Shown here one piece after another: positions 1-33,440 of a stretch of DNA of 33,440 bases (positions within the stretch are counted from its first letter, which is position 1; each line of letters begins with the position of its first letter). The notes under the pieces are model-generated. The model did not search any database and was not told the origin of the DNA. It saw only the letters and a program-made list of their open reading frames with translations. Made by a program: the position numbers and the translations under genes. The stretch lies in the IMG/VR virus record IMGVR_UViG_3300045988_163839; one strand, given 5' to 3'. Source of the stretch: a virus.

Positions 1-85
1 CTTTTTTTTGTGTGTTGATGTCTTTGATTGCTCTGTTAATTATAGGTATGATAACTTTGTGTATAATTGTTGCTTCTAAATGGAA
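1..85. repeat. Terminal redundancy: 1-85 is identical to 33356-33440 (circular contig overlap; unit length 33,355 bp)
   Basis: Base-by-base comparison of both window ends. The ORF starting at 33157 continues in frame into 1..239. Confidence 0.95.
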
Positions 86-239
86 TAATTTTCCGCAAGC
101 AATAATAGTCATAATATCTAGTGTTGTAACCATTTTATCTACCATTATTGCATTGCCAACAATTATATGTAATTACCTATTTCATAAAAAAGAGGATAAA
201 GATTTACTTGATTTTATTATAAAATTAAATAACAAATAA
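1..239 (+). CDS. C-terminal part of a wrap-around ORF (33157..33355 + 1..239, 145 aa): two-TM membrane protein, candidate PanT-like toxin
   Basis: Same frame as 33157 across the junction. Has two hydrophobic helices (FFCVLMSLIALLIIGMITLCIIV, IIVIISSVVTILSTIIALPTII). Its start overlaps the stop of the upstream Panacea-domain gene (ATGGATAA). Confidence 0.6.
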   Translation, partial: FFCVLMSLIALLIIGMITLCIIVASKWNNFPQAIIVIISSVVTILSTIIALPTIICNYLFHKKEDKDLLDFIIKLNNK

Positions 240-250
240 ATAGTAACAAT

Positions 251-287
251 AAAAAAGCCACTCGCTATTAACTGAGTGGTTTTTTTA
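251..287 (+). terminator. Rho-independent terminator after the membrane-protein ORF
   Basis: Stem CCACTC (258-263) / GAGTGG (274-279) followed by T-run 280-287. Confidence 0.7.
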
Positions 288-513
288 TTGTTAAAAAACG
301 CCTTAAAAACTCAAGACGCTTTTTCTTGTTGGCAACAAAGAATCAGTTAGAATGAAATAATAAGACTTCCAAACAAATAATTATTTTTTATAATTGCTAG
401 ATAGGGTACTTTTAATAAATTTTTAAAAATCGTATAAAGTATTCAATTTTTGATTCAATATATAATTTTTGATAAAATTGCAAGAAAAAAATGTAAAAAT
501 TTTACTCTATCAG

Positions 514-542
514 TTGGAATTTGACGAAATATATTGTATAAT
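514..542 (+). promoter_or_regulatory. Candidate sigma-70-type promoter for small ORF 595..699
   Basis: TTGGAA (514-519), 17-nt spacer, TATAAT (537-542). The background is AT-rich, so specificity is limited. Confidence 0.4.
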
Positions 543-594
543 GTAAATACACCTCGATAGCTATTAAAGTGAATAAAGTATAAAAGGAGGAAAA

Positions 595-699
595 ATGGAT
601 TTTCTCTATTATTTTATTGCGGCATTGTTGGAAGACTTAGAGTACGAGGATGGAGAAAAGCTACTTGAGATTATTGAGAAATATCTCGATAATATTTAG
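595..699 (+). CDS. Small ORF-a (34 aa, MDFLYYFIAALLEDLEYEDGEKLLEIIEKYLDNI), member of the FLYYFIAALL small-protein family
   Basis: RBS AAAGGAGG lies 6 nt upstream. Paralogous to 2869..2985 and 32095..32313 with mostly synonymous differences. Its 3' end converges into and overlaps the end of 661..1050. Confidence 0.5.
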   Translation: MDFLYYFIAALLEDLEYEDGEKLLEIIEKYLDNI

Positions 700-1050
700 T
701 AAATCATCAGTTTGCTGAGGAGTTAAATTTTTAAATTTTTCTAAAGATAAATTATGAGAGCGCATTCTTTCAGCTATAGCAGTGGGTAAGTCTGTCGAAA
801 TAAAATCGGCAGACTTATTTTTTATATGCGTATTAACAATATTTTCGTAAGCATTGGGGATTTCAGTCCTGCCTAATAGATAATCAACGGAAACGTTGAA
901 ATAGTCGGCAAGCTTGTTGAGTGTGGCTATATCGGGTTCGCGTTGCCCTAATTCGTAATTGCCGTAAGCAGATACAGTAATACCTAAATATTTAGCTATA
1001 TCCGTTTGTGTTTGTTTCAGTGCTTTTCTTAATGGTTTCAAAGTTTTCAT
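661..1050 (-). CDS. XRE-family HTH repressor (CI-like, 129 aa), switch A
   Basis: N-terminal HTH_XRE signature (LKQTQTDIAKYLGITVSAYGNYELGQREPDIATLNKLADYFNVSVDYLLG). RBS AAGGTGA. Divergent from promoter 1116-1144. Confidence 0.85.
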   Translation of the reverse strand: MKTLKPLRKALKQTQTDIAKYLGITVSAYGNYELGQREPDIATLNKLADYFNVSVDYLLGRTEIPNAYENIVNTHIKNKSADFISTDLPTAIAERMRSHNLSLEKFKNLTPQQTDDLLNIIEIFLNNLK

Positions 1051-1068
1051 GATATTTCACCTTAAAAC

Positions 1069-1097
1069 ATTTTAACATAAAGTGCAAATGAATTCAA
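1069..1097 (-). promoter_or_regulatory. Promoter of the switch-A repressor gene
   Basis: Minus strand reads TTGAAT (1097-1092), 17 nt, TAAAAT (1074-1069). Confidence 0.55.
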
Positions 1098-1115
1098 CAA
1101 AATGGCTAAAAATAG

Positions 1116-1144
1116 TTGACAATAGACAAAATGTGTGATAAAAT
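1116..1144 (+). promoter_or_regulatory. Rightward early promoter P_A
   Basis: TTGACA (1116-1121), 17 nt, TAAAAT (1139-1144), with an extended -10 TG at 1136-1137. Flanked by direct repeats AAATGGCTAA (1102-1111, 1161-1170) that are candidate operators. Confidence 0.7.
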
Positions 1145-1195
1145 ATGATTAAGTTAGACGAAATGGCTAACTAATATAAAAAGGCAGGTAAAGGA

Positions 1196-1309
1196 ATGGA
1201 CGAAGAAATGCAAGACAAGACGCTCGAACGGATAATCGAGTATCTGACCACAAAAGGTTGGACGGATAAGGAAATCATTGAGATGCTTACATATTTAGCA
1301 AAAACGTAA
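1196..1309 (+). CDS. Leader small ORF of the P_A transcript (37 aa, MDEEMQDKTLERIIEYLTTKGWTDKEIIEMLTYLAKT)
   Basis: ATG 7 nt after the AGGCAGGT leader motif (1182-1189). Occupies the same position as leader ORF 31803..31949 in module C. Confidence 0.45.
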   Translation: MDEEMQDKTLERIIEYLTTKGWTDKEIIEMLTYLAKT

Positions 1310-1334
1310 AAAGGTAAAAAGGTAAAAAAGAAAA

Positions 1335-1414
1335 GCCGTCCGACGGAAATGCAAAAAGCGTAGGACGGCGATAAGGGAAGAGGGGCGAACAACCTGCCTA
1401 AGCCCCTCCGTTCC
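1335..1414 (+). ncRNA. Double-hairpin RNA element, copy A (candidate antisense/immunity or antitermination RNA)
   Basis: Hairpin 1 is GCCGTCC (1335-1341) / GGACGGC (1363-1369). Hairpin 2 is GAGGGGC (1380-1386) / GCCCCTC (1402-1408). The hairpin 2 loop contains ACCTGCCT (1392-1399), complementary to 1182-1189 and 1431-1437. No U-tract follows. Confidence 0.55.
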
Positions 1415-1456
1415 TATTATTATAGAGCAGAGGCAGGAAAAAGTCAAGGAGGTATA

Positions 1457-1660
1457 ATGAATTTTAAAGAACTGTTAAAGTCAAACGATATGACTTGTGC
1501 ACGTTTAGCGCGAAAATTAGGTGTTTCGCGTTCGCTTGTAGGATTTTGGGCGTCAGGTAAGTGTAAGCCTAGTTTAACGCAAATTCCGAAATTAGCAGAT
1601 ATACTATCGGTCGGAATCGACGAGTTGGTAAATTATTTTTCAGGAAACGGAAGTTTGTAA
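1457..1660 (+). CDS. Cro-like XRE-family HTH protein (67 aa)
   Basis: RBS AAGGAGG. HTH motif MTCARLARKLGVSRSLVGFWASGKCKPSLTQIPKLADILSV. First substantial gene of the rightward early transcript. Confidence 0.85.
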   Translation: MNFKELLKSNDMTCARLARKLGVSRSLVGFWASGKCKPSLTQIPKLADILSVGIDELVNYFSGNGSL

Positions 1661-1680
1661 AATAGAAATCAAAATCGTCT

Positions 1681-1883
1681 GTCACCGCTTTTGTACATGT
1701 TTGAGAGCCTAGTTATTTTATAAAACTCTTAAACAAGAGGGTATTTAAAATGGAAATCAAAATCGTTTGAGAGCCTTGTTATTTTGTAAAACTCTCAAAC
1801 AATTACAAAAGATGACTGAACAAAAGTGGTGTTTGAGAGCCTTGTTATTTTGTAAAACCTCAAACATGTACGAAAGCGGTGAC
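1681..1883 (+). repeat. 18-bp inverted repeat arms (1681-1698 / 1866-1883) abutting both edges of the mini-CRISPR array
   Basis: GTCACCGCTTTTGTACAT versus the reverse complement of ATGTACGAAAGCGGTGAC. All 18 positions pair, with one G-U wobble. Confidence 0.85.
1699..1865 (+). CRISPR. Cas-less mini-CRISPR array: 3 repeats (36/36/35 nt) and 2 spacers (30 nt each), type II-like repeat
   Basis: Repeats at 1699-1734, 1765-1800 and 1831-1865. Consensus is GTTTGAGAGCCTTGTTATTTTGTAAAACTCTCAAAC. Spacers at 1735-1764 and 1801-1830 are unique. R1 has 3 substitutions and R3 a 1-nt deletion. Confidence 0.8.
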
Positions 1884-1928
1884 AGCGCGAAACATAAAGG
1901 CATATAAAGACATAAGCAGAGGTGCGAC

Positions 1929-2189
1929 ATGGTATATAAACCGCATAATTTTGAAGTCACTATGGTAACGGCGGACGGGACAATCTTTAAAGGCGAGGAT
2001 TGGATGAAAGAGCCGCAGGTTTTTACATACGAAAAGAACAAGGAATTATGCGACGATTATGCGCGTAAAGTGGATCCTGCTTATAGAGCTAAAGAGCGCG
2101 CCGTCAAGCGTTTCGAGCGCGTAGAAGAGCGCCGCCGCGAGCTTTTGGAGCAGCGTGAAAAAATCGATAGAGAGCTTATAAAGTTTTAG
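1929..2189 (+). CDS. Hypothetical early protein (86 aa, basic/coiled C-terminus)
   Basis: ATG with RBS AGAGGTG. Lies downstream of the array in the same transcript. Its stop codon lies inside the solitary repeat 2183-2218. Confidence 0.65.
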   Translation: MVYKPHNFEVTMVTADGTIFKGEDWMKEPQVFTYEKNKELCDDYARKVDPAYRAKERAVKRFERVEERRRELLEQREKIDRELIKF

Positions 2190-2218
2190 AGCCTTGTTAT
2201 TTTGTAAAACTCTTATAT
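2183..2218 (+). repeat. Degenerate solitary CRISPR-like repeat unit (SRU)
   Basis: GTTTTAGAGCCTTGTTATTTTGTAAAACTCTTATAT: 32/36 identical to the array consensus, with differences at positions 5, 32, 34 and 36. Confidence 0.6.
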
Positions 2219-2269
2219 AAAAAGGAGAATGGACAGCGTAAATTATAAGATTTTTATTTTTGTCACGGC

Positions 2270-2494
2270 TTACTCATTGATATCGATAATAAATTGTTTC
2301 TTGCTATCGTTGGTTTCCGCGACGATTTTGCAATCTAAAATTTTAGCAATTTTTACGAGCTCATCAGCTCCGAAATTATCACGATATAGCTTATTACTCA
2401 TAGATTGCGGTATTATACCGATAGCGTCAGCTAAATCCTTAACTGTTATATTTCGCTCAATCATTAACTGTTTTATAGTTTTTGCTCCAGCCAT
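2270..2494 (-). CDS. XRE-family HTH regulator (74 aa), switch B
   Basis: HTH motif IKQLMIERNITVKDLADAIGIIPQSMSNKLYRDNFGADELVKIAKIL. RBS GAGGTGA. Divergent from P_B. Confidence 0.85.
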   Translation of the reverse strand: MAGAKTIKQLMIERNITVKDLADAIGIIPQSMSNKLYRDNFGADELVKIAKILDCKIVAETNDSKKQFIIDINE

Positions 2495-2515
2495 AATTAA
2501 TCACCTCACAAAACT

Positions 2516-2545
2516 ATCATAACATATTTGATTATATTTTGTCAA
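2516..2545 (-). promoter_or_regulatory. Promoter of the switch-B regulator gene
   Basis: Minus strand reads TTGACA (2545-2540), 18 nt, TATGAT (2521-2516). ATAATCAA-type repeats occur at about 2530-2539 (inverted), 2562-2571 and 2592-2601. Confidence 0.5.
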
Positions 2546-2583
2546 TTATAATTAAAAAATAATCAAAAAATATTAAAAAACGC

Positions 2584-2612
2584 TTGACTATATAATCAAA
2601 ATTGAGTATAAT
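2584..2612 (+). promoter_or_regulatory. Rightward early promoter P_B
   Basis: TTGACT (2584-2589), 17 nt, TATAAT (2607-2612). The spacer carries a TATAATCAAAA operator-like repeat. Confidence 0.7.
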
Positions 2613-2697
2613 ATAATCGTAAGGTTGAGAAAGACCTTGCGAAAATCTAAAAAGGCAGGTGAAAAAATGTAAAATGTAAAAGGGTTGGTTTGGTTGG

Positions 2698-2733
2698 GTT
2701 TGAGAGCCTTGTTATTTTGTAAAACTCTCAAAC
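2698..2733 (+). repeat. Perfect solitary CRISPR repeat unit (SRU) in the leader of the P_B transcript
   Basis: 36/36 identical to array repeat 1765-1800. Preceded by GGTTGGTTTGGTTGG (2683-2697) and followed 8 nt later by double-hairpin element B. Confidence 0.85.
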
Positions 2734-2741
2734 AACAAAAA

Positions 2742-2809
2742 GCCGCCCTCACTTTGAACGATAGGACGGCGAGAAGGTACGAGGGGCAAACAACCTGCCT
2801 AAGCCCCTC
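2742..2809 (+). ncRNA. Double-hairpin RNA element, copy B
   Basis: Hairpin 1 is GCCGCCC (2742-2748) / GGACGGC (2764-2770) with 1 mismatch. Hairpin 2 is GAGGGGC (2781-2787) / GCCCCTC (2803-2809). Loop ACCTGCCT (2793-2800) is complementary to 2653-2660 and 2829-2836. Confidence 0.55.
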
Positions 2810-2825
2810 GACCCTCTAATTATAT

Positions 2826-2984
2826 GACAGGCAGGTAAAAAAGTCAAATAAATTGGAGGATTTAAAAAATGGATTTAGGAATACGCACAGAGGAAGCAAA
2901 AGGGACGCATGTATTAGAGAAAGCAGAAAATAACGCGGAGTTTTTATATTATTTTATCGCGGCGTTATTGCAGGAAATGCCTTA
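2826..2984 (+). repeat. 159-bp direct repeat, near identical (2 mismatches) to 32052-32210
   Basis: Manual alignment. Covers the AGGCAGGTAAAAAAGTCAA motif, the RBS and the first 38 codons of the small ORF. Homology ends exactly at the TAA that truncates ORF-b. Confidence 0.9.
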
Positions 2985-2985
2985 A
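2869..2985 (+). CDS. Small ORF-b (38 aa), truncated paralog of 32095..32313
   Basis: MDLGIRTEEAKGTHVLEKAENNAEFLYYFIAALLQEMP*. RBS GGAGGA. The stop sits where the 159-bp repeat ends. Confidence 0.45.
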   Translation: MDLGIRTEEAKGTHVLEKAENNAEFLYYFIAALLQEMP

Positions 2986-3013
2986 ATGTTAACTTCAATA
3001 GGGCGATAAAATA

Positions 3014-3226
3014 TTATATCGGAAACATAAGCTCAATATCGAAATCCAGGCCGTTTTCCTCGGCCGAATCCCAGCAAGCTATAAGCTCAAGACACTCTAC
3101 ATAAGCGGTTTTCTCTCCGTAAATAAAATCGGTATCAACGACTTCTGAATCGTACAGTTCGCGCAAATGACTTTTAACCGTTTCGATAACGTACTTCAAT
3201 GCTTCTTCAGCTTTCATCTTTTGCAT
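3014..3226 (-). CDS. Small acidic hypothetical protein (70 aa)
   Basis: ATG with RBS GGGGGA. Stand-alone minus-strand gene in the accessory region. Rich in D/E, with no recognisable domain. Confidence 0.65.
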   Translation of the reverse strand: MQKMKAEEALKYVIETVKSHLRELYDSEVVDTDFIYGEKTAYVECLELIACWDSAEENGLDFDIELMFPI

Positions 3227-3334
3227 AATTCAATCCCCCACTATATGTGCTGAATAAATTATATCTTATTTATATATCAGGATTTTCGCCCACTAAGGGC
3301 CTAATCAAATATTTTTTACAAAGGAAGTTGAAAA

Positions 3335-3730
3335 ATGAAACACTATCAAAAGGTTAAACCGACGGAAAGACTGATTTTAAAAGCCCTTGTCGCTAAAGAC
3401 GATAATCCCGAAATAACCGAAGCATTCAGCAGGGCTCTGGACTTTTTCGACAGCTACGACAAGGTCGAACACACGGCGCACGCGGAGGTCATGCGAAAAA
3501 TTTACCTGAATAATAACTGTTATAAATACTCCGACAGCACGCACGGACTGCCGAGAAAAACCGGCGTACCAAGCAGAACGCTCTGCCGATACAGAAAAAA
3601 ATACCTGTCGTATCTTTACATGTTTTATTGCCGCCTGACCGGCAACGAATACACCGACAACATTACGAGCTTTTTTATACTGTTAAAACAAAAATTCAGT
3701 AAACAAAAACACGGAGGAAAAACACAATGA
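3335..3730 (+). CDS. Putative ArpU/RinA-type (sigma region-4-like) transcriptional regulator (131 aa)
   Basis: RBS AAAGGAAG. C-terminal HTH-like segment GLPRKTGVPSRTLCRYRKKYLSY. The domain call rests on motif resemblance only. Confidence 0.5.
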   Translation: MKHYQKVKPTERLILKALVAKDDNPEITEAFSRALDFFDSYDKVEHTAHAEVMRKIYLNNNCYKYSDSTHGLPRKTGVPSRTLCRYRKKYLSYLYMFYCRLTGNEYTDNITSFFILLKQKFSKQKHGGKTQ

Positions 3731-3966
3731 ACAACGAAACGGATATAATCAAACAAGAGCTGCGATATGCTATAATAAACAAGCGCGCCGAGCTCGATAT
3801 TCCGCAAACAAAAATGGCCGAGCTTTTGGGAATTTCGCCGAGAAGCTACGTTGATATCGAGCACGGTATCAGCATACCGCGCACGCAAACTTTAATTAAA
3901 TTCATGTGCCTGTTTAAGGACGACGCAATGAGGCTAATTGACAAAATTATTTTCAAACTGAACTAA
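3727..3966 (+). CDS. XRE-family HTH protein (79 aa)
   Basis: ATGA overlap with the upstream gene. HTH motif IPQTKMAELLGISPRSYVDIEHGISIPRTQTLIKF. Confidence 0.8.
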   Translation: MNNETDIIKQELRYAIINKRAELDIPQTKMAELLGISPRSYVDIEHGISIPRTQTLIKFMCLFKDDAMRLIDKIIFKLN

Positions 3967-3982
3967 AAAGAATATTAAAAAT

Positions 3983-4016
3983 AAAAGCCTACGGAATTAC
4001 TCCGTAGGTCTTTTTT
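3983..4016. terminator. Bidirectional rho-independent terminator between convergent genes
   Basis: Stem CCTACGGA (3988-3995) / TCCGTAGG (4001-4008), with A-run 3983-3986 and T-run 4011-4016. Confidence 0.8.
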
Positions 4017-4914
4017 CATTAAGCTTTTTAGCATACCAGGCGTCGAATTGCTTTAAAACGTCGGCCTTGCGGGCATAGTGGGAAACGACGGTAGTTGTTA
4101 TATCAGAATAGCCGTCGAAATAAGACATGTACGAACGCCCCACAATATACCCGAGCTTGAATACTATAATGCCTATCCCAAGCCAGCCCCACGTCGCTAC
4201 GTCCTTAACGCCCATTAGCGCCATAAGAAAAACGCTTACCCACCAGGATATTGCGCTCTTTCCTTTGCGGATTTTCGCCATATCACTTTCACTCCGGCCG
4301 AGATCGGTCATGTCGTCATTTTTGTTTCCGGATAAAAGGGTATTAACGTCAATCCCCTTTACTCTCGCCGCCTTAGCCTCCAGCACGTAAACCGTGCGCT
4401 CCTTACCGAGCAGCATTCGCAGCTCTTTTTTGGGCAACGCTTTAAGCGGCGGTAAAACTTCTTTATCCGACCCGTAAGTTTCTGCATCAAACCGCTCGAA
4501 GGATACTGCCGCCCGTTGCAATATACCGCTTTGAATCGTTTTGAGCGCCGCGTCATTATACGCTGCGCAAAATTCAGATAACCGGTCAAGCTGATCGCCC
4601 GTCAGCGCGTTAGCCGCCGTTGAATAACTTTGCAAGGTATCTATATACTTCCTTTCTTTTTTCCCGGCGAACGTGCCTTTCGTGTAAAAATTCGCATTCA
4701 GCAGCATAGCTGCAAGAAAAAACGGCAGACACTCAATGCAGATATCAAGTATAGAACGCCACGTTATCTCTTTTAGCTCGATCGCGCCGAGATTTAATAG
4801 TAGCATAGCTATGACTATGCCAACGGCTATTATGTCGAAAATTCTGTCTTTGATACCGCCTTTGAACGACTGCTTAAAATCGTTATACGTTTCCGCCGGA
4901 TTCTTCTCCGCCAT
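3997..4914 (-). CDS. Membrane protein (305 aa; 2 N-terminal and 2 C-terminal TM segments with a soluble middle), last gene of the late operon
   Basis: RBS GAGGAGGGGG. Hydrophobic segments IFDIIAVGIVIAMLLLNLGAI, CIECLPFFLAAMLLNANF, AISWWVSVFLMALMGV and WGWLGIGIIVFKLGYIV. Confidence 0.75.
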   Translation of the reverse strand: MAEKNPAETYNDFKQSFKGGIKDRIFDIIAVGIVIAMLLLNLGAIELKEITWRSILDICIECLPFFLAAMLLNANFYTKGTFAGKKERKYIDTLQSYSTAANALTGDQLDRLSEFCAAYNDAALKTIQSGILQRAAVSFERFDAETYGSDKEVLPPLKALPKKELRMLLGKERTVYVLEAKAARVKGIDVNTLLSGNKNDDMTDLGRSESDMAKIRKGKSAISWWVSVFLMALMGVKDVATWGWLGIGIIVFKLGYIVGRSYMSYFDGYSDITTTVVSHYARKADVLKQFDAWYAKKLNEKRPTE

Positions 4915-5350
4915 TCTGCGCCCCCTCCTCGATCAGCTTTTGGGTTGTGGTAAACACAAATCCTGCGTGTTTATAATCTTGCGCGCTCTCCGGGAAAGCT
5001 TTTTCGATTCTCTTATACCACTGCTTGAAAGTCAGTTCGTCAATACCGCTTGCCGCTATTGTAGCTATGCACACATACTTGACAGGCAGTATTATATGCT
5101 CTATCAGCAAGCACAGTATCAGCACGGCTATCGATATTATAAGCGCCGACGGACTTTTGAATTTCTCAGCAATTTTATCCTTAAAAAACAGTGCGGCTAT
5201 CAGGATTGCAAACAATCCTGCAGCAGATATCGCCGTTTCCGTCCTGTGGATGAAAAAATCACCGCAGCACGCCAGCGTTATTAAAGGAGTACAGACAGTA
5301 AGCGCTGTCGATACTCCCTTAAACGCGTTATATTTAGCTACGCTTTTCAT
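4883..5350 (-). CDS. Multi-TM small membrane protein (155 aa), holin-like by position
   Basis: 3-4 hydrophobic helices. Located at the end of the late operon. RBS GCGGGGG. Confidence 0.65.
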   Translation of the reverse strand: MKSVAKYNAFKGVSTALTVCTPLITLACCGDFFIHRTETAISAAGLFAILIAALFFKDKIAEKFKSPSALIISIAVLILCLLIEHIILPVKYVCIATIAASGIDELTFKQWYKRIEKAFPESAQDYKHAGFVFTTTQKLIEEGAQNGGEESGGNV

Positions 5351-5352
5351 AC

Positions 5353-5901
5353 TTACCCCCGCATCACTACGACGGACGGCTCTCCCGCCGCCACGATTTT
5401 ATCGACGTTTTCCGTGCTCTTTTCCGCCTCCTCCGCGATAGCCGCTATTTTGGCCCTTAATTCAGCGTTTTCCTTCGCTATCGCCGCCCTGGTACCGGTT
5501 TCGCTGTACTTGGCGTTATTGATAACGTTATTTACATCTGTGCGCGTTTTGGCATTGGACGTCGCTCCGTTTTTTATATACTCCACTTCCAATACTGCGT
5601 TCGTTTTCGTCAAAATCCTGTCCGCCGTCTCCAGCGTTTCCTCGACCTTTTCACTCAAAACGTTATGCCCTTTCTCCAAAGCTCGTACTATATCCGCAAG
5701 CGCTTTATTCTGCTCCATAAGCGCCTTTAACTCCCTCGTCGCCGCAGTGTTCTCCTTTGCGCTTTTGCGCGTCTTTATCGTCAAAATTACGCTTATAAAC
5801 GCGCTCAAAAAGCCTGACGACGTTATAAACGTTATAAACGCCGTCGAATGCTCAAGCACGTAACGCCATACCATAGAAAAAAATTCGTACATTTCAATCA
5901 T
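5353..5901 (-). CDS. N-terminal TM anchor plus coiled-coil protein (182 aa; alternative start at 5892)
   Basis: TM segment FITFITSSGFLSAFISVILTI followed by a long helical region. ATGA overlap with the upstream gene. Confidence 0.7.
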   Translation of the reverse strand: MIEMYEFFSMVWRYVLEHSTAFITFITSSGFLSAFISVILTIKTRKSAKENTAATRELKALMEQNKALADIVRALEKGHNVLSEKVEETLETADRILTKTNAVLEVEYIKNGATSNAKTRTDVNNVINNAKYSETGTRAAIAKENAELRAKIAAIAEEAEKSTENVDKIVAAGEPSVVVMRG

Positions 5902-6371
5902 ACCTCCTCGAGTTTATCGTCAACCCATGCCGGCCTATCAGGAATCGACTTCGTTTCCGTTACGTCCAGCCAGGCGTTATACCAATCGGACAATTCTATC
6001 TCTTGATCACTTGTCAATCTGTCGTACCACAACTTGCCGCGGTTGACGACGGGAAAACACTCTGAAGCGCGCCGGCCGCGCAGTACCGTCAGCTCGCGTT
6101 CGGCAAGCTCTTCGGGCGTATAGGGTATATATACCTGTATATCCTCGTACTCGTCATACGCCGCTCTTGCTTCCTGCGGCTCTATATCCCATACCCATTC
6201 CACGTCTTTTCCGCCGTTAGGATATTCTGTCAGAGTTTCATAATGCCCCTCGCCCTGACGCTCTTCTGCCGCTTCGTGGTGTTCGACAAAAAGCTTGTCC
6301 GATTTTAAATATCCCAACGCTAAATCGTAGCTTTCTAAAACATCAGTTTTTGTTTCGTTATATACTTTCAT
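5898..6371 (-). CDS. Hypothetical acidic protein downstream of the fibers (157 aa), possible fiber assembly factor
   Basis: RBS AAGGAGG. The functional guess is positional only. Confidence 0.7.
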   Translation of the reverse strand: MKVYNETKTDVLESYDLALGYLKSDKLFVEHHEAAEERQGEGHYETLTEYPNGGKDVEWVWDIEPQEARAAYDEYEDIQVYIPYTPEELAERELTVLRGRRASECFPVVNRGKLWYDRLTSDQEIELSDWYNAWLDVTETKSIPDRPAWVDDKLEEV

Positions 6372-6384
6372 TATTCTTACCTCC

Positions 6385-6858
6385 TTAAGCCGTTCTTTTC
6401 CAAGTATAAACTGCTAAGTACGGCGGCATTATACTGAAAGGCTGACCGCCGCCCGTACTGCCTGTTTCCGCGCTGGTCGATTGAGGTAACCAGCCGCTTC
6501 CGCCTGTCGCGCCATTCAATCCGCTGTTCCCTGCCGGGCTGTATGTGTGAGTATGATTGACCAGCTCATCAAGCGTCATAGTGTGCGTGGCGCTGCCGCC
6601 CGTACTGCCTGCCGCATAGGTTGTTCCTGCCGCTAGCGGAAAAACGTCCTGGATTCTTGTCCAGGTGCCGCCCATAAAGCTTGCCGGTGAATTATTATTG
6701 ACCGACATATAAATGCTGCCAACCGGATAAAGCAGATTAAGCAGCGCGGTCTTTGCGCCCGTACCAAACGTTTTTGTTTCCACTTGATTAAACGTCCCGG
6801 TCCCGCTTGCCGTAAAGTTTCCTTTCACCTCTACGTTTTGATAAATTACGTTCTCCAT
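6385..6858 (-). CDS. Tail fiber protein with a tail-collar-like domain (157 aa)
   Basis: Motif GGSATHTMTLDELVNHTHTY resembles the phage tail collar domain signature. Gly-rich C-terminus. Confidence 0.7.
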   Translation of the reverse strand: MENVIYQNVEVKGNFTASGTGTFNQVETKTFGTGAKTALLNLLYPVGSIYMSVNNNSPASFMGGTWTRIQDVFPLAAGTTYAAGSTGGSATHTMTLDELVNHTHTYSPAGNSGLNGATGGSGWLPQSTSAETGSTGGGQPFSIMPPYLAVYTWKRTA

Positions 6859-6876
6859 AATTTCTTTGTGCTCCTT

Positions 6877-7377
6877 TTATGTAATATTGATTTTGAATGC
6901 TACAGCAACATTGCTGTAAAGCCGTACTTCGCCTGAGGAATTTACATTGACGCCGAAATCAATTTTATTTCCGCTGTTGTCATACGTCGTGACCGTCGGG
7001 TTATTCCCTTTCCCGTGCGTTTCTTCCGGTATTATGATTGTAAAAGGCGCGGCGCTGCACTGCCACGCGCTTGCCGTATAGGTATTTACGTAAGGGGCCG
7101 CTCCTCCCGACGCCGGTATATGCCAATTTCCACCGCTGTATATCCATAACCTGAAAGTCTGAATCACGTAGTAAAGCTTGTTTTCTATAGGCGACAGTAA
7201 CGCCTCTCGCTCGCTTTCCGTTGCGAGCGGGATTATATCCGTCACCTCGATTCGGTCGCCGTTTAACGAGTCGAAATATAGCCTTTTGGTGTCCCGAACG
7301 TATATTACCTGCCCGGCCGTTTTGGAAATGCTGTTAAGTACCGACGATATCGTTTCGCCAGATTGCATTAAAGCCAT
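6877..7377 (-). CDS. Tail fiber-related protein (166 aa)
   Basis: The N-terminal motif VIYVRDTKRLYF...GGNWHI parallels LYFVSDTHRVYK...NGAWVTV of 7391..8521. Confidence 0.65.
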   Translation of the reverse strand: MALMQSGETISSVLNSISKTAGQVIYVRDTKRLYFDSLNGDRIEVTDIIPLATESEREALLSPIENKLYYVIQTFRLWIYSGGNWHIPASGGAAPYVNTYTASAWQCSAAPFTIIIPEETHGKGNNPTVTTYDNSGNKIDFGVNVNSSGEVRLYSNVAVAFKINIT

Positions 7378-7390
7378 AATCTATTCCTCC

Positions 7391-8521
7391 TCATGTCGTA
7401 AGATTTCTCCAGGTCAGCGCCGCAACTACCGCCGATTCTGACGGTATCTTGCTTGCCGACGGATTACTTGCGCTAAGCGTAGTCGTTATGCTGGAAGTAT
7501 CCACTTTCCCGGCAAGGCTGCTTTGAACTGCGTTTATGCTACCTTGCAAAGCTTGTCGAACCGCCGCGACCGCAGCTTCCGTAGCAAGCACCTTTTCCGA
7601 CGGGCTTGACGCTATCGCCGCGCCGCCTATCGTCGTGCCGCTGACCTCTATGTCGCCCGACGTTTGCGAGATTATTACCTCGCCTCCGCGGCCTGACGGC
7701 AAGACGTCCAGCTTGCCCGTAGGCGCAGGCGCGTATAACCCGTCCGTTTTTACTTCAAGAATATTATCCGAACTCGAGGACAGCTTTACGTTTGCAGCAA
7801 TTTCATTGCTTGCCGATACTCCGACAGTAACCGTTGCTGTACTTCCGCCCGTATACACATCCACTAGCGCCTCTGCCGGTATCTTTATGACCGAGCCGTC
7901 CTTCATCGTAAGCTCTATATCCTTTGTAGTCGGATTATACGTTCCCGATACTATGAAATTATCCTGCGGAAGATTAACTACGACTGGCTCGTCCACGCAC
8001 GACATTCTGAAAGTCAGCGTCAGATTATCCTTGTCGTACTCGACCGACGAAACGAGATCGCTTAGGTGCAGCCTTTCCGTACTCCCTCCGCCCTTCGTTA
8101 TGATTAGGTCGCGCTCGTCGTTACCCGTGCCGCTTGTCGCCGCGTCCTTTGCTTCGTATGCTATGCTCGTTATTATTCCGCCCGAACCGATAGCCGTCTC
8201 CAGCGCGTTTGTTACGTATGCCGCCACCGCCTTTGCTGTCGTTAGCTTTTCCGATGTTTCCGTCACCGTACCCGTGAAGCCTTTAGCTACCGTTACCCAT
8301 GCTCCGTTCTGCCAGATACGGCCCTCAAGATCGCTTTCCGCGATATAGACAACTCCGACCTCGCCGCTTGCAGGAAAGGATGATACCAGCTCTATTTTAC
8401 CTGTGTACAGCGTTCCTCCTTTATATACCCTGTGCGTATCCGATACAAAATAAAGCGCGTCGCCGTCCTTATTCGCCAGCCCGTCGTAGGCGCTTTGTAA
8501 TATTGTATTGAAAGTTACCAT
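7391..8521 (-). CDS. Tail fiber protein (376 aa)
   Basis: RBS AAAGGAGG. Fiber-type N-terminal motif. Ser/Thr/Gly/Ala-rich beta-type sequence. Confidence 0.7.
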   Translation of the reverse strand: MVTFNTILQSAYDGLANKDGDALYFVSDTHRVYKGGTLYTGKIELVSSFPASGEVGVVYIAESDLEGRIWQNGAWVTVAKGFTGTVTETSEKLTTAKAVAAYVTNALETAIGSGGIITSIAYEAKDAATSGTGNDERDLIITKGGGSTERLHLSDLVSSVEYDKDNLTLTFRMSCVDEPVVVNLPQDNFIVSGTYNPTTKDIELTMKDGSVIKIPAEALVDVYTGGSTATVTVGVSASNEIAANVKLSSSSDNILEVKTDGLYAPAPTGKLDVLPSGRGGEVIISQTSGDIEVSGTTIGGAAIASSPSEKVLATEAAVAAVRQALQGSINAVQSSLAGKVDTSSITTTLSASNPSASKIPSESAVVAALTWRNLTT

Positions 8522-9604
8522 TTATTTCGTTCCTCCTTTTACCGCGCTCGTATAATCTTTCCACGTAAGCGCAGCGCGAATCTTTGCATCTACCTCTTCC
8601 GGCGTTGTCCACGTTGCGCTAAGCGTCTCAGTCGTTCCGTCTACATAAGTCACAAACAGATCGCCCCCGACGATAGCGATACTTTTAACGAAATTCGACG
8701 AAAACGTCTGCGCTCCGAACAACAGCAGCCGACCGCTGTACTGCGCATTCGCCGTCATGTAGATGCTTCCGTCCGACCCGACGAACACCGCGTCCGTCTG
8801 CGTGTAATATCCGTTGCGCTCAGCCGCCGTAAGGTCGCTACCCGCTTTATACGTTTCCGTTCCCGTCCTTGACAGCAGCGCCATATATCTGTCGTCGCTA
8901 AAGCCGGTTTGACCGGGTCCGAACGCTAATTCGTACCCTCCGCCGGAAGCGCTCAGCCAGCTGTCCTCCGTAAACGTCAGAATTGTAAGCCAGTCAGATA
9001 CTACGGTTCCTCCGCCCTGTCCCGCCGCCGGCACCCGCATACGCGCCGTGCTTCCGTCGCTGTATGTTTTATAAAATTCGTAAAATTTCACTCCATTCTC
9101 TTCGAGCAACGCGCATGTAAAATCCACCAGCACCTTTGCCGTATTTCTGTTCTCTAAATCCGTAACTCTGCCGGCCAGGCCGGAATACATCTCTAAAAGA
9201 GCCTGCCACTGATTCGGATCCGGTTCCTCAGGCGGTAACGGCGCCGTTCCCTTTTGAACGCTGAAGTTTACGGAAGACGTCGCTACAACCTCTCCGGAAT
9301 ACGACACTTTAAATTGCGCTACTACCGTCCCGGCATACTTTGTCACCAGGCCGTTCTTCGTCTGCCACTCCCATACGCCGTACTCGTCTCCCAGCTTATC
9401 CGTTACTCCTTCAAGCTCCGATACCGACGTCAGCCCGTACTCCTCCGTATAATCCCCGTTCGCCAGTATAAATGATACCGACACCGCGTCGGTATTGGGA
9501 AACGGCCCCACAAAGTACAGGCTCCCCTTTAAGCTTGATCCTTGATATACCGGCGTCGGGACCACGTCTATCGCCGTTCCGTCCGCTTTTACAAACACTA
9601 TCAT
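8522..9604 (-). CDS. Tail/baseplate or receptor-binding protein (360 aa)
   Basis: RBS GGAGGAA. Sits between the large tail protein and the fibers. No firm domain call. Confidence 0.65.
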   Translation of the reverse strand: MIVFVKADGTAIDVVPTPVYQGSSLKGSLYFVGPFPNTDAVSVSFILANGDYTEEYGLTSVSELEGVTDKLGDEYGVWEWQTKNGLVTKYAGTVVAQFKVSYSGEVVATSSVNFSVQKGTAPLPPEEPDPNQWQALLEMYSGLAGRVTDLENRNTAKVLVDFTCALLEENGVKFYEFYKTYSDGSTARMRVPAAGQGGGTVVSDWLTILTFTEDSWLSASGGGYELAFGPGQTGFSDDRYMALLSRTGTETYKAGSDLTAAERNGYYTQTDAVFVGSDGSIYMTANAQYSGRLLLFGAQTFSSNFVKSIAIVGGDLFVTYVDGTTETLSATWTTPEEVDAKIRAALTWKDYTSAVKGGTK

Positions 9605-9608
9605 GCTT

Positions 9609-9842
9609 TTATTCCTCCGCCGGCGCTATTCCGCTCGCTTCCACAAACACATTCATAAACCGCTCAATGTGATTAAGCTCGTCGGATATAATTTCCCGGT
9701 ACTGCGCTGCTGCTTCTTCATCGCCGTTTTCAAGCGCCGCTTTAAGCCGTACCGTATATTCCCTGATTGTAGTACATTCGTCCGCCGCCGACTGCGCCGC
9801 CTCCATTGCCACTCCCAGCCTTCCTTTTGTCTCTTCGTCCAT
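9609..9842 (-). CDS. Small acidic helical protein in the tail module (77 aa)
   Basis: RBS TAGGAGGAA. Coding-like composition. Confidence 0.6.
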   Translation of the reverse strand: MDEETKGRLGVAMEAAQSAADECTTIREYTVRLKAALENGDEEAAAQYREIISDELNHIERFMNVFVEASGIAPAEE

Positions 9843-9853
9843 TTATGTTCCTC

Positions 9854-12697
9854 CTATAAAAATATATCGTGCTTACCGGCTATAAACAGCCCGTCGAGAA
9901 TATCCTCGTCTTGCGGCGTTATTTGCCTGTTACAGCCGATTAAAACCTCTCCCGTTTCTTTATCCGTCATTGCCCACGATTGCCCGTTTACTGGCGATTT
10001 ACAAGGCTTAAACTGTATTCCACCGTCTATCAGATAAAATCCGTCGCTATTTCCGTTATAATCGTATATCTGCGTCGCTCCGTTAAGGTCCGCCTTAAGC
10101 CTGAATTTATTAAGACGCTGCGGTAAAACGTATAATACCGCGCCGTGACCGCTCTGTGAGCCGCTCACGAACACGCAATTTTTTGCCAAAGCCGAACCGA
10201 TTATGATGTTTTTGCGGTTGCTTACGTAATCTATCTGATATGTTACAGACAGTATTTCAGTACTGCCCTTTTTAACCCACAATGGTCTTTCCCCGGTGTT
10301 TATGTAGGCCTGTCCGCGTCCCGTAATATTGGTCGCATTCGGTAAGCTTGTTCCTATCTGAGTTTGCTGCTCCTTTGTTGCCGGAATCGTTCCGCCCTCG
10401 TAATACTTCAAGTGCAAATACTCCATGTTTCCGTGCACGTCACTATACGCTACTCCGTTTGTAAACCACCCTTGCACGTTGTTTTGCTCTCGCCAGGTCA
10501 CGTTATTTCCCGCGGAATAATTATCCTCGTATTTAAACGTCATCACCGCCGCGTTACCGAACGCTGCGGTTTGCACCGGAAGCGCTATTTCTGCCAATAA
10601 GTTTTCCGAATCGTCTTCTCCCTGCGCAATAGCCAACGTTATAGGCTCAGTTTCAAAATTCTGACTGAACGTTGTTGCTATTCTAGAAATGTCGAATAAC
10701 GTATTCTCCGAGCCTACTTTATCTCCTATTACCACGTAGTCTCGATAAGATAAATTGCTGTCGTAGGCCTGCCTCTCGGATACCTCATATACTCTCTTGG
10801 CCGTATTTATTCCTATAAACTCCGAATATCTGTTGAAGTCCTGCGAAAGCCCCAGCGTTATCTTTGTGGATTCGGGCTGTATTTCAACATCCACCGTGCT
10901 AATGTAATAATCGTCGTCAAATAGATCCCCGACCTTAGGAATCCTGGCCAAACCGGCAAACACAAAAGTATAGGTTTTCTCTACGTTGCCCATACGCGCT
11001 ATAGCGCCCTTCATTCTCTCCCCGTAATAGCTTGCTTCTACCACATTTTGCGCCTGATTATACGCAAGCGTTCTGGGTGCTGTCAATTCGCCTATATACG
11101 CTTTGGACTGCTGTACTCTTGCGCTGAATATAGGCGTGTACGTTACCCTAAAAGCAAGAAGCGGATATCCTCCCTCCGTATATCCGTCCTCCCCATTTTC
11201 TTTCCCCTCATCTATCGTAAGACTGCTATCTCCGGTTGCTGCTCTGAGAATATTTAATATTGCATAATTTTTAAATGCAGGCGAAATCGGGTGCGCCTCC
11301 TTAAAATTAAGTCCGTAAATATTTTTTTCTCCGATAGTATAATACAGCGCGTATGCGCGCGATTCCGGATAAAGTTCGCTATATGAGCTCATACGCGCAT
11401 AATCCGCACTCTCGAAAATATAAGGCGTTATATCCGCGGACGTCGTCTCTCCCACAAAGCCGCACTCCACTTTGCTGATTGAGTATATTGGCCACTGCGT
11501 CGAAATAAGCATATTGCCTTCTTCCACTCTTGCGTATAACGTTTCCGTTCTCAGCGTTTTATAGCCTCCGTCATACGGCTCGATTATTACTCCGCTATCA
11601 CGGCCGACCGTATTAACGAAATTGTCTACGCTGCTGTCTATGCCGCTTGCATATTGTTCGATATCCTGTCGCATTGACAAAGCCGCATAATTTTTATAAT
11701 GCACGTCATTTAATGCTCCGGAGCCGTACATATCATAGTATATTTCGTCACCGTTAAGCCGCGGCTCTCCGTGGATATACGCGCCCACGCCTTGCAATAT
11801 CTCCCGCAGCGTGCTTTGCGTAAATTGAAATTCCGGCGTTTCTATCTTCTCAAATTCTTTCGCTTGATCAGCATTCAGGTGAAATTTCGGCGTATCGCCT
11901 TTTCGCAACGGCTCTGCTATCATCAACGCGCGCTCGATAACGCTTCGCGCATTCCATTTCGGTGACGGTTCTACATTAGAAGCAATATTTACTAAATACG
12001 TTGCTGTACCATTTACAGTAAGTTGTCCGGTACTATTCAATAAATCAAAATGATATATCAATTCAACAGTGCCATTAGTCAAATCAACGACTATAGGGGT
12101 ATCTACATCTTTTTCCCTTTTTATTTCTACTCCATTTTGAATAACAACTGTATAACTTGACACGGTTGCTTTCCATGTAAACAATGACTGTAACGAGGGA
12201 AAAGAATTTTCCCCAACTAAAAGAGGAGTATATATAGATTGCTGTATTTCCGGAATTGATCCAATTCCACCTGTTTTTTCTAATGCAGGTTTTACTTCAT
12301 TTTTTGCATTAGTGTAAATTCTCCCCAAGCTGTTTACATAACATTGAGATCGACATATAAACCCCTCTAAAAATTTTGTTTCCTCAATAAGCATTAACCG
12401 ATGATTCCAGCGGCGTTCGCCTACTATTTTTTCCTCGGAATAATCGCTTGTAACCAACATATTAAGCGTAATGTCGCGACCGGGAAAATCATTATTCCAA
12501 ATGCGAATAACTATTTTAGTCAACGGATGAATTACGGGCGTTTTTGTCCTGAGTAAAGCTATACTTGCCTCGTCAAGCTGTTCGTCCAGTATTTTTGATA
12601 ATTTTATAGGAAACACAGTATTTTGCGTACAATCAATTATTTTTCTGTTTATGTAGATAAATGTCTGAAAACTGTTGCTTTTTGGCGAATTATTCAT
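9854..12697 (-). CDS. Large tail structural protein (947 aa)
   Basis: Longest ORF, in the tail module. Not tape-measure-like (no coiled coil or TM). The 5' ~750 nt (about 11960-12697) is visibly more AT-rich than the rest. Confidence 0.8.
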   Translation of the reverse strand: MNNSPKSNSFQTFIYINRKIIDCTQNTVFPIKLSKILDEQLDEASIALLRTKTPVIHPLTKIVIRIWNNDFPGRDITLNMLVTSDYSEEKIVGERRWNHRLMLIEETKFLEGFICRSQCYVNSLGRIYTNAKNEVKPALEKTGGIGSIPEIQQSIYTPLLVGENSFPSLQSLFTWKATVSSYTVVIQNGVEIKREKDVDTPIVVDLTNGTVELIYHFDLLNSTGQLTVNGTATYLVNIASNVEPSPKWNARSVIERALMIAEPLRKGDTPKFHLNADQAKEFEKIETPEFQFTQSTLREILQGVGAYIHGEPRLNGDEIYYDMYGSGALNDVHYKNYAALSMRQDIEQYASGIDSSVDNFVNTVGRDSGVIIEPYDGGYKTLRTETLYARVEEGNMLISTQWPIYSISKVECGFVGETTSADITPYIFESADYARMSSYSELYPESRAYALYYTIGEKNIYGLNFKEAHPISPAFKNYAILNILRAATGDSSLTIDEGKENGEDGYTEGGYPLLAFRVTYTPIFSARVQQSKAYIGELTAPRTLAYNQAQNVVEASYYGERMKGAIARMGNVEKTYTFVFAGLARIPKVGDLFDDDYYISTVDVEIQPESTKITLGLSQDFNRYSEFIGINTAKRVYEVSERQAYDSNLSYRDYVVIGDKVGSENTLFDISRIATTFSQNFETEPITLAIAQGEDDSENLLAEIALPVQTAAFGNAAVMTFKYEDNYSAGNNVTWREQNNVQGWFTNGVAYSDVHGNMEYLHLKYYEGGTIPATKEQQTQIGTSLPNATNITGRGQAYINTGERPLWVKKGSTEILSVTYQIDYVSNRKNIIIGSALAKNCVFVSGSQSGHGAVLYVLPQRLNKFRLKADLNGATQIYDYNGNSDGFYLIDGGIQFKPCKSPVNGQSWAMTDKETGEVLIGCNRQITPQDEDILDGLFIAGKHDIFL

Positions 12698-12745
12698 AAC
12701 TTTACTCCATTTGTTAAATTTTTTATTATTTTTTAACTTATTTTA

Positions 12746-12774
12746 TTGACATAATACTTTTTAAACTCTATACT
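12746..12774 (+). promoter_or_regulatory. Near-consensus promoter of the plus-strand moron
   Basis: TTGACA (12746-12751), 17 nt, TATACT (12769-12774). RBS AAAGGAGAAG precedes the ATG at 12795. Confidence 0.65.
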
Positions 12775-12794
12775 TCAAAAAAAGGAGAAGTATT

Positions 12795-13163
12795 ATGAAA
12801 AAAAAGACATTAAACATTTTAATAATTACAGTTTTAACATTATCATTAACAAATTTTATAATCGTTTTAATCGATGTATTAAAATTTTTACCTGCTGATT
12901 TTAATTTTACAGTAGGTTGGAAAACTGCTCTTTTAGCAAGTACAATAAGAGCTTCTTTTTCTTGTCTGATAAGTATAATAATAACTATATTTTGCATTTT
13001 ACTAATGTGTAAAATAAATATAATTGAAATAAAAACATACTCCGGTGATTTTAAGGAATGGTATGAAAAGATGCGTAACGAGAGAAAACAGCTTAAGTTA
13101 GCAAAGAAAAAAGCTAAGCTGCAAAAACAGCTTGACGAAATCAACGAAAAAGACAGCGAATGA
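12795..13163 (+). CDS. Moron: membrane protein with a charged coiled C-terminus (122 aa), candidate superinfection-exclusion factor
   Basis: Opposite strand to the late operon that surrounds it. Has its own promoter and RBS, is AT-rich, and has 2-3 TM helices plus a KKQLKLAKKKAKLQKQLDE tail. Confidence 0.7.
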   Translation: MKKKTLNILIITVLTLSLTNFIIVLIDVLKFLPADFNFTVGWKTALLASTIRASFSCLISIIITIFCILLMCKINIIEIKTYSGDFKEWYEKMRNERKQLKLAKKKAKLQKQLDEINEKDSE

Positions 13164-13207
13164 TTGTAAGGTTTTTATTTACTTCGCTTATATTCAGTTA
13201 TTAACCC

Positions 13208-13690
13208 TTATATTCTCCTGCTGCCGCTGGTGGCCGCAACATTGCCGCCTGCGCGCGCATTTATCAAGCCTATTGAGATATTTTCCGAGGCGGCGCTTAG
13301 GTTTATCTTAGCCTGGTTTATCGCGTATCCGGCAACAGTAGTAACGGTTGACATAACCGCACCGGCTACCGCGCCCCACAATCCTCCTACTGCGGCGCCT
13401 ATAGCAATATTCTCAACTATACCGAAAGCCTTACTGCCTACACTGTAAGCAAACTGCATACGTTGCTGCGTCTCAGTCCGTCCGGTCCTTATAGATACGG
13501 TGCTGATACCATATTCAATACCCATACGAACAAACGGCGACACAATACGTTTAAAGGCAAAGTACTCCGCAACATTTTCTTTAGCCTTCGCCCTGCCGGT
13601 ATCCTGAACGCTCTCGCTTTGCGTTTTCTGCGCTATAGGCGATTTTTTCGTAACAGTATCATCTTTTATAACAATTTCATAATCCGCCAT
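13208..13690 (-). CDS. Structural protein with a Gly/Ala-rich hydrophobic C-terminal half (160 aa)
   Basis: Contains IAIGAAVGGLWGAVAGAVMSTVTTVAGY. RBS TGGAGA. Could be an internal/ejection protein or a very short tape-measure-like protein. Confidence 0.65.
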   Translation of the reverse strand: MADYEIVIKDDTVTKKSPIAQKTQSESVQDTGRAKAKENVAEYFAFKRIVSPFVRMGIEYGISTVSIRTGRTETQQRMQFAYSVGSKAFGIVENIAIGAAVGGLWGAVAGAVMSTVTTVAGYAINQAKINLSAASENISIGLINARAGGNVAATSGSRRI

Positions 13691-14528
13691 TATCTATCTC
13701 CAATGCCTCTATAAGCGATATTGATTGACCTATATTTTCAACGCCTCGAGCAGTAATGTTGCTGGTTGCGAAAATCATGTTAAATTCACCGCTTATACCG
13801 GCGTATGATAAAGTGACCTTATGTACCGATTTATCTTTTTGAATAAGAAATTTTGCAAATTCCAGAGTAAGTAAATTATTTTCGAGAGCCGGTACTGAAA
13901 TCTGCAATTCCAAAGCGTATCCGGTTGAATAATTTTTAACCGCACCATCACTGTCAGAAAAAGCGCCTCCGTCCGTTACCGGCGTACATATCAAAGACAT
14001 TTCCGTGAACGAAACAACCTCGCCGTCAAACGTCACTTGATAATCCAAAGAGTTTATGCCGCTTTCAACAAAGGAATAAAAAACATTAAACTGATAAGTA
14101 ATGCTTTCGCCGAAATCTATAGACGGACGCTGAGTAAGCTCTCCCGCCTGAGGTTGACTGCCGTAAACCGATACCGAATATTTTGTCTTGTCTCCGTCCG
14201 TCATCAACGTAACGAAAGGCTTGGACGTAAACGCGGATATGGCTTCACGTACAGGAGATAAACTGTCCTGCGTGGGTTTATCAGGATCTATAGGCACGGC
14301 TACCACTATCGACAATGTCTGAGTTGCCACGGACAAATTGTTTATCGGAACAATCGCGCTTTCCGCTATTTGAGCAATCCCCTCAATAAGCACGGTAACC
14401 GAATTATTTTCACGTACCGGAGGGACATAATCCCCTCCGTCGGGAATTATACTGAACGCCATGCCGCCGGGCAGCAAAGCGTTAAGAGAATTGTTTATAT
14501 TATCCATAAGCTGCGTAACGGGTATCAT
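13677..14528 (-). CDS. Structural protein of the neck/tail region (283 aa)
   Basis: RBS GAGGAGG. Call is positional. Confidence 0.7.
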   Translation of the reverse strand: MIPVTQLMDNINNSLNALLPGGMAFSIIPDGGDYVPPVRENNSVTVLIEGIAQIAESAIVPINNLSVATQTLSIVVAVPIDPDKPTQDSLSPVREAISAFTSKPFVTLMTDGDKTKYSVSVYGSQPQAGELTQRPSIDFGESITYQFNVFYSFVESGINSLDYQVTFDGEVVSFTEMSLICTPVTDGGAFSDSDGAVKNYSTGYALELQISVPALENNLLTLEFAKFLIQKDKSVHKVTLSYAGISGEFNMIFATSNITARGVENIGQSISLIEALEIDNGGL

Positions 14529-14899
14529 TGTTTACCTCCTCTTCTTTTCAATTCAGCTCCCGGAAGACTTGACATATAACTTTTTACTACTATTTCGGCA
14601 GCACGGTCAAACCAGCCCTGATTAGGGTTTTTATGTCCTTTCCATTTCGGGCTTATCCACTCCTCATTTGTGTAAGGCACATACGGCGCGATTTTATCAT
14701 CTACGTATATAACGGCCTGAAAAGGGCTTAAAAACCTTATTTTGGACGCATTAAAAGCCATATTGCCGGTGCTTCCTCGCTGGCGATTGCCGTAAGCGTT
14801 TACATAATATCCCACTCCCCTTGTTTCAGGATTAGGCACCGCGGCCTTAAATCTCTTAAAAGCAAGCAAACAAATACGCTTGAAATTATTATTATTCAT
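14525..14899 (-). CDS. Neck/tail-completion region protein (124 aa from ATG 14899; the track start 14908 is a TTG)
   Basis: AAGGGG lies 10 nt upstream of the ATG at 14899. Call is positional. Confidence 0.65.
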   Translation of the reverse strand: MNNNNFKRICLLAFKRFKAAVPNPETRGVGYYVNAYGNRQRGSTGNMAFNASKIRFLSPFQAVIYVDDKIAPYVPYTNEEWISPKWKGHKNPNQGWFDRAAEIVVKSYMSSLPGAELKRRGGKQ

Positions 14900-14900
14900 A

Positions 14901-15263
14901 TCACACAAGCCCCTTAGGATTATTAACTCCTATCAAAGCTATGATAAATTCCGCAGTCGGGTTTTCGGCTAAAAATCGCAGGGCCTCGTTATTGTTATTA
15001 TCCGTTTGCACCTGCTCTATCGTCCAAAATTGTCCGTCCTGCGTGGAAACATAACCCTTCGGTTTAAAACCGCAATCCCATGCAGTACGAATTACAAGGC
15101 CCTCGCGCGTAGTAATTAAATTGTTAATTATCTCTGAATACCCTTTACTGGGCCTGTCCACTATAGAATAATCGAACCACATAGGACTGCTTTTAGGCGT
15201 ATCTCTGTAGCTGCCCGTCATAACATAGCCGCGGCGCGGTTTTAAAAAATCCAATGCGTCCAT
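14901..15263 (-). CDS. Head-tail joining region protein (120 aa from ATG 15263)
   Basis: RBS GGAGGGAGGA lies 7 nt upstream of ATG 15263. The longer track ORF overlaps the upstream gene. Confidence 0.65.
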   Translation of the reverse strand: MDALDFLKPRRGYVMTGSYRDTPKSSPMWFDYSIVDRPSKGYSEIINNLITTREGLVIRTAWDCGFKPKGYVSTQDGQFWTIEQVQTDNNNNEALRFLAENPTAEFIIALIGVNNPKGLV

Positions 15264-15264
15264 A

Positions 15265-15741
15265 TCAATATCCTCCCTCCTTATAATCCGGCGGACAAAA
15301 TCTATAAGCCATAATACTTGTAAGAGGAACTCCTGTTTCGTTAACCGTCTGATCAAGTATTATTTTAGCCTGCATGTCCATATATGCGATTCTGTCCTCT
15401 TCCTTAGGACTGCGCGTCAAATCTCCTACGCTCATCAAATAAGCAAGCTGCTGCGCCATAGCGTCCTTTATGATTTCTCTGGCCGAGGGGCACTTTGCTA
15501 TTATCCATTGCTGCGCCCGCCTGTTAGAATTAAAATTAAATATATAATTGTAAACGTGCAAGCTGGCAGTATTAAGCATACTATTTATAACAGCCTGATT
15601 ACCGACTGCTCTGCCGCCGCTCACTCGCCGCTGTATATCTATTCCCAGCACATCAGTAACATATTTAAGCGTCAAGACATAGCGGTGCGTTGCGTAGTCA
15701 TAGCGCATATATTCGTCGGAATACGGAAAAGATTGTGCCAT
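15265..15741 (-). CDS. Head-tail connector/adaptor candidate (158 aa)
   Basis: First gene after the capsid gene and its hairpin. RBS TAGGAGAA. Confidence 0.65.
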   Translation of the reverse strand: MAQSFPYSDEYMRYDYATHRYVLTLKYVTDVLGIDIQRRVSGGRAVGNQAVINSMLNTASLHVYNYIFNFNSNRRAQQWIIAKCPSAREIIKDAMAQQLAYLMSVGDLTRSPKEEDRIAYMDMQAKIILDQTVNETGVPLTSIMAYRFCPPDYKEGGY

Positions 15742-15774
15742 TGTTTTATTCTCCTATATTTTTGTTTAATGGAA

Positions 15775-15801
15775 AGGGGCTTTGATAAGCTCAAAACCCC
15801 T
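15775..15801 (-). terminator. Stem-loop after the capsid gene (attenuator/weak terminator)
   Basis: 11-bp stem AGGGGTTTTGA / TCAAAGCCCCT on the minus strand (one G-U) with a 5-nt loop. Only a weak T-tract follows. Confidence 0.4.
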
Positions 15802-15830
15802 CGGAAAAGCTGTTTATTATCACGCTAGAT

Positions 15831-16898
15831 TTATGCCGCCGTAAACGAGCCGGGAGCCTGCAGATACATGGGCGTAGTAGGTACTGCTGTTCCATTGGCA
15901 AGTATGGGCACAATACCCTTGCCGTAACAAACGTTAATACCCCAACGCGGCTTGGGCTGCAATCTCTTGCCTGCGCCGTTAGGCGAATCTATAATCTTTA
16001 TATAGTCCTGTGTAGAAATACCGCGGTCGGTAGCAGAAGCAGCAAGCATTATGGCCTTAACAGCATCAAAGGTGCTTGCGCCGCCCTGAGTGTTGGTATC
16101 TTCACTTGTGGTATATGTCCACGAACCAGCATTCTGCCAAATCGCAGAAGGCGCCACATAACACGGAACAAGGTCAATCTCTCCAACGTACATATTACCC
16201 CACTCTTTCCTTGCGTCGGGAGAAACGCCGCCTTTAGCGATCATGGACTGTGCATAGTTAGAACCACCTATAAGCACACCCGATTCACTCATAAGCGATG
16301 ATCTGAATTGCGGACGCATTATTAGTTCGCGTTCCTCAAAAGGGAAAGCTTGAATACCGTTTGCAAAATCACCGTCATCAAGCATAGTGCTTGCTTCCTG
16401 TACCGCCGCATAGTAACCGCCCGTCGCTGGCAATACAACCGCAATATCCGTCCACGCATTCGCTGTGTCTGCCGCATTAAAGCGATTTACAAGCTGTTCC
16501 GCCAAAGTAGAGCCGTTTATATTGGTTGCAATCGCGCCGCCGATATTCTTGGTTGTAGCGTCGAAAATATTGACTGGACACATATCCTGCTGCACTTCGG
16601 GCAAGTCAAAGTTTTGGTCGAGCATGTACAAAAGATTAAGGTCGTATTCTATCACCTGCGGTACCTGCGCAGCATTTTCGTTGAAAAAGTTACCGTTAGT
16701 TGGCGCACCCAAAGCACGCGCCTTTACGTCAATCGGAGGCACTTTGAGCATACGCAAGGTCGAAACATTAGTTCCCTCCTGCTGCGTTACTCCGTAACCG
16801 TTTTTATGTATAAGGTCAACGAAAATGTTTTCCTTAATCTGTTTTGCCGCAAGCACCTGCGTTGCGGTGTTATTCACATTATAAACCATAGTTCCCAT
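15831..16898 (-). CDS. Major capsid protein (355 aa)
   Basis: Size and position after the scaffold, strong RBS AAGGAGAA, and a hairpin downstream. Confidence 0.8.
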   Translation of the reverse strand: MGTMVYNVNNTATQVLAAKQIKENIFVDLIHKNGYGVTQQEGTNVSTLRMLKVPPIDVKARALGAPTNGNFFNENAAQVPQVIEYDLNLLYMLDQNFDLPEVQQDMCPVNIFDATTKNIGGAIATNINGSTLAEQLVNRFNAADTANAWTDIAVVLPATGGYYAAVQEASTMLDDGDFANGIQAFPFEERELIMRPQFRSSLMSESGVLIGGSNYAQSMIAKGGVSPDARKEWGNMYVGEIDLVPCYVAPSAIWQNAGSWTYTTSEDTNTQGGASTFDAVKAIMLAASATDRGISTQDYIKIIDSPNGAGKRLQPKPRWGINVCYGKGIVPILANGTAVPTTPMYLQAPGSFTAA

Positions 16899-16918
16899 AA
16901 TTTAATATTCTCCTTGTT

Positions 16919-17485
16919 TTAGTATTCACCGGTAAGTATGCCGCGTTTCAGCTCGTCTGCTGACATATCGCGCATATCTTTCTTGCCTCCGGCAGGGCGC
17001 TCCGCATAACCGAATTTTTCTTCTTGTCTGCGAGTATAGTCCTCCATTTTTTCTTTAAGCGAAATAAAGTCTTTAATCTCTTCCTCCAAAGCGCTGATAC
17101 GAGAAGATAACGCCTGTAAAGCATCATCGCTGTTATCAGCTTCTTTTTCATTATCAGACTTTTCTTGTACTTCCATTTCGTCTTTCTTTTCCTCTGCGCT
17201 TTCAATCTCCTCCTCTCGCTTTTCGTCTGTCGCATCGGTTTCACCGATTTCCGAAACGTCGCCTTCGCCGTCTGCGTGCTCAGCGCCTAAAGCTTCATGC
17301 TCGCGGTCGGCTGCACTCTGACTGTCCTCGTTTCCATCGGCTTTTTCCTGCGCTGCTATGCTTTCATGCACTCGGTCGGCAATGGATTGACGAAAGCTTT
17401 TCTTGTCGTCATCTGACAAATCTTCATAAGCCTTCATTATTTCTTCTAAAGTAAAAGGCTTCTTTTTGTCTTTTCTTTCAAACAT
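16919..17485 (-). CDS. Scaffolding protein (188 aa, highly acidic and helical)
   Basis: D/E/K-rich low-complexity helical protein immediately upstream of the capsid gene. RBS TAGGAGGAG. Confidence 0.7.
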   Translation of the reverse strand: MFERKDKKKPFTLEEIMKAYEDLSDDDKKSFRQSIADRVHESIAAQEKADGNEDSQSAADREHEALGAEHADGEGDVSEIGETDATDEKREEEIESAEEKKDEMEVQEKSDNEKEADNSDDALQALSSRISALEEEIKDFISLKEKMEDYTRRQEEKFGYAERPAGGKKDMRDMSADELKRGILTGEY

Positions 17486-17663
17486 ATTGTTTTTCTCCTC
17501 CTATAAGTTTTTTGAACGTTCGTTATCTTGCCCTTGCATTTTTGCTTAACGTTACCTTTTGTCCATACTCACGGCTGTGTCGTTTTCCTGACGATACTCT
17601 GTCAAGCTTATTTTGCAGCGTGCTTTCTTCCCCCTGCACGCGGGACTTCTACGGGGGTATATT

Positions 17664-17702
17664 AAAAAAACGGTTGCACTCCGATTTTCGGTACAACACC
17701 GC
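17664..17702 (-). terminator. Imperfect hairpin plus T7 run after the head-morphogenesis gene
   Basis: Minus strand reads GGTGTTGTACCGAAAATCGGAGTGCAACC followed by TTTTTTT. A ~160-nt non-coding gap precedes the scaffold gene. Confidence 0.45.
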
Positions 17703-17707
17703 TCTTT

Positions 17708-18730
17708 TTATATCGCTGTCCGCATCGGATAAAAAGCTCGCTCGTTTTCCTTGCTGAATTTCATATAATTGGCGTATAAGGTCGCTGCTTTTTTGCGCGC
17801 TTCCAGGTACCATGTTTTGTTAATGTCCTTCAGCATAAGCGCTTCCACGCGCTTCCTCCTTACCGCCCTTTCCATAGCCCGCTGTCTGAGCGTAACCGCA
17901 TACTCCGCTTTCCTTTCTTCCGCTGAAATCGTCGGCAGCAGTTGGCCTTCATACGGCCTAAGCTCATGCCTACAATTAAAGCCGAGCAATCCATTTTTAT
18001 AAGTCCGCCCGGCTTTCGTCGTATAATATATTTCAGTCGCTAGTTCCAACGGCACGTATCTATGTCCGTCCACTACTCCGTATGTACCGTCTAAACTGTA
18101 CACGCGCCCCTGCCACGGTGCGCAACGATCAGAGCAATCCGCATGGCTCGAACAAACAACCAGCTTTATCCCCGACGCCTTAAGCTCCTCGATACGGTCT
18201 AAATGCGCCTGATAACGCGTCTCCATTTCCGCGAGGTTCCGCAGACTGTTACGTCCTGAATAATCATTTGGATCCAATGCTACGCTCTCAATAAGCCTGT
18301 CAATCGTGGGTTTAACTTTTTGGTCCCACACATCCTTATAGTACTTATGAAGCGGCACGCCCATATCCGTTACAGGCGCGTTAAAACGCCTAAATTCGCG
18401 CGCTATTCTGCTTTCCGTCTGTTTATCGGGACGAAAGTCTTTCGCCGCGTATTGCCCCAAAATAAGTATTATTTCGGGCGGTAAAGCCGATTCCTCCCAT
18501 ATAAGCCTTTGCCGATTGGCAAAATTCCATAAACTTTGCTGCGCGTCCGCTTTAAGTCGCGTAATTTTTCCCTGAGATACGGCTCTGTTAATTACTCCTC
18601 CCAAAGCTCTGTACGTTGCGGCATAAGGCGACCGATGAAGAAAAGCGCGTTTGACAATATCGCGTATTCTCGTCTGCGCATCCTCTAACGTCTGCGCGTA
18701 AATATTAAGCCGACCGTTCGCGTCCTGCAT
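17708..18730 (-). CDS. Head morphogenesis / minor capsid protein, SPP1 gp7 / Mu F-like (340 aa)
   Basis: Motifs HADCSDRCAPWQGRVYS and GFNCRH, typical of the family. Located directly after the portal gene. Confidence 0.8.
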   Translation of the reverse strand: MQDANGRLNIYAQTLEDAQTRIRDIVKRAFLHRSPYAATYRALGGVINRAVSQGKITRLKADAQQSLWNFANRQRLIWEESALPPEIILILGQYAAKDFRPDKQTESRIAREFRRFNAPVTDMGVPLHKYYKDVWDQKVKPTIDRLIESVALDPNDYSGRNSLRNLAEMETRYQAHLDRIEELKASGIKLVVCSSHADCSDRCAPWQGRVYSLDGTYGVVDGHRYVPLELATEIYYTTKAGRTYKNGLLGFNCRHELRPYEGQLLPTISAEERKAEYAVTLRQRAMERAVRRKRVEALMLKDINKTWYLEARKKAATLYANYMKFSKENERAFYPMRTAI

Positions 18731-18735
18731 CGTTT

Positions 18736-20355
18736 TTATCTTACTCCCGATTCATTGTAGTAATCGCTGTCGTTAAACGGATATTGACCGTAGCTTTCAC
18801 GTTTATCCCGCTCGGCTTGCTCTTCCTGGACAAGCTTGTAATCCTCTGCATTCTGCTCTTCGTCGTCGTCATAGTTAAACGCGCTATGTGCCTTTTTCTC
18901 GGAAATAAGGTGACTGTTGACGGCACGCGACAATACGTCAACTAATACGGTAGTGTTAGTCGTACCTGCTCTCGACCACCTCACTTCCACGTCATCGGTA
19001 TAACCGTAAAATCTTAAAACGTCAGAAATACAATCATTAAGCGGTTTTTCAAAGCGGCGTCGGGCATTCTCTATAAACAACGTTGTAGCACTTTCCTCCG
19101 CGCTTACCTCTCGTGCCGTTCTGTTGCTTCCGTCAGAAAGATATGACGCTAAGGTGCTGACCGAAAACCCGATCCCCGTAGCTATACTTTCTATCAGCAT
19201 ATTACGCGCTTCCTTCCACTCGGCGGCGCGAAGGGCAAACTGTATCGGCTCAGGTTTCTGCTGGTCGGTATTCATCGTTTCAACCTTAGTGTACAAAAAG
19301 TCGTCAAGCCCTGCGTTTTGCGCTCCCGTTTTTGCCATAGGCGATTGCATTCCTTTAGGAACCAATATACGTCCGCGAGCAAGATACATATCCGTATTAA
19401 AACAAGTGTTGTAAAAATCATATTCGTATAAATACGTCAATATATTCGCCAATAGGCTTTCTCCTAAGCCTACTTGTGGAATGTTGGAAACATCGTCACT
19501 TCCTTTAAGATAATAACAGCCTAAGCTTTTAAAACCGTTTAACGCTAACGGCTTATTTAGCCGGCAAGTACCATATTCTGCCTTAAATGCCTTGCGCACA
19601 CTTGCGGGCAGATCCTCAAATCGCACAAAATTATCGTTTACCGTAAAATATTGCACTTGCGTTGTTGTATCATAAATCTTATATTCTACCACTGGAATTT
19701 CCTTACCAAAGATACCTATTTGTTCAAAACGACGCTCTTCGATAAGACTATACCTCTTATTGCTGTTTTTATTTGTCGTGGATTCGTAAACAGACAATAA
19801 GGCAACAACTTTACGAAGCTGTCCGCGCCCCGTCTTTTCAAAATAAAACCTATCCGCACGCAGCTTATCTATCCACAAGTTCCCACCGTCATTATTGATT
19901 TTCAAGAGGGAAAAACCGCCCGCAAACGCATCCCTGATTGCACTTTTAACTTTACTGCGAAAATCCGTTTCAAGCGCCCAATCGTTCGATATAAAGTCTA
20001 GCGCCTTGCCTATCTCTTTACCGTTCTTTTCAACTGTTATTTTTGGCTTCCTCGCATTCGCAAACATTAGATTACCGCCAAAAACTTGGTCTGCCGCCCG
20101 ATTGACGATTGTCGTGCCTATACACGTTGAAAGCAATCCGCTTTGCGTTCCGTGAATCCACGGCACGTATCCGTCATACCAATATAACCACAGTCGGACC
20201 CAGTTATTATAAAATGTATAGTATTGCGATGGCAACAACTTGTAAAAGTCGTTGTTATTTGTCCATTGCCATAAGCGCTGATTTGCAACTACGGACAACG
20301 CCATGCGCGACTGTTCTACATTCACACCGTTCATTTCCGTGTTATTGCTTTCCAT
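18736..20355 (-). CDS. Portal protein (539 aa)
   Basis: Size and position between TerL and the Mu F-like gene. RBS GGGAGGA. Confidence 0.75.
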   Translation of the reverse strand: MESNNTEMNGVNVEQSRMALSVVANQRLWQWTNNNDFYKLLPSQYYTFYNNWVRLWLYWYDGYVPWIHGTQSGLLSTCIGTTIVNRAADQVFGGNLMFANARKPKITVEKNGKEIGKALDFISNDWALETDFRSKVKSAIRDAFAGGFSLLKINNDGGNLWIDKLRADRFYFEKTGRGQLRKVVALLSVYESTTNKNSNKRYSLIEERRFEQIGIFGKEIPVVEYKIYDTTTQVQYFTVNDNFVRFEDLPASVRKAFKAEYGTCRLNKPLALNGFKSLGCYYLKGSDDVSNIPQVGLGESLLANILTYLYEYDFYNTCFNTDMYLARGRILVPKGMQSPMAKTGAQNAGLDDFLYTKVETMNTDQQKPEPIQFALRAAEWKEARNMLIESIATGIGFSVSTLASYLSDGSNRTAREVSAEESATTLFIENARRRFEKPLNDCISDVLRFYGYTDDVEVRWSRAGTTNTTVLVDVLSRAVNSHLISEKKAHSAFNYDDDEEQNAEDYKLVQEEQAERDKRESYGQYPFNDSDYYNESGVR

Positions 20356-20689
20356 TATCGTCCTCCCGTCTTAACGCTTTTTCAAGCATATCGTATTGCT
20401 TCTTTGCTCCGGGAGACAGCGACAAGTATTGCATATTCAAATTGCGGCGCAAAATATCGTTTGTCGTGCTTATCTCCGCCAGAATAGACATAAGCACATT
20501 TAGTGCTATGCCGTAAAAGTTGCTTTGAATCCGCTTATGCCTTTGTCCCTCAGTTAATGCCGCGCGCCCCTTCACGCCGTGCGCCTTCGTGGCTCTGTCC
20601 GCCATTTCACACTTATCCCTGTACTCCTCTTCGGTCAACTCTAAGTCACGGTGCAACGCTTCCTCTATGCTTTTTTCTTTTTCATCCAT
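20342..20689 (-). CDS. Hypothetical protein between TerL and portal (115 aa)
   Basis: Its start overlaps the TerL stop and its end overlaps the portal start (coupled). Confidence 0.6.
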   Translation of the reverse strand: MDEKEKSIEEALHRDLELTEEEYRDKCEMADRATKAHGVKGRAALTEGQRHKRIQSNFYGIALNVLMSILAEISTTNDILRRNLNMQYLSLSPGAKKQYDMLEKALRREDDNGKQ

Positions 20690-22065
20690 TAGTCATATGC
20701 TCCTTTCCTTTCAGGCAAATATAAATTGTCCGGATTATTAAAATACACGTTCACGCCGTAAGTCAGCGCGTCCGTGTAATCGTTCGGGATTGTCGGATCA
20801 AGTTTATAATCTTTCCAGACTACCGATTCTAATTGATATATAAGCGGTTCGGTGTCCACAGTCGTTGGAACAAAACGATTATAGTAAAAATCATTATATC
20901 CGCCGAAATCTACAATCTTTATCATGTTTTTTGCAAAACAGTTATTTACAACCGCATTATTGTTTATAATGTTTTTTTGCGTAAATCCTTTAACAATGTG
21001 ATATCCATATATTTGATACCGTAATTGCGTTATTAAATCCGCCGCCGCGCAATCGATTGCAAAATAGCTTCCAACGTTCTGTTCATATATATCGTACCGC
21101 TCGCATATTTCGTCCACATAACGTATAATCATTTCCGTTATCTGTGATGGAGCTAAAATAATACCTGTTTCTTGTGGGTTATAATAAAATCGTTCTAGTA
21201 CGTAACCGCGGCCGTTGCTATATACGGCTATCGGAATTATCCCCGTGCTGTCTTTCGTTATTGCACCGTCACCGCCCCAAATTATGTAACATAATCTTTG
21301 CCCGGCCGTTTCGCGCTGCCACTGCGATACGGAAATATAATGCTTGTCTCTCTTGAATTGCGCATAAGCTCCGCCCGCCAAGTCGTTTAATTCACCCAAA
21401 TATAGAAATTTATACATTTGTGGGTTATACTTACGTTCGTTCTCGATTTCTTCAAGCGTTACCGGAGACAAGTATTTTTTTATGCTCAAATAGTTAGCAT
21501 CAATAAATTCGTAAACGTCAGCAAACCTGTATTTGCGGCAATATGCGTTCCACCAATGCGCTTTAACCATTTCAGGATTGCCCGCAATAATAATTCTCGA
21601 TTGAATTTTGCTATCCACCGAACGAATAAAAGTAGCTATCGCCTGTCGCAAAGACTGTTCATCTTTTAATTGCTGAGCCTCGTCGCATATTATTAACGAC
21701 AACGGCTTTGTGCCCTTGAATCCCTTTGATCTGCTGTAATCGCTACCGCCAATGCCTTTGAAAAATATCGTGTTGCCTTTGCGCGTCTTAATTCGCAACG
21801 GACTTTTCAGTGGATAATAAAAATCACTCGTGCCGTTGCTTTCGGCGAAAGAGATGATCTCGTTGTATAGACTGTCCTCTAAGCTGTTATAATGTGCTCG
21901 AGTTACAACTATATCATGCTTGGGATATTTATTCGCAAATAAATAAACCGTCTGTCCTAAAGCAAACGATTTTCCCGAAATACGTGGAGAATACATCACC
22001 ACCGTTGTTTTATCCGTCGTTAATATGCGCTCGTATGGCCGCGCCATTTCAATGACTTGTTTCAT
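20689..22065 (-). CDS. terL: Terminase large subunit (458 aa)
   Basis: Walker A-like YSPRISGKS and Walker B-like LIICDEAQ. ATGA coupling to TerS. Confidence 0.9.
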   Translation of the reverse strand: MKQVIEMARPYERILTTDKTTVVMYSPRISGKSFALGQTVYLFANKYPKHDIVVTRAHYNSLEDSLYNEIISFAESNGTSDFYYPLKSPLRIKTRKGNTIFFKGIGGSDYSRSKGFKGTKPLSLIICDEAQQLKDEQSLRQAIATFIRSVDSKIQSRIIIAGNPEMVKAHWWNAYCRKYRFADVYEFIDANYLSIKKYLSPVTLEEIENERKYNPQMYKFLYLGELNDLAGGAYAQFKRDKHYISVSQWQRETAGQRLCYIIWGGDGAITKDSTGIIPIAVYSNGRGYVLERFYYNPQETGIILAPSQITEMIIRYVDEICERYDIYEQNVGSYFAIDCAAADLITQLRYQIYGYHIVKGFTQKNIINNNAVVNNCFAKNMIKIVDFGGYNDFYYNRFVPTTVDTEPLIYQLESVVWKDYKLDPTIPNDYTDALTYGVNVYFNNPDNLYLPERKGAYD

Positions 22066-22439
22066 ATTCCTCCGTCCACGCTTGCATCCACTGGGACAAC
22101 AACAATTTCCGTCGCGGCGTCGTCCGATTCCGCTTTTACAGCACTTAACGCTTCGCGCAATATTTGCGCCGCTTTCGTCCGCTCTTTCGTCTGTTCATCC
22201 GTATTCCGCATTGTGTCGGACAAATAAGTCAATACTTCGTCTATCGTCGCAATACGGCTCGATTTCGCGTTTTCTTTTATCTCTTGTAAATATTTTTGAA
22301 TGTCAACATTTGTCAACAATCTCTGCCCTATTGCTCGTGCCGTTTTTTCGCTGTAACCCGCCTTTCTCGCCGCCTCAGCTGCATTGAAACATGCGGCATA
22401 ATGCTCGGCAAATGCTTTCTGTTTCTCGTTTAACGCCAC
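22062..22439 (-). CDS. terS: Terminase small subunit (125 aa, GTG start)
   Basis: N-terminus ALNEKQKAFAEHYAACFNAAEAARKAGYSEKTARAIGQRLL is typical of the Terminase_2 family. RBS AAGGAGG. Confidence 0.85.
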   Translation of the reverse strand: MALNEKQKAFAEHYAACFNAAEAARKAGYSEKTARAIGQRLLTNVDIQKYLQEIKENAKSSRIATIDEVLTYLSDTMRNTDEQTKERTKAAQILREALSAVKAESDDAATEIVVVPVDASVDGGI

Positions 22440-22463
22440 ATGGCTCTACCTCCTTTTTTGCAT

Positions 22464-22489
22464 GAAAAAAGCACCGTGGTGCGGTGCTT
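22464..22489 (-). terminator. Rho-independent terminator immediately upstream of the terS RBS
   Basis: Minus strand reads AGCACCG-CACCA-CGGTGCT followed by TTTTTT. Only about 10 nt separate the T-run from the terS Shine-Dalgarno. Confidence 0.7.
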
Positions 22490-22494
22490 TGGTG

Positions 22495-22677
22495 CTATTG
22501 TTCATATCCCATTATCTTTGCTTCACAAGGTATTATAAAATACACTACTCGTATGCTTCCTCCCTTTGACAATTCTATGTCGCAAACGGCCGCTCGTTCA
22601 TATTTTCGCCTTACTCCGTTCATCTCATAAATTACCGTGCATTCGCCAAGCTTTAATTCTTCATAATTCGTTATCAT
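22495..22677 (-). CDS. Hypothetical small protein (60 aa)
   Basis: RBS AAAGGAGG. Has its own palindrome-containing promoter upstream. Confidence 0.6.
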   Translation of the reverse strand: MITNYEELKLGECTVIYEMNGVRRKYERAAVCDIELSKGGSIRVVYFIIPCEAKIMGYEQ

Positions 22678-22706
22678 AACCGTAACCTCCTTTTGATTAC
22701 AGTTAT

Positions 22707-22736
22707 ATTATATACCCACACAGGTATATATGTCAA
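22707..22736 (-). promoter_or_regulatory. Promoter with an embedded 8-N6-8 palindrome
   Basis: Minus strand reads TTGACA (22736-22731), 18 nt, TATAAT (22712-22707). The palindrome TATATACC-TGTGTG-GGTATATA spans 22709-22730. Confidence 0.6.
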
Positions 22737-22765
22737 CTGTTTTAAGAAAGTTTTTTGAAAATATA

Positions 22766-22960
22766 CTAGTTTTTTTTCGAGCGCTCTATATCTTCGCGGA
22801 TAAGTCGTTTTATATAAGGCGCATAGCCATTACCGCTCGCTATTTCTTCGTCTAGCTTTTTTAAAATATCTTGCTCAGACGGATAGACGGCTATCGCTAA
22901 TCGTTTTGCCTTAGCTTCGTATTTCTTGCTCGCTCTTTTTTGCGCTTCGGTCTTTGGCAT
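22766..22960 (-). CDS. Small basic protein, ribbon-helix-helix-like (64 aa)
   Basis: N-terminal KRASKKYEAKAKRLAIAVYPSE beta-strand-like segment, then two helices. RHH assignment is tentative. Confidence 0.5.
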   Translation of the reverse strand: MPKTEAQKRASKKYEAKAKRLAIAVYPSEQDILKKLDEEIASGNGYAPYIKRLIREDIERSKKN

Positions 22961-22968
22961 ATTTTACC

Positions 22969-23166
22969 TCACATACACATTAAGTAAACAACACTAGCTA
23001 CGCTTGTTTTATGATTATATAAATTCTCTATTTCTTTTATTTTTTTCCCCCAATCCAATCCCTCTTTTGCATATACAGGATTAGGCTCTTTTGCCGCCAA
23101 CTCATAGCAAGCCTTTTCAAATTCCTCATAAGAAGTGTTAGTTTTATCCATCTTTCTATAATCCAT
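22969..23166 (-). CDS. Hypothetical small protein (65 aa)
   Basis: RBS AAGGAGA. Lies within the cassette. Confidence 0.6.
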   Translation of the reverse strand: MDYRKMDKTNTSYEEFEKACYELAAKEPNPVYAKEGLDWGKKIKEIENLYNHKTSVASVVYLMCM

Positions 23167-23168
23167 TT

Positions 23169-23930
23169 CTATATCTCCTTATCTCTTATACTCTTTGCAT
23201 CGTCATAGCTTTTACTTGGTTTTATACTGTTCAAAAATTTCTCTTTTGGTAATTCTGTTTGTTTTCCTGTATATTTCCAAAAAATAACAGGCTCTTTTTC
23301 ATCCCGTTGCGCATCCCAGCCAGACGGTGCATATTGTTCATCAAATGGCGTCCAGCTGACAGGTTCAAAGCCATTTTTAGTGTAAAAGCCATAAAGTCCA
23401 CTAAATGCATCCAGCTTTTTTCCGCCGTTTTTCACAGCAAATGCGAGCATATCTGAACCGTTTACCGTGTCGCCCGGTTTCTTGCACACACCTACAATAT
23501 CCCCGTCAGGAGTTATCGCAATCGTGCTGCCACCTTTGGTAACATACTTTTTCGCATTCGGGTGTTCCTCGTCAAATTCTTTCGCCGCCGGAGAGCTTAC
23601 TCGCCATGCGTTTTCAGGCACAATCGCGGATTTTGCTCGTAACAAAGCGTCTACAAATTCCTCTGTATTCTTTTCATTGTTTGGCGATAGAGCACCTTCA
23701 CGCCCGACAGATTTCCGTAAACTTTCCGACAGCCCGTATTCCGCAAAATCTCTTGCCGGCTCGTCCGAATACTTACGAATTGCGTCAATAATGGTCAGCT
23801 TGTCTTTTGGAATCTCCTGCCGCAATCTCTTGGACATTTGCGCCGCTGTTTCCTGACTGTCTCCGCCATATTGTCCCGAGCTATCATCATATTCTTGTAG
23901 CTTTCCGCCGCCACCCTTCTTCTCCGCCAT
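23169..23930 (-). CDS. Protein with a GNAT-like acetyltransferase C-terminal domain (253 aa from ATG 23930)
   Basis: Strong RBS GGGGGAGGAGG before ATG 23930. C-terminus IAITPDGDIVGVCKKPGD..GSDMLAFAVKNGGKKLDAF..LYGFYTKNGFEPV resembles the GNAT core. Tentative. Confidence 0.55.
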   Translation of the reverse strand: MAEKKGGGGKLQEYDDSSGQYGGDSQETAAQMSKRLRQEIPKDKLTIIDAIRKYSDEPARDFAEYGLSESLRKSVGREGALSPNNEKNTEEFVDALLRAKSAIVPENAWRVSSPAAKEFDEEHPNAKKYVTKGGSTIAITPDGDIVGVCKKPGDTVNGSDMLAFAVKNGGKKLDAFSGLYGFYTKNGFEPVSWTPFDEQYAPSGWDAQRDEKEPVIFWKYTGKQTELPKEKFLNSIKPSKSYDDAKSIRDKEI

Positions 23931-23955
23931 TCGTGCCTCCTCCCCCAATAGAAAA

Positions 23956-24005
23956 GGCACTATCTTTAGTTTATCATGTTTATTCAACCATGTCAAGATA
24001 GTGCC
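23956..24005 (-). promoter_or_regulatory. Promoter flanked by an 11-bp inverted repeat (operator-like)
   Basis: Minus strand reads TTGACA (23996-23991), 17 nt, TAAACT (23973-23968). Inverted repeat is GGCACTATCTT (23956-23966) / AAGATAGTGCC (23995-24005). Confidence 0.55.
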
Positions 24006-24058
24006 CATATTTTTACACTACCATTTTAACATATAAAAAGGTGACATGGAGTGACATT

Positions 24059-24472
24059 TTATATTTTGTCAGATAAATTTTGTATTGCCTTATTCTTCCG
24101 TCGTATAAGATGACGTACTTCATACCCGACATCTTCCGCAACTTTCCAGTTCGGCTTACCGTCCATATAACAGCCGATGATTATATCCTGCTCGACAGGA
24201 TCCAATAATCCCACCGCCGCCGCCAGCTTATCTTCCTTATCGAAATACGCCTGCAAGGCCGCCATATGCCTTTCACGCTCTGTTTCTATCCGCACGGCCA
24301 AACTTTCAACCCGACTGTAAAACGCGTTCCCATGCGGCATTCCACCCGCCAGAGCAGATTGTATGCTGTCTCTATCGCCTTCAAGGTCCGCGATACGATT
24401 CTTTATTGCATTAGCACGCCGCCTTGCCGCGCGCAAATCTATAAGCAGCCTTTTTGCCTCTTCAAACGTCAT
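24059..24472 (-). CDS. Sigma-70 region-4-like phage transcriptional regulator (137 aa), candidate late activator/antiterminator
   Basis: C-terminus LDPVEQDIIIGCYMDGKPNWKVAEDVGYEVRHLIRRKNKAIQNL is a sigma-r4-type HTH. It is the last gene of the early operon. Confidence 0.65.
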   Translation of the reverse strand: MTFEEAKRLLIDLRAARRRANAIKNRIADLEGDRDSIQSALAGGMPHGNAFYSRVESLAVRIETERERHMAALQAYFDKEDKLAAAVGLLDPVEQDIIIGCYMDGKPNWKVAEDVGYEVRHLIRRKNKAIQNLSDKI

Positions 24473-24483
24473 AGTATCCCCCT

Positions 24484-24576
24484 TTAGTCTCTGTCGTCAA
24501 AATGCGCTATGACATAGGCTATCGCTATCGGGATTATAAATATCCCTGCAAAAAGTATGTATTGCCATAGCTTCAT
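24484..24576 (-). CDS. Unlisted 30-aa single-TM peptide (MKLWQYILFAGIFIIPIAIAYVIAHFDDRD)
   Basis: ATGA overlap with the stop of 24573..24782. Fills the gap to the next gene. Confidence 0.4.
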   Translation of the reverse strand: MKLWQYILFAGIFIIPIAIAYVIAHFDDRD

Positions 24577-24782
24577 TTTTCAATCTCCACTCCGAATCTC
24601 TCTACGATTTCCTTTGCTATGCTTCCGTCAATATACGGCTCAAATTCACCCGTCATCAGCTCGTATATCTCAAGCGCCGTTCCCTTTGCGATTTCATTCA
24701 AGATATTTGTAAGACGTTTCAGATCAACTTCGCGATAACAGCGCGCAAATTCTTCTAAAATGTCTCTCGCTTTTTCCCTCAT
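24573..24782 (-). CDS. Hypothetical early protein (69 aa)
   Basis: ATGA-coupled within the operon. Confidence 0.6.
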   Translation of the reverse strand: MREKARDILEEFARCYREVDLKRLTNILNEIAKGTALEIYELMTGEFEPYIDGSIAKEIVERFGVEIEK

Positions 24783-25066
24783 CCCAAATACTCCTTTACA
24801 AGTTTTTCAATAGCGCTTACAGTAACTGCCATACCGCAAGTATACATATCGCTGCTTTCAACTGCTTCCGATTTCAGCCTTTTTGCAAACTCTTTTATCG
24901 CTTCTCGCTTTACCTCATCCCCCTTTCGGTATCCTGCCGCATAAAGCGCTTTGACTTTTTTATACACATATATTTCTTCCCACCCACTTAAAACATCTGT
25001 TTCTTTTTCATAATAAGGCTCATAAAGAATGTTTCTCATCTCTTCTATCTGTTGCTTTTTGTTCAT
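24779..25066 (-). CDS. Hypothetical early protein (95 aa)
   Basis: Operon context. Overlaps the upstream ORF by 47 nt. Confidence 0.6.
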   Translation of the reverse strand: MNKKQQIEEMRNILYEPYYEKETDVLSGWEEIYVYKKVKALYAAGYRKGDEVKREAIKEFAKRLKSEAVESSDMYTCGMAVTVSAIEKLVKEYLG

Positions 25067-25214
25067 TTCTTCGCCCTTCTTTGAATACTCTTGCCCAGTC
25101 TATAGGCTTGTCCTCTATATAATGCACTTTCTTACATGCCAGGCATACTCTCTTTTCCGTCGTCATAAACGGCGTTACCGCGTACCCTAGCTCTTCTCCG
25201 CACTCGCATTTCAT
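25020..25214 (-). CDS. Small zinc-ribbon-like protein (64 aa)
   Basis: CxC...CxxC cysteine pattern (MKCECGEE...CLACKK). RBS AAGGAG. Confidence 0.55.
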   Translation of the reverse strand: MKCECGEELGYAVTPFMTTEKRVCLACKKVHYIEDKPIDWARVFKEGRRNEQKATDRRDEKHSL

Positions 25215-25223
25215 ATTTGCTCC

Positions 25224-25649
25224 TTAAAACGGCAAATCGTCGTCAGCTACCGATATAGGTTTCAGAGTATCGAGAGATACTCCTTCCTTCTGCGGCTTGT
25301 ACGCCGTCTCTCCGGGCTTGTCCTCCGACACCTGTTTATTCCCCAAAAATTCTACCTCCTGCACTATTATGCCTGTCGCCGTTCTATTGCGCCCTTCCTT
25401 ATCCGTGTAGCTTCGAGTCTGTATCTCTCCCACCACTGCCAGCTTGTCTCCCTTCTTCGTGTATTTCGCTATATTCTCCGCCAACCCTCGCCATGCCGTA
25501 CAGATTATAAAGTCCGCTTGCTTTTCCCCACTCGCGTCCGCATAATTCCTTTGTACCGCCAGAACAAACTGCGTATATGTTACTCCGCCGCTTGTCGTAT
25601 ATTTCTCCGCGTCCTTCGTCATCCGTCCTATTATTATACTCTTATTCAT
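25224..25649 (-). CDS. ssb: Single-stranded DNA-binding protein (141 aa)
   Basis: OB-fold SSB signature and acidic C-terminal tip DDDLPF. Confidence 0.9.
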   Translation of the reverse strand: MNKSIIIGRMTKDAEKYTTSGGVTYTQFVLAVQRNYADASGEKQADFIICTAWRGLAENIAKYTKKGDKLAVVGEIQTRSYTDKEGRNRTATGIIVQEVEFLGNKQVSEDKPGETAYKPQKEGVSLDTLKPISVADDDLPF

Positions 25650-25673
25650 TTCTATCTCCTTTTTTATAATCCA

Positions 25674-26507
25674 TTACAGGTCCTCGTAATTAAGACTGTC
25701 AAACTTGGCGTTCAGCTGTTCGCTTGTGTAGGTTTTTACGCTCTTGTTCTGTGCCTTGCTTAACTCCTTCGCTTTGTCCTCTTTATTCCACTTAAGTATT
25801 GTTGCTTTAACGTTAAACGTCGCTGTCGGTTTCTTTTCTAAAAAGGCGGCTACGCGCTCTAAATAATAGTCGGCGGCGTCTTGACCTATTGTCGCGCATA
25901 TGCTTGTATATTCCTCTTCAGTCAATAAATTGCTACCGCCATCCTTTCCTTTACTTTTCTCTTCTTTACTTTCCTTTACTTTCCTTTGGGGATTATTCGG
26001 TCGATTTACCCCGTTTGTCGGTCGATTATCTTCGTTTTTCGTCTGACTAACCTTTGAAAGATAATAAAAATGCTTTTCGGACAGATCTTTCATTTCCGAA
26101 AGAGACAACATCCAAATCGAATCGTCTATTACGACTGACTTGCGCTCTACGGTCGCTGAGTAATAGACAGCTTGTGAGCGTTTCGAGGTTATATTTTCGG
26201 GATAGCGGTCGCCGCTAAATAGTTCACACGCCACTAGCTCCTCAATAATCTCTGCAATCGTGTTTGCGTCAGGCTGATACTTACCCTGCAATATATCCAT
26301 CACGTACCAGATACAATCCTCTTTCTGCGATGATGTTTTATACGGTATGTAATAGCCTTTTTCCGAATACAATAACGTCAGTAATGCTATATATACTTCC
26401 GTCGCTAAGTATCCGTACTTCATTTTCGGTCTGCGCAATTTCTTATCTTTCTGTAAGGCTACGTCGAAGGGGAAATAATCCAATCCCTCTTTCTGCGGCC
26501 TCGACAT
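25674..26507 (-). CDS. Replication organizer/initiator with a DUF4373 (Lin1244-like) N-terminal domain (277 aa)
   Basis: LDYFPFDV...KYGYLATEVYIALLTLLYSEKGYY matches the family hallmark. Confidence 0.75.
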   Translation of the reverse strand: MSRPQKEGLDYFPFDVALQKDKKLRRPKMKYGYLATEVYIALLTLLYSEKGYYIPYKTSSQKEDCIWYVMDILQGKYQPDANTIAEIIEELVACELFSGDRYPENITSKRSQAVYYSATVERKSVVIDDSIWMLSLSEMKDLSEKHFYYLSKVSQTKNEDNRPTNGVNRPNNPQRKVKESKEEKSKGKDGGSNLLTEEEYTSICATIGQDAADYYLERVAAFLEKKPTATFNVKATILKWNKEDKAKELSKAQNKSVKTYTSEQLNAKFDSLNYEDL

Positions 26508-26509
26508 TT

Positions 26510-26839
26510 TTATTTATGCCCCTCCTTTGGTTCTATACCCAGCACCTGCGCCAGCGGACTATTCCTTTTCAATATTTCGTCCGCTCGTTTTCTGTTCTCG
26601 TTATACGCGTGCCTTGCCGCTCGTATATCCTCCGGCGAACCCCTGTTTGCTATCCTGTACCCTCTTTCGTTCGATACCGATATTACCGGACACTTCAGCG
26701 CTACCTCGTGCAGCATATCCCTCGCCGTCCTTTCATTCGTTCCGAACATACTCATCACCTCCTCCTTCGTCACCTTTTTTATTCTCATTACTCGCACCAG
26801 CTTATTCAGTTTTGCGCAATTCTCTTCGTTATGTATCAT
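26510..26839 (-). CDS. Hypothetical early protein, possible winged-helix (109 aa)
   Basis: ATGA-coupled. RBS AAGGAGG. Confidence 0.6.
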   Translation of the reverse strand: MIHNEENCAKLNKLVRVMRIKKVTKEEVMSMFGTNERTARDMLHEVALKCPVISVSNERGYRIANRGSPEDIRAARHAYNENRKRADEILKRNSPLAQVLGIEPKEGHK

Positions 26840-27516
26840 TCCGCGGCCTCCTTGTTTTTTGCCTTAAGTCGCCACTTTCCGCAAAGCTCCTTATCCAGCT
26901 TAACTGCCTGTAAATGGTACTTTTCCAAAAACTCGCTCTTGCCGGACGTATGCGCTTCCGTATGGTGCTCGCGGCATAGCGGCAGCGCTCTCATCCCCTC
27001 GTGCTCTATTTCCGTTCTGTCTCTGCCCATGCCCACCGCGTCCACGTGATGCAGCTCCGCTTTTCTTCCGCACACCGCGCACCTTTTGTGCATAAGACAG
27101 GAATATACATATTTTTCCACGTCCTCGCACAGCTCTCTCAGCGGTACCCGCGTCGGTATCTCATGCGCCAGTATAAAGTCCGTCAGATATGTTATAAAGT
27201 CCCTCGCCAGCGTCACGTCGCAGTCGGATAAACTGAATATCCCCTCTGCCATTCCCTTTAACTCGTCATGTATGTATTTCAGCTTAAACAGTCTTTTTAC
27301 ATATTCCGGCATTTCTCCCATGTACTCCGTTATTTCCTCCAGCAGCGCATATGCTCTTCTTCTCTGCTCGTTCGTTATTCTCCGACTGTCCTGTAATACT
27401 ATCCGACATTCCTTATATCCGCATCGCGCCAGCGCGGAGATATTTTCGTAATGCGCCCTTATTACCATTTCTCCGCGCTCGTCATAGTCCGTAATTCTGC
27501 CGTCGATTATTTCCAT
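26836..27516 (-). CDS. Putative HNHc-type nuclease associated with the recombination module (226 aa)
   Basis: CAVCGRKAELHHVDAVGMGRDR...LPLCREHHTEAH motif. Adjacent to the Sak-like annealase, as in many Firmicutes phages. Confidence 0.7.
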   Translation of the reverse strand: MEIIDGRITDYDERGEMVIRAHYENISALARCGYKECRIVLQDSRRITNEQRRRAYALLEEITEYMGEMPEYVKRLFKLKYIHDELKGMAEGIFSLSDCDVTLARDFITYLTDFILAHEIPTRVPLRELCEDVEKYVYSCLMHKRCAVCGRKAELHHVDAVGMGRDRTEIEHEGMRALPLCREHHTEAHTSGKSEFLEKYHLQAVKLDKELCGKWRLKAKNKEAAE

Positions 27517-27519
27517 TGC

Positions 27520-28164
27520 TTAGTCCTTAGCCGGCTTATACGCCTTTACCATTGCTATCAGATCGCTGTATTGCCGCTCCGTCAGCTCGTCATAGCTCTT
27601 TGCAGGTATTGCATTCATAAACATTATTATCCTGTCGTTGGGACACTTGCTCGCCAGCTGATGCTGTTTTACCGTCAGCTTCCTTCCGCTCTCCGCTATC
27701 CTCACATCGCTTGCTACCGACCTTTCCTCCGCCGTTTTCTGCGCGGGAATCGGGATATTTTCTTCCTCTTCTTTTTCGTTTTCCGGTAAATCCTCGCCCG
27801 CATAGATATATAATCCCAACCCGTGCCGCGCGCACGCTTTGGTCAGACTTCTTTGTATCGCCTTATTCACGTCGCAGCTCGTCACGCTTTCCAACGGTAT
27901 CGACTGGTTTCTGTTATTCATGACCGGCAGCTCCTCTATATGCTCGATGCCTTCTATGCTTACCCCCGTTTTCACCCAGCACGTGCGTCCGTCCGTATGA
28001 TAATTCCACCCTTGCGCGTTCTCATAAATTACATAGCTCGCCTCCGGGTATCTCTTTTTTACTTCTCCCCATGCGTATGCCCAGGCTAAATACGTCAGTC
28101 CGTTCTTCTGTTCCGTTTTGTCGTTTACGTTTACCGCATTTAATTCTTCAAAATAATTTCCCAT
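27520..28164 (-). CDS. Sak/Rad52-like single-strand annealing protein (DUF1071-type, 214 aa)
   Basis: LTYLAWAYAWGEVKKRYPEASY ... RSLTKACARHGLGLYIYAGEDLP motifs. Confidence 0.75.
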   Translation of the reverse strand: MGNYFEELNAVNVNDKTEQKNGLTYLAWAYAWGEVKKRYPEASYVIYENAQGWNYHTDGRTCWVKTGVSIEGIEHIEELPVMNNRNQSIPLESVTSCDVNKAIQRSLTKACARHGLGLYIYAGEDLPENEKEEEENIPIPAQKTAEERSVASDVRIAESGRKLTVKQHQLASKCPNDRIIMFMNAIPAKSYDELTERQYSDLIAMVKAYKPAKD

Positions 28165-28179
28165 GCTTCCGCTCCTTTC

Positions 28180-28464
28180 CTAAAAGCTTATTATGACGAT
28201 CTTCCGCGTTTCTTTATCGTACACTGCTTCGAGCGCGCTATGCCCCTCCGGCGTTTCTATTTCATATCCGGTTTCAAATCTTATCCGCTTTAAATCTTCC
28301 GTTAGCTCTGCCGCCGCCGCTTCTCCGCGCCACGCTCCGTCGCAATTCCTTTCATGCATCTTACACGCTTCTTCTATAAGAAAATACGCTCCGCACTTTT
28401 CGCATACGTACAAGGTTTCTCCTGTTCTCTTTTCCATTCTCTTGTCTCCTCCGGTTTTTATCAT
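28180..28464 (-). CDS. Small zinc-finger-like protein (94 aa from ATG 28464)
   Basis: ATGA overlap with the upstream ORF. CEKCG...HERNC pattern. Confidence 0.55.
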   Translation of the reverse strand: MIKTGGDKRMEKRTGETLYVCEKCGAYFLIEEACKMHERNCDGAWRGEAAAAELTEDLKRIRFETGYEIETPEGHSALEAVYDKETRKIVIISF

Positions 28465-28646
28465 ACCGTTGTTATACGGTATCCCATATACATATTGCTG
28501 TTTTCTTCTACCGCCTCTTCGCTTTCCTCTTCCTCGTCCATATATTCCACTTCCACTCCCAGCTTGTCCAATGCCGCGCATAATTCCGCTGCCGCGTCAA
28601 AATCCTTTACCTTTATTCTCTGTGTTTCCAATACTACTTCGTACAT
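28461..28646 (-). CDS. Hypothetical acidic early protein (61 aa from ATG 28646)
   Basis: RBS AAAAGGAG lies 8 nt upstream of ATG 28646. Confidence 0.55.
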   Translation of the reverse strand: MYEVVLETQRIKVKDFDAAAELCAALDKLGVEVEYMDEEEESEEAVEENSNMYMGYRITTV

Positions 28647-28753
28647 ATCTCTAACTCCTTTTAAATAGTTTCGTTCTTCTTTTTGTCTAAGAGTTTCAAA
28701 ATACAAAGCTACCAAACTACTCACCTACGCATACGCCTTTCCCCAACTGGACG

Positions 28754-28933
28754 TCACTGCTTGTCCCTCCTTGCGCTCAACCCGTTTGCGTCTCTCACAA
28801 ACCCCGACAGCGTATCTACTAATACCTTAAAGCTTCCTTCTGCAAATTCATACGCTCGCCTTATCGCCGTTTCCTTGTCCGAATATCCGTACCGTCTCAA
28901 TCCCTCGTCCCGTATTACCGTTACTATATACAT
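28754..28933 (-). CDS. Unlisted 59-aa ORF (MYIVTVIRDEGLRRYGYSDKETAIRRAYEFAEG...), first gene of the leftward early operon
   Basis: RBS AAGGAG lies 8 nt upstream. One codon below the 60-aa track cutoff. Confidence 0.5.
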   Translation of the reverse strand: MYIVTVIRDEGLRRYGYSDKETAIRRAYEFAEGSFKVLVDTLSGFVRDANGLSARRDKQ

Positions 28934-29034
28934 GCTAACACTCCTTCACTTTTGATATCCGTAATGGTATCCAAATAATTTTCTACAGTATCCAACAGTT
29001 TTTCGCCTGCTTCGTAAAGCGTTACTTCATTATT
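28934..29034 (-). pseudogene. Start-less fourth copy (d) of the small-ORF family, forming the 5' UTR of the leftward early operon
   Basis: Minus strand encodes ..NNEVTLYEAGEKLLDTVENYLDTITDIKSEGVL. About 80% nt identity to 32208-32290. No in-frame start, and the FLYYFIAALL segment is missing. Confidence 0.5.
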
Positions 29035-29073
29035 GCGCCAATGGACTATTCAATTTTTCTGAGCTTCACCTCT

Positions 29074-29102
29074 ATTTTAGAGCCGTTAAATATATTTGTC
29101 AA
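29074..29102 (-). promoter_or_regulatory. Leftward early promoter (replication/recombination operon)
   Basis: Minus strand reads TTGACA (29102-29097), 17 nt, TAAAAT (29079-29074). Confidence 0.7.
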
Positions 29103-29103
29103 G

Positions 29104-29143
29104 AAAAAAAAGAGGCTTTTGTTATAAAAAAGCCTCTTTTTTT
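29104..29143. terminator. Bidirectional rho-independent terminator after the recombinase gene
   Basis: Stem AGAGGCTTTT (29111-29120) / AAAAGCCTCT (29128-29137), with A-run 29104-29110 and T-run 29138-29143. Confidence 0.85.
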
Positions 29144-29151
29144 AAGTTGAA

Positions 29152-30567
29152 TTATTTTTTGAGCCGTAAATTTACTGTGATTCTGCTGCCGTCAACTATG
29201 ATATTTTTGATAAGATATTCTAGCAACGTGCGCTTTTGTCGCCGGTTGAGTATACTGTATTCTGCAATAGACTTTTTAATCGCTTCAGCGTTAGTCGGCG
29301 CGGACTGTACGGATTCAGTTTCTTTTTCTATCAGATTTTGCAGCTCCGCAATTTTAGAATCGTATTCGATTTTTCTTATAAGAAAAGTATCTTTATCAAT
29401 ATCGCCGGAAAGATACAGGTCAAGCAGTTTGCTTTGCGAGCGTTTTATCGCGCCTATTTCGCTCATCATTTTGTCTATGAGGCCGGGGGAGAAGTCGGCT
29501 TTGTTGTAATCGTCAATATTCAGATTGAGTACGTAATCCTCGACGATTTTTTCCAGCTCCTCGGCGCGGTAAATATCATTGTCGCATTTTGCCGGGTGAT
29601 AATTTTTATCGCGCTTAAGTCTGGCCGCGCAACCGTAATCCCGGTAACGGTAATGCTTGGTGTGCGTACCGTCCGGCTTTTTAGTGTAACGCTCATACAT
29701 TTTGCCGACGTATCGGTTTCCGCACCTTCCGCAAATCAGAAGTCCGGTTAAAAGATAGGGCGAGCTGTCCGAAAGCCGTTTAGTACGGTTTCTGTCAACT
29801 TGCGCCTGCGCCTGGAGAAAAAGCTCGTAAGAAATAATCGCTTCGAAATTAGTCCCTTTTGTGAGTTCTCCGCCGCGGTAACGGAAATAGCCGGCGTACA
29901 GCGGCCTTTCGATTATAGGCTTGCAGCACATTTGATTGTTGAAATATTTAACGTCCGGATAGGCTTCGCGGCAATAATCGTATAGCTTTCTGAAGGTATA
30001 ACCGTGATTAACGTATAAATCGAATATCTTGCGTATAATCTCGGCTTCGGATTCTTCAATGAGGAGACGGTCGTTTTTCTTATCGTGCCGGTATCCGAAA
30101 GGGCAGCGCGTTCCGGGACATGTATATTTGCCTTCTTTGGCTCTTGCGATTTTGCCCATTTCCATGCGCTCTACAATAGTTTCGCGCTCAAGTTCGGCAA
30201 AAGTAGCCATCATTTTTAATGCCGCGCGGCCGAAAGGAGAGGCTAGATCGAAATTTTCCGAAAGCGAATAAAGAGTTACGTTACATTTATCAAAGGTTTC
30301 GACAAGTTCTAATACGTCCTTGACATGGCGTGAAAGACGGTCAAGCTTATATACCAGCACGGTATTTATCTTGCCGTGCTGAATATCGTTCAGCATTCGC
30401 TCCATATTCGGGCGTAATAAATCTTTGCCGGAAAAGCCCTCGTCGGAATACGTATCGACGACAGCATACCCTTGCGCGCTTGCGTAGTGCAGTAATTTAT
30501 CCTTTTGCTCGCCTATGGAATATCCGTCGGTCGCTTGTTCCATCGTGCTTGCGTTAAACGCGAACAT
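29152..30567 (-). CDS. Large serine recombinase (integrase) body. The in-frame N-terminus lacks the Y-x-R of the catalytic YxRxS motif, so the gene is probably disrupted
   Basis: Resolvase-domain motifs STMEQATDGYSIGEQ, VLVYKLDRLSRH and FAELERE, a recombinase domain, a Cys-rich zinc ribbon and a C-terminal coiled coil. The ORF begins MFAFNAST instead of ..IYxRVST. Confidence 0.85.
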   Translation of the reverse strand: MFAFNASTMEQATDGYSIGEQKDKLLHYASAQGYAVVDTYSDEGFSGKDLLRPNMERMLNDIQHGKINTVLVYKLDRLSRHVKDVLELVETFDKCNVTLYSLSENFDLASPFGRAALKMMATFAELERETIVERMEMGKIARAKEGKYTCPGTRCPFGYRHDKKNDRLLIEESEAEIIRKIFDLYVNHGYTFRKLYDYCREAYPDVKYFNNQMCCKPIIERPLYAGYFRYRGGELTKGTNFEAIISYELFLQAQAQVDRNRTKRLSDSSPYLLTGLLICGRCGNRYVGKMYERYTKKPDGTHTKHYRYRDYGCAARLKRDKNYHPAKCDNDIYRAEELEKIVEDYVLNLNIDDYNKADFSPGLIDKMMSEIGAIKRSQSKLLDLYLSGDIDKDTFLIRKIEYDSKIAELQNLIEKETESVQSAPTNAEAIKKSIAEYSILNRRQKRTLLEYLIKNIIVDGSRITVNLRLKK

Positions 30568-30592
30568 AGAGTGCGGCTCTAATGTTCGACAT
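30554..30592 (-). pseudogene. Out-of-frame canonical N-terminus of the serine recombinase (MSNIRAALYVRV*)
   Basis: RBS AAGGAGGTGA plus an ATG at 30592. The TAA at 30556-30554 lies within 7 extra nt (TAACGCA, 30556-30550) relative to paralog 32390-32349 and the family consensus. Confidence 0.75.

Positions 30593-33440: not shown

Follow-up and report, generated by a model that had tools for sequence, protein, structure and literature searches.

Control by antisense RNA has been studied in depth in the phages and plasmids of enterobacteria but, to our knowledge, hardly at all in the phages of gut Clostridia, for which model systems are lacking. The short antisense RNAs OOP of phage lambda and sar of phage P22 have their own promoter and terminator and are convergent to the early operon. 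In the prgQ/prgX system of pCF10 (Enterococcus), convergent promoters combine antisense pairing by Anti-Q with transcriptional interference, Anti-Q being processed from a longer mRNA and acting by terminator attenuation. The pairs bsrG/SR4 and txpA/RatA are type I toxin-antitoxin systems of Bacillus prophages. In the P4 and c4 systems, a stable RNA of ~70-77 nt is processed from the sense leader (RNase P/PNPase) and leads to premature termination or a translation block, and in P1/P7 heteroimmunity the complementary sequences differ between related phages.

The lambda OOP RNA is treated in PMC5869508, and PMC3531473 covers how the txpA and yonT systems depend on RNase III. For P4 immunity, PMC4825925 (section 21) describes a leader RNA element that is complementary to an upstream and a downstream site in its own transcript. 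For the replication control of IncI-alpha ColIb-P9 and IncB pMU720, PMC8053102 describes a short antisense RNA (Inc RNA or RNAI, acting against the repZ/repA pseudoknot) with its own promoter that targets the hairpin loop of the mRNA leader; according to the same paper, the antisense RNA of IncI1/IncB repZ competes with pseudoknot formation at one loop (PMC8053102 and refs 49-51 therein).

The window analyzed here is the whole 33,440-nt stretch of viral DNA (IMG/VR record IMGVR_UViG_3300045988_163839), in which we distinguish three modules, A, B and C. We consider it reasonably probable that every module works as an RNA switch of three parts, centred on a convergent gene for an antisense small RNA. 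The switch looks RNA-only, a known general kind in a new form, and its nearest mechanistic analogue appears to be the ColIb-P9/IncB system, in which Inc RNA acts against a pseudoknot. A separate antisense RNA gene complementary to a leader hairpin is found here at the level of sequence prediction; as in ColIb-P9/IncB, the targeted loop is complementary to a distal site in the same mRNA, and a small upstream ORF is part of the unit. The two systems differ in several respects. There is no sequence relationship between them, one belonging to a temperate phage of Clostridia and the other to an enterobacterial plasmid; the loop has a second cognate site here, and one of the two lies in the 5' UTR; the distance between site and RBS is not fixed here; the small ORF encodes a conserved protein upstream of the target hairpin; and the plasmid system controls a replication initiator by way of leader-peptide coupling, while no such initiator lies downstream here, HTH or small proteins being encoded there instead.

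Three modules and their sense-strand layout

The 8-mer AGGCAGGT/ACCTGCCT occurs in six copies in the 33-kb window when both strands are counted, and none of them lies outside modules A, B and C. The expected count is 0.34, and six copies were reached in 0 of 100 shuffles. The coordinates that the first-pass annotation had given for module A (promoter, motif, ORF, hairpins, loop and AGGCAGG) were all correct on recheck, and the recurrence of the same architecture that it had claimed at 2584-2868 and 31703-32094 was borne out.

The sense promoter of module A, P_A (1116-1144, plus strand; TTGACA-17-TAAAAT, TG-extended, 11/12), is followed in the 5' UTR by site 1, AGGCAGGT (1182-1189, plus strand), with 6 nt between the end of the site and the ATG of a small ORF (1196-1309, plus strand). 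Behind the ORF lie hairpin 1 (1335-1369), which we read on the minus strand as the intrinsic terminator stem of a predicted antisense sRNA, and, in the mRNA, hairpin 2 (1370-1421, plus strand). The latter consists of an inner stem (1380-1386/1402-1408) and a covarying outer helix that, because it abuts the -10 box of a minus-strand promoter, is complete in the mRNA only; its 15-nt loop (1387-1401, plus strand) contains the anti-site ACCTGCCT at 1392-1399. Site 2, AGGCAGG (1431-1437, plus strand), is located 8 nt 5' of the SD (1446-1452) of gene 2 (1457-1660, plus strand), which encodes a 67-aa Cro/CI-type HTH protein and is followed by a mini-CRISPR array. The loop is complementary to site 1 (-15.4 kcal/mol), and its pairing with site 2 reaches -13.9 kcal/mol.

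In module B, the sense promoter (2584-2612, plus strand; TTGACT-17-TATAAT) precedes site 1, again AGGCAGGT (2653-2660, plus strand). Only ATG-TAA (2668-2673) is left of the small ORF, and a solitary CRISPR repeat (2698-2733) stands in its place. Next come hairpin 1 (2742-2770), the reverse complement of which is the terminator of sRNA B, and hairpin 2 (2772-2817, plus strand; outer helix AGAAGGT/ACCCTCT, inner stem GAGGGGC/GCCCCTC). The hairpin-2 loop (2788-2802, plus strand) carries ACCTGCCT at 2793-2800, and site 2, AGGCAGGT (2829-2836), lies within the spacer of the antisense promoter.

Module C has a different code, with the loop reading GCTTGCC and the leader site GGCAAGC. Its sense promoter (31703-31731, plus strand; TTGACA-17-TATAAT, 12/12) is followed by site 1 (GGCAAGC, 31776-31782, plus strand), which is the complement of loop C, by a small ORF (31803-31949, plus strand), by hairpin 1 (31957-31996; its reverse complement is the terminator of sRNA C) and by hairpin 2 (32001-32043, plus strand), which is composed of the outer helix AGAGGG/CCCTCT and the inner stem CAGAGGGG/CCCCTCTG. 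GCTTGCC occupies 32019-32025 of the loop (32015-32026, plus strand). Site 2, AGGCAGGT (32055-32062), again within the antisense promoter spacer, is of the A/B type, and loop C can pair with it only via two G.U pairs; the pairing of loop C with AGGCAGGU contains G.U pairs and reaches -10.4 kcal/mol.

The small ORF, labelled a leader ORF in the first-pass annotation, is more than a leader peptide: it encodes a conserved small protein with more than 130 homologues. Small ORF A encodes 37 aa of the A type (..LERIIEYL..GWTDKEIIEML..), and a search of viral_contigs with this protein returned the same eight phages only; small ORF C encodes 48 aa of the C type (..GMTNAQLNALLE..), with 136 homologues. 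Read by eye, the small proteins are charged, hydrophilic and helical, with no hydrophobic stretch or membrane helix. The genes downstream of the modules encode an HTH protein or small proteins. These properties bear on a type I toxin-antitoxin reading, in which the small ORF would be the toxin and the antisense RNA over its 3' end the antitoxin. Such a system would have, as here, a convergent sRNA that overlaps the 3' region of a small ORF, a location in a prophage and long-range 5'-3' complementarity inside the mRNA; bsrG/SR4-like loci share this arrangement of ORF and sRNA, along with an effect that depends on mRNA structure. We nevertheless find a toxin-antitoxin pair very unlikely, given that the proteins are not hydrophobic membrane peptides, that the mRNA has no sense-strand terminator and the operon continues into more genes, and that module B keeps the RNA parts even though a CRISPR repeat replaces the ORF.

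A predicted antisense RNA gene on the minus strand

The conserved ATTATA...AGTCAA found 3' of hairpin 2 is TTGACT-17-TATAAT when read on the minus strand. A minus-strand promoter with a 17-nt spacer was the best match in 23 of 23 modules when spacers of 16-18 nt were allowed. In the window, the antisense promoters are located at 1419-1447 (module A, with site 2 in the spacer), 2819-2847 (module B) and 32045-32073 (module C), all on the minus strand and all matching as TTGACT-17-TATAAT (11/12). The first-pass annotation had stated that no U-tract follows the hairpins, which is true of the plus strand; on the minus strand, the A-run that precedes hairpin 1 is a U-tract, and hairpin 1 is therefore read as an intrinsic terminator on that strand. 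By direct count from the sequences, the terminator hairpin 3' of the antisense promoter has a clear U-tract in all modules but module C. Since the hairpins are flanked by a strong and conserved promoter and by a U-tract, both on the minus strand, the two of them together are predicted to be a convergent antisense sRNA gene of ~80-95 nt. Their earlier description as a structure of the sense transcript was right as far as it went, but the antisense gene on the other strand had been missed. This putative gene, which appears to be previously undescribed, sits behind the first small gene of three promoter-driven cassettes.

Predicted antisense sRNA A (1322-1413, minus strand; ~90 nt, with ends estimated from the -10 box and the U-tract) would comprise a 5' stem-loop that is the reverse complement of hairpin 2, with the loop UUAGGCAGGUUGUUC, and a terminator made up of the reverse complement of hairpin 1 and UUUUCUUUUUU, with the U-tract running from ~1334 to 1322 on the minus strand. 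In predicted antisense sRNA B (2733-2812, minus strand; ~80 nt), the 5' stem-loop is likewise the reverse complement of hairpin 2 (2781-2809), and the terminator includes UUUUUGUUGUUU; both promoter and terminator were flagged. Predicted antisense sRNA C (31945-32038, minus strand; ~93 nt) ends in a weaker U-tract, UUCCCUUUU. Folding of the minus strand gave a 5' stem-loop and a terminator, and the loop sequence of the antisense sRNA is the same as that of the two mRNA sites. A minus-strand promoter near site 1 was also looked for by eye: module A has none, and the match in module B is weak.

The hairpin pairs have fold z values of -4.5 to -4.8, and 0 of 200 shuffles fold equally well. The helices of hairpins 1 and 2 covary, with both sides changed in 13 of 14 pairs; in the CM alignment behind these pair counts, which is fitted to the model, 93.9% of the cells are paired versus 41.7-54.9% in slid controls, and the observed values were reached by 0 of 500 shuffles. 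Hairpin 1 contains 14 C.A cells, which correspond to G.U on the minus strand, and no G.U; hairpin 2 contains six G.U on the plus strand and no C.A. A processive antitermination RNA similar to put of HK022, or a structure that stabilizes or processes the mRNA, would be expected to act in the sense transcript, and it is compatible with this that two adjacent stem-loops, 0-1 nt apart, follow the early promoter and the first small gene and that no sense-strand terminator is present. However, the 14 C.A cells of hairpin 1 are mismatches on the sense strand and become G.U on the minus strand, where its pairing is better, and such an element would explain neither the antisense promoter nor the covariation of loop and sites; this reading therefore seems extremely improbable to us.

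Loop and site complementarity in related modules

The covariance-model search that had been proposed was successful in part: a model built on class 1 copies detected classes 1, 2, 4 and 5 but not class 3, the modules of which were recovered via the small protein. A generic two-hairpin DNA pattern gave mostly chance GC-rich matches in viral_contigs and one true new module (L057), and the first 6 kb had no BLAST match among GenBank phages. Because hairpin 2 was misaligned when all module types were aligned with MAFFT, loop/site complementarity was scored by custom scripts and not by pair counts over alignment columns.

The claim that the hairpin-2 loop is complementary to one upstream and one downstream site on the same strand was confirmed, and this complementarity covaries in ~50 homologous modules. 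At least five versions of the loop occur among them, and a change in the loop goes with one in the leader site and, usually, one in the downstream site (loop/site ACCUGCC/GGCAGGU, GCUUGCC/GGCAAGC, AACUGCC/GGCAGUU, GCCUUAC/GUAAGGC and GCUACC/GGUAGC), a covariation that rests on only ~five independent code changes, with class 3 dominating the metagenome sample. In the first 22 modules, an exact complement of at least 7 nt was present in 19 leaders and 11 downstream regions, while the shuffle means were 0.28 and 0.25, respectively; 28 further metagenomic modules contained leader sites in 26 cases and downstream sites in 19. In a class-by-class matrix, each loop class usually scored best against its own regions, clearly in the leaders and less cleanly downstream. 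Site 2 is absent or weak in ~30% of the modules, and L099 and L100 have no convincing sites.

Are these sites needed at all in order to account for the locus? In a plain cis-antisense system of the lambda OOP kind, or in a convergent switch like prgQ/prgX of pCF10, sites 1 and 2 would have no pairing role, and only the full sRNA:mRNA duplex and polymerase collision would regulate. The sense and antisense promoters are indeed convergent and ~300 bp apart, and the short terminated antisense RNA overlaps the intercistronic region of the early operon. This position just after the first gene(s) recalls OOP and P22 sar, and convergent promoters a few hundred bp apart on a Firmicutes mobile element recall pCF10. 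We still judge a site-independent mechanism to be quite unlikely: at least four changes of code are shared by the loop and sites 1 and 2, which sit at conserved positions, and 19 of 22 modules were observed versus ~0.3 of 22 by chance. Unlike the present modules, OOP and sar have no extra covarying target sites in the mRNA, and there is no homology; in contrast to pCF10, no evident sense-strand terminator is present here.

The 7-8-mers could also be operator half-sites, that is, DNA sites of a regulator such as the divergent XRE protein, with the RNA complementarity as a by-product. Their positions would be plausible for operators, one site lying in the antisense promoter spacer and one just 3' of the sense promoter. 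However, modules A and B have the same code but unrelated XRE proteins (XRE A and XRE B), modules B and C differ in code although XRE B and XRE C are homologous, and a divergent XRE gene is missing from many class 3 modules. The code does not track the XRE protein, and the XRE operator idea was rejected. Furthermore, one copy is always inverted, in the loop of a covarying hairpin, the G.U substitutions preserve RNA pairing and not DNA identity, and the sites are single 7-mers hundreds of bp apart and not palindromes, which makes protein operators of any such kind highly improbable.

The G.U pairs in the site 2 pairings of L009 and L083 would work only in plus-strand RNA. The site 1 pairings are all Watson-Crick and would therefore be equally workable in a minus-strand read-through transcript. 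Given the covarying complementarity, including G.U pairs that work on the plus strand only, RNA-RNA pairing in a seqA/seqB/seqC-like layout is a fair description. To this extent, the P4 CI / P1 c4-like control proposed in the first-pass annotation stood, both in layout and in covarying complementarity; besides the missed antisense gene, what it lacked was a family match. Rfam gave no match on any module, whether at gathering thresholds (window), at E<=10 (1-3400) or at E<=0.1 (ten related loci), and there is therefore no match to the phage C4 antisense RNA family (P4 CI / P1 c4). Unlike the c4 targets, which cover an RBS, the sites here are mostly off the ribosome-binding sites. Between site 2 and the next RBS, the spacing varies from 8 nt (module A) up to a 366-nt intergenic gap (L088), and such a wide range is a poor fit to a simple RBS-activating pseudoknot.

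P4 and P1 are analogous to a part of this system; they are not the family to which it belongs. They share with it a leader RNA element complementary to flanking sites, with sequences that vary among related phages; they differ in that here a dedicated antisense gene overlaps the element, there are three copies per phage, and no sign of stable sense-RNA processing is seen. In a P4/c4-type mechanism proper, the sense hairpin region would be cut out as a stable RNA, the loop of which pairs with sites 1 and 2 in cis or trans and causes a translation block or premature termination, while the antisense transcript is irrelevant or secondary. This would account for the same-strand layout, for the covarying complementarity with its plus-strand G.U pairs and for the several codes among related phages, as expected for immunity specificity. 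We consider it unlikely, since it leaves unexplained both the universally conserved minus-strand promoter and terminator and the C.A/G.U asymmetry of hairpin 1, and an informal look revealed no sequence sign of RNase P-type processing.

The proposed switch and its cassettes

For the three-part RNA switch, which we prefer, the following mechanism is proposed. Transcription from the strong sense promoter would give an mRNA in which a 5' hairpin is followed by site 1 (X), then by the gene of a conserved 37-50-aa protein with its RBS, by hairpin 1 and by the long two-part hairpin 2 with loop X', and finally by a second X (site 2) and the next gene's RBS. A near-consensus promoter on the minus strand, with its -10 box abutting hairpin 2, would produce an RNA of ~80-95 nt; being the reverse complement of hairpin 2, this RNA would have X as its loop, as do sites 1 and 2. 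The mRNA loop X' may pair in cis either with site 1, which lies in the 5' UTR or right at the 5' end (5'-terminal GUAAGGC in class 3), or with site 2, ~20 nt 3' of hairpin 2; the resulting long-range pseudoknots would govern the flanking genes at the level of stability or translation. The antisense RNA would compete for the hairpin-2 loop via a kissing contact, followed by zipping to a duplex of ~80-90 bp that is likely an RNase III substrate and would shut down or uncouple the cassette. The effect of the switch on gene expression is inferred.

As the loop/site code exists in several versions, the sRNA may act as a specificity determinant, and cassettes with the same code may cross-talk: modules A and B have a code in common, which also appears in site 2 of module C. 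As a speculative extension, to which we give a small but real chance, the versions could constitute an RNA "address code" like that of plasmid incompatibility or P1/P7 heteroimmunity, with each constitutive antisense RNA silencing all same-code cassettes, resident or superinfecting. If so, the phages of gut Clostridia would use RNA alone to coordinate their early and counter-defence cassettes and to compete over them, and the cassettes so controlled would include phage-borne type II-A mini-CRISPR arrays and solitary repeats.

The element is compact and its parts are clearly bounded (two promoters, one terminator, one loop and two sites), and its recurrence in many uncultured prophages with several interchangeable specificities makes it directly testable. 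It adds an unannotated predicted sRNA family without an Rfam match to phage genome annotation. The cassettes that it would drive carry a mini-CRISPR array and a solitary CRISPR repeat, and the element may thus show how phages time their counter-defence RNAs.

The adjacent type II CRISPR repeats had also raised the idea of a tracrRNA-like tail, which was rejected: the hairpin-2 motif GAGGGG...CCCCTC is absent from 17 host CRISPR loci, and the ordinary host tracrRNA candidates in L010 and L014 are, by eye, unlike the phage hairpins. Host spacers compared with the window gave short partial matches only and no protospacer, and the two phage spacers had no target in viral_contigs except the arrays of relatives themselves. 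The type II-A mini-CRISPR array and the solitary repeats are located in the antisense-module cassettes.

Module architecture and genomic setting

The window spans a whole genome of ~33.36 kb, which is circular or circularly permuted. Bases 33358-33440 are identical to bases 1-83 (sequence comparison within the window), and modules A (~1116-1456), B (2584-2868) and C (31703-32094), grouped on the + strand from 31.7 kb across the origin to 3 kb, are therefore neighbours within ~5 kb. The virus is a temperate phage; its minus strand encodes a serine integrase (29152-30567), a Sak-like annealing protein, a replication initiator, the large terminase and the portal protein. BLAST of the first 6 kb of the window found no similar sequence in GenBank phages.

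Each element listed in the first-pass annotation (promoter, leader motif, leader ORF and two hairpins) was found in its place. Copies of AGGCAGGT or its complement are found at six places in the window, all inside modules A-C. The expected number is 0.34, and none of 100 shuffles reached six. Fold z-scores of the hairpin pairs are -4.8 in module A, -4.7 in B and -4.5 in C. Hairpin 2 is present as described but is longer, with an extra outer helix around the inner GC stem that varies by copy (GGGAA/TTCC, AGAAGGT/ACCCTCT and AGAGGG/CCCTCT). The helices of hairpins 1 and 2 both covary: in an alignment that was fitted to the model, both partners had changed in 13 of 14 pairs, and the paired share of cells was 93.9% versus 41.7-54.9% in slid controls.

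Searches with exact and degenerate DNA patterns located modules of this kind in eight contigs of IMG/VR. The ORFs previously considered leader ORFs encode genuine small proteins that are conserved and fall into two types, an A-type with the motif ..LERIIEYL..GWTDKEIIEML.. and a C-type with ..GMTNAQLNAFLE.., for which a large protein collection held 136 homologues. Genomic contexts were gathered from assemblies and metagenome contigs via the C-type protein, and nearly all of them contained one or more hairpins in the intergenic region 3' of the small gene.

A predicted antisense RNA and the covariation of loops and sites

In the alignment, the best-conserved columns past hairpin 2 were ATTATA and AGTCAA, which read TTGACT-17-TATAAT on the minus strand. 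The promoter scan scored these antisense promoters (1447->1419, 2847->2819 and 32073->32045) at 11/12 each, a quality equal to that of the sense promoters, and the 17-nt spacer, within which site 2 sits, was the best match in 23 of 23 modules when 16-18 nt were allowed. Since an A-run precedes hairpin 1 in every case, the minus strand reads as a stem followed by a U-tract, for example, UUUUCUUUUUU or UUUUUGUUGUUU; by our own count from these sequences, the U-tract is clear in all modules but C, and a simple scan flagged the module B copy of hairpin 1 as a terminator. The predicted minus-strand RNA of ~80-95 nt opens with a stem-loop, which is hairpin 2 in reverse complement, and ends in an intrinsic terminator, hairpin 1 in reverse complement. 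The first-pass annotation had recognized the sense-strand sites but missed this promoter and terminator; we have little doubt that the gene is real. Judged from sequence, the feature is a putative new antisense sRNA family, so far unannotated, that is designed around three-site pairing and occurs in temperate phages of gut Clostridia; no Rfam family matches any module class.

The hairpin-2 loop has at least five versions across contexts, and a complementary 6-8-mer is found in the 5' UTR and usually again ~20 nt past the hairpin. Loop ACCUGCC is matched by site GGCAGGU in modules A and B and relatives; GCUUGCC by GGCAAGC in module C, where the leader site has changed along with the loop (GCTTGCC and GGCAAGC in the DNA), and in loci L083-L087, L103 and L105; AACUGCC by GGCAGUU in L057; GCCUUAC by GUAAGGC in class 3, the commonest; and GCUACC by GGUAGC in L077. 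Of the 22 distinct modules collected first, 19 had an exact complement of 7 nt or more in the leader and 11 had one in the downstream region; the corresponding averages for shuffled regions were 0.28 and 0.25. A class-by-class matrix usually ranked a loop class's own regions best, clearly in leaders and less cleanly downstream. The 28 further metagenomic modules carried a leader site in 26 cases and a downstream site in 19, with one loop framed by many different hairpin-2 stems. The loop/site pairing is very probably under selection.

A divergent XRE-type HTH gene accompanies each of modules A-C, and the 7-8-mers could be operators of the XRE proteins, the case that the first-pass annotation had set against an RNA role. 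This is unlikely, as the codes do not follow XRE kinship: XRE A and XRE B are unrelated, yet modules A and B share a code, whereas XRE B and XRE C share 35% identity, yet the codes of B and C differ. The same-strand pairing proposed in that annotation is supported by covariation; however, the P4 CI-type control it invoked (as outlined in PMC4825925, section 21) accounts for the same-strand sites and leaves the antisense gene unexplained. Conversely, a plain OOP-like antisense RNA would account for the antisense gene but not for the covarying sites.

Strand use and a possible three-way switch

Non-Watson-Crick cells indicate which strand uses which helix. In hairpin 1, 14 cells are C.A, which become G.U in minus-strand RNA, and none is G.U; this helix is therefore built for the RNA of that strand. 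In hairpin 2, six cells are G.U on the + strand and none is C.A, so this helix must fold in the mRNA. Moreover, the covarying outer helix of hairpin 2 begins right at the antisense -10 box, which puts most of one arm upstream of the likely antisense start, and this helix would be complete in the mRNA only. Several site-2 pairings contain G.U (GGCGGG in L009; GGCAAGU in L083; the module C loop with its A/B-type site 2, -10.4 kcal/mol) and thus work solely as + strand RNA. Together, the helix asymmetry and these pairings argue for functional RNA on both strands. Site-1 pairings are all Watson-Crick and hence compatible with either strand by the G.U criterion. In class 3, site 1 lies 6-7 nt past the sense -10 box in two dozen different modules, i.e., at the extreme mRNA 5' end, and a covarying hairpin follows between this 5'-terminal GUAAGGC and GAAAGGAAGTGAGGAA, the RBS region that is strongly conserved ahead of the small ORF across nearly all modules of class 3 (e.g., L093 2440-2500; L121-L181 leaders). 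Such a position argues for site 1 acting in the mRNA.

The antisense RNA loop has the sequence of sites 1 and 2, and therefore three sequences would compete for the mRNA hairpin-2 loop. This loop could pair in cis with either of the two sites to give long-range pseudoknots, while the antisense RNA would kiss the same loop and then form a full duplex that silences or uncouples the cassette. Sequence analysis provides the parts, their conservation, their complementarity and its covariation; the combined three-way switch is the model that we moderately favor, and any specific regulatory output is less probable still. Site 2 seems to be tied to the hairpin and promoter and not to the RBS, and in class 3, a role in protecting the 5' end of the mRNA is just as plausible. 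Specificity and cross-talk between cassettes may matter, as suggested by the existence of several codes, one of which is shared by A, B and site 2 of C; P1/P7 c4 RNAs and plasmid incompatibility work in such a manner. The nearest described logic appears to be IncI1/IncB copy-number control, in which, according to PMC8053102 (discussion and refs 49-51), antisense RNA blocks leader-peptide translation and also prevents the pseudoknot required for RepZ translation. The fit is partial: here the spacing between site 2 and the following RBS varies widely, from 8 nt up to a 366-nt intergenic gap.

CRISPR repeats and neighboring genes

Directly 3' of the module A HTH gene lies a + strand mini-CRISPR array (1699-1865) of three 36-nt repeats, GTTTGAGAGCCTTGTTATTTTGTAAAACTCTCAAAC (1699-1734, 1765-1800 and 1831-1865), and two 30-nt spacers (1735-1764 and 1801-1830), for which no protospacers were found in the window or viral_contigs. 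The same repeat builds full arrays in gut Clostridia/Christensenellaceae MAGs; at L010, the one locus checked, the array adjoins ORFs of Cas9, Cas1, Cas2 and Csn2 size, and it is from ORF sizes only that a type II-A system is suggested. An inverted repeat of ~20 bp (gtctgtcaccgcttttgtacat / atgtacgaaagcggtgacag, 1677-1698 and 1866-1887) brackets the mini-array and in RNA would close a long stem around it, possibly a processing site. Spacer 1 matches the sequence upstream of the array (1647-1676) at 23 of 30 positions, including the last 12 nt (GAAATCAAAATC), which may be left over from a duplication or represent a partial self-target.

The repeat of the mini-array also occurs singly, as a perfect copy inside module B (2698-2733) and a partial copy after ORF 1929-2189 (2183-2215); these solitary copies are candidate RNA anti-CRISPRs or CRISPR-like regulatory RNAs (for comparison, see PMC10651486; bioRxiv 10.1101/2024.10.29.618823). 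In the related contig L002, the corresponding promoter is followed by a small ORF that is still intact, and in module B the repeat has thus taken the place of this ORF. The module geometry would suit a type I toxin-antitoxin system. Against such a system, the small proteins are hydrophilic, the operon continues downstream, and module B keeps every RNA part without the ORF. Candidate host tracrRNAs (L010 minus strand 7855-7990, ~120-146 on the + strand, upstream of putative cas9; L014 minus strand from 6607) comprise TTACAAAATAACAAGGCAAGTTCAAAT as the anti-repeat, then hairpins and a terminator. By eye, they are unlike the phage hairpins, and the hairpin-2 motif is absent from the 17 host CRISPR loci; a tracrRNA-like role for the phage hairpins was thus rejected.

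Three paralogous small proteins of 34, 38 and 72 aa with the motif ..FLYYFIAALL.. (595-699, 2869-2985 and 32095-32313), none matching Pfam or PHROG, include gene 2 of modules B and C, whose 5' UTRs are near-identical. Past the module in L088, a 366-nt intergenic region (2624-2989) with a predicted fold of -112.6 kcal/mol may hold further structured RNA. Downstream of module C, a Panacea-domain (SocA-like) antitoxin gene (32688-33164; Pfam E = 2.4e-16) and a small hydrophobic ORF probably form a toxin-antitoxin pair. The antitoxin gene overlaps the start of this ORF (33157-239), which spans the window ends.
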